Part shown: positions 1-64,000 of the stretch, in pieces | How the letters are laid out: each line of letters starts with the position of its first letter | How positions within the stretch are numbered: the first letter of the stretch is position 1 | Assembly (NCBI GenBank): GCA_945900775.1 | Contig: CAMDJP010000005.1 | Coordinates: 20,167 to 84,166, forward strand | DNA: 64,000 bases | Direction of reading: 5' to 3' | Origin: Akkermansia muciniphila | GTDB taxonomy: Bacteria; Verrucomicrobiota; Verrucomicrobiia; Limisphaerales; SIAT01 | Position numbers and translations under genes: made by a program | The notes under the pieces: model-generated | Told to the model about the DNA's origin: nothing | The model's database searches: none | What the model saw: the letters and a program-made list of their open reading frames with translations, nothing else

Positions 1-975
1 ACGACCGGCGCGCATATTCGGGGTTTCAACAACCGCGGCGTTCATCCCGTCGTTTCCGCCGACCGCGAGATCACCGAGGATGATGTGCGCGATGTTATCA
101 AGAACGCCAGGGCAATCAATTTGCCTGTCGACCACGATGTGATTCACACCGCGCGCCAGTATTTCCATGTGGATGGCCAACCCGGTGTGGCGAATCCAGT
201 CGGGATGCTCGGCGCACGCCTCGAGGTGGACGTGCACGTGGTGCACGGGCACCGAAATCGCTTCCAGAACGCCATCCGCGTGGTGAAGGGGTTACAACTC
301 GATGTGGAAGGTATCGTTTTCAACGGCCGCGCGACGGCGATGGCGGTCCTGGCGGCTGACCAACGCGAAATGGGTGCGCTGGTGATTGACTTGGGCGCAG
401 GCATCACCGAGTACGTCTTGTATTCCAACGGCATTCTCAAGCACAGCGGCGTGCTTGCAGTGGGAGGCGACCACGTCTCCAATGACATTGCTATCGGCCT
501 CAAAATCCCATTGGCGCGGGCCGACCGTTTGAAAATCGAGCATGGGACCGTTGCTCCCATCGAGGCGCGCACGCTCACGCTGGCAAACGACAACGGACTT
601 TCCGGAAAAGAAATTAACCTCGGCCACATGCACCGCATCATGACCGCGCGGCTGGAAGAGACGTTCCAGCTCATTGATGAGGCTATTTCCCGTGCCGGCC
701 TGCGCGATCATCTCCGCGCGGGTGTGTTCCTGAGCGGCGGCGGTTCTCGCGTTCCAAGTTTGACGACGTTGGCCGAGGAGGTTTTTCAGATGCCGGTGTA
801 TCTGGCTGGGGCCGACGCCTTGAACGGCGCGACGAACGTGTTGCAGACCCCTGAGTTCAACACCGCCATTGGAATCGTGAAATACGGTGCGAACCAGCAG
901 CGCCCTTCAGCCGCCTCCGGCTCTCTACTCGGGCGGTTGCAAAAGGGCTTTGGAAAACTCATCGGACGGACCTGA
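1..975 (+). CDS. ftsA: Cell division protein FtsA, C-terminal ~324 codons (5' end lies upstream of the window)
   Basis: Frame 1 is open from base 1 into the listed ORF at 85. The translation shows actin/Hsp70-fold FtsA-like blocks (GALVIDLGAGITE, GVLAVGGDHVSNDIA, VFLSGGGSRVPSL) and a C-terminal amphipathic tail (LLGRLQKGFGKLIGR). It ends 3 nt before ftsZ, as in dcw clusters. Confidence 0.85.
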   Translation, partial: TTGAHIRGFNNRGVHPVVSADREITEDDVRDVIKNARAINLPVDHDVIHTARQYFHVDGQPGVANPVGMLGARLEVDVHVVHGHRNRFQNAIRVVKGLQLDVEGIVFNGRATAMAVLAADQREMGALVIDLGAGITEYVLYSNGILKHSGVLAVGGDHVSNDIAIGLKIPLARADRLKIEHGTVAPIEARTLTLANDNGLSGKEINLGHMHRIMTARLEETFQLIDEAISRAGLRDHLRAGVFLSGGGSRVPSLTTLAEEVFQMPVYLAGADALNGATNVLQTPEFNTAIGIVKYGANQQRPSAASGSLLGRLQKGFGKLIGRT

Positions 976-978
976 CCC

Positions 979-2274
979 TTGCGAATGAATTTTATGGACG
1001 AGAATGAAACTTCAACAACGCGAGGACCCGCGATCAAGGTTATCGGGCTTGGTGGCGCAGGCGGCAAAGTAGTAGCGCATCTGGCCGCCGCCGGTTTTGC
1101 GGCGGTAGATTTCGTGGCGATTAACACCGACACCGCAGCTCTCAGCGAGTGCGCGGTGACGACAAAACATCAGCTCGGCGCGTCGCTAACGCGGGGCTTG
1201 GGCGCGGGCGGCGATCCCGAGGTGGGGCGTGCAGGGGCGGAGGCTGACGCGGAGGCACTGCGCGGATTGTGTTCGGGCGCGCAGGTTGTACTGATTCTCG
1301 CCGGTCTGGGTGGCGGCACGGGAACGGGCGCTGCGCCGGTCCTCGCGCAATTGGCCAAGGAATCCGGCGCGCTCGTGCTGGCCGCCGTTACAGTGCCGTT
1401 CGAATGTGAAGGCAAGCGCCGGATGCGCCAGGCAGAGCTCGGATTGGAGCAACTGCGCCGCATGGCGGATGCGGTCATTACTCTGCCAAACCAGCGAGTG
1501 CTCCAGATGCTGGATGAAGAGGCGAGCCTTCTGAAGACCTTCGCCGCGGCGAACGATTTGCTCGTGCAGGGGTTGTTCGGTCTCGCACGGCTCTTCCAAT
1601 CCGGTGGCATGATTCCAGCGAGTTTCGCTGACCTTTGTGCGGTTGTACGCGACCGGCATACGGAGAGTTGTCTTGCTAGCGCCGAGATTGCGGTGCCGGC
1701 GGACGCGGGCGAGTTGGTTGAGCGCTTGCTGGCGCACCCGTGCATGGAAGGAGGCAAGGCGCTGAACGACGCCGAAGCGGTGCTGGTGAGCCTCGCCGGC
1801 GGGCCGGATCTCACGATGGCTGACGTGAACCGCGTGATGGAACGGATTAATGCTCGCTGCGAGGAAGCCGAGGTCGTGCTCGGTGCCTCGGTGGACGCAG
1901 CGTTGGCGGGCCGATTGTCGGTGACCGTCGTGGCGGCGAAGCGCAGGACGGCAGCGAACGAGCAGTTGCCTGCGCCGCGTACTGCATCATCATCTGCATC
2001 CGAGGAGAGTGAATTTCACTTTACGACGCCTACGGTCCGGTCTGCGTCGGGGCTGGTGCCTCCTGCGCCCACGCTCACGTCTGAGCAAGCGGAGCAGCTT
2101 CTAGCCGCTCAACCCGCGTCGCGCGGTCGGAAGAAATCGGCTAGAGCCCGCCAACAGCAGTTGCCGCTGGAGATTGTGTCGAAGGGGCGGTTCGAGAAGA
2201 GCGAGCCGACCATTCATCACGGCGAGGATCTCGATGTGCCGACGTTCATCCGGCGCAACACCCCGCTGAACTAA
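979..2274 (+). CDS. ftsZ: Cell division GTPase FtsZ
   Basis: Tubulin signature GLGGGTGTGAAPVLAQ, the N-terminal IKVIGLGGAGGKVV motif, and the conserved C-terminal peptide DLDVPTFIRR after a Pro/Ala/Ser-rich linker. The start is TTG at 979 or ATG at 985. Confidence 0.95.
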   Translation: MRMNFMDENETSTTRGPAIKVIGLGGAGGKVVAHLAAAGFAAVDFVAINTDTAALSECAVTTKHQLGASLTRGLGAGGDPEVGRAGAEADAEALRGLCSGAQVVLILAGLGGGTGTGAAPVLAQLAKESGALVLAAVTVPFECEGKRRMRQAELGLEQLRRMADAVITLPNQRVLQMLDEEASLLKTFAAANDLLVQGLFGLARLFQSGGMIPASFADLCAVVRDRHTESCLASAEIAVPADAGELVERLLAHPCMEGGKALNDAEAVLVSLAGGPDLTMADVNRVMERINARCEEAEVVLGASVDAALAGRLSVTVVAAKRRTAANEQLPAPRTASSSASEESEFHFTTPTVRSASGLVPPAPTLTSEQAEQLLAAQPASRGRKKSARARQQQLPLEIVSKGRFEKSEPTIHHGEDLDVPTFIRRNTPLN

Positions 2275-2326
2275 CGGGTGTTAATTCCCTTTTGCCGACG
2301 CCACTTTTTCGGCAAGCTGACAGGCC

Positions 2327-3571
2327 ATGCCGCCCGATACGGATACGTTCATAGCGTTGATTGTCCTGCTCTGCTTCGCGGCGGCGAGTTTCTTCTTCGC
2401 TCTCGCGGAGTCGGCCCTGTTCTCGCTCGGCAAATGGCGCGTCCAGCAATTCGTCATCCGCGAACCGCGCCGCTGGAATCCAGTTGAGCGCCTGCTCGCC
2501 GCGCCTCAGGATTTGCTGGCCACGATTGTGCTTGGCAATACCTTCGCCAACGGCGCGATGATTGCGACGGCGCTAACGATGGCCCACTTCCTCGGTCGCT
2601 GGCCGTTCTTGCCCACGGCTGGCGCATTGCTCCTGCTGCTCTTACTGCTGTGCGAAGTCCTGCCCAAGACCTTGGCGGTACGCCAACCGGAGGTGTGGGC
2701 GCCGCGTGTGGCTGCGCCAATGCGTTTCTTTCTCGACCTCTCGTCGCCCGTCCGCCACGTGGCGCAATGGCTGGATTCCTTGTTGTTGAAGATTTTCATT
2801 CCCGGATCCATCAAGCCGCACGTGACCCTGACAGATGAGGAATACCACGAACTCCTCGAGATGGCCTGCCAGCAAGGCGCATTGGCCGCGACAGAAAAGG
2901 AGATCATCGTCCAGATCATCCATCTCGATCGTCGCACGGTTGCCGAGGTGATGCGCCCACGTTCACAGATGGCCTGCCTTTCGGACGAGCTTTCGCTGGA
3001 GGAGATGACCGCTGCCGCAGCGCGGTATCCGCATCGCCGCATGCCGATCTTTGACGAGACGCCCGACACGATTGTCGGTGTCCTGAACACGCGCCTGCTC
3101 CTTGCCGATCCGCAGGCGGACCTAGCCGAGGTGGTCGAGTTTCCTTCTTTCGTGCCGGAGAGCATGAACTTGTTGCAACTGCTCAAGAGCTTCCAGCGGC
3201 AGCGGCACGGCATGGCAATTGTGCTCGACGAGTATGGAGCCACAGCCGGTCTCGTCACCCTTGAGGATATTCTGCACGAACTCTTCGGTGAGTTTCACCG
3301 TGAGGGCGAGGCGCAAGGGTTTGTGATGGAGAAGCTCGGTACAGGCCGCTGGCGCGTGAATGGCACGATGTTACTGCAGGATTTTCAGCGCGAATATCCG
3401 GCGCTCGCGGTTATGCCTGGCGTCGTCACGATGGGCGGATTGGTCACAGCGCTGGCGGAGGTAGTGCCGGCGGCGGGTGAAACCGTGTCGTATCGTGGAT
3501 TGCGCCTGACAGTTCAGGCGGTCGATGATCGGCGGGTGAAAGACTTGCTGGTGGAGGTGGCGACACGATGA
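2327..3571 (+). CDS. CNNM/HlyC-CorC family transporter-like protein (DUF21 membrane domain + CBS pair + CorC_HlyC C-terminal domain)
   Basis: 414 aa. Hydrophobic N-terminal DUF21-like region with an LPKT motif, then a CBS-pair region (VAEVMRPRSQM...GVLNTRLLL...MAIVLDEYGATAGLVTLEDILHELFGE), then a C-terminal transporter-associated domain. The stop overlaps the next start (ATGA at 3568-3571). Confidence 0.85.
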   Translation: MPPDTDTFIALIVLLCFAAASFFFALAESALFSLGKWRVQQFVIREPRRWNPVERLLAAPQDLLATIVLGNTFANGAMIATALTMAHFLGRWPFLPTAGALLLLLLLLCEVLPKTLAVRQPEVWAPRVAAPMRFFLDLSSPVRHVAQWLDSLLLKIFIPGSIKPHVTLTDEEYHELLEMACQQGALAATEKEIIVQIIHLDRRTVAEVMRPRSQMACLSDELSLEEMTAAAARYPHRRMPIFDETPDTIVGVLNTRLLLADPQADLAEVVEFPSFVPESMNLLQLLKSFQRQRHGMAIVLDEYGATAGLVTLEDILHELFGEFHREGEAQGFVMEKLGTGRWRVNGTMLLQDFQREYPALAVMPGVVTMGGLVTALAEVVPAAGETVSYRGLRLTVQAVDDRRVKDLLVEVATR

Positions 3572-4554
3572 ACCCGCTATACATCATCGTTCCGCTGGTC
3601 ATTAGTCTGTCACTCGCTTTTCTGCTGGCAGGAATGGAAGCAGGGATGCTTGCGTTGAGCCGCCTGCGCGTGCGGCGGTTGGTGCGGGTGGGCAATGCGA
3701 ATGCAATCCGGTTGCAGAGCTTTCTCGATCGGCCGGAGGACTTTCTCTGGACTATTCTCGTTGGTAACACCGTGGCGAACTTCACCGCCGTGACGTTGGT
3801 CTTGCTCGCGTTGCAAAGGTTGTGGGAGCCGCAGAACGTGCTTTTCTGGTCGATGTTTTTCGGCGGAGGATTACTGTTCTACGTCTTCTTCGAACTGTTG
3901 CCGAAGATGTTGTTCCAGATGTTCCCCAATCGCCTCTGTCTGCTGTTGGTAGGGCCGTTCGGCCTGCTACACACGTTCCTGCGCCCTGCGGTATTGTTGC
4001 TTCGGGGACTCTCAGGCCTGCTCGGGCGTTGGACCGGCGGCCGCATCTTCACAGGAAACCTCTTCTTCAACCGCGAGGAGCTACGGCAGGTGATGCACGA
4101 GTCGGGACAGGCGCTCACGCCAGAGGAGAGGGCGATGATCGATCGCGTGCTCGACTTGCAGAGTGTCCCAATCCGGACGATTGCCAGCCCACTTGACCAA
4201 ACGATGGCTTTCACCACCGCCACGACGGTAAGCGAAATTCTCGCGCTGTTCCGCGAACGGCAGGTGGGTCGGCTGCCAATCTGGGAGACGGCGAATGGGC
4301 GTCCACGCGTGGTGGGGATTGTGAACGTGAACGAGTTGCTTTACCTGCCGGCTGCGGAACGCGCGCGTCCCGTCTCGCACTACCTCAAGCCGGCGCTGTT
4401 CCTCGACGAGACCACGCGGCTCGAGCCCGCGCTACGCCAGATGCAGCGCAGCGGTCAGCGCGTGGCGGTGCTGCTGGATCGTGACAAGAACGAGTGCGGC
4501 GTGGTCGGCCTGCGCGACATCCTCAACGTGGTCCTCGGCGAGGTGAAGGGCTGA
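3568..4554 (+). CDS. CNNM-like DUF21 + CBS-pair protein lacking the CorC_HlyC C-terminal domain
   Basis: 328 aa. It has the same DUF21 architecture (LPKMLF motif) and a CBS pair (VAVLLDRDKNECGVVGLRDILNVVLGE), but the protein ends right after the second CBS motif. It overlaps the upstream gene by 4 nt. Confidence 0.8.
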   Translation: MNPLYIIVPLVISLSLAFLLAGMEAGMLALSRLRVRRLVRVGNANAIRLQSFLDRPEDFLWTILVGNTVANFTAVTLVLLALQRLWEPQNVLFWSMFFGGGLLFYVFFELLPKMLFQMFPNRLCLLLVGPFGLLHTFLRPAVLLLRGLSGLLGRWTGGRIFTGNLFFNREELRQVMHESGQALTPEERAMIDRVLDLQSVPIRTIASPLDQTMAFTTATTVSEILALFRERQVGRLPIWETANGRPRVVGIVNVNELLYLPAAERARPVSHYLKPALFLDETTRLEPALRQMQRSGQRVAVLLDRDKNECGVVGLRDILNVVLGEVKG

Positions 4555-4557
4555 TCC

Positions 4558-5916
4558 ATGGATAAAGGCACGATCATCGCCATCGGATTGAAGGTGTTCG
4601 CCGTGCTGGTGCTCGTGCTTTTGAACGGCTTCTTCGTTGCCGCGGAGTTCGCGCTGGTGAAGGTCCGCGATACCCAACTCGTCACGCTCATCGCGAAGGG
4701 TCACCGGCGCGCACGTATCGCGCGGCGCGTGCTCAAGAACCTCGACGTCTCGCTCAGCGCTTGCCAACTCGGCATCACGCTTGCCAGCCTCGGTCTCGGT
4801 TGGGTGGGCGAGCCAATCTTCAGCGAGCTCCTCCAGCCTCTCTGGAAGCCGCTTAGCCTCGATGACGACCCCCAACTTCAGCACACCATTTCTTTCCTCG
4901 TTGGCTTTTCGGTCATCACTTTCCTGCATATCACCGCCGGCGAACAGGCACCGAAGTGGCTCGCCATCCAGAAGCCATTATCCACGACACTCTGGATTGC
5001 TCACCCGCTGGAATGGTTTCGCATCCTCTCCTATCCCCTCATCTGGGTCCTGAACCACGCCTCACTCTGGCTGCTTCGGCGGCTCGGGCTCGAGACGGGG
5101 AGTGAACATGAGTCCCACTCGGATGAGGAGCTGCGGCTGCTTTTCACCACGTCCCAGAAGCGCGGTGGTGGAACGCAGCTCGGGCACGACATCGTCCTAA
5201 ATGCCTTCGACCTTCGCCATCGCGTCGCCCGCGAGGTGATGCGCCCTCGAAAGGAAATCGTTGGCTTGGACACCGAGGCGTCGATTGGCGACTGCCTCGA
5301 TTTGGCAGAGAAGACTCGATACTCGCGCTTCCCGCTCTGCGAGAACGGCGACCTTGACCGCACGCTCGGCGTGGTTCACATCAAGGATCTCTTCGCCAAA
5401 CGCCACGGCGCGCAGACCGCCGCCGATCTGGGGCTCCTTGCTCGCAAGATTATCTTCGTGCCGGAGACGGCGCGGCTCGAGAAGCTCCTCCAGCTCTTTC
5501 TCGACCGGAAGCTGCACCTCGCGCTCGTGGTAGACGAGTTCGGCGGCACGGTCGGGATGGTGACGCTCGAGAATGTGCTGGAGGAACTCGTCGGCCAGAT
5601 TCAAGACGAGTTCGATCAGGAGAAGCAGCTTATCGTGAAGACCAGCGAGCAGAGCTGGGAGTTGGATGGCGCGCTACCGTTGCATGAACTGGGCGAGTTG
5701 GTGGGCGATTTAATCCAGCAGGAAGGCATCACCACTGTTAGCGGTTGGGTCACCTACCGCTGCGGCGGCTTCCCGAAGACCGGTGATTTACTACAGTGCG
5801 GCTCTTATCAATTGCGCGTGGAGGAGATGGACGGGATGCGCGTGGCCCGGCTCAAGCTCACGCGTACCGAGTTGGGCGACCCCTTCGAGACCGGCAAGGA
5901 AAAGAGACCCCAATAG
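4558..5916 (+). CDS. CNNM/HlyC-CorC family protein (DUF21 + CBS pair + CorC_HlyC domain)
   Basis: 452 aa. The N-terminus (FFVAAEFALVKVRDTQL, APKWLAIQ) is typical of TlyC/CorC-type DUF21 proteins. It also has a CBS pair (HLALVVDEFGGTVGMVTLENVLEELVGQIQDEFD) and a C-terminal domain. It starts 3 nt after the previous stop. Confidence 0.85.
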   Translation: MDKGTIIAIGLKVFAVLVLVLLNGFFVAAEFALVKVRDTQLVTLIAKGHRRARIARRVLKNLDVSLSACQLGITLASLGLGWVGEPIFSELLQPLWKPLSLDDDPQLQHTISFLVGFSVITFLHITAGEQAPKWLAIQKPLSTTLWIAHPLEWFRILSYPLIWVLNHASLWLLRRLGLETGSEHESHSDEELRLLFTTSQKRGGGTQLGHDIVLNAFDLRHRVAREVMRPRKEIVGLDTEASIGDCLDLAEKTRYSRFPLCENGDLDRTLGVVHIKDLFAKRHGAQTAADLGLLARKIIFVPETARLEKLLQLFLDRKLHLALVVDEFGGTVGMVTLENVLEELVGQIQDEFDQEKQLIVKTSEQSWELDGALPLHELGELVGDLIQQEGITTVSGWVTYRCGGFPKTGDLLQCGSYQLRVEEMDGMRVARLKLTRTELGDPFETGKEKRPQ

Positions 5917-6056
5917 AGGGTGACGTTTCTCTCTCCAGTCGGCGCTGTTTTTTGCAGACAATTCGCGCCGCCTCTGCAAATGATTCCCGCCGCATTGAGC
6001 CCGATAGGGCCGAGGCGGATTCGAAGAATACTGAATCTGAACCCGACTACGTCACT

Positions 6057-7139
6057 ATGAGCACTGGTTTGAACATTAAGAAAGAGGGCGCGCTGGATTT
6101 TCTCTCCCTCGGCGCACTCGTCCACCGCCTCGACCCCGGCATTATCCCGTTCCGCAAGGCCTCGCACTGCGACATCCATGTGAGCGGCGGCGAGTTCAAC
6201 GTGTCAGCGAATCTTTCCGACTGCTTCCGCCTCAACACCGGCGTGGCGAGCGCGATGGTGGATTATCCCATCGGCGACCTCATCGCCGAGCGCGTGCGCG
6301 CGATGGGCGTGAAGCCCTTCTATAAGAAGTTCAAGCATGACGGCGTGCGCGGACCGAACATGGCCACTGTTTTCAGCGACCGCGGTCAAGGCGTGCGCGC
6401 CCCCGTCGTCTTTTACAACCGCTCCAACGAAGCTGCCGGCCAACTCAAAGCGGGCGATTTCAACTGGAACGAAATCTTCGGCTCCGGCGTGCGTTGGTTC
6501 CATAGCGGCGGCATCTTCGCCGCGCTCTCCGAGACGACCGGTGAACTCATCATCGAAGCAATGAAGATGGCGAAGAAACACGGGGCCGTGACTTCGTTCG
6601 ACCTCAACTACCGCCAGAAACTCTGGGACATCTGGGGCGGTCAGGACAAAGCCGTCAGCGTTCTCGCGCGAATCGTCGAGCACGTGGATGTGCTTGTCGG
6701 CAACGAAGAAGATTTGCAGAAGGGCCTCGGCGTCGAAGGGCAGGATGTGGAGAATGCCTCCAAGCTCGACCCCTCCGCCTTCTACGCTGTCATCGAGAAA
6801 GCCACGAAGAAATTCCCGAACGTGAAGGCCGTCGCCACCACGCTGCGCGAAGTGCATTCCACCAACCGCCACACATGGGGCGCGGTCGCGTGGGTCAACG
6901 GCAAGACCTACCAATCTCCGATGTGCGAACTCGACGTCGTGGACCGCGTCGGCGGCGGCGACGGTTATGCAGCGGGCTTCTTTTACGGCCTGCTCTCCGG
7001 CGCGAGCGAGCAGGAGGCCGTGAACCTCGGTTGGGCGCACGGCGCGCTGCTCACGACCTTCCCCGGCGACACCACGATGGCGACCGTCGAGCAGGTAAAG
7101 TCGCTGTCGAAGGGCGGCTCCGCGCGCATCCAGCGCTAG
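6057..7139 (+). CDS. PfkB-family sugar kinase (2-keto-3-deoxygluconate kinase-like)
   Basis: The internal ATG at 6057 (MSTGLNIKKEG...) was chosen over the listed 5796 start, whose N-terminal 87 aa are Arg-rich and low-complexity. The C-terminal PfkB signature VVDRVGGGDGYAAGFFYGLL is present. Confidence 0.75.
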   Translation: MSTGLNIKKEGALDFLSLGALVHRLDPGIIPFRKASHCDIHVSGGEFNVSANLSDCFRLNTGVASAMVDYPIGDLIAERVRAMGVKPFYKKFKHDGVRGPNMATVFSDRGQGVRAPVVFYNRSNEAAGQLKAGDFNWNEIFGSGVRWFHSGGIFAALSETTGELIIEAMKMAKKHGAVTSFDLNYRQKLWDIWGGQDKAVSVLARIVEHVDVLVGNEEDLQKGLGVEGQDVENASKLDPSAFYAVIEKATKKFPNVKAVATTLREVHSTNRHTWGAVAWVNGKTYQSPMCELDVVDRVGGGDGYAAGFFYGLLSGASEQEAVNLGWAHGALLTTFPGDTTMATVEQVKSLSKGGSARIQR

Positions 7140-7160
7140 AACTTCTCAGAATCACGAAGC

Positions 7161-7192
7161 AGGGCGCGGAGCGATCCGCGCCCTATTTTTTT
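7161..7192 (+). terminator. Rho-independent terminator after the sugar kinase
   Basis: A perfect 10-bp stem AGGGCGCGGA/TCCGCGCCCT with a GCGA loop, followed by A + T7. Confidence 0.85.
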
Positions 7193-7220
7193 CTCGGATG
7201 AGACCGTGGCTTCGGGATAA

Positions 7221-7254
7221 AGAAAAACGCCCCGCAGCCTCGGCTGGGGGCGTT
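7221..7254 (-). terminator. Rho-independent terminator after gnd
   Basis: On the minus strand: ACGCCCCCAGCC-gag-GGCTGCGGGGCGT (12 bp with a one-nt bulge), followed by TTTTTCT. Confidence 0.8.
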
Positions 7255-7271
7255 GGTGAATCAATCGCGCG

Positions 7272-8744
7272 TTACACGGTGTACGTGCTGGAGCTGGTCG
7301 TGCCGCCGCGGCCTGTCCAGTTCGTGTGGAAGAATTCGCCACGCGGCTTGTCTACGCGCTCGTAGGTGTGGGCGCCGAAGTAATCGCGCTGCGCCTGGAG
7401 CAGGTTCGCCGGCAGGACGGCCGAGCGGTATTGGTCGTAGAAGTTCAGCGCGGTGCTGAAGGCTGGAGCGGGGATACCCTTCTTGGCCGCCGTCGCCACG
7501 ATGTTGCGCCAGCCCTTCTGCGCCTTCTTGATCTCGCCGCGGAAGTAGTCGTCGAGCATCAGGTTGGAGAGCTTCGGGTTGTTGTCATAGGCCTCCTTGA
7601 TCTTACCGAGGAAGCGAGAGCGAATGATGCAACCGCCCCGCCACATGAGGGCAATGCCGCCGTAGTTAAGCGTCCACTTGTACTCCTTGGCCGCCGCGCG
7701 CATGAGCATATAGCCCTGAGCGTAGCTGACAATCTTGGAGGCGTAGAGGGCGTCACGGATGTCGTTGATGAACTGTTTCTTCTTGGCGGGGTTGGCGGCG
7801 ATGCTGGTGAGCGTCGGGCGCGGACCTTTCAGCTTTCTGGCGGCCTTCACGCGCTCATCCTTCAACGCGGAGACGCAACGGCTGTAAACGGCCTCGGCCA
7901 TGAGGGTGATCGGGATGCCGAGGTCTTGTGAGTTGATGACGGTCCACTTGCCGGTGCCTTTTTGTCCGGCGGTGTCGAGAATCTTGTCCACAAGCGGCGA
8001 GCCGTCGGCGTCTTTCTTGGCGAGAATGTCGCGGCTAATCTCGATGAGGTAGCTGTCGAGGTCGCCGGTATTCCACTCCTTGAGGACCTCGTGCATCTCG
8101 TCGGCGCTCATACTGAGGCCGTTCTTCATGATGTTGTAGGCTTCGCAGATGAGCTGCATGTCGCCGTACTCGATGCCGTTGTGGACCATCTTCACGTAAT
8201 GCCCGGCGCCCATTTCGCCGACCCAGTCGCAGCAAGGGGCGCCTCCATCGACTTTCGCGGAGATCGCCTGGAAGATCTCTTTCACGTGCGGCCACGCGGC
8301 GGGAGAGCCGCCGGGCATGATGCTGGGGCCGCGGCGGGCGCCTTCCTCACCGCCGGAGACACCGGTGCCGATGTAGAGGAGGCCCTTGCTCTCGACGTGC
8401 TTCTGGCGGCGGTTGGTGTCGTCGAAGAGGGAATTGCCGCCATCGATGATGATGTCGCCCGGCTCGAGGTGAGGGATGAGTTGTTCGATGAATTCGTCCA
8501 CCGGCTTGCCGGCTTTGACGAGCATCATCACGCGACGGGGGCGCTTGAGGTTCTTCACCATCTCCTCGATTGAGCGCGCGCCGATGATTTTTGTGCCCTT
8601 GGCCTCGTTGGCGAGGAAATGGTCCACCTTGTCCACGGTGCGGTTGTACGCCACGACGGTGAAGCCGTGGTCGTTCATGTTGAGGATGATGTTCTGGCCC
8701 ATGACGGCCAAACCGATGAGTGCGATGTCGCCTTTAGGTTCCAT
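7272..8744 (-). CDS. gnd: 6-phosphogluconate dehydrogenase (decarboxylating)
   Basis: 490 aa. N-terminal Rossmann motif IALIGLAVMGQNIILNM, and highly conserved blocks (GGNSLFDDT, GTGVSGGEEGARRGPSIMPGG, MVHNGIEYGDMQLI, QRDYFGAHTYER). Confidence 0.95.
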   Translation of the reverse strand: MEPKGDIALIGLAVMGQNIILNMNDHGFTVVAYNRTVDKVDHFLANEAKGTKIIGARSIEEMVKNLKRPRRVMMLVKAGKPVDEFIEQLIPHLEPGDIIIDGGNSLFDDTNRRQKHVESKGLLYIGTGVSGGEEGARRGPSIMPGGSPAAWPHVKEIFQAISAKVDGGAPCCDWVGEMGAGHYVKMVHNGIEYGDMQLICEAYNIMKNGLSMSADEMHEVLKEWNTGDLDSYLIEISRDILAKKDADGSPLVDKILDTAGQKGTGKWTVINSQDLGIPITLMAEAVYSRCVSALKDERVKAARKLKGPRPTLTSIAANPAKKKQFINDIRDALYASKIVSYAQGYMLMRAAAKEYKWTLNYGGIALMWRGGCIIRSRFLGKIKEAYDNNPKLSNLMLDDYFRGEIKKAQKGWRNIVATAAKKGIPAPAFSTALNFYDQYRSAVLPANLLQAQRDYFGAHTYERVDKPRGEFFHTNWTGRGGTTSSSTYTV

Positions 8745-8874
8745 AGATTAATAGATTGGGCTCAGAGTGGGTAAAACAGGGGCTTACGATACCGAAGTCG
8801 CCCGAGGCTGCGAGTGAATTTTTCTCAGCGGAAGAATAGACGGAAACCTTCGGTACGAGTGCAAGCGGACGGAT

Positions 8875-9375
8875 TCAGTGCTTGAACTGGAGCCGCGCGT
8901 CGTTCTCGAGGAGGGATTGGAGATTTTGCCAACCGGAGTCGTTCATCGAGTTGAAGGCGTGGAGATAAACGACGACGATTTCCTGCGGATGCTTCGCGAG
9001 GATGGTGTCCACCGCGCTGGTGAGCTTGGCGTCCTCCATCGCGGGTGGCAACTGCTCGACCACGCCGTCCTTGTGCGCGATGCCGAGGGCGTCGAGAAAG
9101 CCAGTGAGAACGGCGGCTTGGTGACTGACGAGCCAACCGCGGAGCAGGCCGCTCGAAGCCTCTTCCATGGAAGGACGGGAGAGCGCAGCGGCCATGGCCT
9201 TGTGCCGCTCCTTGCGCGGCTGCTTCTCGAGGAAGACGGGGCGCACATGCTTGGAGTGCGCCACGGAGTTGAGCGCCGCGCGATAAACATCGCGGTTGTC
9301 AACGTAGGTGACTTCGAGAATCTGGTGAGACAAGTCCGGCGACATGAAGCCGAACAATTCGTGGGCGGTCAGCAT
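8875..9375 (-). CDS. Hypothetical protein (166 aa), no domain recognised
   Basis: The ORF lies co-directionally between lpxI and gnd. Its composition looks like a normal protein, unlike the Arg/Ala-rich overlapping shadow ORFs. I recognise no motif. Confidence 0.55.
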   Translation of the reverse strand: MLTAHELFGFMSPDLSHQILEVTYVDNRDVYRAALNSVAHSKHVRPVFLEKQPRKERHKAMAAALSRPSMEEASSGLLRGWLVSHQAAVLTGFLDALGIAHKDGVVEQLPPAMEDAKLTSAVDTILAKHPQEIVVVYLHAFNSMNDSGWQNLQSLLENDARLQFKH

Positions 9376-9402
9376 AGTTGGAACAACGTACCGTTTCCTG
9401 CG

Positions 9403-10263
9403 TCAGCCGACGGTGGTGATGGCGATCTTGTGCGCCCCCGTGAGCCGCTCCACTTGCTCACGTTCGAGGAGCAATGTGCGACCCGCCTCCACCGCTACAA
9501 CGGCGATTTTCACGGCCGCGCAGGTTTCCAAGGTTTGCGCGCCGAGGCAAGGAATATCGAAGCGCAGGTCGTGGTTCGCTTTGGCGACCTTCACCGCGAC
9601 CGCGCCGCCTTTGGCAACCAAACCGCCGCCGCGCGTGAGGCAGGAGTCGGTGCCTTCGAAGCCCTCGACGGCGAGGACCGTGCCGTCCTTCACGACCACA
9701 GTCTGGCCGATTTCGAGCCGAGAGATTTCCTTGGCGATGCGGAAGCCGAATTCGACATCCGCTCGCTGTGCTTCGGTGAGTTGCGGGCCGAGGTGAAAGC
9801 CGGAGCCCGGCATGGCTGGGCGCAGCCACGGCGTGGCCTCGACGAGCTCCACGCCATCCTTTTTCAACTCGTCGGCGATGGCGCCGAAGATGGAGTGTGC
9901 GTTTTTCTCCTTGAGCCGGAAGAGCAGACTCATCGCGCGAAGGTCAGGGCGGAGGTCGAAGAGGTTCTTCGGGGTAATCTGGCCAGCCATCACGCAGCGC
10001 TTCACATCGCGGCTGGTGAAAGCCTCGATCATTTTCGCGAGTTGCCCGACCTTGAGCCAGACGATGTCGTCCACGAGCGGCGCCAGCGCGGGATCCGTCT
10101 CGCCCTCGAAGGCGACGGCGACGATGTGCTTCACGCCCGCGGCGCGTGCCTGCTGTGAGAGGAGCAACGGCAGCGAGCGGCTGCCGGCGATGATGCCGAG
10201 GGATTCAGTGTGGTCGGTCACTAACCAAGAGTAGCAAGTACGGTGCGGTTTGTCAGTGGTCAA
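9403..10263 (-). CDS. lpxI: UDP-2,3-diacylglucosamine pyrophosphatase LpxI (DUF1009 family)
   Basis: 286 aa. LGIIAGSRSLPLLL near the N-terminus and IGQTVVVKDGTVLAVEGFEGTDSCLTRGG in the C-terminal half are typical of LpxI/DUF1009. The true start may be slightly downstream of 10263. Confidence 0.8.
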   Translation of the reverse strand: MTTDKPHRTCYSWLVTDHTESLGIIAGSRSLPLLLSQQARAAGVKHIVAVAFEGETDPALAPLVDDIVWLKVGQLAKMIEAFTSRDVKRCVMAGQITPKNLFDLRPDLRAMSLLFRLKEKNAHSIFGAIADELKKDGVELVEATPWLRPAMPGSGFHLGPQLTEAQRADVEFGFRIAKEISRLEIGQTVVVKDGTVLAVEGFEGTDSCLTRGGGLVAKGGAVAVKVAKANHDLRFDIPCLGAQTLETCAAVKIAVVAVEAGRTLLLEREQVERLTGAHKIAITTVG

Positions 10264-10363
10264 GTAGGGTTGCGAATCAAAAAAGCCTTCCGCGTCGCTG
10301 TTGGTGTGCGGTTTTTGTTTGAGGGCGCGGGTGATTTGGTTTGTGATGCGGCCTGGTTAACAG

Positions 10364-11173
10364 ATGAGCACGCTTACCCAAACCGCTCTCGCCATCGCTG
10401 CGCACCCAGACGACATCGAGTTCGGCATGGCGGGTACGCTGCTGTTGTTGCGCCAGCGCGGCTGGAAGATTCACTACTTCAACCTCTCCACAGGCAACTG
10501 CGGGAGTATGGAGATGAGCGCTGCGAAGACGCGTTCGGTCCGTCGCAAGGAGGCGCAGGCGGCCGCGCGGGTCTTGGGGGCGCGTTGGTATTCGCCGATT
10601 GCCGACGACCTGGAGATTCTCTACACCGTGTCGGCCTTGCGGCGTGTGGCCGCGGTTGTGCGTGCGGTGAAGCCATCGGTCGTCCTCACCCACTCACCAC
10701 AGGATTACATGGAGGACCACATGAACACCTGCCGGTTGGCGGTGACGGCGGCCTTCGCGCACGGGATGCCCAACTTCCGCAGTGCGCCGCAGCGCGCGCC
10801 GTTCGGGCAGGACGTGACGGTTTACCACGCGATGCCGCACGGGCTTCGGGATGGCCTTCGGCGCACCATTGCGCCCGGTGCCTTCGTTAACACAACGACC
10901 GTTCACAAGGTGAAGCTCGCCGCCCTCGCCTGTCACCAGAGCCAGCAGGGATGGCTGGATGCGAGTCAGGGAATGAATTCTTACTTGGCCGCGATGGAGG
11001 AGATGTCGCGCGCCCTCGGCCGGATGTCGGGCAAGTTTACGCATGCCGAAGGTTGGCGGCGTCATCTGCACCTGGGTCTTTCAGCGAAAGAGAACGATCC
11101 GCTGCGCGATGCCCTTGGGAAGGATTACGTCGTGAACAAAAAATACGAAACGGAACTTGACCGTGGCCGGTGA
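10364..11173 (+). CDS. PIG-L/LmbE-family N-acetylglucosaminyl deacetylase
   Basis: 269 aa. The characteristic N-terminal [18 protein letters not shown] (AHPDD motif) is followed by the [10 protein letters not shown] metal-binding region. Confidence 0.8.
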
Positions 11174-11225
11174 GAAGCGGACCGAACCGCCGACATTGTC
11201 ATCAACCTCAATCATCGAACGAACT

Positions 11226-12155
11226 ATGGCACGCAAACTCAGCCCCTTAGCCCCCGGTTGGTGGGATTACACCACGCTCGACCGAGAGATCATCGCCGCC
11301 GCCGCGAAATTGACGCCCGAGAAGCTCTTCCGGCTCTCTCGTCCCGGCTTCAAGGTGGTCTTCTACGACACCTTGGAGGAGTTCTACTGCGCTGAGGCGC
11401 TCGAATACATCCACGCATGGAAGCAGGCGACACCCGATAACCCTGCCGGGGTCTGTGGACCGATTGGCCCGACGGAACAGCTACCCCTCGTTGCACGTAT
11501 GGTGAACGAGATGGGGCTCGGTCTGCGCCACGCGCACTTCTGGGGCATGGATGAGTGGGTCGTGGACGGAAAGGAAGTGCCCGTGACGCATCCGCTCTCC
11601 TTCGAACGTTGTGACCGACAACTTTGTTTCAACCGCATTGATAGGAAACTCGTGATGCCGGACGCTAATCTGCACTTTCCAAAGGCCGATACGCGCGCTT
11701 ACCGAAAAAGCTGGGATGGTGTGCGTTGTGTCGTGATGCAGGGAGGGCAGGGGGACATCAAACATTGGGCCTTCAACGATCCCTTGCCGCGCCGTGGCAA
11801 GTATAAGAACGCTCCGCCCACGCCAGCCGAATACCGGAAGCTCGCGACGCGCGTCGTGGACCTTCATCCGGTGACCATCGCGCAAAACGCTCGCACCTCG
11901 GGTGGCGGGAACGTGACATTGGTGCCCACGCAGGCCGTCACCGTCGGTCCACTAGAAACTTGGCAGGCGGAAAAGGTCTCCATCTGGCACGCGGGGAACC
12001 ACGACAACCCGTTCGGCCAGCGTCTGACCGCCTTCATGATCTCCGAGCGCATCGTGGACAGCGCCGTGCCGATGTCTCTGCTGGCGGACCACCCGAACGT
12101 GCAGTTCAACTACTACCGCAAAGGCATCGGGACCTGCGCGGTGGAGATGCACTGA
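11226..12155 (+). CDS. Glucosamine-6-phosphate deaminase/isomerase (NagB)-like protein
   Basis: Start moved to the ATG at 11226 (MARKLSPL...). Blocks align by eye with E. coli NagB: GPIGPTEQ (cf. LPTGGTP), WGMDEWVVD (cf. FNMDEYVGL) and [16 protein letters not shown] (cf. MGGVGNDGHIAFNEP). Confidence 0.7.
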
Positions 12156-12202
12156 GCCGCGCAGAGTTGCTGGAGACTTTAAGGCGTAGCTGAAAAGAAC
12201 CG

Positions 12203-13681
12203 TTACTCTGCCGCTAGTTTGCGCAGTTCGGTTTTGAGGATTTTGCCCGTGGCGTTACGGGGAAGGGCGGGGAGGAGTCGCACCTGCTTCGGGACTTTAT
12301 AGTCGGCGAGACGTTCGCGGATAAATCCGAGCAGCGCCTTTTCGTCAATGGCCGCGCCTTCAGTTGGAGAGACAAAGGCTAGCGGATGCTCGCCTCGCCG
12401 CGTGTCGGGTACGCCGATGACCGCGGCCTCTTTCACGCCGGGGAAACGGTAGATGATCTCCTCAATCTCGCGCGGATAGACGTTAATGCCGTTGACCAGC
12501 AGCATGTCCTTCTTGCGGTCGGTGATGAAGAAGTAGCCGTCGCTGTCGCGATGGCCGATGTCGCCGGTGCGCAGCCAGCCATTGACGATAGTTTTCGCGG
12601 TCTCCTCCGGTTGGTTCCAGTAACCGAGCATCACGTTGCCGCCGCGCACGCAAATCTCGCCGGTCTCCCCGTTGGCGAGGTGATGGTTCGCATCGTCCTG
12701 CACGCTCACTTCGACGTTTTGGATTGGCACACCGATGGATCCAGCCTTCTGTGGACCGGCGAGCGGGTTGAGTGAAACGACCGGACTGGCTTCGCTCAGA
12801 CCGTAACCTTCGACAAGCGGGATTGGCATTTTGGCGCTGAACTCCCGCAGGATTTCCACCGGCAATGGCGCGCCACCGCTGATGCAGAGGCGCAGCGGAA
12901 AGTCGGGTCCCACTTCCACGCCGGCCAGTGTTCGGAAAAATTGCGGTACGGCCGGCAGGATGGTGGCGCGGCGTCGGATGATTTCGGCGAGGATATTTTT
13001 GGGTGGGTGCAACGAGCGCACCACCACCATCGCCCCGCCAGTCAGGAGTGGTAGGAGCACACCCACGGTCATCATGAAGCTGTGGAACATTGGCAACAGC
13101 ACTACGAAACGGTCTTGTGTGTCCGCACCCAGTGCCACACGGCAGCTGGCCACGTTGTGCAACAGATTGCCGTGCGAGAGCATTGCCCCCTTTGGTCGGC
13201 CGGTGGTGCCCGAAGTGTAAATCAGCACGGCCAAGTCGGCAGGGGCGCGGTTAGGCGCGGTGAAGTCCGGAGTGCCCCCAGCTTCCGCGAACGACTCGAC
13301 TTGGATCACGCGCAATCCCGGCTGGAGTGCGCCCAGCTTCGGCAAAGTCTCAGCCATCGTGTTGTCGGTGATGAGCACGTTCACTTTCGCATCGTTGAGA
13401 ATGTACGCGACTTCGTCCGGCTTGAGGAAATTGTTGATTGGCACCACGACACCGCCAGCCATCAGCGCGCCAAAGTAGGCTGGCACGAACTCGGGGCAGT
13501 TCTTCAGGCAAAGGCCCACGCGGTCGCCGGGACGGACATTGAACTCACCCGATAATCGCGCCGCGAGCCATCGCGCTTGTTGGTGCAGGCGGCCGTAGGT
13601 GAACTCGTCGTCGCCCCAGAAGAGTGCGGTCCGGTCCTGCTGACGCAGGGCGGTTTGTGTGAAGGCCTCGGTAAGATTCAT
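12203..13681 (-). CDS. Long-chain-fatty-acid--CoA ligase / AMP-dependent synthetase
   Basis: AMP-binding signature LIYTSGTTGRPKGAML, plus GYGLSE, TGDIGHRDSDGYFFITDRKKD and the C-terminal LPRNATGKILK. Start placed at the internal ATG at 13681 (MNLTEAF...), which removes the overlap with the divergent rnd ORF. Confidence 0.85.
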   Translation of the reverse strand: MNLTEAFTQTALRQQDRTALFWGDDEFTYGRLHQQARWLAARLSGEFNVRPGDRVGLCLKNCPEFVPAYFGALMAGGVVVPINNFLKPDEVAYILNDAKVNVLITDNTMAETLPKLGALQPGLRVIQVESFAEAGGTPDFTAPNRAPADLAVLIYTSGTTGRPKGAMLSHGNLLHNVASCRVALGADTQDRFVVLLPMFHSFMMTVGVLLPLLTGGAMVVVRSLHPPKNILAEIIRRRATILPAVPQFFRTLAGVEVGPDFPLRLCISGGAPLPVEILREFSAKMPIPLVEGYGLSEASPVVSLNPLAGPQKAGSIGVPIQNVEVSVQDDANHHLANGETGEICVRGGNVMLGYWNQPEETAKTIVNGWLRTGDIGHRDSDGYFFITDRKKDMLLVNGINVYPREIEEIIYRFPGVKEAAVIGVPDTRRGEHPLAFVSPTEGAAIDEKALLGFIRERLADYKVPKQVRLLPALPRNATGKILKTELRKLAAE

Positions 13682-13747
13682 TGCAAGGATGATAAGGGCG
13701 GACGATTCGGCGCAAAAGGCAAAATGAAGCTCATGAAATGGATGTAA

Positions 13748-14902
13748 ATGTCGGTATTTGAGCTGCAGAATGCATATTTTGGCATTCGCGTTTTCATCAC
13801 TCGACGACTCGGCCATTTTGTGTTTAAATTCTCGCACGTGCTTGATACGCAGCACCAGCTTGAGGAGCTACTTCCCCGGTTACGCCACTCTCAATGGGTA
13901 GCGATTGATACCGAGGCTGATTCCCTGCATGCCTATCCCGAGAAGCTCTGCCTCATCCAGATTAGCTATCCCGGGCACGATGTGTTGTTGGATCCGCTCG
14001 CAGCTATCGACCTCGCCCCGCTCTTCGCCGAATTGGCTAATCGCGAGTTGGTGATGCATGGATCGGATTACGACCTCCGCCTTTTTCGCCGTTACCACAA
14101 CTTCGTTCCTCACGCTGTCTTTGATACAATGATTGCGGCGCGCCTGCTCGGCTGTCGGAGATTCGGTCTGGCTGATTTACTCACGGAGTTCCTCGGTGTC
14201 ACGCTAGACAAAGGTCCTCAGAAAGCGAACTGGGCGCGTCGTCCCTTGACCGAGCGGATGGAGAGCTATGCCCGTAACGATACATGTCATCTCCAGCCTT
14301 TGGTCGATTCTCTCCGTGCGCGATTAGGAGAGAAGGGGCGGCTCGAATGGGTGAAGGAGAGTTGTGCGCAGCTTGTTCGCGATTGCGCTCATTGCGAGGA
14401 GGTCAATCCTGATTTGGTCTGGCGCGTGAAAGGCTCCTCCAAACTTCCGCGTAAAGGTCTCGCGGTCGTCCGCGAAATTTGGCGGTGGCGCGAGGTTGAG
14501 GCCATCTCTCACAACAAACCACCTTTCTTCATGCTAGCGCATGAAGTGATGACAGCTCTGGCCGACACCGCTGCGCATGGTCAGCCTTTCGAGCCGATCA
14601 TTCCCCGACATCTCACGCAGCGGCGCCGGCAGGGACTGATGGAAGCCATTCAGCGTGCGATTGCTTTGCCTCAAACCGAATGGCCCTACCCGTTGCCATT
14701 GCCGCCGCGGCGGTATCAGACCGAGGCTCAGAAACGGCGCATGGAGGAGTTGACCCGTCGTCGCGACGATCACGCCCGGGAGTTGGATATTGACCCTACG
14801 GTTATTGCCAGTCGCGCTACTCTCGTGGAGTTGGCCGAGGATTGGGACACGACAAACGGCCCTCTACTGTTGCCCTGGCAGCGGAATTTATTGAGCTTCT
14901 AG
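13748..14902 (+). CDS. rnd: Ribonuclease D-like 3'-5' exonuclease with HRDC domain
   Basis: DEDD exonuclease motifs (VAIDTEADSLHAY, MHGSDYDLRLF, YARNDTCHL) and a C-terminal HRDC-like region. The start is uncertain: GTG at 13848 is an alternative. Confidence 0.8.
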   Translation: MSVFELQNAYFGIRVFITRRLGHFVFKFSHVLDTQHQLEELLPRLRHSQWVAIDTEADSLHAYPEKLCLIQISYPGHDVLLDPLAAIDLAPLFAELANRELVMHGSDYDLRLFRRYHNFVPHAVFDTMIAARLLGCRRFGLADLLTEFLGVTLDKGPQKANWARRPLTERMESYARNDTCHLQPLVDSLRARLGEKGRLEWVKESCAQLVRDCAHCEEVNPDLVWRVKGSSKLPRKGLAVVREIWRWREVEAISHNKPPFFMLAHEVMTALADTAAHGQPFEPIIPRHLTQRRRQGLMEAIQRAIALPQTEWPYPLPLPPRRYQTEAQKRRMEELTRRRDDHARELDIDPTVIASRATLVELAEDWDTTNGPLLLPWQRNLLSF

Positions 14903-14997
14903 CTCAGCAGTCCAACAACGATTGGGGGTTCGTCTGTTTGCTGCTGACTTCTGGGTGAAACTTTTTAGGTCGTTTGCCTCTTCTCGGAAAAGAAAAC

Positions 14998-16200
14998 TCA
15001 CCGTGCCAATTCGTAAGCGAAGCCTTTGAGATATTCGGTTTCGGGAATCGCAGGGAGGATGGGATGATCAGGGCTTTGGCTATAGCTGGCGATGCGACGG
15101 AGGAGTCGATGAGTATCTTTTGCGGCGTCCATAATCGCGGTCTCGAATAGAACGGCGTCGACGTGGTGCGAGCAACAGAAGGTGGCGAGCACGCCACCGG
15201 GCTTGAGAAGTTTGAGGGCGCGCAGATGGATTTCCTTGTATCCGCGCATGGCGTCGGGCACGGCGGCACGATTGCGGGTGAAGGAGGGTGGATCGAGAAC
15301 GATCAGGTCGTAGCGCGGGATCACCCGCTCGTTCGGCGCGACAGTCGTCTTGGCCTTGAGCCAGTCGAACACGTTGGCCTGCTCGAAGGTGCAGCGGTCG
15401 GCGAGACCATTGCTGGCTGCAATGGTCGTAGCAGCGGTGATAGCGTCAGCGGATTGGTCGATGCCGACCACGCTGGTCGCTCCTGCCCGAGCTGCATGGA
15501 GCGCAAAGCCGCCAAGGAAGCTAAAGCAGTCGAGCACCTGCGCGCCTTTGGCGAAGCGCGAAACTAGTTCGTAGTTCACCTGCTGGTCGAGATAGAGGCC
15601 GGTCTTGTGGCCGGAGACAAGGTTCACGTTGAACTTCAGTCCATTGAGCGAGATGGACAAGGGCCCTTCATGGGCACCGGCGAGAAGGCCGTTGGCTTCG
15701 GGCAGGCCCTCGAATTTGCGCGAGGCGATATCGTTTCGTTCGATGATGGCACGCGGCTTGAAAATCTTCTGAAGCGCGATAGTAATCATGTCCTTCCGCA
15801 AATCCATTCCGAGCGCGGAGGTTTGCACGACAAGAACGTCTTCGTATTTATCCACGATCAAGCCGCTGAGCAGATCGCTCTCAGCGTTGACGACGCGGAA
15901 GGAAGTCGCCGTCGGCATGTAACGCTGGCGCACGGCGAGCGCGGTGCGAATTCGTTCTTCGAAGAACGCCGTGTCCAGTTCCACGCGGTCGTGCGTGAGC
16001 ATACGGACATTAATCTTCGATTTAGAATTGTAGAAGCCGGCACCGAGAAGGCGCTGCCGATGGTCCTTCACTTGCACTAAATCGCCATCGTTGGCGGGTG
16101 CAGTGAGGCGCTGGATGGAGCTGTGGTAGAGCCACGGATGGCCGGAGAGAATGCGGTCAGCTTCGCCAGGGCGAACGATGACGGTGGAGAGAGTTTTCAT
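14998..16200 (-). CDS. rlmI: Class I SAM-dependent 23S rRNA (cytosine-C5) methyltransferase, RlmI-like (PUA + MTase)
   Basis: 400 aa. N-terminal PUA-like region (ILSGHPWLYHSSI), an SAM-binding motif VLDCFSFLGGFALHAA, and the catalytic region DLIVLDPPSF ... CCSHH. Confidence 0.8.
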   Translation of the reverse strand: MKTLSTVIVRPGEADRILSGHPWLYHSSIQRLTAPANDGDLVQVKDHRQRLLGAGFYNSKSKINVRMLTHDRVELDTAFFEERIRTALAVRQRYMPTATSFRVVNAESDLLSGLIVDKYEDVLVVQTSALGMDLRKDMITIALQKIFKPRAIIERNDIASRKFEGLPEANGLLAGAHEGPLSISLNGLKFNVNLVSGHKTGLYLDQQVNYELVSRFAKGAQVLDCFSFLGGFALHAARAGATSVVGIDQSADAITAATTIAASNGLADRCTFEQANVFDWLKAKTTVAPNERVIPRYDLIVLDPPSFTRNRAAVPDAMRGYKEIHLRALKLLKPGGVLATFCCSHHVDAVLFETAIMDAAKDTHRLLRRIASYSQSPDHPILPAIPETEYLKGFAYELAR

Positions 16201-16254
16201 AACGGTTTGTGGACAGTGGTCGGGCGAGGCCCGTCCGAGAGAGGCGGTTTTGCC

Positions 16255-17385
16255 TCAGACAAGATGCCGATGTTCTTTTGACTCGGCGAGCTTTTTGACC
16301 AACTCCTTAATCTTTTGCGCCTGACTTTTGTGAGCGACGAGCAGCGCGTCGTCGGTCTGGACGATGATGGCGTCACGCAAACCGACGACGGCGATGGGCG
16401 TGCGGGTCTTTGTGCGCGTGTCGAAGATTATGTTGCGCGCGGCGTCCACCTCGACGAAGTCGGCTACGGCGCAGTTACCGGCGGCGTCGGCCTTGAGATG
16501 GCGTGCGAGCGCGGTCCACGAACCGAGGTCGTCCCATGCAAAACTGCCGTCAGCCACGATCACATTTCCCGCCTTCTCCATCAGCGCGTAATCGATGGAG
16601 ATGCGCTTGGTATCGGGATATTCCTTGGCGAGGACCTTCGCGAGTTTGGTGGGCGATTTCGCGGCTTCGAACCAACGCTGGCAGGCCGCGAACATTTCCG
16701 GTTGATGCATCATCAAGCCGTTGGTGATGGTGACGAACGACCAGACGAACATGCCTGCGTTCCAGCGGTACTGACCGCTGTTCATATACTCGAGTGCACG
16801 GTCGAAGTTCGGCTTTTCGACGAACTCTTCCGCCTTGAAGAATGTCGTCTTGTATTTCTTCACGCCAGTCGGCGGCGGCAGTTCAACGCCGGTGCGGATG
16901 TAGCCGTAGCCAGTCGCCGGCTCCGTCGGCTTGATGCCAATAGTCACAATCGCCTGGCCGCGACTCGCGAGATCGAAGGCGTCCGCGAGCACCTGCTGGA
17001 ACTTCTTCTCGTCGGGAATGACGTGGTCGGCGGGAAGCACGGCCATCACGCCGGTGGTGGAACGCGCTCCGACCAGCGCGGCGCCCAGCGCGACGGCGGC
17101 GCAGGTGTCGCGCCCGCAGGGCTCGGCGACGATGTTCTCCTTCGGCAGCTTGGGCAGTTGCTTGCGGACGGCGTCAGCCTGCGCTTCGTTTGTGACGATA
17201 AGAATATTCTTGAGCGGCACGAGCGGGATAACGCGTTCGACGGCGTGTTGCAGGAAGGATTTCTTGTCGAGCAACGCGAGTAGTTGCTTCGGCATCTTCT
17301 CGCGGCTCACCGGCCAAAACCGCTCGCCGCGCCCGCCGGCCATGATGACAACAAACCGGTTCGAATTGTCAGTCTTCGCTTTCAT
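16255..17385 (-). CDS. Mannose-1-phosphate guanylyltransferase
   Basis: 376 aa. The nucleotidyltransferase N-terminus VIMAGGRGERFWPVSREKMPKQLL, and a central GYGYI block typical of ManC/GMP enzymes. Confidence 0.85.
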   Translation of the reverse strand: MKAKTDNSNRFVVIMAGGRGERFWPVSREKMPKQLLALLDKKSFLQHAVERVIPLVPLKNILIVTNEAQADAVRKQLPKLPKENIVAEPCGRDTCAAVALGAALVGARSTTGVMAVLPADHVIPDEKKFQQVLADAFDLASRGQAIVTIGIKPTEPATGYGYIRTGVELPPPTGVKKYKTTFFKAEEFVEKPNFDRALEYMNSGQYRWNAGMFVWSFVTITNGLMMHQPEMFAACQRWFEAAKSPTKLAKVLAKEYPDTKRISIDYALMEKAGNVIVADGSFAWDDLGSWTALARHLKADAAGNCAVADFVEVDAARNIIFDTRTKTRTPIAVVGLRDAIIVQTDDALLVAHKSQAQKIKELVKKLAESKEHRHLV

Positions 17386-17411
17386 AAATCATGCCCACGA
17401 TGTCTTTCGAA

Positions 17412-18215
17412 TTACTTTGGCGGCTTCACCGCTTCCACCAAAGTCTTCACGAATGCCGCAACCTTCGGCACGAGTTCCGCATCTTTGCCATACTGGGCGA
17501 TCTGATTCACGATGGCGCTGCCGACGACTACCGCCTCGGCCGCCGCCGCCACGGCGCGCGCCTGCTCAGGGTTCGACACGCCAAAGCCGACCGCTACGGG
17601 CAGGGTAGTGTACTGCCGGATGTGCGCGGTCATCTCGGCGATGTTGGTTGCGACCTTCGCCTGCATTCCTGTCACGCCTTCGCGTGAGATGTAGTAGATA
17701 AAGCCGCGCCCGCGCGGGACGATGAGCGCGATGCGGTCCTCAGGCGTGGTAGGCGCGACGAGGTAAATGGGGCAAAGGCCGGCGGCGGCCATCAACTTCT
17801 CGTAGGTGCCTGATTCTTCGGGCGGCAAATCGAGGACGAGCAGGCCGTCTACGCCTGCGCGGGCAGCGTCTTGGATGAACTGCTCCACGCTAATACGATG
17901 GAGGAGGTTGAAATAGACATAGAGAACAATCGGGATTTGCGATTCGCGTCGGATGGCCTCGACGGTCTCCAGCAGTTTCGGTGGCGTGGTGCCGGATTCG
18001 AGCCCGCGCTGGGCGGCGAGCTGATTCACGAGCCCGTCCGCGAGCGGGTCGCTGAACGGCACGCCTAATTCGAGAATATCCACCCCCGCTTGATCAAAGG
18101 CGATGGCGAATTGGCGCGTGGCTTCGAGGTGTGGGTCTCCCGCGCCGATGTAGGCGACAAAGCCTTTAAGACCTTCGCTCTTGAGCTTGGCGAAACGTTC
18201 CTCGATACGGTTCAT
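17412..18215 (-). CDS. trpA: Tryptophan synthase alpha chain
   Basis: 267 aa. Conserved ILELGVPFSDPLADGLVNQ and GFGVSNPEQA motifs. Confidence 0.95.
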   Translation of the reverse strand: MNRIEERFAKLKSEGLKGFVAYIGAGDPHLEATRQFAIAFDQAGVDILELGVPFSDPLADGLVNQLAAQRGLESGTTPPKLLETVEAIRRESQIPIVLYVYFNLLHRISVEQFIQDAARAGVDGLLVLDLPPEESGTYEKLMAAAGLCPIYLVAPTTPEDRIALIVPRGRGFIYYISREGVTGMQAKVATNIAEMTAHIRQYTTLPVAVGFGVSNPEQARAVAAAAEAVVVGSAIVNQIAQYGKDAELVPKVAAFVKTLVEAVKPPK

Positions 18216-18248
18216 CGGCGCGCAGTGTCGAGATTCAGGCGGCGCGTT

Positions 18249-19013
18249 TCAAGCCCCTTCGCCGTGTGCATGCGCCCGGTGCGCGAGCCGCAATCCTTCA
18301 AGCGTGAGGTCAGGGACGATGGTCGTGATTTCCGGAAGACCTCGGGCAATCAGTTTCGCATAACCGCCCGTGGCGACAACGGGGAGGCGTGGCGATTTTA
18401 GTTCACGTTTGAGCCTACCGATCAATTCGCGCACCAGTCCGCGGTAGCCGTACACTGCGCCGGCGAGCATTGCCTGCTCCGTGTTGCGGCCGATGATCGA
18501 CCGTGGCTCGCGGATGCGGATGCGCGGGAGGAGCTCCGTCTTCTCGTGCAGGTAATCGGTCATCGCGGCGAGTCCCGGCGCGATGATCCCGCCGGTGTAG
18601 TTGCCGTGGCGGTCAATGACGTCGAACGTAACCGCGGTGCCGAAGTCCACGACCACTGCCGGCGCGCCGAAGCGCTGGCGGGCGGCCAGCGCGTTGGCAA
18701 GGCGATCGGGGCCGATGCTGCTGGGGCGTGGGTAGGCGACGCCGACGCCGCGGAGCGTGCGAGGCCCCAGTACGAAGCAGTCGAGCTGCCACGCGCTGTG
18801 GATGAAATCGATGGCGCGCGGTGTTGCGCTCGGCACGACGCTGCAGAGCGCGGCCGCGTGAATCTTCGCGCGACGGGTGAACTTGGCAACGAGTGGACCC
18901 GCACAGCCGGCAGTCCACGCGCTGGTCGGGATGTTGGTGACCTTCACGACGCGGCGGTCATCTGCGAGTCCGAGATGCGTGTGTGTGTTGCCGATGTCGA
19001 AAAGGAGGATCAT
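18249..19013 (-). CDS. coaX: Type III pantothenate kinase
   Basis: 254 aa. N-terminal LLFDIGNTHTHLG, plus VVDFGTAVTFD and the C-terminal VVATGGYA motif. Confidence 0.9.
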   Translation of the reverse strand: MILLFDIGNTHTHLGLADDRRVVKVTNIPTSAWTAGCAGPLVAKFTRRAKIHAAALCSVVPSATPRAIDFIHSAWQLDCFVLGPRTLRGVGVAYPRPSSIGPDRLANALAARQRFGAPAVVVDFGTAVTFDVIDRHGNYTGGIIAPGLAAMTDYLHEKTELLPRIRIREPRSIIGRNTEQAMLAGAVYGYRGLVRELIGRLKRELKSPRLPVVATGGYAKLIARGLPEITTIVPDLTLEGLRLAHRAHAHGEGA

Positions 19014-19991
19014 TTATTTCTCTACGGTCACGTCTCCGCCGATAATCCGCTCGAGGCGGCCGTGCTCTGTCCGCAGGAGAAGCGCGCCGCTTTCGTCGAG
19101 CGCCTCGGCCCGTCCGCGGAGCGCGCGGTCGCCGAGTCGGACGCTGACAAGTTGGCCGAGCGTCGTACAGCGTTGCTCCCATTCGTCGGCGACATCAGTG
19201 AAGCGGCCGTGGAGGACGCGTGCGTACTCGCGATCCAGTTCCTGAAGGATGGCCACCGCGAGTTCAGCGCGGTGAATGGTGCATCCGGCGGCGATGCGGA
19301 GCGACGTGGCGATTTTGCGCAAGTCGCTGGGGAACTCGTTGAGGGCTAAGTTCACGTCCACCCCGATGCCGAGGATGACATACTTCACATGGTCGAGTTC
19401 CGCGCTCAGTTCAGTAAGGATGCCGCAGACCTTTTTGCCGCCAATCATCAGATCATTTGGCCACTTAATCTCGGGTGTAACGCCCGTCTGCTCCTCAATG
19501 GCGCGGGCCATCGCTGTCGCGGCGGCCACTGTGAGTTGAGTGACCTCCTGCGGGCGCAGATTGGGCCGCAGGAGGATGGAGAACCAAAGCCCTTTACCCG
19601 CGGGTGAAAGCCATTGGCGTCCGAGACGGCCGCGCCCTTTGCTTTGCGCCTCGGCGAAGACGACAACTCCCTCGCCAACGCCGTCGCGCGCGAGTTTCTC
19701 GACGATGTCGTTGGTCGAACTGGTCTCTTGGAAAACGCGGATGTCTCGGCCGATAACGCCGATGGGCCCGAGGCGCGCCGACAGGTCGTCGGCGAGTAAA
19801 CGGTCGGGTGCAGTGACAAGCCGATAGCCTTGGTGAGGGCTCGCTTCGATCTCGAAACCGGCCATGCGAAGGTCTTCGATGTGGGCCCAAATCGCGGCGC
19901 GGCTCATGCCAAGGCGTTGCGCGAGGTCCGCGCCAGAAACTCCATCCTGCTGGCGCAGAGCGGCGAGGATTTGGGCGGCGGGACTCATCAC
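19014..19991 (-). CDS. birA: Bifunctional biotin--[acetyl-CoA-carboxylase] ligase / biotin operon repressor
   Basis: 325 aa. N-terminal HTH (SGADLAQRLGMSRAAIWAHIEDLR), the ligase core GRGRLGRQW, and KWPNDL. The stop abuts the coaX start. Confidence 0.9.
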   Translation of the reverse strand: MMSPAAQILAALRQQDGVSGADLAQRLGMSRAAIWAHIEDLRMAGFEIEASPHQGYRLVTAPDRLLADDLSARLGPIGVIGRDIRVFQETSSTNDIVEKLARDGVGEGVVVFAEAQSKGRGRLGRQWLSPAGKGLWFSILLRPNLRPQEVTQLTVAAATAMARAIEEQTGVTPEIKWPNDLMIGGKKVCGILTELSAELDHVKYVILGIGVDVNLALNEFPSDLRKIATSLRIAAGCTIHRAELAVAILQELDREYARVLHGRFTDVADEWEQRCTTLGQLVSVRLGDRALRGRAEALDESGALLLRTEHGRLERIIGGDVTVEK

Positions 19992-19995
19992 TCGG

Positions 19996-20880
19996 TCAAT
20001 CGTGCTCGAAGTCTAGCGCGATGTCCACCGAGCGCGCGGAGTGCGTGAGTGCGCCGATGGAGATGTAGTCCACGCCTGTCTTCGCAATGGCACTGACGTT
20101 CTGGAGAGTGACGCCGCCACTCGCCTCAGTGCGAGCCTTCCCGCCGATGAGGGCGACCGCCTGACGCAGCAATGCCGGCGCCATATTATCGAGCAGGATG
20201 ATATCGGCCCCAGCCTCGAGCGCCTGCGTCGCCTGCTCGAGCGTGTCGACTTCCACCTCCACTTCCAAATGCGGGAACTGTTCGCGCGCCTTCAAAATGG
20301 CCGCGGCAACGGCGTTGGGCAGCGCATCCTTCAGCGCGACGAGATGATTATCCTTAATCAGAATCTGGTCATAAAGGCCGGTGCGATGGTTCGCGCCTCC
20401 GCCGCACGCCACCGCGTACTTCTCGAAGTGTCGAAGACCCGGGGTGGTCTTGCGCGTGTCGAGAATCTTCGCACGCGTATCGCGAATGGCCTCCACGAAT
20501 TGCGCGGTGAGCGTCGCGATGCCCGAGAGCCGCTGCACGAAGTTCAGGGCGACGCGTTCAGCCGTGAGGAGCGCGCGCGTTGAACCCTGCGCACGGAGGA
20601 GAACGGTCCCTTTGTCGGCCCGCTTGCCGTCGTCCAGCAACCGCTGCAGCTTCATCTCGGGCGCAAGTTCGCGGAAGACCGCCTCCGCCAGCGCCAGCCC
20701 GCATACAAAGAGTGGCTCGCGCGCGACCATCACGGCCCGGGCGGTGGACTCCGCCGGAATCGTCGCCTGCGTGGTCGCATCACCGGAACCGATGTCCTCG
20801 GCCAGCGCCGCCTGCACCGCGTGGCGGACGTTCTCGCTCGTGAGCACTTCCATAGAGACAACTTGCCGCAGCCGCGGCAA
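19996..20880 (-). CDS. nadC: Nicotinate-nucleotide pyrophosphorylase (carboxylating)
   Basis: 294 aa. Conserved TAERVALNFVQRLSGIAT, DTRKTTPGLR, KDNH and ILLDNM blocks. Confidence 0.9.
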   Translation of the reverse strand: MPRLRQVVSMEVLTSENVRHAVQAALAEDIGSGDATTQATIPAESTARAVMVAREPLFVCGLALAEAVFRELAPEMKLQRLLDDGKRADKGTVLLRAQGSTRALLTAERVALNFVQRLSGIATLTAQFVEAIRDTRAKILDTRKTTPGLRHFEKYAVACGGGANHRTGLYDQILIKDNHLVALKDALPNAVAAAILKAREQFPHLEVEVEVDTLEQATQALEAGADIILLDNMAPALLRQAVALIGGKARTEASGGVTLQNVSAIAKTGVDYISIGALTHSARSVDIALDFEHD

Positions 20881-20934
20881 CGGATGAAGTAAAAACCGCT
20901 TCCAGTATGCGGGGTCCTGCGTCTAAATGAACCG

Positions 20935-21666
20935 ATGAAACGTATCCTGTCGGCTCCGCTCGCGGTTATCCCTGCCGTTCTCGCCTTGGTTTTCCTCGCG
21001 CTGACCGCGCCATCGCACGCGCAGGCTCCGGCTGTGGAATCCAAGCCTGCGGCTGTCGAATCTTCGACCCCGACAGGGCCTGCCAAATGGGAGAAGGACA
21101 TCGCGGCTTTTGAGGCGAGTGATAAGACGAATCCGCCGCCGAAGAGCGCGATTTTTTTCATCGGCAGCTCGAGTATCCGGCTCTGGAAGACGCTGACGAA
21201 CGATTTCCCGGAGCATCCGGTAATCAACCGCGGCTTTGGCGGATCGCAGGTTTCCGATTCAATCGAGTTCGCCTATCGCATTGTACTCCCCCACGAGCCG
21301 CGGCTCATCGTGATGTACGCCGGGGTCAACGACATCAACGCGAAGAAATCGCCCGAGCAGGTGTTGGCGAACTTCAAGACGTTCGTCGGAAAGATCCGCG
21401 CGAAGCTCCCGAAGACGAGGATTGCCTTCATATCAATCGCGGGCAACCCGGCGCGCTGGAACCAGATTGATCAGGTGCGGGCCGCGAACAAGCTCGTCGC
21501 CGACTATTGCAAACAGGGCAACAACCTCGATTACATCGATACCCATTCGCAGATGCTCGGGGCCGACGGCCAGCCTCTGCCGGACATCTTTGTGGCCGAC
21601 CGGTTGCATATGAACGAGAAGGGCTACGACATCTGGAAGCGCGTCGTTGCGCCGTATCTGAAGTAG
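20935..21666 (+). CDS. Secreted SGNH/GDSL-family hydrolase
   Basis: 243 aa. Signal peptide (MKRILSAPLAVIPAVLALVFLALTAPSHAQA) and SGNH blocks: FFIGSSSI (block I), GFGGSQ (II), YAGVNDI (III), DRLHMN (V). Confidence 0.8.
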   Translation: MKRILSAPLAVIPAVLALVFLALTAPSHAQAPAVESKPAAVESSTPTGPAKWEKDIAAFEASDKTNPPPKSAIFFIGSSSIRLWKTLTNDFPEHPVINRGFGGSQVSDSIEFAYRIVLPHEPRLIVMYAGVNDINAKKSPEQVLANFKTFVGKIRAKLPKTRIAFISIAGNPARWNQIDQVRAANKLVADYCKQGNNLDYIDTHSQMLGADGQPLPDIFVADRLHMNEKGYDIWKRVVAPYLK

Positions 21667-21748
21667 TGCGTGGCATTCGAAGCGCCTTCCCTGCGGCAGG
21701 CCTCAGATTCTTGCTGAATTTGCCTCCGCCATTTGGCATCATATCCCC

Positions 21749-22705
21749 ATGGCTAATATTCTGAAACGCCCCGAGGGTTGGATCCCTGAGCGGCTCGTCA
21801 CGCCTGAGGCCGCCTACCGTGAACGGCGCCGGTTCCTCAAGCAGATGGGCCTCGCCGGAGCCGGTCTGCTCGCCGCGCAGGGTCTTATGGCCGACGACGC
21901 GAAGGCTCCTGCGAAGCCCGCGACGAAGAAGTACCCCGCCAAGCGGAATCCTGAGTACGACCCGAAGCTGAACCTGAGCGACGAGCGTTTCGTGGCGACG
22001 TATAACAACTATTACGAGTTCAGCACGCAGAAGGAGCTCGTCCACCGGCTCGCGAGCAACTTGACCATCGACCCGTGGGCAATCGAAATCGACGGTCTTG
22101 TCGAGAAGCCACTCAAGCTGGACGTCCGGGAATTGATTGAGATGTTCGACCTCGAAGAGCGCGTCTGCCGCTTCCGTTGCGTCGAGGCGTGGGGGATGAT
22201 TGTCCCGTGGACCGGTTTTCCTCTCGCGAAGCTCCTCGAGAAAGTGCAACCCAAGGCCGAGGCGAAGTTTGTCAAATTTCAAACCGCGCTTCGTCCGAAC
22301 GAGATGCCTGGCGTGGCGCGCCTGCGGGCATACCCGTGGCCCTACACGGAGGGTTTGAGAATCGATGAAGCGATGCACCCGCTCAGTTTCGTGGCCACCG
22401 GTCTCTACGGGAAACCGATTTTCCGCCAGAACGGCGCGCCCATTCGGCTCGTTGTGCCATGGAAGTACGGTTACAAAAGTATCAAGTCCATCGTGAAAAT
22501 CGAGATCACGCGTGAGCAGCCAAAGACCCTCTGGGAAACGCTCTCGCCGGAGGAGTACCCTTTTGAGTCCAACGTGAATCCCGCCCTGCCGCACCCGCGG
22601 TGGAGCCAGGCTTTCGAGCGGATGATTGATACCGGAGAGCGTGTCCGCACTCTTCCCTACGCCGGCTACGGCGACCAGGTCGCCAAGCTCTACAAGAAGG
22701 ACTGA
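21749..22705 (+). CDS. msrP: Protein-methionine-sulfoxide reductase catalytic subunit MsrP (YedY-type molybdopterin oxidoreductase)
   Basis: 318 aa. Tat signal (RERRRFLKQMGLAGAGLLAA), a YNNYYEF motif, the active-site Cys region RFRCVEAWGMIVPWTGF, and the C-terminal HPRWSQA block. Confidence 0.85.
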   Translation: MANILKRPEGWIPERLVTPEAAYRERRRFLKQMGLAGAGLLAAQGLMADDAKAPAKPATKKYPAKRNPEYDPKLNLSDERFVATYNNYYEFSTQKELVHRLASNLTIDPWAIEIDGLVEKPLKLDVRELIEMFDLEERVCRFRCVEAWGMIVPWTGFPLAKLLEKVQPKAEAKFVKFQTALRPNEMPGVARLRAYPWPYTEGLRIDEAMHPLSFVATGLYGKPIFRQNGAPIRLVVPWKYGYKSIKSIVKIEITREQPKTLWETLSPEEYPFESNVNPALPHPRWSQAFERMIDTGERVRTLPYAGYGDQVAKLYKKD

Positions 22706-22796
22706 GGAGCGCGCGACGACCGCGTTGATTCGGCTGGAAGGCGTTCAGCGAAAGCGGGGGTTGAAAAGTCTCGACGATTCTTCCACTCTCGGTTTC

Positions 22797-23321
22797 GTGC
22801 GTTTAGATTTTCTCATCCTCGCCTTCGTTTTTGTTGTGCTGGGTTGTGATAAGCCTTCGTCCACACCGGCTTCCGTTGCCGCATCGAGCGCGGTTGCCGC
22901 TGAGGCCATTAATGAGCCCCAGCCGAAGTTGCCCACGCTCAAGCTTTGGATTGGCGCGCAGGAGATGGTGACCGAAATCGCTCGCACGCTGATGGAACAT
23001 GAGCGCGGGATGATGTTCCGCAAGCAGATGGGTGAGCAGGAAGGGATGATTTTCATTTTCCCGCAGCCCAAGCGCACGGCCTTCTGGATGAAGAACACGC
23101 GAGTGCCGCTCACCGCAGCCTATATCGACAGCAATGGTATCCTGCTCGAGTTGCATGAACTCAAACCGTTCGACGAGACACCTGCGACAGCCGCGAGCGA
23201 CAAAGTGCGCTATGTGCTCGAGGTGCCGCAGGGCTGGTTCGTGCGCCACAAACTCGGTGTCGGCACGATCATCCGCACCGAGCGTGGTTCTCTGGAGGAA
23301 ACCTTTTTCGGAACCCGGTGA
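22797..23321 (+). CDS. DUF192 family protein, probable lipoprotein
   Basis: The DUF192 core (ERGMMFRKQM...GMIFIFPQP...FWMKNTRVPLTAAYID...YVLEVPQGWF) is clear. Start set at GTG 22797, giving a lipobox-like N-terminus (...FVFVVLGC). The listed start at 22626 would overlap msrP by 80 nt, so the start remains uncertain. Confidence 0.65.
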   Translation: MRLDFLILAFVFVVLGCDKPSSTPASVAASSAVAAEAINEPQPKLPTLKLWIGAQEMVTEIARTLMEHERGMMFRKQMGEQEGMIFIFPQPKRTAFWMKNTRVPLTAAYIDSNGILLELHELKPFDETPATAASDKVRYVLEVPQGWFVRHKLGVGTIIRTERGSLEETFFGTR

Positions 23322-24958
23322 AACTCGGACTCGCTCAGATTAATACCACTGTCGGCGACCTCGCGGGGAACGAGGTGCGCATTCTCGACGCCTACCGACG
23401 CGGCGCAGTGGCTGGCGCGGAGCTCGTCGTTTTTCCCGAGTTAGCGATTACCGGCTATCCACCACGCGATTTGCTGCTCAAGAGCGGATTCATCGCCGGT
23501 AACCTCGCTGTGCTCGACCGTCTGGCATCGGCGACGGGCAAGGTCGGTCTTGTCGTCGGTTTTGTGGGTGAAAACCAAAAGAGACCTGGACGTGAAGCGA
23601 CGAATTCGGTCGTGCTGTTGCAGCACGGGAAGATTATTGCCGTTCGGTCGAAGATGTTGCTGCCGACCTACGACGTGTTTGACGAAGACCGCTACTTCGA
23701 ACCAGCCGAATCGAATGCGCCGATCGAATTCAACGGCCGCAGCATCGGCCTGACGGTCTGCGAGGATTTTTGGAACGACGAGGATTTCTGGCGTGACCGG
23801 CGTTACCGATACAACCCGGCGACGGAGTTGGTTGCTGCTGGCGTGGAATTGCTCATCAACGTCTCGGCCTCCCCGTGGCACATCGGCAAGGACGCCACAC
23901 GCGAAGCGATGCTTGTTAGCCTGGCGTCGAAGACTCAGCGGCCGATTGTGTATTGTAACCTTGTCGGTGGGAACGACGAGTTAGTATTTGATGGGGCCAG
24001 TCTGGCGATTGATGCGACTGGCCGCGTGGCTGCGCGCGGGAAATCGTTCGAGGAAGATTTGGTGCTGCTGGAAACCGACGCGCTGCAGGCGATTCCGTCA
24101 GAGGTGCTGCCGGATGAGGAGCGGTTGTACAAGGCGCTCGTGCTCGGCACGCGCGATTACTTCCACAAGTGCGGTTTCAAGTCCGCCGTGCTCGGGTTGA
24201 GCGGCGGTATTGATTCCGCGGTCGTTGCCTGTCTCGCCGTCGCCGCGTTGGGTGCGGAAAACGTGCGTGGGATCTCGATGCCCTCGCAGTTCTCCTCGCA
24301 GGGCAGTCTCGATGACGCACGCATTTTGGCCGAGCGACTTGGGATTCGTTGCGACGTCGTGCCGATTCAAAGCGCCTTCACTACGCTAAAGGGAGAGTTA
24401 AAAAATCTCTTCGCTGGCCGGCCAGAGGACACAGCTGAGGAAAATATTCAGGCCCGTCTGCGCGGCGTGATCTTGATGGCGCTTTCGAACAAGTTTGGCT
24501 CGCTCGTGCTGACCACTGGCAACAAAAGCGAGTTGGCCGTCGGCTACTGCACGTTGTACGGCGACATGTGCGGCGGACTCGCTGTCATTAGCGACGTCCC
24601 CAAGACGATGGTCTATCGCCTCGCGAAATGGATTAATCGCGCACGCGAGATCATTCCATCCTCTTCCATCACCAAGCCACCGTCGGCCGAGCTGCGCTCG
24701 AATCAGACGGATCAAGATTCGCTGCCCACCTACGACCTGCTCGACGCTATCCTCGAGGAGTACGTCGTAAAGCAGCGCTCCGCGGCGGAGATTGTTCACG
24801 CTGGTTTCGACCTTGCGACGGTGCGCCACGTAGTGCGATTGATCGACCAGAACGAATACAAACGCCGACAAGCCGCCCCAGGCTTGAAGGTGACGACCAA
24901 GGCCTTCGGCGTCGGTCGGCGCATTCCGATAGCCCAGCGGTTTCGGGAAAGTATCTGA
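23318..24958 (+). CDS. nadE: Glutamine-dependent NAD+ synthetase (nitrilase-like domain + NAD synthetase domain)
   Basis: 546 aa. N-terminal CN-hydrolase domain (VVFPELAITGYPPRD, LTVCEDFW) and a C-terminal PP-loop (VLGLSGGIDSAV). The GTG start overlaps the DUF192 stop (GTGA). Confidence 0.9.
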   Translation: MKLGLAQINTTVGDLAGNEVRILDAYRRGAVAGAELVVFPELAITGYPPRDLLLKSGFIAGNLAVLDRLASATGKVGLVVGFVGENQKRPGREATNSVVLLQHGKIIAVRSKMLLPTYDVFDEDRYFEPAESNAPIEFNGRSIGLTVCEDFWNDEDFWRDRRYRYNPATELVAAGVELLINVSASPWHIGKDATREAMLVSLASKTQRPIVYCNLVGGNDELVFDGASLAIDATGRVAARGKSFEEDLVLLETDALQAIPSEVLPDEERLYKALVLGTRDYFHKCGFKSAVLGLSGGIDSAVVACLAVAALGAENVRGISMPSQFSSQGSLDDARILAERLGIRCDVVPIQSAFTTLKGELKNLFAGRPEDTAEENIQARLRGVILMALSNKFGSLVLTTGNKSELAVGYCTLYGDMCGGLAVISDVPKTMVYRLAKWINRAREIIPSSSITKPPSAELRSNQTDQDSLPTYDLLDAILEEYVVKQRSAAEIVHAGFDLATVRHVVRLIDQNEYKRRQAAPGLKVTTKAFGVGRRIPIAQRFRESI

Positions 24959-25067
24959 GTTGTAGTCGATAGGTGGATGCGTCTTGAAACCACATCTAAT
25001 TGTGGTTGTGAATAAGTGACACCACAAAATACTTGATAGGTCGGCTTCAGAAGGTACTTTCGACCCA

Positions 25068-28000
25068 ATGAGTTTTAGGGAAAAACTGGTTGGCCTCTTG
25101 CTGCTTTTCGGTGCTGCGGTGGCCCTATTCTTTTTCGGAAACTCGTCCAAGCAACAATCTTCGCAGCCACCGCAAGCGTCGCTCCGTTCCAAGCCTCTTT
25201 TTACCTCGCGCGCGAAATCCACCACATCGCAGCCGGGCGAGCAAACCGGCTTCGCGACTTCCGCTATTTTTGAAGTGCCTCGGCTGCCACGCCGTGCGAT
25301 GGCGGCGCGGATGAATGTCCCGCCGCGTCCAATTAGTCTGCAGGCCGCGGCAATCGAACGTATCACGTTTGGAACGCGTTGGGGGCGCGAGCAGCAGCCA
25401 GAGTTGCTAGCTTTTTCGAACTGGGCGGAGCGTTACGTGCGCGCAGCAACGCCTGAGCACCGGGTTGCGTTGGAGAAGGACGGCTTGGCATTGGCTAGGC
25501 CACGCCGTGAGGTGATCGCCTCGTTAATCCGGAAAAATCCCCGAGAGGCGATTGCAGCGGCTGTGCCGGTTTCCATCCGGCAACAGTTGCCTGCGCCGAT
25601 TGAGGCACAACTTGAGCGGCGTGTTGGTGGCGTCGGAAAGATTTCAGTGAATGGCCTTGTTCCCGATGAGAAAGGGCCATCGCCGGAGCCGATCATCCGC
25701 ATCGCGGTGGTGAACGGTGAGGAGTTCCGCGCTTACGCCTATGGCCAGCGCGCTCAGCAGGGAACGCGCCAAGAGATTTCAATCCAAGGCATCGCGGTAG
25801 ACCGCTCCCTCGCGGTGCTCGACAGCCCCGTGCGTGCGTTGGACTTTAGCGAACGTCCCGCGGACGCTCAGAAAATCACAACCATTGCAGTCGAAAAACA
25901 ATCCGTCCCAGTGACCAAAGCGGCTCCTTCCGTGGTGGTGAGTGCGAGCGGTTCGGTCAACGCATCTGCGATTATCAGGGTGACGCAGAAGCCGGCGCCA
26001 TTGTCGCTTACGAGTGGGTCTCCGGCGTTCAATGTCGAGAAAGTCACTGCCTTGCAGTATGGCAATACGATTGCCATTGCTACTGCGCCAGACCAAGTGC
26101 CGAAGATTGCGGAGAGCTTGGCGCAGATTGAGCGGGCGGCGGGAACCGCGAAACCAGTCCTCACCCTGGGCAATACACCCGTGACGGTCAATCCCGAGGC
26201 TGAGTACACAGAGTTTCCTGCGCTGGAATGGACTCATGGAGTGAAGCGACTCCTCTTAATCCGCGTGGATTTCCCCGACCGCCGGGGACAACCGATTGCT
26301 GGTGGCAAAAAAGTGGACGCGTTTTTTGCGTCGAAGGTTGTCGCTGAGGTTAGCGCTTTTTATCATCAAAACTCCTATGCAAAAACATCGTTGAGCCTGC
26401 AGGCGAGTGATGTGACGCCAGTCTTCACTTTGCCGAAGACGGCCGACTACTACGCCATCAATGAACTGAACGACACGCTGCACAGCGATGCGCAGAACCT
26501 CGCGGCGGCTGGCGGCTACAATCTCGACGATTACGACCGCATCGCGGTGATTTTTTCTTCGCTGGGCCGCATCCGTTTCTCGAAGATCACCTACGGCGGC
26601 CTCGCCAACGTGGGAGCCAACCGTCTTTGGTTCAATGGTAAGTTCGATTTCGGCGTTGTCGCCCACGAGTTGGGCCACACGTACGGCGTGCATCACGCGA
26701 ATCTCTGGCGCACGACCGATCAGTCGGTGATTGGTCGCGGCAGCAGCCTGGAATACGGCGACCTGTTCGACATCATGGGTGATAGTTGGTCGGCCAACTC
26801 CGCATATCACTTCAACCACTACTTTAAAAACGTGCTCGGCTGGATTTCTGAGGAGGCGGTTGCCACGGCGACCGAGTCGGGAGTCTATCGTGTGTATCGT
26901 TTCGACACTGCTGTGGCGGATCCGACGCTACCGCTTGCCTTGCGGATACCGCGCATGAATCGTGATAACGATTACTGGATTGGTTATCGGAAGCTTTTCC
27001 CACAGCTCCAGGATTCGGCCTGCGTGCTTTGGGCGCAGCGTTTCAACAACGACAGCAATCTATTGGACATGACCACGCCGGGCTACAACCCGCGCGACGC
27101 TGGCTTGCTTCCAGAGCAGATTTTCACGGATAACTCGTCCTCCATCAGCTTCAAAAATCTCAAGTCCGGTGTAGATGAGCAGGGGCGCGAGTATCTCGAT
27201 ATTGAAGTCACGATGATCGCTGTGCCTCTCTTTGCGGCGCAGCCGGAGATGAACCAGACCGCCACCGCCGGCGGGACCATCACGTTGGTGACCAGTCTGC
27301 AGAGCGAGGGTCGCGTTGCCTATCAGTGGCAGAAGGACGGTGTGGATATCGTCGGTTCCAGCAGGATTAGCGGCACATCGACGGGGACGCTTGTGATTCG
27401 CGGAGCGCAAGTGAGTGATACAGGTCGTTACACGCTCAAGGTCATTTATATGGGCGGTGTGGTCTTGAGCGACGATGCAATGGTTGAAATTACCTCAAGC
27501 ACGCAGCCAGGAAGGGTCGCGTGGTTGCGCCAGTCCGGCGGCAGCGGAGACTACATCAACTACGGTAACGCTGTGGCGGTCGACAAATCGGGCAACGTCT
27601 TTGTCGTCGGCGACTTCACGGGGGAGGCGATTTTCGGAGATGTTACGCTCACCAGCTCGGGTGAGACGGATCTCTTTTTGGCGAAGTACGATCAAAATGG
27701 CACGCTGCAATGGGCGAGACGTGCAGGCGGCCCGGGTGTGGACGCTGGCAATCACGTGGCTGTCGACGCTGCGGGTAACGCGCACATCACCGGCTGGTTC
27801 CGTGATTCGGCGACGTTTGGGAATGTCACGCTCACCAATGTGGGCGAGTACACTGCCTTCGTCGCGCGCTACGATACGAATGGCAACCTGCGCTGGGCAA
27901 TCCGCCCTGATGTCAGCCAATACAGCTACGGCAGTAGTGTGGCGGTGGATTCCGTCGGCAACGTCATTTTTGGCGGCACCTACGAAGGCACGATGCGCTT

Positions 28001-28802
28001 TGGACAAACCAACTTGCGAGCCGTCGGTCAGACCGATGCCTTCCTCGCGAAACTTGATTCGAACGGGCGCGCGGTCTGGGCGCTCACTGCCGGCGGTGGC
28101 GGTGAGGATTTTGGGGTCGGCGTGGCACTCGATGCCGCGGGCAATCCGCATCTCGCCGGGTCCTTTTCTGGCAATGCTTGGTTTGGGCGTAACTTCATCA
28201 GCAGCCTTGGCGATAGCGACATTTTCGTCGCGAAGTTCGACAAAGCCGGCGTGCTGCAATGGGCGCGATCCGGTGGCGGGCGCGGCTCTGATTTCTGTGG
28301 CGCGGTGGCGGTAGACCGCACGGGTGCGGTGGTGGTCGTCGGCGACTTTGAGCGGACGGCGGCGATAGGCGGTCAGTTGCTTACGAGCCTCGGCGTCGCG
28401 GATATCTTCGTGGCGCGTTACACTGCCGATGGCCAGCCGTCTTGGGCACAACGCGCTGGCGGCGCAGGAATGGATTCGGCATATAGCGTGGCAGTTGATG
28501 CCGCCGGTAGCATCCATGTTGCGGGGGAATTTTACGGCAAGGCCGGCTTTGGCGATGCCGCGTCGCTGATCAGTTTCGGCGAGACCGATATCTTCGTGGC
28601 GAAGTACGCCTCCACCGGTGGAGCGAGTTGGGCGAAGAAGTTTGGCGGTCTGAGCTCCGATACCAGTGGAGGTCTGGCACTCGACAGCGCTGGCGCCATT
28701 CATCTCATCGGCGGCTTTGCTGGCACGGCGACGTTTGATTCGAGCACGCTCACGAGCGGCGGTCTTCTTGAAGTATTCTTACTGAAAATGGGGGCAAAGT
28801 AA
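25068..28802 (+). CDS. Large secreted/anchored multidomain protein: unassigned N-terminal half, metzincin-type Zn-metalloprotease domain, Ig-like domain, seven SBBP-type beta-propeller repeats
   Basis: 1244 aa. N-terminal hydrophobic signal/anchor (LVGLLLLFGAAVALFFF). The extended zinc motif HELGHTYGVHH fits HExxHxxGxxH (26664-26696). An I-set-like Ig segment (YQWQKDG...DTGRYTLKV) lies at about 27240-27495. Seven repeats of about 61 aa follow, of the form A(V/L)D..GN..v.G.F.G...FG...l.s.G..D.F(L/V)AK(Y/F)...G...WA...GG. Confidence 0.8.
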   Translation: MSFREKLVGLLLLFGAAVALFFFGNSSKQQSSQPPQASLRSKPLFTSRAKSTTSQPGEQTGFATSAIFEVPRLPRRAMAARMNVPPRPISLQAAAIERITFGTRWGREQQPELLAFSNWAERYVRAATPEHRVALEKDGLALARPRREVIASLIRKNPREAIAAAVPVSIRQQLPAPIEAQLERRVGGVGKISVNGLVPDEKGPSPEPIIRIAVVNGEEFRAYAYGQRAQQGTRQEISIQGIAVDRSLAVLDSPVRALDFSERPADAQKITTIAVEKQSVPVTKAAPSVVVSASGSVNASAIIRVTQKPAPLSLTSGSPAFNVEKVTALQYGNTIAIATAPDQVPKIAESLAQIERAAGTAKPVLTLGNTPVTVNPEAEYTEFPALEWTHGVKRLLLIRVDFPDRRGQPIAGGKKVDAFFASKVVAEVSAFYHQNSYAKTSLSLQASDVTPVFTLPKTADYYAINELNDTLHSDAQNLAAAGGYNLDDYDRIAVIFSSLGRIRFSKITYGGLANVGANRLWFNGKFDFGVVAHELGHTYGVHHANLWRTTDQSVIGRGSSLEYGDLFDIMGDSWSANSAYHFNHYFKNVLGWISEEAVATATESGVYRVYRFDTAVADPTLPLALRIPRMNRDNDYWIGYRKLFPQLQDSACVLWAQRFNNDSNLLDMTTPGYNPRDAGLLPEQIFTDNSSSISFKNLKSGVDEQGREYLDIEVTMIAVPLFAAQPEMNQTATAGGTITLVTSLQSEGRVAYQWQKDGVDIVGSSRISGTSTGTLVIRGAQVSDTGRYTLKVIYMGGVVLSDDAMVEITSSTQPGRVAWLRQSGGSGDYINYGNAVAVDKSGNVFVVGDFTGEAIFGDVTLTSSGETDLFLAKYDQNGTLQWARRAGGPGVDAGNHVAVDAAGNAHITGWFRDSATFGNVTLTNVGEYTAFVARYDTNGNLRWAIRPDVSQYSYGSSVAVDSVGNVIFGGTYEGTMRFGQTNLRAVGQTDAFLAKLDSNGRAVWALTAGGGGEDFGVGVALDAAGNPHLAGSFSGNAWFGRNFISSLGDSDIFVAKFDKAGVLQWARSGGGRGSDFCGAVAVDRTGAVVVVGDFERTAAIGGQLLTSLGVADIFVARYTADGQPSWAQRAGGAGMDSAYSVAVDAAGSIHVAGEFYGKAGFGDAASLISFGETDIFVAKYASTGGASWAKKFGGLSSDTSGGLALDSAGAIHLIGGFAGTATFDSSTLTSGGLLEVFLLKMGAK
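27564..28799 (+). repeat. Seven tandem ~183-nt coding repeats (SBBP beta-propeller blades) inside the large protein gene
   Basis: Periodic protein-level repeats are read directly from the translation. Blades start near GNAVAVDKSGN, GNHVAVDAAGN, GSSVAVDSVGN, GVGVALDAAGN, CGAVAVDRTGA, AYSVAVDAAGS and SGGLALDSAGA. Confidence 0.75.
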
Positions 28803-28882
28803 TCAGGCTTCGTATCAACTCCTGATTCATTGCACATCAATTCATCTTGGTCTCCCAGTGGCTTGCGGGTTAATTTGTGCCA

Positions 28883-30169
28883 ATGATTTCGCGAGCCAAG
28901 TCTGAAGCGCTCTTCGCCGAGGCGTTGCTGCACATCCCCGGCGGCGTAAACTCCCCCGTGCGCGCCTTCCGCGCCGTGGGCGGCCAACCGTTCTTCGTGG
29001 ACCGCGCCAAGGGCGCGCGCGTCTGGGACGTGGACGGCAATGAGCTGATTGACTACGTCGGCACGTGGGGGCCGGCAATCCTTGGTCACGCGCACCCGCG
29101 CATCATCGCTGCGGTGCAGGCGGCGGCGGAGCGGGGCACGAGCTTCGGCATCCCGAACCCGCTGGAGGTGACGATGGCGCGTATCGTAAAGGCCGCCGTG
29201 CCTAGCGTGGAGAAGGTACGGATGACCAGCTCCGGCACGGAAGCCTGCATGAGCGCCATTCGCCTCGCGCGAGGGTTCACGAAACGGGACAAAATTATCA
29301 AGTTCGACGGTTGCTATCACGGGCACGTGGACTCGCTGCTGGTGAAGGCGGGCTCAGGCGCGCTGACGTTCGGCAACCCGGACAGCGCGGGTGTGCCGGC
29401 TGCGTTCACGCAGCACACGATTGTCCTGCCGTTCAACGACGCCGAGTCGGTGAAGGCGGCTTTCGCGGCGAACCCGGGGCAGATCGCCGGAATCATTCTT
29501 GAGCCGGTGCCGGGCAACGCGGGACTCTACCCGCCGCGGCCCGGTTACCTCGAGGCACTGCGCGAGATCACGCAGCAGGAGGGCGCACTGCTCATCTTCG
29601 ACGAGGTGATGACCGGCTTCCGCCTCGCCCGTGGCGGCGCGCAGCAGCGGTTCGGCATCCGGCCCGACCTCTCCTGCTTCGGCAAGATTATCGGCGGTGG
29701 GCTGCCGGTGGGCGCTTTCGGCGGCCGCGGAGAGATTATGGACTGCCTCGCGCCGCTCGGGCCGGTCTACCAGGCGGGAACGTTGAGCGGAAATCCGCTC
29801 GCCATGGCAGCGGGTATCGCGGCGCTGGAGGAACTCGAGGTGAGTGGTGCGTACTATAAACTGGAGGAGCTCTCTGAACAGCTGAAGGCTGGGCTGCGGG
29901 ACGCCGCGAAGAGCGCGAGCGTGTCCGTCACGTTCAATGCGTGCGGCTCGATGTTCTGCGGCTACTTCATCGACGGCCCAGTTCACAACCTCGCCGACGC
30001 GATGCGCAGCGACCGCGCGCGGTTCGCAAAATACTTCCACGGCATGCTGGAGGAGGGCATTTACATCGCCCCGTCGCAGTTCGAGGGGGGATTTATCTCC
30101 GCTGCGCACACCTCAGAGGACATCGACGCCACGGTGCGCGCCGCGGCGAAGGTGATGAAGACATTTTGA
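28883..30169 (+). CDS. hemL: Glutamate-1-semialdehyde 2,1-aminomutase
   Basis: The N-terminal [23 protein letters not shown] is diagnostic. The PLP Lys region [19 protein letters not shown] is also present. ATG at 28883 is preferred; GTG at 28877 is an alternative. Confidence 0.95.
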
Positions 30170-30171
30170 CC

Positions 30172-30588
30172 ATGAGAATCCTTGCACTGGACCACGGGGC
30201 CGTCCGCATCGGCGTCGCCCTCAGCGACGAGTTGAAGATGATTGCGCAGCCGCTCGAGTTCATTCCAGCTGAGCCGTTCGTCGATTTCCTCGCGCGTCTC
30301 AAGCAGTTGCTCAAGGAGAAGGAGGTAGAGTTGATTCTCATCGGTATGCCGCGCAACATGGACGGCAGTTACGGATCGGCGGCGGAAAAGGTGAGGGGCT
30401 TCGTCACCGTGCTGAAGGAAACCGTGGCCGTGCCTATCAGAACGGTCGACGAGCGGCTGTCGACGGTACAGGCGCACCGGTTGCTCGGCGAAGCAGGGAT
30501 GAAGGCGAAGGAACGGAAGGGGAAGGTGGACCGCAGCGCCGCGGCCATCCTGCTGCAGAGCTTTCTCGACGCTCAGGGCGGGCTGTAG
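30172..30588 (+). CDS. ruvX: Holliday junction resolvase-like RuvX/YqgF
   Basis: 138 aa from the ATG at 30172 (MRILALDHGAVRIGVALSD...), plus the PRNMDGS and DERLST motifs. The listed longer ORF (from 29941) overlaps hemL out of frame. Confidence 0.9.
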   Translation: MRILALDHGAVRIGVALSDELKMIAQPLEFIPAEPFVDFLARLKQLLKEKEVELILIGMPRNMDGSYGSAAEKVRGFVTVLKETVAVPIRTVDERLSTVQAHRLLGEAGMKAKERKGKVDRSAAAILLQSFLDAQGGL

Positions 30589-30602
30589 CCTACCACCGGC
30601 CG

Positions 30603-31415
30603 ATGCGCGGAATGGACACGCTCAAATTAAAGCTCACGGTCGCGTACGACGGCACCGCCTACGAAGGGTGGCAGGTGCAAAAAGTCGGCACCGGCGTGCA
30701 GCAGAAGGTTGAGGAAGCGCTGGCCAAACTCTTCCCCAGCGCGCCGCGTCTTCATAGCTCCAGCCGTACGGACACGGGCGTGCACGCGCGCGGGATGGTG
30801 GCGCACTTCGAAGTGGCGCGCGCTGAGTTTAAGATGCCGGTGGCGAAGCTGCTGCTGGCCGTCAACGCATGGTTGCCGGATGACATCCGCGTGATGGCCG
30901 CCGCGCGGGCGAAGGCGGACTTCCACGCCCGCTTCCACGCGACGGGCAAGCAGTATCGCTACTGCGTCTGGAACCACCCGGCAGCGGATCCGCTGCTGCG
31001 CACTCAGGCTTGGCACGTGCCGCGGGCACTCGACCTCCCGGCGATGCGCGCGGCGGCGAGTCTCTTCGTCGGTACGCACGATTTCCGCTCGTTCGCCGCC
31101 AACCGCGGCGATGTGCTGAAGAACGCCGTGCGCACGCTCACGCGCTGCGACCTCCGCCGGAGCGGTTCATTGCTCACCTTCATCATTGAGGGCGATGGTT
31201 TCCTCTACAAAATGTGCCGCGGCATCGTCGGAACTCTCGTGCAGGTGGGGCAGGGAAAGATTGAGCCGGATGAAATCCGAAAGATTCTCGCTCACCGTGA
31301 CCGCCGTGTGGCTGGAATGAGCGGCCCCGCGCACGGCCTCGTGTTGTGGAAGGTTTACTATAAGAAGGGCGCGGTGAAGCGGCCGCGCAGGAAAATCGGC
31401 CAGGCACTGGCGTGA
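30603..31415 (+). CDS. truA: tRNA pseudouridine(38-40) synthase
   Basis: 270 aa. Contains YDGTAYEGWQ, the catalytic GRTD-type SSRTDTGVHA, and GTHDFRSF. Confidence 0.9.
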   Translation: MRGMDTLKLKLTVAYDGTAYEGWQVQKVGTGVQQKVEEALAKLFPSAPRLHSSSRTDTGVHARGMVAHFEVARAEFKMPVAKLLLAVNAWLPDDIRVMAAARAKADFHARFHATGKQYRYCVWNHPAADPLLRTQAWHVPRALDLPAMRAAASLFVGTHDFRSFAANRGDVLKNAVRTLTRCDLRRSGSLLTFIIEGDGFLYKMCRGIVGTLVQVGQGKIEPDEIRKILAHRDRRVAGMSGPAHGLVLWKVYYKKGAVKRPRRKIGQALA

Positions 31416-31419
31416 ACCG

Positions 31420-31884
31420 ATGAATGTCGTCCTCGTCGAGCCCGAGATCCCGCCGAACACGGGTAACATCGCCCGACTCTGCGCCGCCACACGCACACGC
31501 CTGCACCTCATCGAGCCGTTCGGCTTTAAGCTGGATGATGCGCAGTTGAAGCGCGCGGGAATGGACTACTGGCATCACGTCGAATGTCGCCGGTGGGCGG
31601 ACTGGTCGGCTTTTGAAACGGCACTACCGCCGGGCGCGCGGCTCTGGTTCGTGGAGCAGGGCGGCGCGCGCCGCTACGACGAAGCTGCGTTCGGGCCGGA
31701 CGATTACCTCGTATTCGGTCGCGAGACGGCGGGGTTGCCGAAGGCGCTGCTCGAGGCGAACTGCGAGAAATGGCTGCGCATCCCGATGTTCAACGTCGAG
31801 GCGCGTTCGATCAACCTTTCCAACTGCGTGGCGCTCGTTCTCTTCGAGGCGCTGCGCCAGCAGGGGTTCTCGAGGGAGGTTTGA
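31420..31884 (+). CDS. trmL: tRNA (cytidine/uridine-2'-O-)-methyltransferase TrmL (SpoU/TrmH family)
   Basis: 154 aa. N-terminal VVLVEPEIPPNTGNIARLCAAT, and the C-terminal SPOUT knot motifs LVFGRETAGLP and RSINLSN. Confidence 0.85.
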   Translation: MNVVLVEPEIPPNTGNIARLCAATRTRLHLIEPFGFKLDDAQLKRAGMDYWHHVECRRWADWSAFETALPPGARLWFVEQGGARRYDEAAFGPDDYLVFGRETAGLPKALLEANCEKWLRIPMFNVEARSINLSNCVALVLFEALRQQGFSREV

Positions 31885-31914
31885 CGCTCGACGTGTGTGG
31901 GCGTGAAGTTCGAT

Positions 31915-32403
31915 TCACGCACCAGTTTCCGCGACGCGAATCAGTTCGATGAACTTAACGGGCTTGTCGGCAATCATCAACGCTTGGCGTAGTTTGACAT
32001 CACGCAAGAGACGGCTGACACGGGCAAGGATGGCGAGGTGCTGCGTGATGTTTGGCGCGATGAGTAGGAAGAAGAGTCTGGCAGGCTGATTGTCAATTGA
32101 AGCCCACGGCACACCGCTCTCGCGCCGGCCGATGACGATGACGGGACGCTGCACGACGCCAACGAGGGCGTTGCGAGCGTGGGGCAGGGCAATGCCGTCG
32201 CCGATTCCGGTGGAGTGCAGTTGCTCGCGTTCCTGTAGCGCCTGGAACAGCGAACTCTGGGCCGCCGTGTTACTAGCAATCTCCGGCACGATGGTGGTCA
32301 ACTCGGATAAGATGTCGTCGCGAGTAGAGCCGATGAGATTGAGCCGGATGGCGGTTACCGAAAGCAGTTCGTGGAGGTTGAAAGACGACTGGTTGCCCAT
32401 CAT
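31915..32403 (-). CDS. ptsN: PTS EIIA(Ntr)-type (PtsN-like) regulatory protein
   Basis: The phosphorylation-site region STGIGDGIALPHAR is typical of fructose/nitrogen-type EIIA. Start placed at the ATG at 32403 (MMGNQSS...) rather than 32511. Confidence 0.75.
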   Translation of the reverse strand: MMGNQSSFNLHELLSVTAIRLNLIGSTRDDILSELTTIVPEIASNTAAQSSLFQALQEREQLHSTGIGDGIALPHARNALVGVVQRPVIVIGRRESGVPWASIDNQPARLFFLLIAPNITQHLAILARVSRLLRDVKLRQALMIADKPVKFIELIRVAETGA

Positions 32404-32570
32404 GTGGCGAAGATAAACAATCACGATCAACTGTGCTAGCTGGAAGGCGAGAGTCATGCTGGAGGAAGGGGACTCATTGCGGATGTGCCGAATCGAAATA
32501 GCCGTTGACACTTCGAAAGTGACATATCATTGTATCTCCATCCGTTGATTTGACGGATGACTCATCACGA

Positions 32571-32678
32571 GTGGCTGAGGGACTGGCCCGAAGACGCCAC
32601 GGCAACCGGTTGGAGCGTGTGCTTCAATGTTTAGGTGCCAATTCCAGCCCGCCCGATAACGGCGCGGGGAAAGATGAG
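32571..32678 (+). promoter_or_regulatory. SAM-I (S-box) riboswitch aptamer
   Basis: CUCAUCACGAGUGGCUGAGGGACUGGCCCGAAGACGCCACGGCAACC...GGUGCCAAUUCCAGCC...GGGGAAAGAUGAG matches the conserved SAM-I core: P1 CUCAUC/GAUGAG, GAGGGA, UGGCCC, GCAACC, GGUGC-AAUUCC, GAAAGAU. It lies in the 5' leader of the thrC-like gene. Confidence 0.9.
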
Positions 32679-32697
32679 AAGAGCGCGCGAGCTTTCG

Positions 32698-32730
32698 GCC
32701 CCTTCTCACCGTGGTGGGAAGGGGCTTTTT
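32698..32730 (+). terminator. Riboswitch expression platform: intrinsic terminator with competing antiterminator
   Basis: Stem GCCCCTTC (32698-32705) / GAAGGGGC (32718-32725) followed by T5. CTTCTC (32702-32707) can instead pair with GAGAAG (32676-32681), which overlaps the 3' strand of P1. Confidence 0.8.
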
Positions 32731-32747
32731 GCGCCCCGGAAGGACGC

Positions 32748-34016
32748 ATGATTATGGAAAAGCACGACGGTTTCATGAAGGCGCTCAAGTGTCGCGAGTG
32801 CGGCCGGGAATATCCGCTCGCCGCGACACACGTCTGCGAGTTCGATTTCGGCCCGCTGGAGGTCGCCTACGATTACGACCGCATCAAGAAGTCGCTCACC
32901 CGTGCCGCTATCGAGTCGCGCCCGCAGACCATGTGGCGCTACCGCGAATTACTCCCGATTGCCGGCGCGCCGACCGTGGGTTGTCAGGTCGGCTTCACGC
33001 CGCTGGTGAAGGCGGATCGACTCGCCAAGCGCCTCGGTATTCGCGAACTATGGGTGAAGAACGATGCGGTCAACTACCCGACTCTCTCCTTCAAAGACCG
33101 CGTGGTCAGCGTCGCTCTCAGCCGCTCTAAGGAACTCGGCTTCAAGACCGTCGCCTGCGCGTCCACGGGCAATCTCGCCAACTCCGTCGCCGCCAACGCC
33201 GCCGCCGCCGGTCTCAAGTCCTTCGTCTTTATTCCGTCTGATCTCGAGCAGGGCAAAGTGATTAATTCGCTCGTCTACGGCGCGAACGTCATCAGCATAA
33301 AGGGCCACTACGACGAGGTGAACCGCTTGTGCGCAGAAATCGCTGGCAAGTTCGGGTGGGCCTTCGTGAACGTGAACATGCGCCCCTATTATGCCGAGGG
33401 CTCTAAATCGATGGGCTTCGAAATCCTTGAGCAGCTCGGCTGGCGCATTCCGCAGCACACCGTCGTGCCGATGGCTTCGGGCTCATTGCTGACCAAGATT
33501 CACAAGAGCTATCAGGAGTTCGTGAAGATTGGCCTCGTGCGCGACGCGAAGTATCACGTCCACGGTGCGCAGCCGACCGGCTGCAATCCGATTTCCGCTG
33601 CCCAGAAGGCCGGGCTCGATTTCTTCAAGCCGGTCAAGCCGAACACCATCGCCAAGAGCTTGGCCATCGGTACGCCAGCCGATGGCTTTTACGCGCTCAA
33701 GGTGATGAAGGAGACTGGGGCTTCCGCCGAGGACGTGACCGACGACGAGGTGCGCGAGGGCATCCGCCTGCTGGCTGAGTGCGAGGGCATTTTCGCTGAG
33801 ACCGCTGGCGGCGTGACAGTGGGCGTGGCCAAGAAACTCATTGCCTCGGGCAGGATTCCTGCGAATGATTCGGTCGTGCTCTGCGTCACCGGCAACGGCC
33901 TTAAGACGCTCGACGCGGTGGCCGGCCACGTTGGTCGCACGCGCGATATCAAGCCGAGCCTTCGCGAGTTCGAGGCGCTCATCAACTCCGAGGCTGAACT
34001 GGCCGCTGCCATTTAA
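32748..34016 (+). CDS. Threonine synthase-family PLP enzyme (ThrC-like; possibly a MetM-type homocysteine synthase, see findings)
   Basis: 422 aa from the ATG at 32748, with a GGAAGGA RBS upstream. N-terminal Cys ribbon (KCRECGREY...THVCEFDFGPLE), the PLP-Lys motif PTLSFKDRVVS, and ASTGNLANSVAA. The listed start at 32550 would run through the riboswitch and terminator. Confidence 0.85.
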   Translation: MIMEKHDGFMKALKCRECGREYPLAATHVCEFDFGPLEVAYDYDRIKKSLTRAAIESRPQTMWRYRELLPIAGAPTVGCQVGFTPLVKADRLAKRLGIRELWVKNDAVNYPTLSFKDRVVSVALSRSKELGFKTVACASTGNLANSVAANAAAAGLKSFVFIPSDLEQGKVINSLVYGANVISIKGHYDEVNRLCAEIAGKFGWAFVNVNMRPYYAEGSKSMGFEILEQLGWRIPQHTVVPMASGSLLTKIHKSYQEFVKIGLVRDAKYHVHGAQPTGCNPISAAQKAGLDFFKPVKPNTIAKSLAIGTPADGFYALKVMKETGASAEDVTDDEVREGIRLLAECEGIFAETAGGVTVGVAKKLIASGRIPANDSVVLCVTGNGLKTLDAVAGHVGRTRDIKPSLREFEALINSEAELAAAI

Positions 34017-34027
34017 ACCAACCATTT

Positions 34028-34303
34028 ATGTCCGTCAAAGTCCGCATTCCCACACCGCTCCGCAAGCTTACCAACAACGAGGAGCTTGTTGAGGTCAGCG
34101 CTAATACCATTGGCGAAGTCTTTACCGAGCTCCAGACTCTCTACCCCGGCATTCAAGAACGTCTCCTCGACGAAAAAGGTGAGGTGCGCCGCTTCGTGAA
34201 CGTCTACGTGAACGAGGAGGATATTCGCTTCCTCCAGAACCAGCAGACGCCGCTCAAGGCGGGTGACGAGATTAGTATCATCCCCGCCATCGCCGGCGGC
34301 TAG
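34028..34303 (+). CDS. MoaD/ThiS-family ubiquitin-like sulfur-carrier protein ending in Gly-Gly
   Basis: 91 aa, with a MoaD-like beta-grasp pattern (VKVRIPTPLRKLT...VNVYVNEEDIRF...LKAGDEISIIPAIAGG). The stop codon follows the C-terminal GG directly. Confidence 0.85.
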   Translation: MSVKVRIPTPLRKLTNNEELVEVSANTIGEVFTELQTLYPGIQERLLDEKGEVRRFVNVYVNEEDIRFLQNQQTPLKAGDEISIIPAIAGG

Positions 34304-34319
34304 GCTCCAAGGTTTTCGC

Positions 34320-34607
34320 ATGGCCACCGCTCGCAAGAAAAAAAAGCCCGCCACGAAGAACGGCGTTCAGGCCACCCGGCTTTGGCTTATGTACCCGCCG
34401 CGATTGATCAAGAGGCCCGTGGTTTGGGAGCTGAGCCATCAGTTCAAAGTCGTGACGAATGTCCGGCAGGTGAGCGTCACCGACGAAATCGGCGTCGTCT
34501 GCCTTGAGCTCGACGGCGAGCGGTCCGAGATCAAGGCCGCAATCAAATGGCTCGAGAAGCTCGGCGTGAAGGTCGAGCCGGTCGAGTTTAACGTCATCGA
34601 GAGCTAA
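34320..34607 (+). CDS. Stand-alone NIL-domain protein
   Basis: 95 aa from the ATG at 34320. The sequence resembles the NIL domain found at the C-terminus of MetN methionine-importer ATPases (RLWLMYPP...KRPVVWELSHQFKVVTNVRQVSV...GVVCLELDG...AIKWLEKLGVKVE). Lys-rich N-terminal tail. Confidence 0.7.
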   Translation: MATARKKKKPATKNGVQATRLWLMYPPRLIKRPVVWELSHQFKVVTNVRQVSVTDEIGVVCLELDGERSEIKAAIKWLEKLGVKVEPVEFNVIES

Positions 34608-34644
34608 TCTCTCTTCTCCACGCTCTACGCTCCACCCACGCGCC

Positions 34645-35442
34645 ATGGACCTTGGCTTGAAAGATAAGGTGGTGCTCATCAGCGGCGGAGCCTCCGGTAT
34701 TGGCGAAGCCACCGTGCGATTGCTCGCTGCTGAAGGTGCGCGAGTCGCCATCGCCGACCGCAATTCCTCCGCCGGCTCCCTCCTTGCTAGCGAACTTACG
34801 GCGACTGGAGTTCAGGCCATTTTTCTCCATGGCGACCTCGCCACTGAATCCGCCTGTCGCGCGGCTGTGGATGATACGCTGAAGATGTGGGGACGCTTGG
34901 ATGTCCTCGTGAACAACGCCGGCGTGAATGACAGCGTTGGCTTGGAACGCCCTCCGGCGGATTTTCTGGCCTCGCTGCAATTGAATCTGTTCCACGTCTA
35001 TGCGCTGACGCACTTCGCGCGCGAGGCACTTTGCCGCGCGCAAGGCGCTATTGTGAACGTCAGTTCGAAGGTGAGCGTGACGGGTCAGGGGAAGACCTCT
35101 GGGTACGCGGCGGCTAAGGGCGGCGTGAACGCCCTCACGCGCGAATGGGCCGTGGCGCTCGCCCCGCATAACGTGCGCGTGAATTGCGTGGTGCCGGCTG
35201 AGTGTGCTACTCCGCAGTACGAGAAATGGTTTCAATCGCTGCCGGATCCAGCCTCGGCGCGCGCCGCCATTGAATCACTAGTGCCGCTGGGTCAGCGCCT
35301 GACGCAACCGAATGAAATCGCCGCGGTCATCGCCTTTCTCGCCTCGCCTCGCGCGGGGCATACGACTGGTCAGTTGCTCTTTGTGGATGGTGGTTACACG
35401 CACCTTGATCGCGCCGCCAGTCATGGCCACGAAAAGTGGTGA
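34645..35442 (+). CDS. Short-chain dehydrogenase/reductase (SDR) family oxidoreductase
   Basis: 265 aa. Rossmann motif VVLISGGASGIGEA, an NNAG motif (LVNNAGVND), and the catalytic YAAAK. Confidence 0.85.
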   Translation: MDLGLKDKVVLISGGASGIGEATVRLLAAEGARVAIADRNSSAGSLLASELTATGVQAIFLHGDLATESACRAAVDDTLKMWGRLDVLVNNAGVNDSVGLERPPADFLASLQLNLFHVYALTHFAREALCRAQGAIVNVSSKVSVTGQGKTSGYAAAKGGVNALTREWAVALAPHNVRVNCVVPAECATPQYEKWFQSLPDPASARAAIESLVPLGQRLTQPNEIAAVIAFLASPRAGHTTGQLLFVDGGYTHLDRAASHGHEKW

Positions 35443-35508
35443 TGACGTATAACTAAGCGACCGGCATTGACCTGCGGGATTTTTTGGAGGATAAGAAACC
35501 ACTTTCGT

Positions 35509-35584
35509 GGGCGGTTGGCGCAGTGGTTAGCGCAGATGCCTTACACGCATTTGGTCGGGGGTTCGAGTCCCTCACCGCCCACCA
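35509..35584 (+). tRNA. tRNA-Val (anticodon UAC), CCA encoded
   Basis: Manual cloverleaf: acceptor GGGCGGT/ACCGCCC, D arm GCGC-AGTGGTTA-GCGC, anticodon arm GATGC-CTTACAC-GCATT, T arm GGGGG-TTCGAGT-CCCTC, discriminator A, CCA. Confidence 0.9.
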
Positions 35585-35680
35585 TTTTTCTCTTAGGGCA
35601 ATTCGTCTGACGCTTAAAAAGCTTTGCCCCGACCTCTTTGGCTTCTCATAGTCGGTCGGTTTTTAGACTGATAGACAGCT

Positions 35681-36631
35681 ATGAATAGCACGGTTTCTGT
35701 CCCGCTGAACTCGCTCCGCCCGCGACGACGCATCGAGGGCTTCTCCGCCATCCTCCTGCCCTTCCTTGCCAATGGCGAGGTGGACTGGGCCGGCTTCACC
35801 GCGCACACGCGCCGCACTGTCCAGGCTGGCCTCGGCCCCGCCGTGAATATGGACACCGGCTTCGGCAATCTCATTGACGATGCCACCAAACGCCGCGCGC
35901 TGGAGATTACCCAGGCCGAGTGCGGCGGGCGCTGCTACGTCGCCGGCGCGTTCGTCGGTGATCAATCGGGCGCGACGTTCAACTTCGACGCCTACGCACG
36001 GCAGATGGAGATGATTCAGCAATTCGGCGGCACGCCCGTCATCTTCCAGAGCTACGGCCTCACGCAGCAGAATGATGACGCTATCGTAGCTGCCTACACA
36101 AAGCTCGGCACCGTGGCCGAACGCTTCGTTGGCTTCGAGCTGGGCACCGTGTTCCTCCCTTTTGGGAAGATTTACTCGCTCGATGTCTATCGCGGTCTTA
36201 TGGGAGTGAAGCAGTGCATCGGGGCCAAGCATTCCTCGCTCCGCCGCGACCTCGAATGGCAGCGCCTCGCTCTCCGCGATGCCACGCGCCCCGACTTCCG
36301 CGTCTTCACCGGCAACGACCTCGCCATCGACATGGTGATGTATGGCAGCGACTACCTGCTCGGCCTCTCCACGTTCGCACCGGACATCTTCGCCAAGCGC
36401 GATGCCGCGTGGCTCAACGGCGATCCGTCGTTCTACGAGCTGAACGACCTGCTGCAGTACCTCGGCTTCCTCGCCTTCCGCCCGCCTGTGCCCGCGTACA
36501 AGCACAGCGCCGCGATGTTCCTCAAGCTCCGCGGCTGGATCGGCTGCGACGACACGCACCCGAAATCCGCGAAACGTCCGGAGTCCGATCGCGAAATCCT
36601 CGCGGACATTGTGAAGCGGTTGCCTCAGTGA
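35681..36631 (+). CDS. Dihydrodipicolinate synthase/N-acetylneuraminate lyase-family (class I aldolase-like) protein
   Basis: 316 aa. The overall DapA-like layout includes a candidate Schiff-base lysine in IGAKHSS (cf. G-x-K-x-S). Substrate unknown. The longer antisense ORF (35663-36646) is judged a shadow. Confidence 0.65.
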
Positions 36632-36681
36632 AACAAAAACTTTCAAGCCAGGGCCGGGTTGAGCCGATTCCGCAACCGGGC

Positions 36682-37872
36682 ATGAGCCGACGAAGATTCG
36701 CGCAACTGCTGTCCGCAGCAGCGCTCGCCGTCGGCATTGGGCGTTTGGCTAACGCGGAAACTGCATCGGACAAGGACCAACTCCTCGCGCGCCTCACCGC
36801 CGCACAGCCGAGCCAGCGCGTGAAGTTGCCCGCTGATTTCAATGACCGCTTCGGCTCCGCGCATGTGAGCGGGAAGTATTTCCTCACGGAAAAGCCGTTC
36901 CTCCTCGAAGGCGCGGAGAAGCTGCTCTCACTGGGCACGCGGCTCGGCAAGTTCTGGTTCGAACCCGCCAGAGTCCGGCACTCGTATCCGTTCCACAGCC
37001 AGTGGGGCAGCTACCGCACGCTGGTGGAGCTCGCGCGCTCGGAATATTTCACGCAGCTCTGGCAGATGCCGTTCACGACGTTTGTGCTCGAAGCGATGGC
37101 GCCGGCGGAGGAAGGCTGGCGCAAGGCGGGTTTGACAGATGATTTTTACGCCGCGGTCACGCGCGAATATTTCGACGTGACGGCCCACTTCTATCGCCTC
37201 TTCCGTGACCGCGCGGTGACGGTGGTGTTGCAAAACTGCGAGGGCGACTGGCTGTTGCGCGGCGAAGGTCAGGAGTGGAATCCACCGCCGACCGACTGGA
37301 AGCAACGCTGCGAACAGATGCAACGCTGGCTCGCCGCGCGGCAGGCGGGTGTCGCGAAGGCGCGCGCGGAATTCGGGACCGGAGCGAAGTGCGTCGTCGC
37401 GCACGCGGCCGAGGTGAATCGCGTGGACGACGCCTTCAAGGGCATCCCGACGATGACGCGCCACGTCCTGCCCGGCGTCGAGGTGGACCTGGTTTCCTAC
37501 AGCGCCTACGACGGCATGGACGGCGGCCCGCTGCACTTCTGGAAATGCCTCGAGGAAATCCGCGCGCACGCCCGCACCGGTCCGCTCTTCGGTCCCAGCG
37601 CGCTGGCCATCGGAGAATTTGGCATTCCGGAGAATGCGTCACCCAAGCGCATCACCGAACGCTACGATGAAGCGCTCGGTGTCATGCTCGCCGCGAACGT
37701 CCGCTACGCGGCGCACTGGGAACATTACTGCAATGAATTCACCGCCGAAGGCAAACCGCCCACGCCCGTGAACGACCCGAAACTCATGCGCGGTTTCTGG
37801 CTCGTGAAGCCCGACGGTTCGTTGAGTGAAGGCGGGAAATATTTTTCCGCGCTGTGGCAGCGAGCCAAGTGA
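36682..37872 (+). CDS. Hypothetical exported protein (Tat-like signal); possible clan GH-A-like glycoside hydrolase
   Basis: 396 aa from the ATG at 36682 (MSRRRFAQLLSAAALAVGIGRLANA). Two Glu-containing segments (VVLQNCEGDW and LAIGEFGIPEN) are spaced like the acid/base and nucleophile strands of (beta/alpha)8 hydrolases. This is inference only. The listed 36214 start overlaps the previous gene out of frame. Confidence 0.55.
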   Translation: MSRRRFAQLLSAAALAVGIGRLANAETASDKDQLLARLTAAQPSQRVKLPADFNDRFGSAHVSGKYFLTEKPFLLEGAEKLLSLGTRLGKFWFEPARVRHSYPFHSQWGSYRTLVELARSEYFTQLWQMPFTTFVLEAMAPAEEGWRKAGLTDDFYAAVTREYFDVTAHFYRLFRDRAVTVVLQNCEGDWLLRGEGQEWNPPPTDWKQRCEQMQRWLAARQAGVAKARAEFGTGAKCVVAHAAEVNRVDDAFKGIPTMTRHVLPGVEVDLVSYSAYDGMDGGPLHFWKCLEEIRAHARTGPLFGPSALAIGEFGIPENASPKRITERYDEALGVMLAANVRYAAHWEHYCNEFTAEGKPPTPVNDPKLMRGFWLVKPDGSLSEGGKYFSALWQRAK

Positions 37873-37891
37873 AACCTACTGACAAAAAAAT

Positions 37892-37990
37892 ATGACTGAA
37901 CCATTCAAACTCACCCGTATCCCTTCACTTAAGACGGTAGAAGATTTTCGCAAACACTGCGCCGCGCTCAGCATCGAGTTGCCGTGCGAA
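37892..37990 (+). repeat. Copy A of a 99-nt direct repeat (5' end of the OYE gene duplicated in front of the pectate lyase)
   Basis: Aligns without gaps to 39124-39222 with 10 mismatches (about 90% identity). Encodes MTEPFKLTRIPSLKTVEDFRKHCAALSIELPCE. Confidence 0.9.
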
Positions 37991-39103
37991 GGTCGGGCGA
38001 ATGGGAAACTGACGAGGGAAACAATTTTAGCAGGCCTCCGATTTTCTGTAGCATCCGCGTTGACGATGCTGTGTTTGATTGGCATTGCCGAGAGCGCGCT
38101 TGGTGCGGGCGGCGGCGCAGCGCAGTTTCTCAAGAAGCCGGATAGTTGGTTCGCCAGCGACGACGCGAAACAGGTCGCGGCGAATATTCTCTCCTATCAA
38201 TCCGATCTCGGCGGATGGCCCAAGAACACTGACACCGTGGACAGGCCGTTCACCGCGGATCGCAAAGCACTCAAGCCGACGTTTGACAACGGCGCGACGA
38301 CCGACGAAATGCGTTTCCTCGACCGCATCTTCAACTCAACGAAGGACGAGCGATACCGGGCGGCGTTCGTCCGGGGATTCGATTACATCCTCAAAGCGCA
38401 GTATCCCACCGGCGGTTGGCCGCAGTTTTATCCGCCTGGCAGACAATACCATCGCCACATCACCTTCAACGACAATGCGATGGTCCGCTTGCTGGAATTT
38501 CTGCGGGAGATTTACACCGCGGATCGCTACGCGTTTCTGGAGGCCAGCCAGCGAGAGGCGGCCCGCACCGCGTTCGAGCAAGGCATCGCCTGTATCCTCA
38601 AGTGCCAGATCTCGGTCAACGGCAAGCTTACCGCCTGGTGCGCGCAGCACGATGAAAAGGATTACCGCCCGCGCCAGGGCCGCGCGTTTGAACTTATCTC
38701 GTTCAGCGGGGCGGAATCGGTCGGCCTCACGCGTTTGCTGATGAGCCTGAATCGTCCCAGCCCCGAAGTGGTGCGCGCGGTGGAAGGTGCGGTCGCCTGG
38801 TTTGTGTCAACCCGACTGACCGGCATCCGCGAGGAGAAGCAGCCCGATCCGAAGGCACCCAAGGGGACGAACAAGATCACGGTCGATGATTCTGCGGCAC
38901 CCCCGCTTTGGGCGCGGTTTTACGACATCCAGTCAAGCCGGCCCATCTTCGTGGACCGCGACGGCGTGCCAAAACCGAATCTCGCCGACATCGGCTGCGA
39001 ACGCCGCAACGGTTACGAATGGTATGGCAATTGGCCGCAGCAACTGCTCGAAAAGGATTATCCCGCGTGGAAAAAGAAGTGGGCCGGAGCGTCCGCCCGT
39101 TGA
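37892..39103 (+). CDS. Pectate lyase, PelA/Pel-15E type (polysaccharide lyase family 10-like), with a chimeric N-terminus
   Basis: 403 aa. Conserved PL10-like blocks: YQSDLGGWPKN, ATTDEMRFL, ILKAQYPTGGWPQFYP, ITFNDNAMV, WCAQHD. The first 33 codons duplicate the N-terminus of the next gene. The hydrophobic signal-like segment (FSVASALTMLCLIGIAESALGAG) lies around residues 51-73, so the functional start is uncertain. Confidence 0.8.
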   Translation: MTEPFKLTRIPSLKTVEDFRKHCAALSIELPCEGRANGKLTRETILAGLRFSVASALTMLCLIGIAESALGAGGGAAQFLKKPDSWFASDDAKQVAANILSYQSDLGGWPKNTDTVDRPFTADRKALKPTFDNGATTDEMRFLDRIFNSTKDERYRAAFVRGFDYILKAQYPTGGWPQFYPPGRQYHRHITFNDNAMVRLLEFLREIYTADRYAFLEASQREAARTAFEQGIACILKCQISVNGKLTAWCAQHDEKDYRPRQGRAFELISFSGAESVGLTRLLMSLNRPSPEVVRAVEGAVAWFVSTRLTGIREEKQPDPKAPKGTNKITVDDSAAPPLWARFYDIQSSRPIFVDRDGVPKPNLADIGCERRNGYEWYGNWPQQLLEKDYPAWKKKWAGASAR

Positions 39104-39123
39104 TCAACTCTGAACTGACCTTT

Positions 39124-39222
39124 ATGACTGAACCCTTCAAACTCACCCGCATCCCGTCGCTGAAGACGGTGGACGATTTTCGCAAACATTGCGCCGCGCT
39201 CGGCATCGAGTTGCCGTGCGAG
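39124..39222 (+). repeat. Copy B of the 99-nt direct repeat (authentic 5' end of the OYE gene)
   Basis: Encodes MTEPFKLTRIPSLKTVDDFRKHCAALGIELPCE. See copy A. Confidence 0.9.
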
Positions 39223-40611
39223 GACGCCATCGAGGGGGGTGCGAGTTCGCCGCTAGCGCAGCCGGTGGCGAACGTCACCATCAACGGCAAGCGCATCGGC
39301 AACCGTGTGGCCATTCATCCGATGGAGGGCTGGGATGGCACGACGACCGGCGGCTTGAGCGAGGAGATGCGGCGGCGCTGGCAGCGTTTCGGTGAGAGCG
39401 GCGCGAAGTTGATTTGCGGTGCGGAGGCGATGGCCGTGCACCCCGATGGCCGCGCGAATCCGAACCAGCTCATCATCATCGAGCAGAACAAAGCCGGTCT
39501 CGCGGAGTTGATGGGCATTCTCAAGCAGGCGCATCAAGAACGTTACGGCACGACGGACGATCTCGTGATCGGTTTCCAGCTCACGCACTCGGGGCGTTTC
39601 TGCAAACCGAACAGCAAATCAACCTACGAGCCGCGCGTGGCATTTCGGCATCCAATCCTTGATCCGAAGTTCAAGATCACGAGCGACGCGCAGGTGTTCA
39701 CCGACGCGGAGATCGAGCAACTCATCCAGGACTTCATCAAGGCGGCGAAAATCGCTTGGGATGTGGGCGCCGACTTTGTGGATATCAAACATTGCCACGG
39801 CTATCTGCTGCATGAGTTCCTCGGCGCGCATACTCGGCCTGGCAAGTTCGGTGGGAGCTTCGAGAACCGCACTCGCATCCTCCGTGAGATTATCGCGGGC
39901 ATCCGTGCGAGCGGGAACAAGATCGAGTTCGGTGTCCGCCTGAGCTGCTTCGACAAGGTGCCGCACCGACCTAATCCGGCGTTGTCCGCGCCCGGCAAGC
40001 TCGGCCCCGGTATCCCTGAGGACTTCAGCCGCTGCCTGCCTTACCGTTACGGCTTCGGCGTAAATCAGAACGACCCGACGCAAATTGACCTCACGGAAAC
40101 GTTCCAGTTTGTCGAGCTCTGCGCACAGCTTGGCGTGAAGATTCTGAACACCACCGCCGGCTCGCCCTACTCCACGCCACATTTGCAGCGTCCAGCCGCC
40201 TATCCGCCGAGCGATGGTTATCAGCCGGCGCACGACCCGCTCATCGATGTGGCGGGACAGATCCAGGCGGTGAAGAGCCTGAAGGCACGGGTGGGGGACA
40301 AGCTCATCGTCGTCGGGTCGGGCTACAGTTATCTGCAGGAATACCTACCGCACGTTGCGCAGTTCGTCGTGCGCGAAGGTTGGGCGGACATGGTGGGGCT
40401 AGGCCGCGTCGTCTTGAGCTATCCGACGATGCTCGTCGAGGCGGCGCAGAAGGGCGAACTGGAGAAGCGTTTCATTTGCCGCACGTTCAGCGACTGCACC
40501 ACCGCGGTACGCAGCGGCCTCATCAGCGGCTGCTATCCGCTCGACAAGTACTACACAGCGAAGCCCGAGGCGAAACAGTTGAAAGAGATCAAGAAAGCGG
40601 TTGGTGCCTGA
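39124..40611 (+). CDS. NADH:flavin oxidoreductase (Old Yellow Enzyme family)
   Basis: 495 aa from the ATG at 39124. OYE hallmark DFVDIKHCHGYLLHEFLGAHTRPGKFGGSFENRTRILREII. The listed start at 38908 overlaps the pectate lyase out of frame. Confidence 0.85.
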   Translation: MTEPFKLTRIPSLKTVDDFRKHCAALGIELPCEDAIEGGASSPLAQPVANVTINGKRIGNRVAIHPMEGWDGTTTGGLSEEMRRRWQRFGESGAKLICGAEAMAVHPDGRANPNQLIIIEQNKAGLAELMGILKQAHQERYGTTDDLVIGFQLTHSGRFCKPNSKSTYEPRVAFRHPILDPKFKITSDAQVFTDAEIEQLIQDFIKAAKIAWDVGADFVDIKHCHGYLLHEFLGAHTRPGKFGGSFENRTRILREIIAGIRASGNKIEFGVRLSCFDKVPHRPNPALSAPGKLGPGIPEDFSRCLPYRYGFGVNQNDPTQIDLTETFQFVELCAQLGVKILNTTAGSPYSTPHLQRPAAYPPSDGYQPAHDPLIDVAGQIQAVKSLKARVGDKLIVVGSGYSYLQEYLPHVAQFVVREGWADMVGLGRVVLSYPTMLVEAAQKGELEKRFICRTFSDCTTAVRSGLISGCYPLDKYYTAKPEAKQLKEIKKAVGA

Positions 40612-40659
40612 GGCCATATTTGTTTTGCCTTCGCCACGAGGTTGCGCGATAGCGGAGGC

Positions 40660-42171
40660 ATGATTTTCCAGTCGCTGCCACGTTTCTTTCTCGTCGCGCT
40701 CGGGTTTTTTATCTTCATCATCAGCTCGGTGAAGGCCACTGAGGCGCGACGGCCGAATGTTATTTTCATCATCGCCGATGATCTGGGCTGGGGCGATCTC
40801 GGCTGTTACGGCCAGAAAATCATCCGCACGCCGCACCTCGACCGGATGGCCACGGAAGGGATGCGCTTCACTCAGCATTACTCGGGCAACGCGGTCTGTG
40901 CGCCGTCACGCTGCGTGCTGATGACTGGCAAGCATCCCGGTCATGCGTTTATCCGAGACAACAAGCAGTTCAAGCCGGGGCAAGAAGGGCAGTGGCCGAT
41001 TCCAGCGGACACGGTTACGCTCGCGAAGCTTTTTCAGCACCGCGGCTACGCGACCGGTGGTTTCGGAAAGTGGGGCCTCGGAGCGCCGGGTACGGAAGGC
41101 GAGCCGCTCAAGCAAGGTTTCACGCGCTGGTTCGGTTTCAATTGCCAAGCCGTCGCACACAACTTTTACCCGACTTATCTTTGGGACAATGATCGCAAGG
41201 TGACGTTGAACAATCCGCCCTTCGCCGCGCATCAAAAACTGCCCGAGGGTGCGGACCCGAAGGATCCGACGAACTACGCGCGCTACTCGGGAAAAGAGTA
41301 TTCATCGGACCTGATATGGGAACAGGCGCGCCGGTTCGTGCGCGACAACAAGGAGCGCCCTTTCTTTCTCTTTGCGCCGACGACCGTGCCGCATCTGGCG
41401 TTGCAGGCCCCGGAGGATTCGCTCGCCGAATATCGCGGTAAATTTCCAGACGAGCCGTATCCCGGGGGCAAAGGCTACCTGCCGCACATCGCTCCACGCG
41501 CGGCGTATGCGGCGATGATCACGCGCATGGACAAGGAAATTGGCCGCTTGATGGATCTGGTGAAGGAGTTTGGCCTCGATGAGCAGACCCTCTTCGTCTT
41601 CACCTCAGACAACGGCCCGCTCTACGATAAACTCGGCGGCACCGACTGCGAATTCTTCAATTCGCACGGGGGTCTGCGCGGGCGCAAAGGCGCTCTCTAC
41701 GAAGGTGGCTTCCGAGTGCCGGCTATCGTGCGTTGGAAGGGACGCATTGCTCCGAGCATCTCGGATCGCGTGACAGGATTCGAGGACTGGATTCCGACAC
41801 TGCTTGAATTGGCTGCGTTGAAGGAGGCGATTCCCGCTGGGTTGGACGGGTTCAGTTTCGCACCGACTTTGCGCGGTGAAAAGCAATCGGAACGACCATT
41901 CCTCTACCGCGAGTTTCCGGCCTACGGCGGACAGCAGTGCATCCGCGTGGGGGACTGGAAGGGTGTCCGGCAGAGCCTGAATCTGAGAGAGAAGAAGGCT
42001 GCGGTGTCAGATGGGCGATTGGAATTGTATAACCTTAAAGACGACATCACCGAGTCGCGCGATGTCGCCGCGCAGCATCCTGAGATTATCGCACGGCTAG
42101 AGCGTCTGCTACGTGAGCAGCACACGTCTTCCAAAGAGTTTCCATTTCCGTTGCTTGATGACAGCCTTTGA
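40660..42171 (+). CDS. Arylsulfatase-family sulfatase (Cys-type, formylglycine-dependent)
   Basis: 503 aa from the ATG at 40660. Signal peptide (FFLVALGFFIFIISSVKA), then RPNVIFIIADDLGWGDLGCYG and the sulfatase signature CAPSRCVLMTGKH (C-x-P-x-R). Confidence 0.9.
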   Translation: MIFQSLPRFFLVALGFFIFIISSVKATEARRPNVIFIIADDLGWGDLGCYGQKIIRTPHLDRMATEGMRFTQHYSGNAVCAPSRCVLMTGKHPGHAFIRDNKQFKPGQEGQWPIPADTVTLAKLFQHRGYATGGFGKWGLGAPGTEGEPLKQGFTRWFGFNCQAVAHNFYPTYLWDNDRKVTLNNPPFAAHQKLPEGADPKDPTNYARYSGKEYSSDLIWEQARRFVRDNKERPFFLFAPTTVPHLALQAPEDSLAEYRGKFPDEPYPGGKGYLPHIAPRAAYAAMITRMDKEIGRLMDLVKEFGLDEQTLFVFTSDNGPLYDKLGGTDCEFFNSHGGLRGRKGALYEGGFRVPAIVRWKGRIAPSISDRVTGFEDWIPTLLELAALKEAIPAGLDGFSFAPTLRGEKQSERPFLYREFPAYGGQQCIRVGDWKGVRQSLNLREKKAAVSDGRLELYNLKDDITESRDVAAQHPEIIARLERLLREQHTSSKEFPFPLLDDSL

Positions 42172-42226
42172 AAGGCGGGGCCCGAGCAACGCCCGGGACT
42201 TCAAAAGAATCTGCGGCACACTCCAG

Positions 42227-42943
42227 TCACCACCAGGTGAAGGCGGAGTCCGGCGCGGGGGTGAGCAGCCAGTTGGTCATGTTCGCCGGGAAGACGAAGA
42301 ACTCCACGTGACCGTCGCCGAAGAGCATCACGTGACCGCGCTTGCCACCGCTGCCGTGCCACATGTCGTCGCGATCATAAGGCCAGTTCCAGTCGCCTTG
42401 GATAATCTTGTTCACCGCGTTCAGGGCGATTTCCGCCTCGTTCATCGAGGTCGCCTCGTACGAGCCGGGCACTTCGGTGGCCTCGCCGAGCACCCGCTTC
42501 ACGCGGAACATGTCGTCCGCCACCTGCGGCTGGTAACTGCTGCCGAAAGCCTCGTAGCAGGTCTTCACGTTGTAGGCCCCGCCGCCGATGTCGGAAGGGC
42601 AACGAAAAATATCCGGGCCGACGTACTTATTCAGAGGCCTCGAGGCCGTGGGCGTCGAAGCACCGTAGAGCTGGGCTGCCGCGGCAGGCGTGGTGAAGTT
42701 GCCTTGGACACCCCCGCTGCCAGCCGAGCCCATGACGACCGGGTAGCGTTCACTGTTGTCAGCGGTGTACATCATGAAGGCCTTGCCGATCTGCTGTTGG
42801 TTGCTGATGCACTTCGCCGTGCGGCCCTTGGATTTGGCGCTCCCCAAGGCGGGCAGCAACAGGCCCGCTAGAATGCCGATAATGGCGATGACAACCAGAA
42901 TCTCAATCAGTGTGAATGCCGAGTGTTTCGCGTTCGTTCTCAT
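42227..42943 (-). CDS. Prepilin-type N-terminal cleavage/methylation domain protein with DUF1559 ('H-X9-DG') domain
   Basis: 238 aa. N-terminus AFTLIEILVVIAIIGILAGLLLPAL is a classical type IV pilin-like leader and hydrophobic helix. C-terminal LFGDGHVEFF. This family is expanded in Planctomycetes and Verrucomicrobia. Confidence 0.85.
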   Translation of the reverse strand: MRTNAKHSAFTLIEILVVIAIIGILAGLLLPALGSAKSKGRTAKCISNQQQIGKAFMMYTADNSERYPVVMGSAGSGGVQGNFTTPAAAAQLYGASTPTASRPLNKYVGPDIFRCPSDIGGGAYNVKTCYEAFGSSYQPQVADDMFRVKRVLGEATEVPGSYEATSMNEAEIALNAVNKIIQGDWNWPYDRDDMWHGSGGKRGHVMLFGDGHVEFFVFPANMTNWLLTPAPDSAFTWW

Positions 42944-43233
42944 TTCGTTTCAATCTACGCCGTTGCCTCGCGGTGCCTCCTGTCTTAACTAGTAGAAAAA
43001 TATCCCAGTTGGACGCGTGGGTAAAGTGAAATACCGGGCATCCTTTTTACTATCTGAGAGTAATTTCTGCCAAATCTCTCGCTAGACACCGTGCAACACC
43101 GTCGGTTTTAGATCGGAATAGCCCTAATCGCGGAAGGGAGCAAATGGTATGGATGGAGGTTTGACACCTCGCAATAGTCCGCCTATAAACCCAGTTCCTG
43201 CGACGCAGTAAACAATCTAAAACCAAACTGACT

Positions 43234-43725
43234 ATGCCTATCGCTGTTGGAACCAAAGCCCCAGACTTCTCCCTCAAATCCAAAAACGCCAGCGGCGTTT
43301 CTGACGTCAAGCTGAGCGCCAACTTCGGCCAGAAGAATACGGTGATTCTTTTTGTTCCGCTTGCCTTCACCGGTGTTTGCACGGCTGAATTGTGCGATAT
43401 CACGGCCGGACTTAGTGCGTACAACGATCTCAACGCCGCCGTCATCGGCATCAGCGTTGACAGCCCGTTTGCTCAGGAACAGTGGGCGACGAAGGAGAAA
43501 ATTGGTATCACGCTCGCCAGCGATTTGAACAAGAAGACGGCCAGCGACTACGGCGTGCTCATCAACGACCTCGGTGGATTGATTCCCGGCTTCGGATCCA
43601 CCAGCGCCCGAGCGGCGTTCGTCGTAGACAAAGCCGGCGTGGTGCAATATGCCGAGCAGACCGCGACCGTGAAGGACTTGCCGAATTTCGCGGCGATCAA
43701 AGAGACGCTCGCCAAGCTGAAGTAA
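43234..43725 (+). CDS. Peroxiredoxin (AhpC/TSA-redoxin family)
   Basis: 163 aa. Peroxidatic-Cys motif FVPLAFTGVCTAELC within a thioredoxin-fold layout (APDFSL...). Confidence 0.85.
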   Translation: MPIAVGTKAPDFSLKSKNASGVSDVKLSANFGQKNTVILFVPLAFTGVCTAELCDITAGLSAYNDLNAAVIGISVDSPFAQEQWATKEKIGITLASDLNKKTASDYGVLINDLGGLIPGFGSTSARAAFVVDKAGVVQYAEQTATVKDLPNFAAIKETLAKLK

Positions 43726-43748
43726 GCGGCGACTCCACGATTCATCAG

Positions 43749-43779
43749 AAGGGCGGGGGGTTTTTCTCCCGCCCTTTTT
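43749..43779 (+). terminator. Rho-independent terminator after the peroxiredoxin gene
   Basis: Stem AAGGGCGGG/CCCGCCCTT followed by a TTT(C)ATTTT tract. Confidence 0.75.
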
Positions 43780-43891
43780 CATTTTCATGGGAGGCTGCGT
43801 GGGATTCGGTCTCTTCCATCGCTTGACTTTGCGAAGTCCAAACTGCATTTTTTTGCTCCCGGTGAGGTAGATTTCATCGGCACAAAATTTT

Positions 43892-46597
43892 ATGAGCGCA
43901 TCGCATAATCCCTTCAACTCACTGCAGAAATTCGATCTTGGCAACGGCAAGCAGGTCAAATTCCATTCGCTCCCCGCGCTCGAAGCAGCGGGCGTTGGCG
44001 CCATCTCCAAGCTGCCTATCTCCATCCGGCTGGTGCTGGAATCGGTGCTGCGCAATTGCGACGGCAAAAAGGTGGGCGAAGCCGCGGTTCGCGAGCTGGC
44101 CAACTGGAAGCCGACGGCCGCGCGCACGGAGGAAATCCCTTTCGTGGTCGCGCGCATTGTCCTGCAAGATTTCACTGGCGTGCCGCTGCTGGTGGACTTG
44201 GCGTCGATGCGCAGCGCGGTGGCTAAGCTGGGCAAAAACCCGAAGATCATCGAGCCGCTCGTGCCGGTGGATCTCGTGGTGGACCACTCGGTGCAGGTGG
44301 ACTTTGCCGGTGCGTCTGACTCGATGGCGCGCAATCTTGAGCTCGAATTCACGCGCAACCGCGAGCGCTACCAATTTCTCAAGTGGGGCATGCAGGCGTT
44401 CGACACATTCAAGGTTGTCCCGCCTGGCATCGGTATCGTGCATCAAGTGAATCTCGAGTACCTCGCCAAAGGCGTGCTCGAGCAGGGCGGCATTTATTAT
44501 CCGGACACGCTCGTGGGCACCGACTCGCACACGACGATGATCAACGGCCTCGGCATCGTCGGCTGGGGCGTGGGTGGCATCGAGGCGGAAGCGGGCATGC
44601 TTGGGCAGCCGGTTTATTTTCTCACGCCCGATGTGGTTGGCGTGCATCTCACGGGTGCGCTCAAGGAAGGCGTCACCGCCACTGACCTCGCACTCACCGT
44701 CACGCAAATGCTCCGCAAGACGAAGGTCGTGGGCAAGTTCGTCGAGTTTTTTGGTCCCGGCGCAGCGGCGCTGCCCGTCGTGGATCGCGCGACCATCGCG
44801 AACATGGCGCCCGAGTACGGCGCGACGATGGGCTTCTTCCCGATGGATGAAGAGTGCGTGAACTATCTCCGCGCTACCGGCCGCTCGGAGGCGGACTGCC
44901 GCGTGTACGAGAATTATTACAAGGCGCAAGGTCTGTGGGGCATGCCGCAGGTCGGTCAGATTGAGTACTCCCAGGTTGTTGAATTGGACATCGCCAGCGT
45001 GAAGCCGAGTGTTGCTGGCCCAAAGCGTCCGCAGGATCGCATCGAGCTGAGCAACTTGCGCCGCGAGTTTTTCAACGCCGTGCAACGGCCCGTCACCGAA
45101 AATGGCTTTGGCAAGTCGCGACAGGTTTTTGGCAAGTCGGTGAAGGTAGAGACGGCCGCAAAGAAAAAGGCGAGTGTCGGCACCGGCTCCGTGGTCATTG
45201 CCGCCATCACCAGTTGCACCAACACCAGCAATCCCAGCGTGATGCTCGCTGCTGGTTTGCTCGCGAAGAAAGCCGTCGAGAAAGGGCTGAAGGTGAACCC
45301 GGCTGTGAAGGCGTCGCTCGCGCCCGGTTCGCGTGTGGTCACCGATTACCTCAAGAAGACTGGCCTCACGCCGTATCTCAACAAACTTCGCTTTAACACC
45401 GTCGGCTACGGCTGCACGACGTGCATCGGCAATTCCGGTCCGCTCGATCCGGCCATCGAAGAAGCCGTGGTAAAAAATGATTTGGTCACTGCGAGCGTGC
45501 TCTCTGGTAACCGCAACTTTGAGGCGCGCGTACATCAGAACGTGAAGTCAAACTTCCTCATGTCGCCGCCGCTGGTTGTCGCCTTCGCCCTAGCGGGTCG
45601 CGTGGACATTGATTTGAGCTGCGAACCGCTAGGCACGAGCAAGGACGGCGAGCCTGTTTATCTCGCGGACATCTGGCCCACGCTGCAGGAAGTCCGTGAT
45701 GCGATGCAGAGTGCGCTGAAACCTGAAGTCTTCCGCAAGCTTTACAAAAACTTCGCCGCGCAAAATCCCAAGTGGAATGAGATCCCGTCGAGGACCGGCA
45801 CCGTGTACGAGTGGGATGGCAACTCCACGTACATTCAAGAGCCGCCCTTCTTCACGACCTTCGCGCTCACGCCCGGCCGCATCCAGCCCATCACCGGCGC
45901 GCGCGCGCTGGGCATCTTCGGCGACAGCGTCACCACCGATCACATCTCGCCCGCCGGTGCCATCAAAAAGGCGTCGCCTGCCGGAAAGTTCCTGCTCGAT
46001 AACGGCGTCGCGTTTGAGGACTTCAACAGCTACGGCTCGCGCCGTGGCAATGATCGCATCATGACCCGTGGCACCTTCGCCAATGTGCGCATCAAAAATC
46101 TGATGCTCGGTGGCGAGGAAGGCGGCAACACGCTTGGGCCCGACGGCGCGAAGACTTCCATCTACGATGCGGCCATTGCGTATCAGGCGAAAGGCACGCC
46201 GCTCATTGTGATTGCCGGACAGGAATACGGCACTGGCTCCAGTCGCGACTGGGCCGCGAAAGGCACAAAGCTGCTCGGCGTGAAAGTCGTCGTCGCGCAG
46301 AGTTTCGAGCGTATCCACCGCAGTAACCTCGTCGGCATGGGCGTGTTGCCGTTGCAATTCAAGGAGGGCACCACGGCGCAGACGCTCAAGCTCGACGGCA
46401 ACGAGACCTACGACATCGTCGGCCTCGATGAATCCATCAAGCCGCAGCAAGACCTCGTGCTCCGCATCACTCGCAAGAATGGCAGCGTGGAAAACGTGAG
46501 CGTCCGTTGCCGCATCGATACGCCCATCGAGATCGATTACTACCAGCACGGGGGCATTCTGCCCTTCGTCCTCCGCCAACTCGTGGCCAAGGCGTGA
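43892..46597 (+). CDS. acnA: Aconitate hydratase A
   Basis: 901 aa. Conserved aconitase blocks: [48 protein letters not shown], and the Fe-S ligand region [10 protein letters not shown]. Confidence 0.95.
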
Positions 46598-46649
46598 GGT
46601 AAATCCCTCTCAGTTCAGGCGGGCGGATGTGAATTAGGTCCGTCTGCTT

Positions 46650-47165
46650 TTACGGATAAAACTCCCGCTGTAACAGGGCGGTGAGTTGGTGAACAATCAT
46701 TTGAAGTTCGGCGAGCGTTTCGAGTTGCTCGGATGTCCATCCACCCCCTTCGGCGGCACGAATACATCGGCGGTAGCGCTGGCTCAATGAAAGTTTAAGG
46801 TGATTGTGGCCGAGTTGATCCAGAAAATGTTCGGCGCGTTCCGCTAATTGGCGAGCTTTACGGATATTTGTCAGTGCGCTCTCGGGAGCGGTCTCGCCAT
46901 TTTTCACTTTCAAGAGTTGCAGGCATTCAAATGTGCGGCAACGGCTGGGACGCTGAGTATAGTTGCGGCAGAGACACCCATCGAGTGCGGCGCACGGCTG
47001 CGGCAATTTTGTTTTCGACTTCAACTGCTTCAGCGGCAGGCCAAGCTGCTGCAAAAGGGGGATGTTATCGTGGGGTTCCAGCTCAACATCGGCGAAGAGA
47101 ACGCCGCTGCAGCAAAGCCCGCAGGCGGTGCAGAGGCGTGCGACGGCGTCGGGCTCTGAGAGCAT
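46650..47165 (-). CDS. YkgJ-family (CxxCxxCC) putative zinc/iron-chelating cysteine-cluster protein
   Basis: 171 aa. N-terminal CTACGLCCSG motif plus downstream Cys residues (C..C..C). Confidence 0.7.
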   Translation of the reverse strand: MLSEPDAVARLCTACGLCCSGVLFADVELEPHDNIPLLQQLGLPLKQLKSKTKLPQPCAALDGCLCRNYTQRPSRCRTFECLQLLKVKNGETAPESALTNIRKARQLAERAEHFLDQLGHNHLKLSLSQRYRRCIRAAEGGGWTSEQLETLAELQMIVHQLTALLQREFYP

Positions 47166-47243
47166 CTGGGAAAGTTAGCGGGGATTATGCGGAATCGAAA
47201 GTGAAGAATTGCCAGCAGCGGTATGTGCGGCTGAGATGGGGGC

Positions 47244-48368
47244 GTGACATTGAATCTAATCAAGCTTGCCGCAAAGGTAGTCGCGAAATCGAGCCGCGTG
47301 CATCCGGCGGACCGCGTGCTTCGCACGGAGCTGAGGTCGGCGCAGGGTCTTGCGAGGCACGATGCCGGCGAGGTGAGCCGCGCTGTCTTTGCGCATTTCC
47401 GCTGGAAAAACTGGCTTGATGACCATGCGTCGCTGGAGCACCGAATTTCGCAAGCGCTGGATCTCGCCGTCCGTTTCAAGGAGAAGCCGAAATCGTTTTC
47501 CGATACCGAACTTCTCGCGAAGGCAGTGCCAGAATGGGTGGCGCAGGAGTTGGAAGTGCCGCCGGCGTGGCTCCGATTTTTGCAGGCTGAGCCGAAAATC
47601 TGGCTGCGCGCCCGCCCGGGCAAGGCAGATCAACTGGCGCAAAAGCTTTTCCACGTCAAACTCCACGCTATTGCGGATGCGCTGCTGTACGAAGGTCGAG
47701 CCGATCTCTTCCGTGAGCCGGAATTTCAGGCGGGTGAATTCGAACTGCAGGACATCGCCTCGCAAGTGGTTGGCCTCTTGTGTAATCCCCAGCCGGGGCA
47801 GACGTGGTGGGATGCCTGCGCGGGCGAGGGCGGAAAAACGCTACATCTCGCCGCCCTAATGAGGAACAAGGGGTTGATTTGGGCAAGCGATCGTTCCGAG
47901 TGGCGGCTTAAGCGGTTACGTCAGCGTGCGGCGCGTGCCCAATGTTTCAATTATCGTGCAGCACTCTGGGATGGCGGCGTGAAGCTGCCAACGAAGGCGA
48001 AGTTCGATGGTATTCTCGTGGACGCCCCGTGCAGCGGCCTTGGAACATGGCAACGGAATCCCCACGCGCGGTGGACGACAATACCTTCTGACGTGTGCGA
48101 ACTGGCAGGCATCCAGCGCGAGTTGCTTGCGCACGCTGCAACGGGTGTGAAACGCGGGGGAAAAATGATCTACGCCGTTTGTACCCTCACGCCAGCGGAG
48201 ACGGACGAAGTGGCGTCGGCTTTTGAAAGCGCGTTTCCCGAGTTCGAACCATTCCCCATGACGTCACCTTTCACGCCAGCAGCGGCACCTCAAAGCCGAC
48301 ATTGGTTTTGGCCGCAGGCAACGGGCGGCAACGGCATGTTCGTCGCGATCTGGCAGCGAAAGGCTTAA
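47244..48368 (+). CDS. RsmB/NOP2/Sun-family SAM-dependent RNA (cytosine-C5) methyltransferase
   Basis: 374 aa with a GTG start. Motifs FELQDIASQ, DACAGEGGKT, ILVDAPCSGLGT (catalytic PC) and IYAVCTL (TC) are present. Confidence 0.8.
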   Translation: MTLNLIKLAAKVVAKSSRVHPADRVLRTELRSAQGLARHDAGEVSRAVFAHFRWKNWLDDHASLEHRISQALDLAVRFKEKPKSFSDTELLAKAVPEWVAQELEVPPAWLRFLQAEPKIWLRARPGKADQLAQKLFHVKLHAIADALLYEGRADLFREPEFQAGEFELQDIASQVVGLLCNPQPGQTWWDACAGEGGKTLHLAALMRNKGLIWASDRSEWRLKRLRQRAARAQCFNYRAALWDGGVKLPTKAKFDGILVDAPCSGLGTWQRNPHARWTTIPSDVCELAGIQRELLAHAATGVKRGGKMIYAVCTLTPAETDEVASAFESAFPEFEPFPMTSPFTPAAAPQSRHWFWPQATGGNGMFVAIWQRKA

Positions 48369-48840
48369 AAAGTGGTCAGAAGGCTGCGGGCGACTGCCCG
48401 TATCATCCGCTTGCGGCAGTCAGGTCTGGCAAGTGACGGGATGTGTCTCCCGCCGGACCATCAGTGCTAGCCAACTAGGGCACTAGGAATTAGAACGCCC
48501 AGCACGCTCGCCGACATCGGGATCACGGTCCCGGGAATCGAGAGGTCCCACCCCGGCAGCAACCGCAGCAGGTGCATGAACGATAGCAGCACGAATGGAA
48601 TCAGGTTGACTGTCGTGGAGATCTGACTCCTCGCTTTCTCCCTTTTGGTGATTGGATTTTCCGGTCCTTATAAAATCGAAGGTCGGCGATGACGGTTACG
48701 AAGGGTGGGCAAACTGGCCCAGCGAAGGAGTTCGAAGAGCACCTTTCTGAAGTTGCTTAAGCGAATACAATCACTCTCGTGGTAATGATGAGCAAGAGCA
48801 GATTAGTCGCAACTGCGTGAGTCGCTCTGTCGTGCGAATC

Positions 48841-49926
48841 TCAGCGGCGAATCCAGCCGCCGCCCACGACAAGGTCGTCTTGGTACACCACGCACGCTTG
48901 GCCGGGAGTGATGGCGCGCTGCGATTCGTGGAGTTTGACACGCGCGCCGCCGCCGGCCGTGGGAGTGATGGTGGCTGGTGTGCCGGGATGGTTGTAGCGG
49001 ATTTTGACCGTGGCCTCGATTGTTTCGGGCGGCGTGTCAAAGGGGATCCAGTTACAGTTCTCTAGGTCGAATTCGTCACGACTGAGGGCTGATTCGTCGC
49101 CGACAATCACGCGGTTCTGCGCGGCGTCAAGATCCACCACATAGAGCGGCTTGGGTGAGGAGATCCCGAGCCCTTTGCGCTGGCCAATGGTATAGAACTC
49201 GATGCCGTCATGCTCGCCGATTTTTCGGCCGTGAAGATCCACAATCTCGCCACGATGCTTCTGAGCGAGGCCGGACTTCTTCAAAAAACCTCCGTAGTCA
49301 TTATCCGGCACGAAGCAGATCTCCATACTCTCCTCCTTCTCGGCGGTCTTGAGTTGGCAATGTCGTGCGACCTCGCGCGTGTCCGCCTTGGTCTTTTCGC
49401 CGAGCGGGAACATGGCGCGGGAGAGTTGCGCTTGGCGAAGGGAGAAGAGGAAGTAGCTCTGATCCTTGCGTGGGTCACGGCCCTTCTTGAGCAGATGGCG
49501 CGAGCCGTCGATGCTTGGCTCGATGCGCGCGAAGTGGCCTGTGGCTATGAAGCGCGCGCCCAGCTGATCAGCACGGGAGATGAGCGTGCCGAACTTGAGG
49601 TGCTGGTTGCACATCACGCACGGGTTCGGCGTGCGCCCAGCCTTGTACTCGTCGGCGAAATATTGAATCACCTGTCGTTGAAACTCCGCTGCCTCATCCA
49701 CGAGGTAGTAGGGGATGCCGAGTTGATGGCAGACGGCGCGGGCATCGGTAACGGCCTGCGGGCCGCAGCACTTATCCTCCGCGCGCGAAACGCAATCCTG
49801 CGGCCAGAGTTTGAGTGTGACGCCGACGACGTCGTAGCCCTGATGTTTCAGAAGGGCTGCCGTGGCTGAGGAATCCACCCCGCCACTCATCCCGACCAGC
49901 ACGCGTGTTTTCGCCATTACCATCAC
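48841..49926 (-). CDS. mnmA: tRNA 2-thiouridine(34) synthase
   Basis: 361 aa. PP-loop VGMSGGVDSS, catalytic Cys regions, and TGHFAR / DQSYFL blocks. Confidence 0.95.
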   Translation of the reverse strand: MMVMAKTRVLVGMSGGVDSSATAALLKHQGYDVVGVTLKLWPQDCVSRAEDKCCGPQAVTDARAVCHQLGIPYYLVDEAAEFQRQVIQYFADEYKAGRTPNPCVMCNQHLKFGTLISRADQLGARFIATGHFARIEPSIDGSRHLLKKGRDPRKDQSYFLFSLRQAQLSRAMFPLGEKTKADTREVARHCQLKTAEKEESMEICFVPDNDYGGFLKKSGLAQKHRGEIVDLHGRKIGEHDGIEFYTIGQRKGLGISSPKPLYVVDLDAAQNRVIVGDESALSRDEFDLENCNWIPFDTPPETIEATVKIRYNHPGTPATITPTAGGGARVKLHESQRAITPGQACVVYQDDLVVGGGWIRR

Positions 49927-50098
49927 AGCCTCACATAATAGGGGAGTGATGGAGTTCTGTAAAGGTTGAGCGAGGGGGCGGCGTAATATAGCCGAGCAAT
50001 TTTCTCCGCAAGGGAGAGATTTAGAACGCTGAGACGACTGCGCTTCAAATCAAGATCCGAGGCCGTCGGACCTTGTCGTGCTTGAATAGGAGGAGACT

Positions 50099-53000
50099 TT
50101 AGAAGCCGCCGACGGGGGTCGGTTTGGCTTTTTCGGACTGGAGTTCGTGGACCGGCTTGGCGGCGGGCTTGGCCTCGGCTGGATGCGGCACGACGCGCCA
50201 GAAGTGATTCACAGCGTCCTTCCAGTTCTTGAGGATCTCGTTCGCGCGCGGCGACTCGGTATTCTCGAGGTGGGCATAGATGAGGCTTTGCAGACGTTTA
50301 ATCTCTTCTGTGTCCGTGAGTCGCTCGATGCCGACCATCGCGTTATTGAAGCGATCGGGGAAAGTATTCTCCGGGTCGTAGACGAAGGCGAAGCCGCCGG
50401 ACATACCGGCGCCAAAGTTGCGGCCGGCCTGGCCGAGTAACACCACGGTGCCGCCAGTCATGTACTCGCAACCGTGGTCGCCCACACCCTCGACAACGGC
50501 GGTGCCCCCGGAGTTGCGGACGCAGAAGCGCTCGCCGGCGCGGCCTGCAGCGAAGAGTTTGCCACCGGTGGCGCCGTACATCACGGTGTTGCCGACAATC
50601 TGGTTGTCGGCCCATGCGAACTTCATCCCATCGGGCGGGCGGACGATGATCTCGCCGCCGTTCATCCCCTTGCCGACGTAATCATTGGCCTCGCCGAAAA
50701 GTTTGAGGCGGATGCCGTTCGCGAGGAACGTACCGAAGCTTTGGCCGGAACTGCCGTGCAGAGTGATATCGAGCGTCGCGGGCGGCAGGCCTTTGTCGCC
50801 GCGGGTGTAGCCGATGTGGCCGGAGACGCGCGTGCCGATGTTGCGGAGGACGTTGTTAATCTTGTACTCGAGTTTGACCGTGCCCTTGCCGTTCAAGGCG
50901 TCCTTGGCGTCGGTCATTATCTTGTCGTCGAGTGGGCTGTCGCCAAAGCGCTCGTTGCGCTCGCGCGTGTGGATGCGCGTCGCAGTGCCGGTCGGGTCGA
51001 CCTGATAAAGCAGCTTTGACAGGTCGATGCTGGCGATTTTGCCGCGGATTTCCTCGGGGAACTCCTCGAGCGGTCGCCGGTCGAGCAAATCGGTGCGGCC
51101 GATGACCTCATCGAGCTTGCGGCAGCCGAGCTTGGCGAGTAGTTCGCGGATTTCCTGCGCTGCGCCGTTGAAGAAGGCGACGACGTTTTCGGGCTTGCCG
51201 CGGAACTTGAGCCGCAGTTCGTCCTTCTGCGTCGCGACGCCGACGGGGCAGGTGTTGAGGTGGCAGACGCGGAACATCGCGCAACCGGCAGCGATAAGTG
51301 CGCCAGTGCCGAAGTTGAATTCTTCGGCGCCGAGCAATGCGGCAATGACGATGTCGTGGCCTGTTTTGATGCCGCCGTCGGTTCGCAAAACAATTCGCGA
51401 ACGAAGATCGTTCAGCATCAGCGTCTGGTGCACCTCAGCCACACCGGTTTCGAAGGGCGCGCCGGCGTGCTTGATGGAGGAGAGAGGGCTGGCGCCGGTG
51501 CCGCCATCGTGGCCGGAGATGAGGACGACGTCTGCATAGGCCTTCGCCACGCCCGCGGCGACGGTGCCGACGCCGGAGGAGGAGACGAGCTTCACGCAGA
51601 CTTTCGCGCGCGGGTTGACCTGTTTGAGGTCGTAGATGAGCTGCGCGAGGTCCTCGATGGAATAGATATCGTGGTGCGGCGGCGGCGAGATGAGCGGCAC
51701 GCCGGGCACGCTGCAACGCAGACGCGCGATGAGTGGGCTGACCTTATGACCGGGAAGTTGACCGCCTTCGCCGGGCTTGGCGCCTTGGGCCATCTTGATC
51801 TCGATTTCCTGTGCGCTGGCGAGGTACTCGGGCGTGACGCCAAAGCGGCCGCTGGCGACCTGCTTGATGGCGCTGCAGGCGTTGTCGCCATTCGGGCGGA
51901 CAGTGTAGCGGGCGGAATCCTCGCCGCCCTCGCCGGAATTACTCTTGCCGCCGATGGAGTTCATCGCGATGGCGAGGCACTCGTGCGCCTCGGGCGAGAG
52001 TGCTCCGAGCGACATGCCGGCTGTGGTGAAACGACGACGGATATCCTCGATCGACTCGACCTCCTCGATGGGGACTGGGACGGCGGCGAACTTGAATCGG
52101 AGCAAATCGCGATAAGAGACGGGTTGGCGTCCGACCACGGTCTCGATGTACTTCTTGTATTCCTCAGATTTTGGGTTCTTGAGGAAGCGGTGCATCGTGA
52201 GCACCACCTGCGGATTGAAGGCATGAAATTCGCCGCGACCACCTTTGGCGACTTTGTAGTTGCCGCCTTCGTCGAGCATCGCGGCCTCGGGCGCGCCGTA
52301 GGCGGCTTGATGGCGGCGTAGGGCGTCCTCGGCAATCTGCTGGAGCGAGACACCACCGGCTTGCGTGGTGGTACCGAAGAAGCAGCGGTCCACGACGGCG
52401 TCCGAGACGCCGATGGCCTCGAAGGTCTGTGCACCGCGGTAGCTGGCGATGGTGCTGATGCCCATCTTCGACATGATTTTCAGCACGCCGTTCTCGATGG
52501 CGTTGCGGAAGTTGGCGATAGCCCTCTCCTGGGTGAAATCGCCGTAGTCACCGCTCTCGATGGACTGGCGGATGCTATCGATTGCGACATATGGGTTCAC
52601 CGCGCTCGCACCGTAACCGACGAGGGCGGCGAACTGGTGGACCGTGCGGGCTTCGCCTGATTCACAGACGAGGGAGGCTTTCATCCGCTTGCCTTCGCGA
52701 ATGAGGTGATGGTGGACCGCCCCGACGGCCAATAGCATCGGGACGGGCACCTTATCGGCGGAGGTGTTGCGGTCGCTGAGGATGAGGATGTTCTTGCCGG
52801 AATCGATAGCCTTGGCGGCGAGTTGGCAGATGGAGCCGAGTGCGGATTCCATGTCTGCAGCGCCGTTCTCGGCGGTGAAGTGGCAGTAAATTGTCTCGGT
52901 GTTGAAAACCGGATCATCGATATTCCGCAACGCCTCCAGTTCGTAATCGAGCAGGAAGGGACTGTCTACGCGGATGAGCTTGGCGTGCTGTTCGGTCTCC

Positions 53001-54664
53001 TCCAACCACGAGCGGCGCGGGCCGATGCTCGTGGAAAGCGACATAACGATTTTTTCGCGGATCGAGTCGATCGGTGGGTTGGTGACCTGTGCGAAAAGCT
53101 GCTTGAAATAGTCGTAGAGCAGGCGCGGGCGCTTGGAGAGGCAGGCGAGCGGCGAGTCGTCACCCATCGATCCAATCGGCTCGGCGCCATCGAGCGCCAT
53201 TGGCTTGAGCACGTCGCGAAGCTCCTCGTTATCCCAGCCGAAGGTGATTTGCTGGAGAGTGAGATCGAGGAGGTTGACGGGGCGGAAGTTCTCGCTGAAC
53301 GGCGTCGCATGCTCGGTGAGCGAAAAGACCTGCTTCTTGCACCACTCGCCGTAGGGCTTCTGGCCGGCGACAAGAGCCTTGATCTCGTCGTTGTCCAGCA
53401 GTTTGCCTTCCTGCGTGTCGATGGCGAGGATGAGGCCGGGGCCGAGGCGACCCTTGCGAACAACCTTCTTCTCATCGAGCGCGACCACACCAGCTTCGCT
53501 GCCCATAACGATGAGGCCGTCTTCGTAAACTTTGTAACGCGCGGGGCGCAGCCCGTTGCGGTCGAGTGTGGCACCAACCCAGCGGCCGTCGCTGAAGACG
53601 ACGGCGGCAGGGCCGTCCCACGGTTCGTTGAGACAGGAGTGGTACTGGTAGAAGCCCTTTAACTCGGGCTTCATGTCCTTCATTTTCTCCCAGGCCTCGG
53701 GGGCGAGCATCATCACGGAGTGGAGGATGCTGCGACCGGAAAGTTCGAGCGTCTCGAGCGCGTTGTCGAGCGCGGCGGAGTCGGAGCCGCCAGGCTGGAT
53801 AATCGGCTTGAGATGCTCGATCTGATCTTTCCAGACCGCTGAAGTCAGCTCGCGTTCGCGGGCGCGGGTCCAGTTCTTGTTGCCGAGCAGCGTGTTGATT
53901 TCGCCGTTGTGAGCGAGGCGACGGAACGGATGGGCGAGTTGCCAGTTCGGGAATGTGTTTGTCGAGTAGCGCTGGTGATAGACGGCGAGCGCGGTGGTGA
54001 AGAGAGAATCCTTCAGGTCGGTGTAGAACTTGGGGAGCTGCGGGGCATTGAACAGGCCCTTGTAAACGATGGTACGCGAGGAGAAGGAGGGAATGTAGAA
54101 GTCGTCGAGCTTCTGCTCGGTGGCGCGCTTCTCGGCGGCTTTGCGCGCGAGGAAAAGACGGCGCTCGAACTCGTCATCGTTCCAGCCGGCGGCGCGGCCC
54201 AGCAGGATTTGCTGAATCTCGGGCATCGTGGCCAGGGCCTTATCCCCGAGGCAGCGAGGGTTTGTCGGCACGACACGCCAGCCGAAACTCGGGATGCCGA
54301 GCTGCTTTACGGATTCTTCAACCGCGAGGCGCGAAGCGGCAATCTGCTCCTTCTGGTCCCGTGGCATGAAGATGAATCCGACGGCGAGGTCACCGTCCTT
54401 GGCCAGCTTGCCGCCAAGCTTCTCGACTTCGCGACGGAAGAAGGCGTGCGGAATCTGGGTGAGCACACCGGCGCCGTCGCCGGTCTTGGCATCGGCGTCG
54501 AGCGCACCGCGGTGAGCGAGGTTGCACAGCGCCTCGATGGCATAATCGAGGATGCGGTGCTCGCGTTTACCGTTGATGTTGGCAATGAATCCGACACCAC
54601 AGGCGTCGTGTTCAAACTTCGACTCGTAAAGCGAAGTCGGTATGTTGGGATAACTGGTGTTCAT
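50099..54664 (-). CDS. gltB: Glutamate synthase large subunit
   Basis: 1521 aa. N-terminal Ntn amidotransferase Cys (HDACGVGF), an FMN/Fe-S central domain, and the C-terminal GXGXG beta-helix domain. No gltD is adjacent in this window. Confidence 0.95.
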   Translation of the reverse strand: MNTSYPNIPTSLYESKFEHDACGVGFIANINGKREHRILDYAIEALCNLAHRGALDADAKTGDGAGVLTQIPHAFFRREVEKLGGKLAKDGDLAVGFIFMPRDQKEQIAASRLAVEESVKQLGIPSFGWRVVPTNPRCLGDKALATMPEIQQILLGRAAGWNDDEFERRLFLARKAAEKRATEQKLDDFYIPSFSSRTIVYKGLFNAPQLPKFYTDLKDSLFTTALAVYHQRYSTNTFPNWQLAHPFRRLAHNGEINTLLGNKNWTRARERELTSAVWKDQIEHLKPIIQPGGSDSAALDNALETLELSGRSILHSVMMLAPEAWEKMKDMKPELKGFYQYHSCLNEPWDGPAAVVFSDGRWVGATLDRNGLRPARYKVYEDGLIVMGSEAGVVALDEKKVVRKGRLGPGLILAIDTQEGKLLDNDEIKALVAGQKPYGEWCKKQVFSLTEHATPFSENFRPVNLLDLTLQQITFGWDNEELRDVLKPMALDGAEPIGSMGDDSPLACLSKRPRLLYDYFKQLFAQVTNPPIDSIREKIVMSLSTSIGPRRSWLEETEQHAKLIRVDSPFLLDYELEALRNIDDPVFNTETIYCHFTAENGAADMESALGSICQLAAKAIDSGKNILILSDRNTSADKVPVPMLLAVGAVHHHLIREGKRMKASLVCESGEARTVHQFAALVGYGASAVNPYVAIDSIRQSIESGDYGDFTQERAIANFRNAIENGVLKIMSKMGISTIASYRGAQTFEAIGVSDAVVDRCFFGTTTQAGGVSLQQIAEDALRRHQAAYGAPEAAMLDEGGNYKVAKGGRGEFHAFNPQVVLTMHRFLKNPKSEEYKKYIETVVGRQPVSYRDLLRFKFAAVPVPIEEVESIEDIRRRFTTAGMSLGALSPEAHECLAIAMNSIGGKSNSGEGGEDSARYTVRPNGDNACSAIKQVASGRFGVTPEYLASAQEIEIKMAQGAKPGEGGQLPGHKVSPLIARLRCSVPGVPLISPPPHHDIYSIEDLAQLIYDLKQVNPRAKVCVKLVSSSGVGTVAAGVAKAYADVVLISGHDGGTGASPLSSIKHAGAPFETGVAEVHQTLMLNDLRSRIVLRTDGGIKTGHDIVIAALLGAEEFNFGTGALIAAGCAMFRVCHLNTCPVGVATQKDELRLKFRGKPENVVAFFNGAAQEIRELLAKLGCRKLDEVIGRTDLLDRRPLEEFPEEIRGKIASIDLSKLLYQVDPTGTATRIHTRERNERFGDSPLDDKIMTDAKDALNGKGTVKLEYKINNVLRNIGTRVSGHIGYTRGDKGLPPATLDITLHGSSGQSFGTFLANGIRLKLFGEANDYVGKGMNGGEIIVRPPDGMKFAWADNQIVGNTVMYGATGGKLFAAGRAGERFCVRNSGGTAVVEGVGDHGCEYMTGGTVVLLGQAGRNFGAGMSGGFAFVYDPENTFPDRFNNAMVGIERLTDTEEIKRLQSLIYAHLENTESPRANEILKNWKDAVNHFWRVVPHPAEAKPAAKPVHELQSEKAKPTPVGGF

Positions 54665-54808
54665 CGGTCGAACAAACGGTGTTCAGAGTAGCAAACGTTT
54701 CGGACGCTGCAAAATATTTTTATCAGCAATTGAAGAGGCGCGAATCATCAGCAGGGCTTGTTAAAGCTTGTCGTTGAATAATGCCCACCTGCGTGCGAGT
54801 TTCTTTCC

Positions 54809-55684
54809 GTGAGGATTGACGACGTAGCCCATCCGCTGCTGCCTTTGCCCTCTGGGCGCGAACGGGCCGCACTGCTAAAGCTGCTGGTCGACGAGGATGG
54901 GGCCGTCTACCAGACTATTCGCGCCCGCATTTTATCCTATGGGCCGGAGGTGGGCGAATGGTTGCGCGAACATCGCTTGAGCGACGACCCGCGGCTGCGC
55001 GGGCGTGTCACGGAGATTCTCGATCATTTCGGCCGGCGCGCGGCGGACAGTCGTTTCCTCGGCTTTTGCCTGCGCCACGGCGAAAATCTGGACTTGGAAG
55101 AAGGCTGCTGGCTCCTTGCTCGGACGCGATATCCCGAGATCAACGTGGTAGCCTACAGCGCGTTGATTGACGAGTTCGCGGAAACTTTGCGCGAAAAAGT
55201 GTCGCTAAGCGACGAGCCGCAGGCGGTTATCGCCACAATCAATGAGTTGCTCTTCGGACGACTCGGTTTCGTCGGCGACGAGAAGAATTATTACGACCCA
55301 GAGAACAGTTACCTCAACCGCGTGCTCGATCGGCGGACAGGCAACCCGCTTCTAATGTGCACAATCTATCTCGGTGTGGCGCGGCGTCTGCGGTTGCCTA
55401 TCGCGGGCATTGGCCTGCCGGGACATTTTCTTTGCCGCTACCAAACGCCAGTCCGCGAGTTGTACATCGACGCATTCGGTGGCGGTCGGGTGCTGACGAA
55501 GGTCGACTGCGTGAAGTATCTGCAGCAGATCGGCTATGAATTTCACGAGGCGTTTCTGGTGCCGGCCAGTCCGCGCCGCATGCTGCTGCGCATGTGCTCG
55601 AACCTCCAGCAGGTCTACACGCGGCTGAACGAGAAGGAGCTCGCGACCGCAATGCAGGGTTACATCGTCGCGCTAACGAAGTGA
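54809..55684 (+). CDS. Transglutaminase-like / SirB1 (UPF0162)-family protein
   Basis: 291 aa with a GTG start. The central block YYDPENSYLNRVLDRRTGNPLLMCTIYLGVARRLRLPIAGIGLPGHFLCRY is typical of the SirB1 N-terminal transglutaminase-like domain. Confidence 0.7.
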   Translation: MRIDDVAHPLLPLPSGRERAALLKLLVDEDGAVYQTIRARILSYGPEVGEWLREHRLSDDPRLRGRVTEILDHFGRRAADSRFLGFCLRHGENLDLEEGCWLLARTRYPEINVVAYSALIDEFAETLREKVSLSDEPQAVIATINELLFGRLGFVGDEKNYYDPENSYLNRVLDRRTGNPLLMCTIYLGVARRLRLPIAGIGLPGHFLCRYQTPVRELYIDAFGGGRVLTKVDCVKYLQQIGYEFHEAFLVPASPRRMLLRMCSNLQQVYTRLNEKELATAMQGYIVALTK

Positions 55685-55690
55685 GGGGGG

Positions 55691-56410
55691 CTACTTCTTC
55701 GGCGGAGCGTTAGTAGCCGGAGGCAATACTGGGGCGACTTCTGCTGGGGCCTTTGTCGAGAGGAACGTTGCGTCCACAATCTCACCGGGAAGAATCGTGA
55801 GGCCATCCGGAACGCTGATGAAAATCGGCAGGCCGAGTTCGTCGAGGTCGTGGTGTGCCGGCAAAAGCGATTTGCGGATGGGTACGAGTTCAGTGCCTAT
55901 TCTTGTGACGCGGGCGAGCGAGGTTTTCTGGCCAAGGGAACGGGAACGAATCCGCACCTGTGTGTTGGTCTCCACCGTGACCGAGAGGGGTTGTCGGAGG
56001 AAGGCGATGATGCGATCCGCTTTCGGGGCGTTGATAGTGAGCAGGTGCTGGCCGGGTTGGACGAATTCACCCGGTTGGAGGTTCACAATGCTTACGGTGC
56101 CTTTGATCGGCGCCTTGATGTCGATCGGAGTGTTCGCACCGGAGAGGAAAATCTGCCCGAGCACTTGGCCTTGGGCGACTTCGGTGAGGTCGCGGGCGCT
56201 CATTTGAGCCACGATACCGGCGCCGGGGGAGGTGAGACGGACCTTAATGGTATCGACTTCAGCCGCTACGATGGCTGTCCCAAAACGCTGGCTCCAGAGC
56301 ACGAGGACGAAGATCAGCGCCACGCCGAAGAAGATGAACGGGAGGAAACGGATGGCTAGGTCGCGCATCCGGTTCAAGGACGGCGTCGGAATCGGTTCGT
56401 ATTGACTCAT
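55691..56410 (-). CDS. HlyD-family membrane-fusion-like protein (short, no coiled-coil hairpin)
   Basis: 239 aa. It has one N-terminal TM helix, biotinyl/lipoyl-like hairpin halves (GIVAQMSARDLTEVAQGQVLGQI ... APIKGTVSIVNLQPGEFVQPGQHLLTI), and a beta-barrel-like C-terminal part. No transporter gene is adjacent. Confidence 0.6.
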   Translation of the reverse strand: MSQYEPIPTPSLNRMRDLAIRFLPFIFFGVALIFVLVLWSQRFGTAIVAAEVDTIKVRLTSPGAGIVAQMSARDLTEVAQGQVLGQIFLSGANTPIDIKAPIKGTVSIVNLQPGEFVQPGQHLLTINAPKADRIIAFLRQPLSVTVETNTQVRIRSRSLGQKTSLARVTRIGTELVPIRKSLLPAHHDLDELGLPIFISVPDGLTILPGEIVDATFLSTKAPAEVAPVLPPATNAPPKK

Positions 56411-56548
56411 CGCACGCAGTCTTTTTCACGGATACGCCGCCGGTGCAAGCACGAAACGTTCGCCAGCAATTTTAAAATGATTTGTTAAATTTTTGTTTCA
56501 CTCGAGCGTCATTAAAAACTACTTTGGGAAAGTAATTAGTCAACAGAG

Positions 56549-57355
56549 ATGGCCCAAGACCACCACATCCAGGCGCAGCGCTTCGAACTGAAGTACATCA
56601 TCAGCGAAGAGACGGCCCTGCGCGTTCGTGACTTTATCCGCTCGTATCTCGAGCTTGACGATTATGGCGTGGGCCGCCCCCACAATTCCTATCCCGTCCA
56701 CAGTCTCTATCTCGACTCCGAACAGATGCGACTCTACTGGGAGACGGTCAATGGCAATAAGAACCGTTATAAGCTTCGGCTGCGGTTCTACCAGGATGAT
56801 CCCGAGGCGCCGGTGTTCTTCGAAATCAAGCGCCGCGAGAACGATGCCATCCTCAAACAGCGCGCTGGCGTGCGTCGTGAAGCCGTGGACTGGGTGTTGC
56901 GCGGTCATCTGCCGCCGGCTGGTTACCTCGTCTCGAACGACAACAAGACGCTCGCCGCTGTGCAGCGGTTCAGCAAACTGCTCAAGCAGACCGATGCCGT
57001 CCCCAAGGCGCACGTGGCCTATCTGCGCGAGGCGTGGGTGCACCCCGACAACAATTCCCTGCGAGTGACGATGGACCGCGAGGTGCGTTGCGGAGTCGAG
57101 ACCGCCGCGCGGCTTGTGGCGGAGATGGATAAGTCCGTAACGGTCTTCGGCAAGAGCGTCGTGCTCGAGGTGAAGTTCACCGAGCGTTTCCCGAGATGGT
57201 TCGGCGAAATGGCGCGTGTGTTTGGCTTCAAGCAGTGTTCCGCTGCGAAGTACGTGGATGGCGTCACGCTGTTGGGCGATGGTCATTTCCAATCCAGCGT
57301 GGTCCGGCGACGCAAGATGGAAACTCTCGATTCAGCAATTAAGGCATACCTATGA
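56549..57355 (+). CDS. VTC-domain protein (Vtc4-like polyphosphate polymerase / triphosphate-tunnel fold)
   Basis: 268 aa. N-terminal RFELKYII and later FEIKRRENDAILKQR, LRVTMDRE and VLEVKF strands fit the alternating charged beta-strands of the VTC/CYTH tunnel. Confidence 0.75.
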   Translation: MAQDHHIQAQRFELKYIISEETALRVRDFIRSYLELDDYGVGRPHNSYPVHSLYLDSEQMRLYWETVNGNKNRYKLRLRFYQDDPEAPVFFEIKRRENDAILKQRAGVRREAVDWVLRGHLPPAGYLVSNDNKTLAAVQRFSKLLKQTDAVPKAHVAYLREAWVHPDNNSLRVTMDREVRCGVETAARLVAEMDKSVTVFGKSVVLEVKFTERFPRWFGEMARVFGFKQCSAAKYVDGVTLLGDGHFQSSVVRRRKMETLDSAIKAYL

Positions 57356-58041
57356 ATGAATGGTTTCTCTTCCGCGGCGATTACGGGATGGGTCCCTCCA
57401 ACCTGCAGGCCCTCGTCCTCGGCGCGGTGCTCGCCTTCCTACTCGGCCAGACGATGGCTTGGGTGTACATGATCACGCACGCTGGCCTTTCCTACTCGCG
57501 CTCGTTTGTCTCCTCGCTGGTCGTCACGCCGATGGTTGTGACCACTGTGATGGCTGTGCTGGCGAACAACATGATTACCGCCTTCGGGTTGATGGCGGTG
57601 TTCGCTATCGTTCGGTTCCGGAACATCCTGCGCGACACGCTCGACACCTCCTACGTACTCGTCTCCATCGTCATCGGGATGGCCTGTGGCACGCAGAAAT
57701 TCTCCACCGCCGTTATCGGCGTCGCGCTCGTCTGCTGCGTGCTGATCTATCTCTGGTTCACCTCGTTTGGCAGTCGGCACCGTTATGACCTAATCCTGAA
57801 CCTGCAATGGTCGCGCTCGATAGAGGAGTTGCGCGAGTTGCGGGATTTGCTGGATCGCCATAGCCGTAGCATTCAACTCGCCAGCCAGCGCACTCATGAA
57901 GGTTATCAAGCGGTGGATGTTTCCTATCGTCTGTTGATGCGCGATCCGACGCGCGCCAGCGAATTGATGGCTGAGCTTCAGGAACTGACCGGTGTGACCC
58001 ACGTCACCACGATGAAAGCTGAGGACGAGTCGGAGCTGTAA
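57352..58041 (+). CDS. DUF4956-family polytopic membrane protein
   Basis: 229 aa, about four hydrophobic helices, the conserved FAIVRFRNILRDTLDTSY segment, and a soluble C-terminal tail of about 90 aa. The start overlaps the VTC gene stop (ATGA, 57352-57355). Confidence 0.7.
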   Translation: MNEWFLFRGDYGMGPSNLQALVLGAVLAFLLGQTMAWVYMITHAGLSYSRSFVSSLVVTPMVVTTVMAVLANNMITAFGLMAVFAIVRFRNILRDTLDTSYVLVSIVIGMACGTQKFSTAVIGVALVCCVLIYLWFTSFGSRHRYDLILNLQWSRSIEELRELRDLLDRHSRSIQLASQRTHEGYQAVDVSYRLLMRDPTRASELMAELQELTGVTHVTTMKAEDESEL

Positions 58042-58064
58042 CAGCTCCTCGGCAATTTTCACAA

Positions 58065-58102
58065 AGCAAAAGCCGCCGGACATCCGGCGGCTTTGCTGTT
58101 TC
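58065..58102. terminator. Bidirectional hairpin terminator between convergent genes
   Basis: A 15-16 bp stem AGCAAAAGCCGCCGGA/TCCGGCGGCTTTGCT with T-rich flanks on both strands, between the DUF4956 gene (+) and the heme-protein gene (-). Confidence 0.75.
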
Positions 58103-58137
58103 TAAAGTAAGAGCGAACCGACTTCACAGCGATAGCG

Positions 58138-60723
58138 TCACTTCAGCTTAGAAAGCTCCTCGTTAGTCCAAGCTGACTCACGCCCAGCGGTGGCGGTGCG
58201 AACCTTCTTCACGAAGTCGGGTGTGACGGGGTCATAGGGATGCTCCCATTCGCGACGGATGTAGGTGAGCACCGCGGCGAGGGTTTCATCGTCGAAGGTG
58301 CCATGGCCGGGCATATCCATGTCCCATTTGCGGCCCTGCACGGTGATTGGCCCACCGATGCCATGCAGAAGAATACGAGCAAGCTTCTCGGTCGAGCCGC
58401 CGACCCATTCGGAATCATTCAACGGCGGGGCCATGCCGTCTTGCCCGTAGCCGTGCAACTGATGGCACGCGGCGCAAGTGGCTTCGTAGGCGGCCTTGCC
58501 GGTGACGAAAAGTTTCTGCTCGCCATCGGTGAGCGGGCGAACGACCGGAAATACGACGCCGGGTTTGCCGGGCCAGATGAGCAACTGATCGAGCTTCTTG
58601 GCGGCGGTCTGGATGGCCTTGTCGGTCGATTTTTCTAACGCGGTGAGCGCGGGCGGCGCGGCAGGAAGCTTTACGAGTTTCACGCGCGGCGCCGGTTGTC
58701 CTTTGGGAACGACCGCGCCAGGAACATTCAAGCTGGCAAGGACGGCGAGCGTCTGCCATTGGGGCGTGGAATTATCGGCGATTTTCTCGAGCAGACGATT
58801 CACGTTCGCGGACTTGGCCTGTTGGAAGATCGATTTTCCTAACGCGCCAATGAAGGCGTCGCCGCCAGCAAATTTCTGCTTCCACGCCTGATTTTCGAAC
58901 ACGCGATCGAGAATGTTCGCCTCGCGCAGGGAGAGGCCGCTGATGAGCGCGTCGCGGATAAGGCCGTTGGTGCCGGCATTTTTTAGGAGCGTCATCATTG
59001 CAACTTCGGCGGAGGGATCGTTGATTTCGCCGAGCGTGAAAGCGAGTTGCACTTGGATGTTCAAATCCTTGGACATTGCGAGGGCCGTAAGCTTGGGCAG
59101 GAGTTTTTCCTTATCGGTCTTGAGCGAAGGTTCGCTCAGACGGATGGCAGCGGCGCGAATCTTCGTATCCGTATCTTTCTCGATCACATTTGCCAGTGTG
59201 GCGGCATCAAGTTGACCGATGCCTTCGAGCGTCCAGAGCGCGTGGAGACGGGTGAGGGGATTGGCGTGCTGCAGCGCCAGCGTTTTCAGTGGCGCGATGA
59301 CGGAGGCAGGAGATTTCTCGACGAGCAACCGCTGCGCGGTGTCACGCCACCAGCCGTTCGAATGCGCGAGCGTATTGACGAGGTCAGCAGGAGCGGCGTT
59401 AGCGAGCTGGGGCTTCGGGCCGGGGGGCTTGCCGGTGTGGACAATGCGGTAAATGCGGCCGCGGCGGATGACCTTGTCGAGGCCGCGGTCCTCCGCCTGC
59501 TTGCGCAGGTAACTCGTGAGGAAGACGCGGTGTTGCACGACACCGTGGTACATATCTACGAGATAGAGGCAGCCATCGGGGCCGGTGTAGGCGTTCATGG
59601 GACGAAAAAGTTCGTCCGTGGAAGTAAGGAACTCCGCTTCTTTGTAAGGGTTCGTCCCAGAGATTTCACCAGATTTCTCCGTGAGAACCATGCGGCGAAC
59701 CATGTTGCCAGCGGGCTCGGGGATGAAGGCGTTGCCGTAGAATTCCGCAGGGAAATTATCGCCGCGATAGATGACCGGTCCGCAGGTGGCGGTGTATTTG
59801 TTGAGCGTGCCGTCGGGTTTGAGCGTAACTGGTTGATAGCCGCGGTTCACGCCGGGATTCACGCGCCCGGGCCAGACCGTTTGGTCCTTCATCGGCTGCT
59901 GGTTGAGGCCGGCGGTGGAGCGGAAGAGCGGGTTGCGGAAGTAATACTCGCTGGGCACGTAGTCGGTGCGGAGCTGGTCGGAATTGGAATTGTAGAACGG
60001 CCGGCCCCAATCATCCATCGTCATCCCCCACTGACCGCGGAAGGTGGTGGGAAGGCGTTTCCATTCCTCGTCCACGCGCCGGTAGCGGAAGGTGTGGTTC
60101 GCGGAAATGATCCAGTTGTTCATGAGCCACGTGGGGCTGTTACCCGTGTGCTCAGGATTCTTGATGGCGGCCGGCGCGTAGTTCTTGTCCACCAACACCC
60201 GTTTGCCGGGCTTCAGACCGGGCTCGATGGGGAACCACCAGAGCGTCGTCGCTTCGCAGACGAGAAGCCCGCCGTAGGCGAGGCAGAGAGCGCGCGGCAG
60301 AACGAGCTTGTCGAGGAAGACGGTCTTCTTGTCCATCTTGCCATCGCCGTCGGTATCCTCGAGGACCGAAATACGGTTGATGGGATCGGTCTCTCCCGCA
60401 GCATCCGGGGTGGCCATGTAGCTGGGCATTTCGGCAATCCAAATCCGGCCATCGGCGTCCCACTGCATTGCGACCGGCGTCTCGATGAGCGGATCCGCGG
60501 CGACGACTTCGATGCGGAAGCCGGGTGGGAGCTTGAAGGTTTTCAGCGCGTCGGCGGGTGCGAGCGGCGGGTTGGCGGGAATTTTTTCCTTCGGCACGCG
60601 CGACTCTTGTTTCTCACCCGCCTTATCGCCCGACTGGGCGTGGGCGAGGGAGGCGGTGAGGCAGAGCGCGACGAGGAGACGGGGCAGTATGGTTTTCACG
60701 TTCAAAAAAATTGTGACAATCAA
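58138..60723 (-). CDS. PVC-type heme-binding CxxCH protein (membrane-bound dehydrogenase-like beta-propeller + HEAT repeats + C-terminal cytochrome c)
   Basis: 861 aa. Signal peptide, an N-terminal DGRIWIAEMPSY-type propeller region, a central HEAT-like region (RLHALWTLEG..., IRAAAIRL), and the C-terminal heme motif CAACHQLHG. This architecture is typical of Planctomycetes and Verrucomicrobia. Confidence 0.8.
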   Translation of the reverse strand: MIVTIFLNVKTILPRLLVALCLTASLAHAQSGDKAGEKQESRVPKEKIPANPPLAPADALKTFKLPPGFRIEVVAADPLIETPVAMQWDADGRIWIAEMPSYMATPDAAGETDPINRISVLEDTDGDGKMDKKTVFLDKLVLPRALCLAYGGLLVCEATTLWWFPIEPGLKPGKRVLVDKNYAPAAIKNPEHTGNSPTWLMNNWIISANHTFRYRRVDEEWKRLPTTFRGQWGMTMDDWGRPFYNSNSDQLRTDYVPSEYYFRNPLFRSTAGLNQQPMKDQTVWPGRVNPGVNRGYQPVTLKPDGTLNKYTATCGPVIYRGDNFPAEFYGNAFIPEPAGNMVRRMVLTEKSGEISGTNPYKEAEFLTSTDELFRPMNAYTGPDGCLYLVDMYHGVVQHRVFLTSYLRKQAEDRGLDKVIRRGRIYRIVHTGKPPGPKPQLANAAPADLVNTLAHSNGWWRDTAQRLLVEKSPASVIAPLKTLALQHANPLTRLHALWTLEGIGQLDAATLANVIEKDTDTKIRAAAIRLSEPSLKTDKEKLLPKLTALAMSKDLNIQVQLAFTLGEINDPSAEVAMMTLLKNAGTNGLIRDALISGLSLREANILDRVFENQAWKQKFAGGDAFIGALGKSIFQQAKSANVNRLLEKIADNSTPQWQTLAVLASLNVPGAVVPKGQPAPRVKLVKLPAAPPALTALEKSTDKAIQTAAKKLDQLLIWPGKPGVVFPVVRPLTDGEQKLFVTGKAAYEATCAACHQLHGYGQDGMAPPLNDSEWVGGSTEKLARILLHGIGGPITVQGRKWDMDMPGHGTFDDETLAAVLTYIRREWEHPYDPVTPDFVKKVRTATAGRESAWTNEELSKLK

Positions 60724-60810
60724 TCACCACTTGGACAACGGACGAAGTCATCTTATTTCATTAGATTCATAATAGAATGGATAAGCAAACTGTGATTCTA
60801 AGAAAAAAGA

Positions 60811-60885
60811 TGGCTCCAGAGGAAGGACTTGAACCTTCAACCACACGGTTAACAGCCGCGTGCTCTACCATTGAGCTACTCTGGA
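60811..60885 (-). tRNA. tRNA-Asn (anticodon GUU), CCA encoded
   Basis: Manual cloverleaf on the minus strand: acceptor TCCAGAG/CTCTGGA, D arm GCTC-AATGGTA-GAGC, anticodon arm CGCGG-CTGTTAA-CCGTG, T arm GAAGG-TTCAAGT-CCTTC, discriminator G, CCA. Confidence 0.9.
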
Positions 60886-60984
60886 ACACAGAGGGCGGCG
60901 AGATTACGAGTCCGCTGCGCGTGCGTCAACCTTTTTGCCGCTTCGAGGGGTGAGGAATTTTTCACCCGGAATGATTCAGGGTGG

Positions 60985-61413
60985 TCAGCCGTAACGATAT
61001 GGTTTGGATAACACAAAAGTGTTCGGCAAATGGCGGACTTCGTCGACTGCGTTGTCTGCCAGTAGCACCTCGACGATATCGAAGCGGATTTTCGTCGTCG
61101 GATAACGGAGTTGGCGAAGATAGTCGAGCGCGGTCTGCGAGAGGCGGCGGCGTTTGGCGGCGTTCACAGCGGCGGCAGGGCGTGTCCACCCTTCACTCGA
61201 TCGTGTTTTTACTTCAACGAACACGAGGCAATCACCGTCGCAAAAGACGAGGTCAATCTCGCCACTCCGCGATTTGAAATTTGCGGTGAGAAATTTGAGG
61301 CCGAGCGAACGCAGGTGGCGTTTCGCTGCGCGCTCGCCGAGTTCGCCGCGTTGCAGATGTACCGGTTTCGGTTTTCCGGTCACGACCGCTGCAAGCCGTT
61401 GCCAGAGGTTCAT
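60985..61413 (-). CDS. YraN-family (UPF0102) endonuclease-like protein
   Basis: 142 aa. The core GELGERAAKRHL...GEIDLVF...LVFVEVKTR is characteristic of YraN. It lies downstream of rnhB, as in many bacteria. Confidence 0.8.
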   Translation of the reverse strand: MNLWQRLAAVVTGKPKPVHLQRGELGERAAKRHLRSLGLKFLTANFKSRSGEIDLVFCDGDCLVFVEVKTRSSEGWTRPAAAVNAAKRRRLSQTALDYLRQLRYPTTKIRFDIVEVLLADNAVDEVRHLPNTFVLSKPYRYG

Positions 61414-61418
61414 CTTGC

Positions 61419-62081
61419 TCAGAAGAGTTCGGCCTGCACCGGCTTGAGCGGCGCGAAGCTGCGACGGTGGATAGGACAGGGCCCGTGGCGTGCGATCGCC
61501 GCGAGATGCGCCAGCGTGCCGTAGCCTTTGTGTTCAGCAAAACCGTACCCGGGAAAATCATCGGCATAACGCAGCATGAGTCGGTCGCGCGTGACCTTGG
61601 CGAGCACGCTGGCGGCAGCAATCGAGTAACTGCGCGCATCGCCTTTCACGAGTGGCGTCTGCGGAAAGTACAGCGACTTCACACGCGTGCCATCCACCAA
61701 TACGTGTGCCGGGGCAGGGGAAAGCTGCGCGAGCGCTTCGTTCATCGCGCGATGAGTTGCCTGTAGGATATTAATGGCATCGATGACGCTCGCCTCGATA
61801 ATCGCGATGCCGTGGCGAATGGCCGGGTTCTCTGTAAGTGCCGTGAAGAAACGTTCCCGCTGTGATTCAGTGAGTTGTTTGGAGTCATTCAACCCTTCCA
61901 GTTCGCGTGGCAGACCGGTGCGAATCCATTCTGCGGGAAATATCACGGCTGCTGCACTGACAGGGCCGGCGAGCGGGCCGCGTCCAGCCTCATCCACGCC
62001 GGCAATCGTAGCGGCTCCCTTACCGAGCAGAGCACGTTCGAACTCGAAGCGGTCGGTCGCTTTGGTTGCGTTTCGCGGCAC
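61419..62081 (-). CDS. rnhB: Ribonuclease HII
   Basis: 220 aa. Catalytic motifs GVDEAGRGPLAGPV, DSKQL and GYGFAEHKGYGT. Confidence 0.9.
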   Translation of the reverse strand: MPRNATKATDRFEFERALLGKGAATIAGVDEAGRGPLAGPVSAAAVIFPAEWIRTGLPRELEGLNDSKQLTESQRERFFTALTENPAIRHGIAIIEASVIDAINILQATHRAMNEALAQLSPAPAHVLVDGTRVKSLYFPQTPLVKGDARSYSIAAASVLAKVTRDRLMLRYADDFPGYGFAEHKGYGTLAHLAAIARHGPCPIHRRSFAPLKPVQAELF

Positions 62082-62144
62082 GGGCGACGTTCGCGCTGAG
62101 ATGAAGAAAAATCAAGTCGGCGTCGAAGCGCGGGCATTGCGGAC

Positions 62145-62178
62145 AAAAGAAAAGCGAGGCCCTTGGGCCTCGCTTTTT
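62145..62178 (-). terminator. Rho-independent terminator after rplS
   Basis: Stem GCGAGGCC/GGCCTCGC with T-runs on both strands (minus strand: ...GCTTTTCTTTTG). Confidence 0.8.
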
Positions 62179-62205
62179 GAAAGGGTCTAGTTGGTGAACG
62201 GCGCC

Positions 62206-62577
62206 TTACTTCTTGGCGGCTACTCGCGTTTCCTTCTCCTTCACGGCGGTGGCGCCCTTGCCGAGACGGCCGCGGAGGTAGGTGAGCTTGGCGCGACGGA
62301 CGGAGCCCTTGCGATCAACTTCCACCTTATCAACGCGCGGTGAGTGGGTCGGGAAAATGCGCTCGACGCCTTCGCCGTAGCTGATGCGGCGGACGGTGAA
62401 GGTGGCGTTCAGCCCATGTCCACGGCGGCCCATGACAACGCCGGTGAAGACCTGGATGCGCTCCTTGTCGCCTTCGACGACCTTGGTGTGCACCTTCACG
62501 GTATCGCCCACCGCGAAGTTCGTCTTGTCCTTGCGGTATTGTTCCGACTCGATTTTGTCCAATAGTACCTGGTTCAT
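62206..62577 (-). CDS. rplS: 50S ribosomal protein L19
   Basis: 123 aa. [28 protein letters not shown] and the RRAKLYYLR-like tail are present. Confidence 0.95.
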
Positions 62578-62584
62578 AAATTGT

Positions 62585-63295
62585 TCACTTCGTTTTGGCG
62601 GGTTTACCGCCGTTTTCTTTCTTCTCCAACAAATCTGGCCGCACCTCCGCGGTGCGGGCGAGCGCTTGTTCGCGCCGCCATTTCTCGATCTCGGCGTGGT
62701 TGCCGGAGAGCAACACCTCGGGCACCTTCATCTCACGGAACTCCGCCGGCCGCGTGTAGTGCGGATATTCCAGCAAACCGTGGCTGAAAGACTCGTCGTG
62801 CGCGCTGCCGTCGTCGCCCAGCACACCGGGGAGCAAGCGGGCGACGGTGTCGATAATCACCATCGCCGGCAAATTACCGTTGGTCAGCACGTAATCGCCG
62901 ATGGACAACTCATCGTCCACCAACGTCTCGCGCACCCGCTCGTCCACACCCTCGTAGCTGGCGCAGATGAAGAGCAAGCTCTCGTGCTGCACCAATTCGC
63001 GCGCGATTGATTGGTCGAACTTCCGACCCGCCGGTCCGAGCAACACCACACGGGTTTGGTCGGTCACCAGACTTTCCACTGCCTCAAAGATCGGTTCGGG
63101 TTTCAGCAACATTCCCGGTCCGCCGCCGAATGGACGATCGTCCACCGTGCGATGCCGGTCATGAGTCCAATCCCGCAAATTGTGTATCCGCAACACCAAC
63201 CGGCCTGCCTCGCGTGCGCGGCGGATGATGCTCTCATCGAGCGGTCCCGTAAACATCTCGGGAAACAGGGTGAGTACATCAATCTTCATGCCCAC
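62585..63295 (-). CDS. trmD: tRNA (guanine37-N1)-methyltransferase
   Basis: 236 aa. [32 protein letters not shown] and YTRP motifs are present. Confidence 0.95.
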
Positions 63296-63328
63296 ACTGG
63301 CGGACGCCGCTCGTGCGTCCGCTAAAAT

Positions 63329-63574
63329 TCAATGCTGCGCGTCGTCCTCGACAATCTCCACGGTCGCGCGCTTGCCCTGCTTGGCGCCGCCCACCTGCAC
63401 GAGCGCGCGGATGGCCTGGATGGTCGCGCCTTTGCGGCCGATGATCTTGCCGACATCGTCCGGCGCGAGCCGTAGCTCATACACCGTCTGTCCGCCGTTC
63501 TCGACGGGGGTCACGGTGACGGCCTCGGGATGGTCCACCAACCCCTTGACCACGTATTCGACAAAGGCCTGCAT
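63329..63574 (-). CDS. KH-domain RNA-binding protein (YlqC/UPF0109-like)
   Basis: 81 aa with a GKIIGRKG (GxxG) KH motif, in the conserved position between rpsP and trmD. Confidence 0.8.
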   Translation of the reverse strand: MQAFVEYVVKGLVDHPEAVTVTPVENGGQTVYELRLAPDDVGKIIGRKGATIQAIRALVQVGGAKQGKRATVEIVEDDAQH

Positions 63575-63588
63575 AAAGCCTCAGCGAA

Positions 63589-63837
63589 TTACTTCGCGGC
63601 GCGCTTGGCCTTGCGCAAAAAACTAGCGACCGTGTCGCTCGGCTGCGCACCCTTGCTGATCCAGTAGTCGGCGCGGGCGACGTCGATCTTCATATTATCG
63701 CCCTTCATCAGCGGCTGGTAGGTGCCGATTTCCTCGATGAACTTGCCGTCACGCGGGCTGCGACCATTGGCCACCACCACGCGGTACACCGGCGTGTTCT
63801 TCGTGCCGATTCGTTTCAGACGTATTTTGACTGACAT
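63589..63837 (-). CDS. rpsP: 30S ribosomal protein S16
   Basis: 82 aa. The N-terminus [23 protein letters not shown] is diagnostic. Confidence 0.95.
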
Positions 63838-64000
63838 AAACTGTTCTTTTTAAGACCCGCCGCGCGAGTTTCCTCACCCGATCTCGGAAGGCCACTCTTC
63901 CAAAAAGGAGTGGGAGCCTAGTCAGCAGCCAAACGGATGGCAAGTCCTGTTTTACGAGTGCGACAGTTCTTTTTGGGATGCTCGGGATCCAATGCGGACC

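Follow-up and report, generated by a model that had tools for sequence, protein, structure and literature searches.

Why should a gene annotated as a threonine synthase lie behind a SAM riboswitch, and why should it be followed by a small protein ending in Gly-Gly and by a free NIL domain? This question is raised by positions 32559-34607 of the window, the whole 64-kb stretch of DNA analyzed here. From homology and gene context, we consider it probable that this region is one SAM-repressed operon that makes homocysteine by the MetM/MetO protein-thiocarboxylate route, with a conserved NIL protein as accessory. The following features were located:

32559-32680, + strand: SAM-I (S-box) riboswitch aptamer, RF00162 match over the full model (1-108)
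32675-32708, + strand: antiterminator helix, UGAGAAG (32675-32681) with CUUCUCA (32702-32708)
32697-32730, + strand: intrinsic terminator, 13-bp G+C-rich hairpin and U5, in minimum-free-energy and centroid folds
32738-32744, + strand: Shine-Dalgarno-like GGAAGGA, 9 nt upstream of the ATG at 32754
32754-34016, + strand: MetM-type ThrC paralogue, putative O-phosphohomoserine-dependent homocysteine synthase, 420 aa, PALP domain
34028-34303, + strand: MetO/CysO-type beta-grasp sulfur-carrier protein, 91 aa, AIAGG followed by the stop codon
34320-34607, + strand: stand-alone NIL-domain protein, 95 aa, Pfam NIL 37.4 bits

The identity of the leader RNA is clear. An Rfam covariance-model search of the window gave a significant match to RF00162 (74.3 bits, E 1.5e-15; gathering score 44.4), and the aptamer scores 112.7 bits under a covariance model built in the present analysis. 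The preliminary description had placed a SAM-I riboswitch at 32571-32678; the identity stands, but the element is slightly wider. Helix P1 is formed by CUCAUC (32561-32566) and GAUGAG (32673-32678). In 26 homologous leaders, 97% of the P1-P4 cells are paired and 15 pairs are changed on both sides, values matched by none of 500 shuffles. Downstream, folding recovered the previously proposed terminator as a 13-bp stem (32697-32709 with 32714-32726) with the loop CGUG and UUUUU at 32726-32730, and a comparable hairpin with a U-run is present in at least 13 related leaders. A simple consensus terminator scan of the region did not pick up this terminator, probably because counting U32726 in the stem leaves four U in the tail window. 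The alternative GAGAAG/CUUCUC pairing described before is also present and is one pair longer (7 bp). This antiterminator shares bases with the 3' strand of P1 and with the 5' arm of the terminator, competing with both, and the GAGAAG...CUUCUC arrangement is shared by leaders L001, L004 and L005 of Verrucomicrobiota. It arises spontaneously in minimum-free-energy folds of transcripts truncated at 32708 or 32712, while in the full leader the forced antiterminator has -78.5 kcal/mol versus -80.3 for the terminator state. The fold energy of the whole leader is not exceptional (z = -1.77).

The geometry of an OFF switch, as first suggested, holds in both the sequence and the folds, which point to SAM-dependent control of the operon. 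When SAM is low, the nascent leader would pair 32675-32681 with 32702-32708 and RNA polymerase would continue into the genes. When SAM is high, the ligand would lock the aptamer and close P1, sequestering GAGAAG, so that the terminator would form and transcription would halt. In a comparative set of 80 loci from 80 genomes, the orthologous enzyme gene is immediately preceded by a SAM-I riboswitch in 25 loci of at least six phyla, found in Verrucomicrobiota, Kiritimatiellae, Planctomycetota, Mariprofundaceae, Deltaproteobacteria and Acidobacteriota, plus Micromonospora.

What, then, does the first gene encode? The 422 aa reported initially would follow from an in-frame ATG at 32748, but the start at 32754 is preferred because of the Shine-Dalgarno spacing, the 420-aa length of the homologues and the public gene call. 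The protein has a PALP domain (Pfam, 232 bits), with the PLP lysine K114 in TLSFKDRVV, so the ThrC-like character and the SFKDR motif noted earlier were retained. The N-terminal Cys ribbon is likewise present (C13, C16, C28), although Asp31 stands where most relatives have a fourth Cys. One explanation would be that the gene encodes a genuine or bifunctional threonine synthase under SAM control, with the carrier and the NIL protein as unrelated passengers. TIGR00260 (thrC) does pass its cut-off (272 bits, cut-off 167), which is counter-evidence to our reading, the catalytic lysine motif and overall fold match ThrC structures (E 8e-52), and all public annotations read "threonine synthase". NCBIfam offers thrC models only, however, and TIGR00260 is above cut-off for every clade member tested.

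The closer comparison argues against threonine synthesis. Identity to solved ThrCs is only 35-36% (residues 56-391) and reaches 55-62% with MetM-like proteins of Microcystis, Micromonosporaceae and Nitrospirota. Neighbor-joining, a placement that had been proposed as a check, put the window enzyme in a clade of 85 sequences together with homologues from Microcystis and Micromonosporaceae, and all ThrC references fall outside. The motifs differ as well: TGSFKDRGM of canonical ThrC is TLSFKDRVV here, PVGNAG is PMASG and NPASW is TPADG. Since VN-SVNPxR became VNVNxRPYY, the phosphate-binding R160 is lost; Y213 takes its place, a new R210 appears, and the change of the phosphate loop from NPxR to RPYY extends across the clade. 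In Nitrospirota, both paralogues lie side by side in L021, L028 and L051, and the gene order is metM-like gene, carrier, NIL, thrC, HomK, aspartokinase. The second copy shares 62% identity with Thermus thermophilus ThrC and 34% with the window enzyme, against 62% with the window enzyme for the first copy in L021; the HomK-type homoserine kinase is well supported (TIGR02535, 567 bits, cut-off 446). This gene order points to O-phosphohomoserine as the substrate. A SAM riboswitch in at least six phyla also fits methionine synthesis rather than threonine synthesis, and the conserved GG carrier and the E1 fusions, described below, likewise count against this explanation.

Two further points favor threonine synthase. 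No second thrC was found in the 64-kb window, which also lacks an E1, a JAMM protease, a homoserine kinase, other met genes and a CysM-like gene; that the E1 lies outside had been stated before and is borne out. In addition, a Microcystis homologue, 51.6% identical to MetM of Streptomyces albulus and with a neighbor 47% identical to MetO, made threonine from O-phosphohomoserine and deaminated threonine in vitro; its authors doubted a full MetM role, although the sulfur source was Na2S and not a thiocarboxylated carrier (PMC12172450). The window enzyme is linked to S. albulus MetM only indirectly, through this reported Microcystis identity. On the other side, MetM shares only 33% identity with Bacillus subtilis ThrC (preprint 10.64898/2026.09.15.751699), and it is often misannotated as ThrC (GapMind 2026). 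Weighing both sides, we regard a threonine synthase as unlikely, and the product of the first gene is most likely, judging from its sequence relationships, a homocysteine synthase.

The second gene encodes the probable sulfur donor. As previously described, it is a 91-aa MoaD/ThiS-type protein whose stop codon directly follows the GG; it matches Pfam ThiS (65.9 bits) and TIGR01687 (53.8 bits, cut-off 49.5). Its best solved relative is Mycobacterium tuberculosis CysO (3dwg_C, E 3.3e-21, full length, 47% identity), and it shares 57% identity with the carrier of Microcystis. Because the chain ends exactly at GG, it should not need the Mec/JAMM maturation listed for MetO in GapMind. The spacer between the enzyme and carrier genes is 11 nt in the window, and a homologous GG carrier lies downstream of the enzyme gene in 73 of the 80 loci. 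ThiF/MoeB-type E1 genes adjoin the pair on the same strand in nine loci; fusions also occur, of E1 with the carrier in L061 and of ThiF with the enzyme in P0299. CysM-like genes occur in the same cluster in nine loci, and JAMM genes cluster with the enzyme in some other phyla.

Does the enzyme depend on this carrier? It might instead sulfhydrylate O-phosphohomoserine directly with free sulfide, the carrier serving a CysM-type, molybdopterin or tRNA-thiolation pathway. The adjacent carrier is indeed missing at several loci (L003, L026, L029, L057, L069, L076 and Micromonospora L081), the clustered CysM-like genes may share the carrier or have it dedicated to cysteine synthesis, and a molybdopterin-binding oxidoreductase encoded in the window implies that MoaD-type chemistry exists in the organism. 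This would leave unexplained the close pairing of enzyme and carrier genes and the ThiF-enzyme fusion. Moreover, cyanobacteria and Verrucomicrobiota pair the carrier with the enzyme and have no CysM-like gene nearby, and GapMind 2026 describes the S. albulus enzyme as dependent on MetO thiocarboxylate. We therefore judge free sulfide an improbable donor.

The other substrate to be considered is O-phosphoserine, in which case the module would make cysteine or a related thiol, as a CysM/CysO analogue on a ThrC scaffold. S-box regulons in some bacteria cover cysteine-related genes, and the nearest solved relative of the carrier comes from the O-phosphoserine-dependent CysM system. ThrC-family members can take O-phosphoserine, as in cysteate synthase, but that model (TIGR03844) matches the window enzyme weakly, at 63.6 bits, far under its cut-off of 324.9. 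Loci with a dedicated CysM-like gene also retain the ThrC-like gene, which implies different products, and the linkage to thrC, HomK and aspartokinase in Nitrospirota marks the O-phosphohomoserine branch point. Cysteine is thus a very unlikely product.

The reading of the locus as a MetM/MetO-like operon mislabelled as thrC, already put forward in the preliminary description, is supported by the enzyme clade, the carrier, the E1 associations, the riboswitch and the thrC-only NCBIfam models. By this route, a ThiF/MoeB/MoeZ-type E1 from another part of the genome would adenylate the 91-aa carrier at its free Gly-Gly, and the adenylated carrier would be converted to the thiocarboxylate. The 420-aa ThrC paralogue with PLP would eliminate phosphate from O-phospho-L-homoserine, as in threonine synthase, and the thiocarboxylate would then attack C-gamma, in place of the addition of water at C-beta, to give homocysteine. 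Conversion of homocysteine to methionine and SAM would close the feedback loop.

The NIL gene is the least-explained part of the operon. The third gene was correctly recognized at the outset as a stand-alone NIL protein. It has a Lys-rich N-terminal tail and a beta-alpha-beta-beta-alpha-beta domain. The family profile matches the MetN C2 domain of Escherichia coli (3dhx, E 2.5e-9), and MetN C2 domains are the top Foldseek PDB matches of its AF2 model, which is of moderate confidence (pLDDT 68.6). N47 aligns with N295 of MetN, the methionine-contacting Asn, and is kept in 16 of 18 sequences. The gene adjoins the carrier in 23 of the 80 loci, spanning Verrucomicrobiota, Nitrospirota, Mariprofundaceae, Planctomycetota and others; in four of the 23 (L020, L022, L023 and L027) it is fused behind the carrier GG as a MoaD-NIL single chain. 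As an accessory of the module, the NIL protein is genuine and conserved. Nevertheless, it is not essential to the chemistry, since it is absent from all cyanobacterial and most Planctomycetota loci of the set.

By analogy with MetN, the most likely role of the NIL protein is to bind methionine or homocysteine and to act on the enzyme or the carrier; it could serve, for instance, as a post-translational brake or as a carrier-docking adaptor. It may alternatively sense no ligand and be the remnant or "cap" of a carrier-NIL polyprotein, removed by JAMM and, in Verrucomicrobiota, split off as a neutral or chaperone-like passenger. The four fusions have a buried GG, three of these loci also encode a JAMM protease, and JAMM genes occur in four of five loci with an internal GG versus none of 75 others (Fisher p = 3e-6, uncorrected for phylogeny). 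The Lys-rich tail of the stand-alone proteins also resembles the fusion linkers, and cyanobacteria dispense with NIL. However, the stand-alone proteins share 67-88% identity across many Verrucomicrobiota contigs, and the gene is kept in distant phyla, which speaks for selection on a separate function, and the methionine-contacting Asn is retained. The cap explanation is possible but doubtful, and we prefer a ligand-binding NIL protein.

Several known systems resemble parts of this operon. A NIL domain is also tied to homocysteine biosynthesis in the DUF39/NIL-ferredoxin system of methanogens and Desulfovibrio (MA1821/MA1822, DvMF_1464/DvMF_0262), but that pathway starts from aspartate semialdehyde and the window route would start from a homoserine ester (PMC5764234). 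Many homologues of the window NIL carry the JGI label "L-aspartate semialdehyde sulfurtransferase ferredoxin", although the window protein lacks a ferredoxin domain as well as a DUF39 or COG2122 partner. With MetN C2 (PDB 3DHX, 3TUZ and 6CVL) it has the Pfam family and fold in common, together with a predicted site in which N47 corresponds to the Asn that hydrogen-bonds L-methionine. In MetN, C2 sits at the C-terminal end of an ABC ATPase, where it brings about trans-inhibition of transport; the window NIL, by contrast, stands free as a 95-aa product of a biosynthetic operon, and in some phyla the domain is fused to a ubiquitin-like carrier.

The HcyS/HcyF/HcyD/MetY system of Wolinella succinogenes, said to have been described by Krishnamoorthy and Begley in 2011, reportedly also makes homocysteine through a GG-type protein thiocarboxylate, relying on a MetY-type O-acetylhomoserine sulfhydrylase of fold-type I and on a carrier whose C-terminal extension is cut by HcyD. 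In the window the enzyme is ThrC-like and the carrier needs no trimming. The CysM/CysO system has the chemistry predicted here, a PLP fold-type II enzyme with a protein thiocarboxylate attacking an O-phospho amino acid. The carrier relationship extends over the full length of CysO in the M. tuberculosis CysM/CysO/Mec+/MoeZ system (PDB 3DWG), and in other phyla the MetM-like gene has CysM-like, E1 and JAMM genes in its cluster. The window has none of these three genes, its enzyme belongs to the ThrC and not the CysK/CysM family, and its substrate and product would be O-phosphohomoserine and homocysteine. With canonical ThrC (T. thermophilus 1UIM, B. subtilis 6CGQ, Aquifex aeolicus 2ZSJ) the enzyme shares PLP fold-type II, the Lys in SFKDR and probably the substrate; it differs by roughly 55 additional N-terminal residues that form a Cys-rich ribbon, by its separate clade and by its context of carrier, E1 and riboswitch.

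The closest system is MetM/MetO of S. albulus, as outlined in Hasebe et al. 2024 (Appl Environ Microbiol 90:e01247-24). Both have a ThrC-homologous PLP enzyme with a small sulfur-carrier protein, a SAM riboswitch upstream (for metM, PMC12172450), common misannotation as threonine synthase and an E1 (MoeZ) encoded elsewhere. The core pathway is not new, being published in 2024 and already included in GapMind 2026 as the steps MetO, Mec, MoeZ and MetM. Unlike MetO with its Mec/JAMM step, the window carrier ends exactly at GG. We found no mention of a NIL partner of the MetM/MetO module in the part of the literature covered. The operon described here belongs to Verrucomicrobiota and has a stand-alone NIL protein as its third gene, and this conserved third partner is what goes beyond the known MetM/MetO pathway.

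The operon consists of a riboswitch leader followed by three genes, with intergenic spacers of 11 nt between the enzyme and carrier genes and 16 nt between the carrier and NIL genes.

Leader elements, genes and downstream features (window coordinates)
32559-32680, + strand: SAM-I aptamer, RF00162 at 74.3 bits against a gathering score of 44.4, E 1.5e-15, model positions 1-108 (full)
32561-32566 with 32673-32678, + strand: P1, CUCAUC/GAUGAG, from the minimum-free-energy fold
32675-32681 with 32702-32708, + strand: predicted antiterminator, UGAGAAG/CUUCUCA, from folds of transcripts truncated at 32708 or 32712
32697-32709 with 32714-32726, + strand: predicted intrinsic terminator, a 13-bp G+C-rich hairpin followed by UUUUU (32726-32730), from folding
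32754-34016, + strand: ThrC-like PLP enzyme, 420 aa, PALP domain at 232 bits
34028-34303, + strand: sulfur carrier of the ThiS/MoaD family, 91 aa, ending in AIAGG and a TAG stop
34320-34607, + strand: NIL protein, 95 aa, Pfam NIL PF09383 at 37.4 bits (cut-off 24)
34645-35442: SDR-family oxidoreductase gene, starting 37 nt after the NIL stop
35509-35584: tRNA-Val(TAC), after the SDR gene

The preliminary description had given the enzyme 422 aa, from an in-frame ATG at 32748. This start was corrected to ATG 32754, which has a Shine-Dalgarno sequence (GGAAGGA) 9 nt upstream; the homologues have 420 aa, and in the public gene calls for identical metagenome contigs the three genes have 420, 91 and 95 aa. 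The flanks are unrelated: upstream lies a minus-strand PTS-EIIA-like gene, and downstream the SDR gene and tRNA-Val. The SDR gene was considered as a fourth operon member and rejected, the gene that follows NIL being different in every other Verrucomicrobiota locus; it is probably outside the module, and read-through transcription from NIL is possible, with no visible terminator between the two. The 64-kb window contains no ThiF/E1, as had been claimed from the sequence, and no JAMM, CysM-like, HomK, aspartokinase, NifS, Rrf2 or second thrC gene detectable by phmmer. Pfam found no further pathway genes among 30 additional window ORFs, and those scanned are housekeeping genes. After ftsA-ftsZ, three CNNM/CorC-type (CBS-domain) transporter paralogues stand in a row at 2327-5916.

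The leader has the standard architecture of a transcriptional OFF switch, with a predicted response to SAM. The riboswitch match, full-length and above the gathering score as anticipated, is the only one that the Rfam search returned in the 64-kb window, and the minimum-free-energy fold of the leader recovered the four-way junction. The antiterminator, which takes part of the P1 3' strand and the 5' arm of the terminator, was reproduced in the truncated-transcript folds as proposed. When the antiterminator was forced, the full leader folded at -78.5 kcal/mol, against -80.3 kcal/mol for the terminator state, and with a gap of 1.8 kcal/mol the two states are nearly isoenergetic. A consensus terminator scan missed this hairpin, which folding revealed, apparently because the first U was counted as paired and four U were left in the tail window. 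The fold energy of the whole leader (z = -1.77) is not informative. No sigma-70 promoter was called by the consensus scan; a TTGACA is present at 32505-32510, with only poor -10 candidates, TATCAT (14-nt spacer) or CATTGT (17-nt spacer). Directly 5' of P1 there is also a 7-bp inverted repeat, CATCCGT-TGATTTG-ACGGATG (32538-32558).

Homologous loci were collected with one genome per species, which gave 80 loci distributed over Verrucomicrobiota, Kiritimatiellae, Planctomycetota, Nitrospirota, Thermodesulfobacteriota/Deltaproteobacteria, Mariprofundaceae, Acidobacteriota, Nitrospinota, Aquificaceae and many cyanobacteria. In 8 of 16 loci tested, an Rfam search placed RF00162 immediately 5' of the enzyme gene. 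A covariance model of our own, built from the RF00162-positive leaders and run on the 80 loci, detected the riboswitch in 25, in every case on the coding strand and a short way 5' of the enzyme gene; the leader of L018 (Mariprofundaceae) has a gap of about 320 nt before the gene. The riboswitch-bearing loci belong to Verrucomicrobiota, Kiritimatiellae, Planctomycetota, Mariprofundaceae, one deltaproteobacterium and Acidobacteriota, and the riboswitch also occurs in Micromonospora. With this model it was found in no cyanobacterial locus among the 80, which agrees with PMC12172450. In 26 leaders P1, P2, P3 and P4 are each 93-100% paired (97% of cells overall; slid controls, 40-51%), figures that lean toward the structure since the leader alignment was fitted to the model. 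Both-sided changes occur in 15 of the 26 pairs, and the observed values were reached by 0 of 500 shuffles. A terminator hairpin with a U-run follows the aptamer in at least 13 other leaders. In Micromonospora the start codon is only 11 nt away, which points to control of translation; in M. coriariae the riboswitch is directly upstream of the enzyme gene and the carrier gene is not adjacent. The position of the riboswitch upstream of the window enzyme predicts regulation by methionine/SAM status as in Streptomyces albulus, where metM is preceded by a SAM riboswitch (PMC12172450). SAM control of this gene, which extends over at least six phyla, agrees poorly with a role in making threonine and fits homocysteine/methionine synthesis.

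The databases nevertheless present the enzyme as a threonine synthase. Every close homologue carries this name, TIGR00260 (thrC) scores 272 bits against a cut-off of 167, and the best solved structures are true ThrCs, aligned only from residue 56 on; NF006050, at 290 bits, is under its cut-off of 303. TIGR00260 is also passed by every MetM-like protein tested, and therefore does not separate the two functions, and NCBIfam has no model that separates MetM-like proteins from ThrC. The window enzyme is 35-36% identical to the solved ThrCs (36% to Bacillus subtilis ThrC), but shares 57% identity with the homologue of Microcystis, 55% with one of the Micromonosporaceae and 62% with one of the Nitrospirota. 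The smallest clade of an NJ tree to hold the window, Microcystis and Micromonosporaceae proteins has 85 members and no ThrC reference. By tree and identities alike, the window enzyme is thus outside the group of solved ThrCs, as expected for a mislabelled thrC. Its link to S. albulus MetM is indirect, through the Microcystis homologue, which is reported to be 51.6% identical to MetM and has a neighbour 47% identical to MetO (PMC12172450); B. subtilis ThrC is reported to be only 33% identical to MetM (preprint 10.64898/2026.09.15.751699). The homologue search seeded with the actinobacterial protein P0243 returned Micromonosporaceae only.

The clade also differs from ThrC in its motifs, as listed.

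Motifs of ThrC and of the window clade
TGSFKDRGM in ThrC, T[LF]SFKDRVV in the window clade
CASTGNTS in ThrC, CASTGNLA in the window clade
VN-S[VI]NP[YH]R[LI]EGQK in ThrC, VN[VI]N[MLI]RP[YF]Y[AS]EGSK in the window clade
PVGNAG in ThrC, PMASG in the window clade
IRIGNPASW in ThrC, LAIGxPADG in the window clade

The canonical ThrC phosphate loop, N154-S155-x-N-P-x-R160 in Thermus thermophilus numbering, is replaced by VNVNMRPYY in the window enzyme, with R160 changed to Y213, S155 to N208, one inserted residue and, as a new invariant position, R210. In ThrC the Arg of this loop binds the phosphate that is kept to steer water addition. The window clade has an N-terminal Cys ribbon, which the solved ThrCs do not have. 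In Verrucomicrobiota and some Planctomycetota this zinc-ribbon-like motif reads CxxC...CxxD (residues 11-33, window 32754-32850), where Asp occupies the position of the fourth Cys, and metal binding or carrier docking are possible roles. The ribbon is largely lost in Microcystis-type cyanobacteria (LVSKEG...TFA). Paralogy also bears on the assignment: in the Nitrospirota loci L021, L028 and L051 a MetM-like gene and a second ThrC paralogue occur in one gene string, and the second paralogue shares 62% identity with T. thermophilus ThrC and has all the canonical motifs. The enzyme may be bifunctional, with threonine synthesis beside homocysteine synthesis, since the Microcystis homologue is reported to make threonine and to deaminate threonine in vitro, in assays supplied with Na2S and not with a thiocarboxylated carrier (PMC12172450). 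Among the long ThrC-like representatives no NIL fusion was found, and ThiF, LeuA-dimer and PadR fusions occur instead. The more distant ThrC-like proteins P0342, P0361 and P0382, as well as P0360 and P0364, 34-39% identical to the window enzyme, have a C-terminal LeuA allosteric/dimerisation domain or a PadR-type DNA-binding domain.

A homologous GG carrier gene lies 3' of the enzyme gene in 73 of the 80 loci. The window carrier belongs to the beta-grasp ThiS/MoaD family (PF02597, 65.9 bits; TIGR01687, 53.8 bits against a cut-off of 49.5) and is 47% identical to Mycobacterium tuberculosis CysO (3dwg_C, E 3.3e-21), a proven thiocarboxylate donor. Its Gly-Gly end is accessible, the TAG stop following AIAGG directly, exactly as had been described. 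Genes for an E1 of the ThiF/MoeB/MoeZ type occur on the same strand in 9 loci, and they are clustered with the system or fused to it in 10 related loci. E1 is fused to the carrier in L061 and to a ThrC-like enzyme in protein P0299. The latter fusion is of the Rosetta-stone type, as are the carrier fusions. Other recurring partners are CysM-like genes (9 loci), JAMM (4), NifS-like desulfurases (4) and Rrf2 regulators (3). Two tandem GG-carrier genes lie between the metM-like gene and NIL in two Verrucomicrobiota loci (L001 7265-7834, L007 7275-7892), and 8 cyanobacterial loci have an additional gene of the ThiS family immediately 5' of the metM-like one.

In Nitrospirota the same-strand order is metM-like, carrier, NIL, canonical thrC, HomK-type homoserine kinase (TIGR02535, 567 bits against a cut-off of 446) and aspartokinase, and the carrier has an extension of 2-4 residues after GG.

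Nitrospirota gene strings (locus coordinates, genes on the same strand)
L021, 5983-11381
L028, 166 to about 5700
L051, 148 to about 5800

By this gene order the enzyme belongs at the branch point of O-phosphohomoserine, and the string looks like a compact branch-point operon with both ThrC paralogues. Taken together, the clade, motifs, paralogy and context support the proposal that the operon is a MetM/MetO-like homocysteine module mislabelled as thrC.

The mechanism proposed here draws on sequence and folding for the aptamer, for the terminator that competes with the antiterminator and for the arrangement of the operon, and on homology and context for the chemistry. An E1 encoded elsewhere would adenylate and sulfurate the free Gly-Gly end of the carrier, the ThrC paralogue would eliminate phosphate from O-phosphohomoserine, and the enzyme would then capture the carrier thiocarboxylate at C-gamma to give homocysteine. 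Methionine and SAM would close a feedback loop on the operon. GapMind 2026 lists a Mec/JAMM maturation step for S. albulus MetO; the window carrier ends exactly at GG, and such maturation should therefore not be needed.

In other loci the Gly-Gly is internal, namely in four carrier-NIL fusions, single polypeptides with ...IIPAIAGG, a short basic linker and NIL, and in one carrier-E1 fusion.

Loci with an internal Gly-Gly (locus coordinates)
L020, 7282-7797: carrier-NIL fusion
L022, 3326-3856: carrier-NIL fusion
L023, 7281-7796: carrier-NIL fusion
L027, 6334-6906: carrier-NIL fusion
L061, 7229-8296: carrier-MoeB/ThiF fusion, then NIL

JAMM/Prok-JAB genes are present in 4 of these 5 loci and in 0 of the 75 others (Fisher p = 3e-6, not corrected for phylogeny), a co-occurrence that suggests proteolytic release after GG.

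The third gene does encode a stand-alone NIL domain, as first proposed, and it is the least-explained part of the operon, the only one that the literature examined does not account for. Stand-alone NIL proteins 67-88% identical to that of the window are abundant, and the named matches are from Verrucomicrobiota. Of the 80 loci, 23 have a NIL gene together with the carrier: it is a separate gene directly 3' of the carrier in 18, lies nearby on the opposite strand in L012 and is fused to the carrier in 4. These 23 are 11 of the 15 Verrucomicrobiota loci, four of Nitrospirota/Nitrospirales (L021, L025, L028 and L051), L018 of Mariprofundaceae, L034, L061, L077 and the four fusions. The association between NIL and the carrier is real. 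NIL is missing from the cyanobacterial loci and from most Planctomycetota loci, and is therefore not required for the chemistry.

The profile of the cluster-associated NIL sequences matches the C2 domain of Escherichia coli MetN (3dhx, E 2.5e-9). A single-sequence AF2 model has a beta-alpha-beta-beta-alpha-beta fold, and its Foldseek PDB matches are led by MetN C2 domains, with NikR/ACT-like regulatory domains next, at a model pLDDT of only 68.6. Residue N47 aligns with MetN N295, and the Asn is kept in 16 of 18 cluster-associated NIL sequences. In MetN, N295 forms a hydrogen bond to the inhibitory L-methionine, which the N295A variant no longer binds (PMC6233128). The window NIL is a putative Met/homocysteine sensor or carrier adaptor. 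The literature searched, a set apart from the primary MetM paper, contained no link of NIL with MetM/MetO or thiocarboxylates. Residues 1-20 (window 34320-34385) form a Lys/Thr/Ser-rich tail (MATARKKKKPATK...) found in Verrucomicrobiota stand-alone NIL proteins and probably disordered. The tail resembles the basic linker of the carrier-NIL fusions, a likeness that hints at a history of fusion or fission.

We tentatively propose, as a reading with rather less than an even chance of being right, that NIL is a functional third component of MetM/MetO systems, a MetN-C2-like sensor of Met/homocysteine that would gate the enzyme, carrier or E1, and that in some Thermodesulfobacteriota/Planctomycetota the carrier-NIL polyprotein would have to be cut after Gly-Gly by a JAMM encoded beside it. 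If so, NIL domains would mark three methionine systems (import and the routes from aspartate semialdehyde and from O-phosphohomoserine), and the JAMM-cut carrier-NIL would correspond, in bacteria, to ubiquitin-fusion precursors. NIL could add post-translational methionine feedback atop the riboswitch, or reveal ubiquitin-like precursor processing in bacteria, and the fusions behind the carrier's Gly-Gly give this partner a concrete, testable lead.

The practical value of these results lies in correcting a widespread thrC misannotation. Thousands of proteins annotated as 'threonine synthase' in Verrucomicrobiota, Planctomycetota, Nitrospirota, cyanobacteria and others are probably homocysteine synthases. 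As NCBIfam does not separate the two, metabolic reconstructions of these mostly uncultured groups would arrive at a false methionine auxotrophy or thrC duplication. The clade motif set offers a simple discriminator of MetM-like proteins and ThrC. The contexts with riboswitch, carrier, E1, JAMM, CysM-like and HomK genes present the 2024 Streptomyces pathway as a widespread modular sulfur-carrier system.

The SAM-riboswitch-controlled MetM/MetO core was described from Streptomyces in 2024, and GapMind 2026 covers it. What sets this variant apart is the conserved NIL partner, together with the carrier-NIL and carrier-E1 fusions, which merit a modest follow-up. NIL fused to ferredoxin occurs in the DUF39 route to homocysteine (PMC5764234), and no DUF39 gene was found near the window NIL. 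While the MA1822-type NIL-ferredoxin has a 4Fe-4S domain and a DUF39 partner, the window NIL has no ferredoxin and a single Cys (C61). In MetN the NIL/C2 domain is attached to an ABC-transporter ATPase, whereas the window NIL stands alone at 95 aa and scores 15.3 bits on the MetN model TIGR02314, against a cut-off of 499.7.

Follow-up and report, generated by a model that had tools for sequence, protein, structure and literature searches.

A set of three genes, encoding a VTC-domain protein, a DUF4956 membrane protein and a HlyD-type periplasmic adaptor, was recognized in the window (the whole 64,000-nucleotide stretch of DNA that was analyzed) and, judged by sequence, appears to be the strongest candidate at present for a bacterial apparatus that synthesizes and exports polyphosphate (polyP). 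The reading that polyP synthesis may here be coupled to export across the envelope is tentative, with a probability of roughly 0.45. The original prediction had described a two-gene module of a VTC-domain and a DUF4956 protein; this pair is indeed conserved, but the unit in the Verrucomicrobia lineage consists of three genes rather than two, and what is new is that the divergent gene at 55691..56410, which encodes the adaptor, belongs to the module. The features of the locus are the following:

56549..57355, + strand: gene of the VTC-domain protein, 268 aa (ORF and Pfam PF09359)
57352..58041, + strand: gene of the DUF4956 protein, 229 aa (ORF and Pfam PF16316)
55691..56410, - strand: gene of the HlyD-type periplasmic adaptor (membrane-fusion protein), 239 aa (Pfam HlyD_3 and HlyD_D23)
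56411..56548, no strand: A+T-rich control region separating the divergent adaptor and VTC genes (base composition)
56482..56499, + strand: direct repeat, a weak PHO-box-like element (2 mismatches)
58069..58094, no strand: bidirectional intrinsic-terminator-like hairpin (scored on both strands)

Layout and conservation of the module

The two open reading frames of 268 and 229 aa are present as predicted, with the VTC stop codon and the DUF4956 start codon sharing ATGA (57352-57355). Of 80 Verrucomicrobia genome loci, 73 have the DUF4956 gene immediately behind the VTC gene and in the same orientation; it is likewise the next gene downstream in 56 of the 66 loci that were informative in a second uncultured clade, and all five Bacillota/Actinomycetota loci share this arrangement, in line with the expectation that the pairing would extend beyond this genome. 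The ATGA overlap (35 of 74 pairs have overlapping genes) and the conserved adjacency suggest that both proteins are made in a fixed proportion. VTC-like proteins form 4368 clusters at 50% identity; no Rosetta-stone fusion of VTC with DUF4956 was detected among the 150 best representatives, and the longer VTC representatives have low-complexity tails only, besides two giant proteins with other domains.

Orthologs of the adaptor, collected by jackhmmer with the HlyD-like protein of the window as seed, were found in 102 loci, nearly all of them directly downstream of DUF4956 (median gap from DUF4956 to adaptor of 3 nt). An ortholog stands directly after the DUF4956 gene in 56/71 Verrucomicrobia loci and 42/43 second-clade loci, and the adaptor adjoins the pair in 59 of the 71 Verrucomicrobia and 42 of the 43 second-clade pairs with enough sequence. 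On these counts, the module has a third conserved member, the HlyD/EmrA-type periplasmic adaptor. The adaptor, VTC and DUF4956 genes are all under purifying selection (dN/dS 0.07-0.16). Within 3.5 kb in 96 loci, neither a fourth conserved gene nor a conserved linked ABC, MFS or RND transporter or outer-membrane factor was detected, and the neighbors in the window are unrelated; when ppk, ppx and pho genes were sought among the scanned neighbor ORFs of the window, those ORFs proved to be housekeeping or polysaccharide-degradation genes.

The genomic contexts of the module are varied, and in Bacillota it occurs on plasmids, which would fit anti-phage defense or some other accessory island function unrelated to phosphate polymers. 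Such a role is extremely improbable, however, as none of the three proteins matched any PADLOC defense model, the module is flanked in the window by housekeeping genes (e.g., gltB, aconitase, mnmA, and rnhB), and it is present at species level across an entire clade (472 confirmed stretches).

Gram-positive (monoderm) loci have no adaptor and carry instead a CotH kinase whose N-terminus is a signal or anchor sequence. A link to CotH-like genes, which the original prediction had mentioned, has to be abandoned here: the CotH profile had no match in the 64-kb window or in any of the 80 loci from Verrucomicrobia, and CotH was seen in only one of 160 Verrucomicrobia and second-clade loci. The adaptor and the CotH kinase of monoderm loci, two unrelated lineage-specific partners, are thus both extracytoplasmic, which favors a direction of the module towards the outside. 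The VTC-DUF4956 pair has been described, with cotH, among the accessory genes of Gram-positive pel loci (PMC7112168), and related cotH, polyphosphate-polymerase and DUF4956 genes are present in C. perfringens NELoc-2 (PMC2879425). In S. intermedius, single deletions of the corresponding genes (SIR_1592-1594) have been made; loss of the VTC gene gave no phenotype, whereas loss of DUF4956 or CotH did (PMC12345266). The earlier remark that no experimental characterization of the pair was known is overtaken by the pel and deletion studies; no polymerase or other activity assay of a bacterial VTC member was found in the published literature. Gram-positive pel-type loci are similar to the present module in the order of VTC and DUF4956 and in their close spacing; they differ in having a secreted CotH and no adaptor, whereas Verrucomicrobia and second-clade loci carry the adaptor. 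If polyP synthesis is indeed coupled to export, this would also provide a reason why Gram-positive pel and CotH loci carry the VTC-DUF4956 core.

The VTC-domain protein and its predicted chemistry

The VTC domain spans residues 11-242 of the 268-aa protein and is its sole Pfam match (PF09359, E 1.7e-38; score 133 bits, cut-off 23; positions 2-234 of the 235 in the profile), in agreement with the original assignment. An SPX domain is absent according to the Pfam scan, and a TM segment is absent from the sequence and the AF2 model (pLDDT 88.6). In a Foldseek search against the PDB, ranks 1-13 were all tunnel domains of Vtc4, Vtc2 or Vtc3 (best 3g3r, TM 0.72, E 3e-15), and the next tunnel enzyme after these structures was ThTPase (TM 0.41). 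Sequence identity to Vtc4 is only ~18%, and a phmmer search of the PDB with the single sequence lacked sensitivity (Vtc4 E 0.92), so family profiles were used instead; a profile of 94 diverse bacterial VTC members matched Vtc4 with E 1.7e-18, the entire domain being aligned.

Mutagenesis of Vtc4 has identified K200, R264, R266, K281, Y359, R361, E426, S457, and K458 as residues needed for polyP synthesis (bioRxiv 10.1101/2023.01.27.525886). An alignment of these tunnel residues, which had been proposed as a check, revealed that eight of the nine are identical in the bacterial protein (K200 corresponding to K15, R264 to R77, R266 to R79, K281 to K94, Y359 to Y158, R361 to R160, E426 to E207, and K458 to K234), the exception being S457, which is replaced by Ala. 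The eight matched residues are invariant in 49 close homologs and present in 83-94 of 94 distant ones. K458 is changed to Ile or Leu in the inactive Vtc2 and Vtc3 (bioRxiv 10.1101/2023.01.27.525886), whereas its equivalent is Lys in 92 of the 94 bacterial members, as in active Vtc4. The beta-strand motifs that had drawn attention to the protein (RFELKYII, FEIKRRE and VLEVKF) correspond to strands of the tunnel that bear K15, K94, and E207/K209, the counterparts of Vtc4 K200, K281, and E426/K428. Profile and model comparisons thus show the 268-aa protein to be a predicted soluble Vtc4-type triphosphate-tunnel domain whose substrate- and metal-binding residues are intact.

Tunnel enzymes mostly hydrolyze triphosphates (PMC9582702), and the sequence of the predicted VTC enzyme does not discriminate between a polymerase and a hydrolase. 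The bacterial family has an invariant Glu (E13, in the motif R-x-E-x-K) where Vtc4 has Thr, and this residue occupies one position of the hydrolase ExExK metal motif, half of which it restores. It is conceivable, but unlikely, that the VTC-like protein hydrolyzes triphosphate or ATP and thereby energizes or gates an exporter of some other substrate, built from DUF4956 and the adaptor, and that no polyP is made; it would then play the role of the ABC ATPase that powers MacAB and HlyBD. The resemblance of the adaptors to those of drug and protein exporters and the lack of a phenotype upon deletion of the S. intermedius VTC gene are both consistent with such a pump. On the other hand, fold and residue set match Vtc4 in particular and not the CYTH type of hydrolase (TM 0.72 vs. 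0.41), the Lys that separates the active polymerase from its inactive paralogs is retained, the enrichment of PHO-box-like sites described below suggests phosphate physiology, and we know of no tunnel enzyme that drives a transporter. Even if the enzyme were a hydrolase, the module would still represent a new kind of adaptor-linked envelope system.

The DUF4956 protein and the periplasmic adaptor

The 229-aa protein was likewise assigned correctly, matching Pfam PF16316 with E 9.3e-13 (48.7 bits, cut-off 30.6). It has five predicted TM helices (residues 18-42, 50-69, 74-88, 96-113, and 117-136), and residues 147-222 form a C-terminal ACT-like beta-alpha-beta-beta-alpha-beta domain in the AF2 model (pLDDT 77). 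This domain weakly resembles ACT domains in a PDB fold search; the TM part had no PDB fold match, and no channel or transporter was matched in the PDB by either sequence or fold. Six proteins from three phyla share the invariant residues Y48, R88, F89, R90, G109, and G113. The VRFRN segment singled out by the original prediction holds R88 and R90, the only invariant basic residues in DUF4956 of the three phyla, and the RFR motif (88-90) lies in the loop after helix 3. We infer that this motif and the ACT-like domain face the cytoplasm. The predicted helices contain no charged residues.

Alignment of diverse DUF4956 proteins with a YhiD/MgtC alignment by hhalign gave a probability of 93.9% (E 1.6e-7, 146 columns). 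The alignment with MgtC/SapB/YhiD proteins is co-linear through the three final helices and the ACT-like domain at the C-terminus, and size and architecture are equal; in contrast to these proteins, the RFR motif is specific to DUF4956, and the Pfam MgtC match is not significant (PF02308, E 0.19, 12.5 bits, below the cut-off of 31.4). DUF202 was not matched by the DUF4956 protein in Pfam at E-values up to 10. As far as these alignments indicate, DUF4956 is a remote MgtC/YhiD relative and has no relation to the DUF202 helices that form the pore in yeast Vtc1-4. To our knowledge, MgtC proteins have no established transport role, and no pairing of them with a tunnel enzyme or an adaptor is known to us. 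MgtC/YhiD relatives have been described as regulators (PMC12345266), and with a relative known for regulation and no kinship to the DUF202 pore, the label of translocase can only be given to DUF4956 conditionally. The proposed coupling to a membrane channel is therefore upheld in part: the conserved HlyD-type adaptor supports export, whereas DUF4956 is not a recognizable channel.

The adaptor matched the Pfam families HlyD_3 (E 5e-11) and HlyD_D23 (E 1e-7), and comprises an N-terminal cytoplasmic IPTP motif, one TM helix (hydrophobic segment at residues 20-40), and lipoyl and beta-barrel parts. The alpha-helical hairpin of such adaptors normally contacts the outer-membrane channel. The protein in the window is a short form without this hairpin, which appears as a clean deletion on alignment with long forms (median 366 aa); the hairpin is also missing from the adaptor of the related locus L001, whereas orthologs of 356-531 aa have it. 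The inverted, hairpin-less adaptor is limited to the window and two close relatives, and its dN/dS of 0.10 versus L001 argues against a pseudogene. Hits of the long forms were to EmrA, MdtN, HlyD, and RND-adaptor models, and since all adaptor matches to RND_mfp, EmrA, MdtN, HlyD, and DevB (NCBIfam) fall below the curated cut-offs, the adaptor should be considered a separate subfamily.

Loss of the hairpin in the window, the homology of DUF4956 to MgtC-type regulators and the lack of pore-like features or a PDB channel match in DUF4956 could also be accommodated if polyP were made at the inner face of the membrane and kept as cytoplasmic granules, with DUF4956 serving only as an anchor and ACT regulator and the adaptor stabilizing the complex or sensing the envelope. 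This is rather improbable, as a purely cytoplasmic product would hardly account for an adaptor kept beside the pair in ~100 loci, the third partner in monoderms is a secreted kinase, and the eukaryotic VTC homolog couples polyP synthesis to translocation (PMC9911596).

Proposed export route, related systems and possible phosphate control

If polyP is synthesized and exported by the module, the VTC protein would, by homology, bind ATP-Mn2+ in its tunnel, add the gamma-phosphate to a polyP chain and release ADP. The tunnel domain may dock on the basic cytoplasmic face of DUF4956, an oligomer of which would pass the nascent chain across the inner membrane, with polymerization driving translocation as in yeast VTC, while the ACT-like domain might take the regulatory place of the eukaryotic SPX domain. 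The adaptor would extend the path through the periplasm; for most lineages, its probable end is a TolC-like channel of the outer membrane whose gene lies elsewhere, whereas in the lineage of the window, loss of the hairpin and inversion of the gene suggest that delivery may end in the periplasm. Less firmly, expression might be tied to phosphate status via the PHO-box-like sites.

Several features are counted against polyP export, including E13, the change of S457 to Ala and the uncharged DUF4956 helices, as well as the S. intermedius VTC deletion, the lack of a linked outer-membrane factor, the loss of the hairpin and the weak PHO site.

Comparison with yeast VTC (PDB 3G3Q, 7YTJ, and 8I6V) reveals both likenesses and differences. 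The tunnel fold is shared (TM 0.72), as are the triphosphate- and metal-binding residues, including the Vtc4-specific Lys, and in both systems a (here predicted) enzyme is tied to a membrane partner, with a proposed coupling of synthesis to translocation. In contrast to the eukaryotic complex, the bacterial protein has neither an SPX domain nor a fused TM segment, its membrane partner is a five-helix MgtC-like protein and not a set of three-helix DUF202 pore subunits, and the parts are separate polypeptides encoded in an operon with an extra periplasmic adaptor; compared with Vtc4, E13 replaces Thr and Ala replaces S457, at an identity of ~18%. The module also resembles the tripartite exporters EmrAB-TolC, HlyBD-TolC, and MacAB-TolC in the anchor, hairpin-split lipoyl domain and beta-barrel of the adaptor, and in the placement of the adaptor gene in an operon with an inner-membrane component. 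Unlike these exporters, it has no ABC, MFS, or RND transporter gene and no linked outer-membrane factor gene, and the adaptor of the window has its hairpin deleted and its gene inverted.

PPK1 and PPK2 are still the only bacterial polyP synthases listed, VTC being treated as eukaryotic (PMC13318637, 2026), which agrees with the attribution made in the original prediction. They share the proposed product with the module, but their folds are unrelated to that of the VTC protein, and these cytoplasmic or peripheral enzymes have no partner of their own in the membrane or the periplasm. Extracellular polyP, secreted or accumulated by some bacteria, affects host cells (PMC10653871, PMC12026824), and a search of the literature for a bacterial polyP exporter found no paper describing one. 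The compact and widespread module may thus provide a concrete, cloneable candidate for polyP synthesis and export. If this holds true, it would show the relation of the eukaryotic VTC system to prokaryotic parts and give a mechanistic role to the MgtC superfamily and DUF4956. A broader proposal, which is possible but doubtful, is that many diderm bacteria have a third, PPK-independent polyP route, in which a Vtc4-type polymerase would thread the polymer via an MgtC-like protein and a HlyD-type adaptor to the surface or the medium; the module would then be the missing bacterial polyP exporter, a prokaryotic relative or ancestor of eukaryotic VTC, and the first case of a transport-type function for an MgtC-superfamily protein.

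The divergent region between the adaptor and VTC genes (56411..56548) is exactly 138 bp long and, as described earlier, A+T-rich, with a G+C content of 41.3% versus 60.3% for the whole window; no more than 0.3% of 138-bp windows reach this A+T content. The stretch 56390-56570 is 82% identical across the window, L001, and L002, although the flanking genes have diverged at synonymous sites (dS 0.55-0.9). A scan of the 138-bp region for sigma-70 promoters gave no consensus match. The direct repeat at 56482..56499 (TTGTTAA-ATTT-TTGTTTC, with a period of 11 bp) is near-identical in L001 and L002, one base of the first unit being different in L002.

The PHO box is composed of two 11-nt direct-repeat units, and PHO-box-like sites of this architecture (PMC4415409) were defined by at most one mismatch to TGT[CGT]A[CT]-N5-TGT[CGT]A[CT]. 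Of 161 loci, 25 have such sites upstream of the VTC gene, where their density is 1.14 per kb compared with 0.028 per kb elsewhere (~40-fold enrichment), and the enrichment is confined to the 11-bp period (shuffles gave 2.1 hits and other spacings 3-5 hits), suggesting a link to phosphate physiology. The site of the window itself is weak, with 2 mismatches, and the consensus may not be that of Verrucomicrobia PhoB. Scavenging functions are abundant in Pho regulons (PMC4415409), and together with the acidic E13, the PHO-box-like sites would be compatible with a Pho-regulon module for phosphate-starvation scavenging, which takes up or processes external polyP or triphosphate for degradation by the tunnel enzyme in the cytoplasm. 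That the module works in this direction is nevertheless highly unlikely: every adaptor model matched comes from export systems, no binding protein or porin is linked, and the window's own site is weak.

Downstream of the DUF4956 gene, the strong bidirectional terminator of the original prediction was recovered as a hairpin at 58069..58094, with an 11-pair stem (8 G-C pairs) and a 4-nt loop. The stem is preceded by an A run and followed by a T run (the T-rich tail on the + strand being GCTGTTTCTA); the hairpin scores on both strands and is common to the module and the convergent gene at 58138..60723.

Layout of the module and pairing of its genes

The two open reading frames (ORFs), the ATGA overlap of the VTC stop with the DUF4956 start, the A+T-rich 138-bp spacer and the bidirectional terminator were all recovered at the positions of the original prediction. 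Its family assignments, VTC and DUF4956, also hold, with Pfam HMM scores above curated cut-offs (PF09359, E 1.7e-38 over the full length of the 268-aa ORF; PF16316, E 9.3e-13 for the 229-aa ORF). No NCBIfam model was found for either ORF.

Features of the module in the window
55691..56410, minus strand: HlyD-like adaptor gene, divergent from the VTC gene (239-240 aa in the window and its close relative L001)
56411..56548: spacer from adaptor gene to VTC gene, 138 bp, 41.3% G+C (window, 60.3%)
56482..56499: direct repeat TTGTTAA-ATTT-TTGTTTC, 11-bp period, PHO-box-like with two mismatches
56549..57355, plus strand: VTC-domain ORF, 268 aa, PF09359
57352..58041, plus strand: DUF4956 ORF, 229 aa, PF16316
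58069..58094, both strands: terminator-like hairpin, 11-bp stem with 8 G-C, flanked by A and T runs

The A+T content of the spacer is equalled by just 0.3% of same-length stretches, and the hairpin was scored as a terminator on both the + and - strands. The genomic neighbours of the module are ordinary (glutamate synthase, a transglutaminase-like SirB1 protein, a PVC-type haem-binding cytochrome c protein, aconitase, MnmA, RsmB, RNase HII, pectate lyase and sulfatase). The gene at 58138..60723 (-), convergent with the module and sharing its terminator, encodes an 861-aa protein that combines a DUF7133/PVC-type haem-binding CxxCH N-terminus with HEAT repeats and, at the C-terminus, a cytochrome c domain. 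In 10 other loci the VTC gene has a relative of it no more than 6 kb away, a pattern that resembles local synteny and not a functional link. The genes for pectate lyase (37892..39103, +), sulfatase (40642..42171, +) and a protein with an N-terminal prepilin-type methylation motif (42227..42943, -) are typical Verrucomicrobia polysaccharide-degrading genes unrelated to the module.

A scan of one genome per species yielded 472 confirmed VTC relatives, and the best 80 were analysed, all of which lie on Verrucomicrobiota-type contigs, several of them misnamed. The DUF4956 gene directly follows the VTC gene on the same strand in 73 of these best 80 loci; of the other seven, one is a locus cut off too soon for a decision and six hold orphan VTC paralogues. 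The junction overlaps in 35/74 pairs (ATGA 30 times, an 8-nt overlap five times) and is at most 31 nt in 60/74. As to whether the pairing exists outside this genome, it is conserved in these 73/80 Verrucomicrobia-type loci and in 5/5 plasmid-collection loci, and within the module the operon linkage of the VTC-type enzyme to an MgtC-like membrane protein is obligate.

The orphan paralogues (L023, L031, L032, L040, L054 and L072) are 58-65% identical to the window protein and have no DUF4956 or adaptor gene nearby, so some tunnel domains may function without membrane partners; L032 and L054 make up a subtype of their own (QRWELKYII, TTTAAKY, longer C-terminal tail). One genome (MAG SIBF01, Pedosphaera sp. 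Baikal-deep-G226) carries two complete VTC-DUF4956-adaptor operons on different contigs (L010 and L042). Verrucomicrobia-type modules such as L001, L006, L007, L009, L027, L030 and L069 were deposited as Akkermansia muciniphila, Klebsiella sp., Lysobacteraceae, Candidatus Methylomirabilota and others, odd names that probably reflect binning or naming errors in public records.

The tunnel enzyme and its membrane partner

Yeast Vtc4 was barely detected by a single-sequence search with the 268-aa protein, was reached at E 1.8e-7 by a profile of 49 close homologues, and at E 1.7e-18, in a single alignment over the entire catalytic domain, by a profile of 94 representatives with only 32-52% identity to the query. 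The 13 best solved-structure matches of the AlphaFold model (pLDDT 88.6) were all VTC tunnel domains (3G3R, TM 0.72, E 3e-15), and the next tunnel enzyme was thiamine triphosphatase (TM 0.41). In the cryo-EM structure of the yeast complex, K200, R264, R266, K281, Y359, R361, S457, K458 and E426 hold the triphosphate/Mn2+ and their mutation lowers cellular polyphosphate (polyP), K458 being the sole position that differs (Ile or Leu) in the inactive Vtc2/Vtc3 (bioRxiv 10.1101/2023.01.27.525886); R264A/R266A/E426N is a dead Vtc4 mutant, also in PMC9911596. In the profile alignment these residues correspond to K15, R77, R79, K94, Y158, R160, A233, K234 and E207, and all mapped catalytic positions are invariant across the 49 close homologues. 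In the 94 distant homologues, R77, R79 and K94 never vary, and the other positions are largely kept (K234 as Lys and E207 as Glu in 92/94 each, R160 as Arg in 93/94, Y158 as Tyr or Phe in 93/94, K15 as Lys in 83/94). The absence of the catalytic ladder, which would have spoken against the original prediction, was therefore not observed. The protein is a tunnel domain of the Vtc4 type whose active site is intact and, judged from its residues, is of the active-subunit type.

Two differences from Vtc4 exist: S457 is replaced by Ala (A233) at a position variable in the family, and a Thr is replaced by a Glu invariant in the bacterial proteins (E13, motif R-x-E-x-K). The latter occupies a position of ExExK, the motif through whose glutamates hydrolytic tunnel enzymes bind their metals (PMC9582702), so that polymerase and hydrolase are indistinguishable by sequence. 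An exporter of something else, driven by a VTC-like hydrolase, is considered rather unlikely.

At 50% identity (E up to 1e-3) the VTC-like family divides into 4368 clusters. Almost all of its members stand alone, at 240-300 aa, and the best 150 representatives included no VTC-DUF4956 fusion. Two giant predicted proteins, P0364 (2278 aa) and P0379 (4352 aa), have the VTC domain close to the C-terminus, one with CofD and many TPR repeats and the other with GlnD uridylyltransferase, ACT and Rce1-like domains; they could be genuine multidomain proteins or the product of fused gene calls.

The model of the 229-aa DUF4956 protein (pLDDT 77) contains helices at 18-42, 50-69, 74-88, 96-113 and 117-136, followed by a beta-alpha-beta-beta-alpha-beta domain (residues 147-222) with weak ACT-domain matches (SerA/Ser33, IlvN, Rel); sequence and fold searches of solved structures gave no match for the helical part. 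An N-out, C-in topology is suggested chiefly by the ACT-type domain, expected to be cytoplasmic, and loop charges weakly agree. With this topology, the loop that follows helix 1, the R88-F-R90 motif behind helix 3 and the SRHRYD segment behind helix 5, all three basic, would lie together on the cytoplasmic side. Across six aligned DUF4956 proteins (Verrucomicrobiota, Bacillota and Actinomycetota; 19-24% identity), the invariant positions are limited to M1, Y48, R88, F89, R90, G109 and G113.

The Pfam MgtC model matched the protein no better than E 0.19. When the six diverse DUF4956 proteins were compared, profile against profile, with the YhiD/MgtC family alignment, the probability was 93.9% (E 1.6e-7) over 146 co-linear columns, covering the last three helices and the entire C-terminal domain, which makes DUF4956 a remote MgtC-superfamily protein. 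This confirms a published remark on the S. intermedius member, to which an MgtC-like TM domain and an ACT domain were ascribed (PMC12345266). DUF4956 is an MgtC-like membrane protein with an ACT-like domain and a basic, probably cytoplasmic face; it has no kinship with the DUF202 pore helices of yeast VTC. Because MgtC proteins are described as regulators, homology lends no support to the predicted "translocase". Membrane-anchored synthesis with no export would accord with such relatives, is less easily reconciled with the partners described below, and is judged unlikely.

Extracytoplasmic third partners

The module had been predicted as a two-gene unit behind a divergent promoter. The pair stands; its limitation to two genes does not, since a jackhmmer search seeded with the window HlyD-like protein (55691..56410, -) found adaptor orthologues as a third member in 102 loci. 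An initial neighbour clustering had returned no third conserved neighbour, an artefact refuted by these orthologues.

Adaptor genes next to VTC-DUF4956 pairs with enough sequence
Verrucomicrobia genome loci: 71 pairs, adaptor adjacent in 59 (56 directly downstream of DUF4956; 3 divergent upstream, namely the window, L001 and L002, another close relative)
Second clade (metagenome loci, VTC about 35-40% identical): 43 pairs, adaptor adjacent and downstream in 42, one gene further in the remaining locus
Monoderm loci: 5 pairs, adaptor adjacent in 0

Between the DUF4956 stop and the start of the adaptor gene the median gap is 3 nt, with 56/58 gaps no longer than 30 nt, and no fourth conserved gene exceeded 12/96 loci. 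Long-form adaptors (median 366 aa) match EmrA/EmrK, MdtN, HlyD type I secretion, DevB and RND adaptor models, every match being below the curated cut-off, and therefore form a separate subfamily. Common to them are an IPxP motif conserved at the cytoplasmic N-terminus, a single TM helix, a lipoyl domain interrupted by a long alpha-helical hairpin, and a beta-barrel with a conserved terminal PGE-V-D motif. Precisely the hairpin is missing from the window and L001 adaptors (239-240 aa), which are not decaying, given the dN/dS of 0.10 between window and L001; with corresponding values of 0.08-0.16 for VTC and 0.07-0.09 for DUF4956, all three genes are under purifying selection. As the adaptor belongs to the module, the spacer, real as predicted, divides two parts of one system. 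In the window lineage the adaptor gene has been relocated and inverted, and the terminator now follows DUF4956.

Twelve Verrucomicrobia loci with VTC-DUF4956 have no adaptor gene in the fetched flanks (L003, L005, L006, L027, L030, L035, L039, L046, L057, L059, L068 and L069). L003, L005 and L006 are the next-closest relatives of the window lineage, so around this branch the gene seems to have been mobile or to have been lost.

In five loci retrieved by tblastn from plasmid-collection records (Nonomuraea, Planococcus, Enterococcus, Paenibacillus and Pseudobutyrivibrio), DUF4956 directly follows VTC. In four, a CotH kinase gene adjoins the pair directly or with just a two-component system in between; the remaining locus has a Cthe_2159 carbohydrate-binding protein instead. 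By-eye reading placed a hydrophobic signal or anchor sequence at the N-terminus of all four CotH proteins, with a lipobox in one. These findings agree with cotH, "polyphosphate polymerase" and DUF4956 as accessory genes of Gram-positive pel loci (PMC7112168), with the C. perfringens NELoc-2 order of VTC, a 222-226-aa membrane protein and CotH (PMC2879425), and with S. intermedius, in which deletion of the DUF4956 or CotH gene reduced aggregation in artificial sputum medium and changed Pel levels, and VTC deletion had no detectable effect (PMC12345266). The co-occurrence with CotH, originally put forward as something to check, thus applies to 4/5 Gram-positive-type loci, and fails in the window, in the 80 Verrucomicrobia loci (none) and in the second clade (1/80).

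The third partner of the core pair therefore depends on lineage: two clades have a dedicated periplasmic adaptor, monoderm loci a secreted kinase. That both are extracytoplasmic is taken as the strongest argument from context for a core that acts outwards across the cytoplasmic membrane. Defence, or another unrelated function, is highly improbable; no PADLOC model matched the module proteins.

A longer Firmicutes cluster of identical order (VTC, DUF4956, CotH, large hypothetical protein, HEAT-repeat protein, glycosyltransferase) occurs in a Planococcus plasmid (L081, 4470-12824) and in C. perfringens NELoc-2 (PMC2879425), which contradicts the statement that the three-gene synteny is found in pel loci only (PMC12345266). 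The NELoc-2 "tubulin/FtsZ GTPase" proteins (222-226 aa, cytoplasmic membrane) are probably DUF4956 proteins.

Upstream repeats and possible function

The region 56390-56570, which includes the spacer, is 82% identical among the window, L001 and L002, and the flanking genes have diverged at their synonymous sites (dS 0.55-0.9). Stronger repeats (TTGTCAC-N4-TTGTCAC or TTGTGAC-N4-TTGTGAC) occur in several related loci. They resemble the PHO box, which consists of two direct-repeat units of 11 nt and has a conserved 7-mer (in E. coli, CTGTCAT; PMC4415409). A scan of 161 loci with TGT[CGT]A[CT]-N5-TGT[CGT]A[CT] (at most one mismatch), a pattern generalised after examples had been viewed, gave 36 hits in 25/161 loci within 200 bp upstream of the VTC start (including L007, L009, L010, L024, L028, L051 and L155), or 1.14 per kb against 0.028 per kb in the rest of the same loci. 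This enrichment of about 40-fold is seen solely at the 11-bp period; identical half-sites at 9, 10, 12 or 13 bp gave 3-5 hits, and shuffled upstream regions 2.1 +/- 1.5. The site of the window (56482-56499) is weak, with two mismatches to the scanned pattern. Such 11-bp repeats are also bound by other OmpR-family regulators, and the enrichment may offer an independent, partial link to phosphate physiology. Scavenging, also a possible phosphate-related role, is improbable.

In the preferred reading, the VTC-domain protein would synthesise polyP from ATP, its tunnel exit would dock onto the R88/R90 face of oligomeric DUF4956, and the chain would cross the inner membrane, guided by the adaptor with or without a TolC-like channel. 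As a whole this reading is tentative, with a probability of about 0.45. The module may be classed as a prokaryotic, adaptor-linked version of the VTC principle.

The gene pair itself is not new, as both families are database-annotated and the pair was already noticed in Gram-positive loci. The earlier view that it lacked experimental characterisation is corrected by the S. intermedius single deletions (PMC12345266), and stands for enzymology: no report was found in the literature of an enzymatic test of a bacterial VTC protein, of the adaptor as third member, or of a link between the module and PHO-box-like sites. Only PPK1 and PPK2 were listed as bacterial polyP synthases as of 2026 (PMC13318637). 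Secreted bacterial polyP has been reported (PMC10653871, PMC12026824), no paper describing a bacterial polyP exporter was found, and the module renders an open question directly testable.

An OmpR-type response regulator and a histidine kinase lie inside or beside the VTC-DUF4956 cluster in an Enterococcus faecalis plasmid (L084, 7614-9633) and in Paenibacillus (L085, 3712-5166), which fits regulation of the module by a response regulator.
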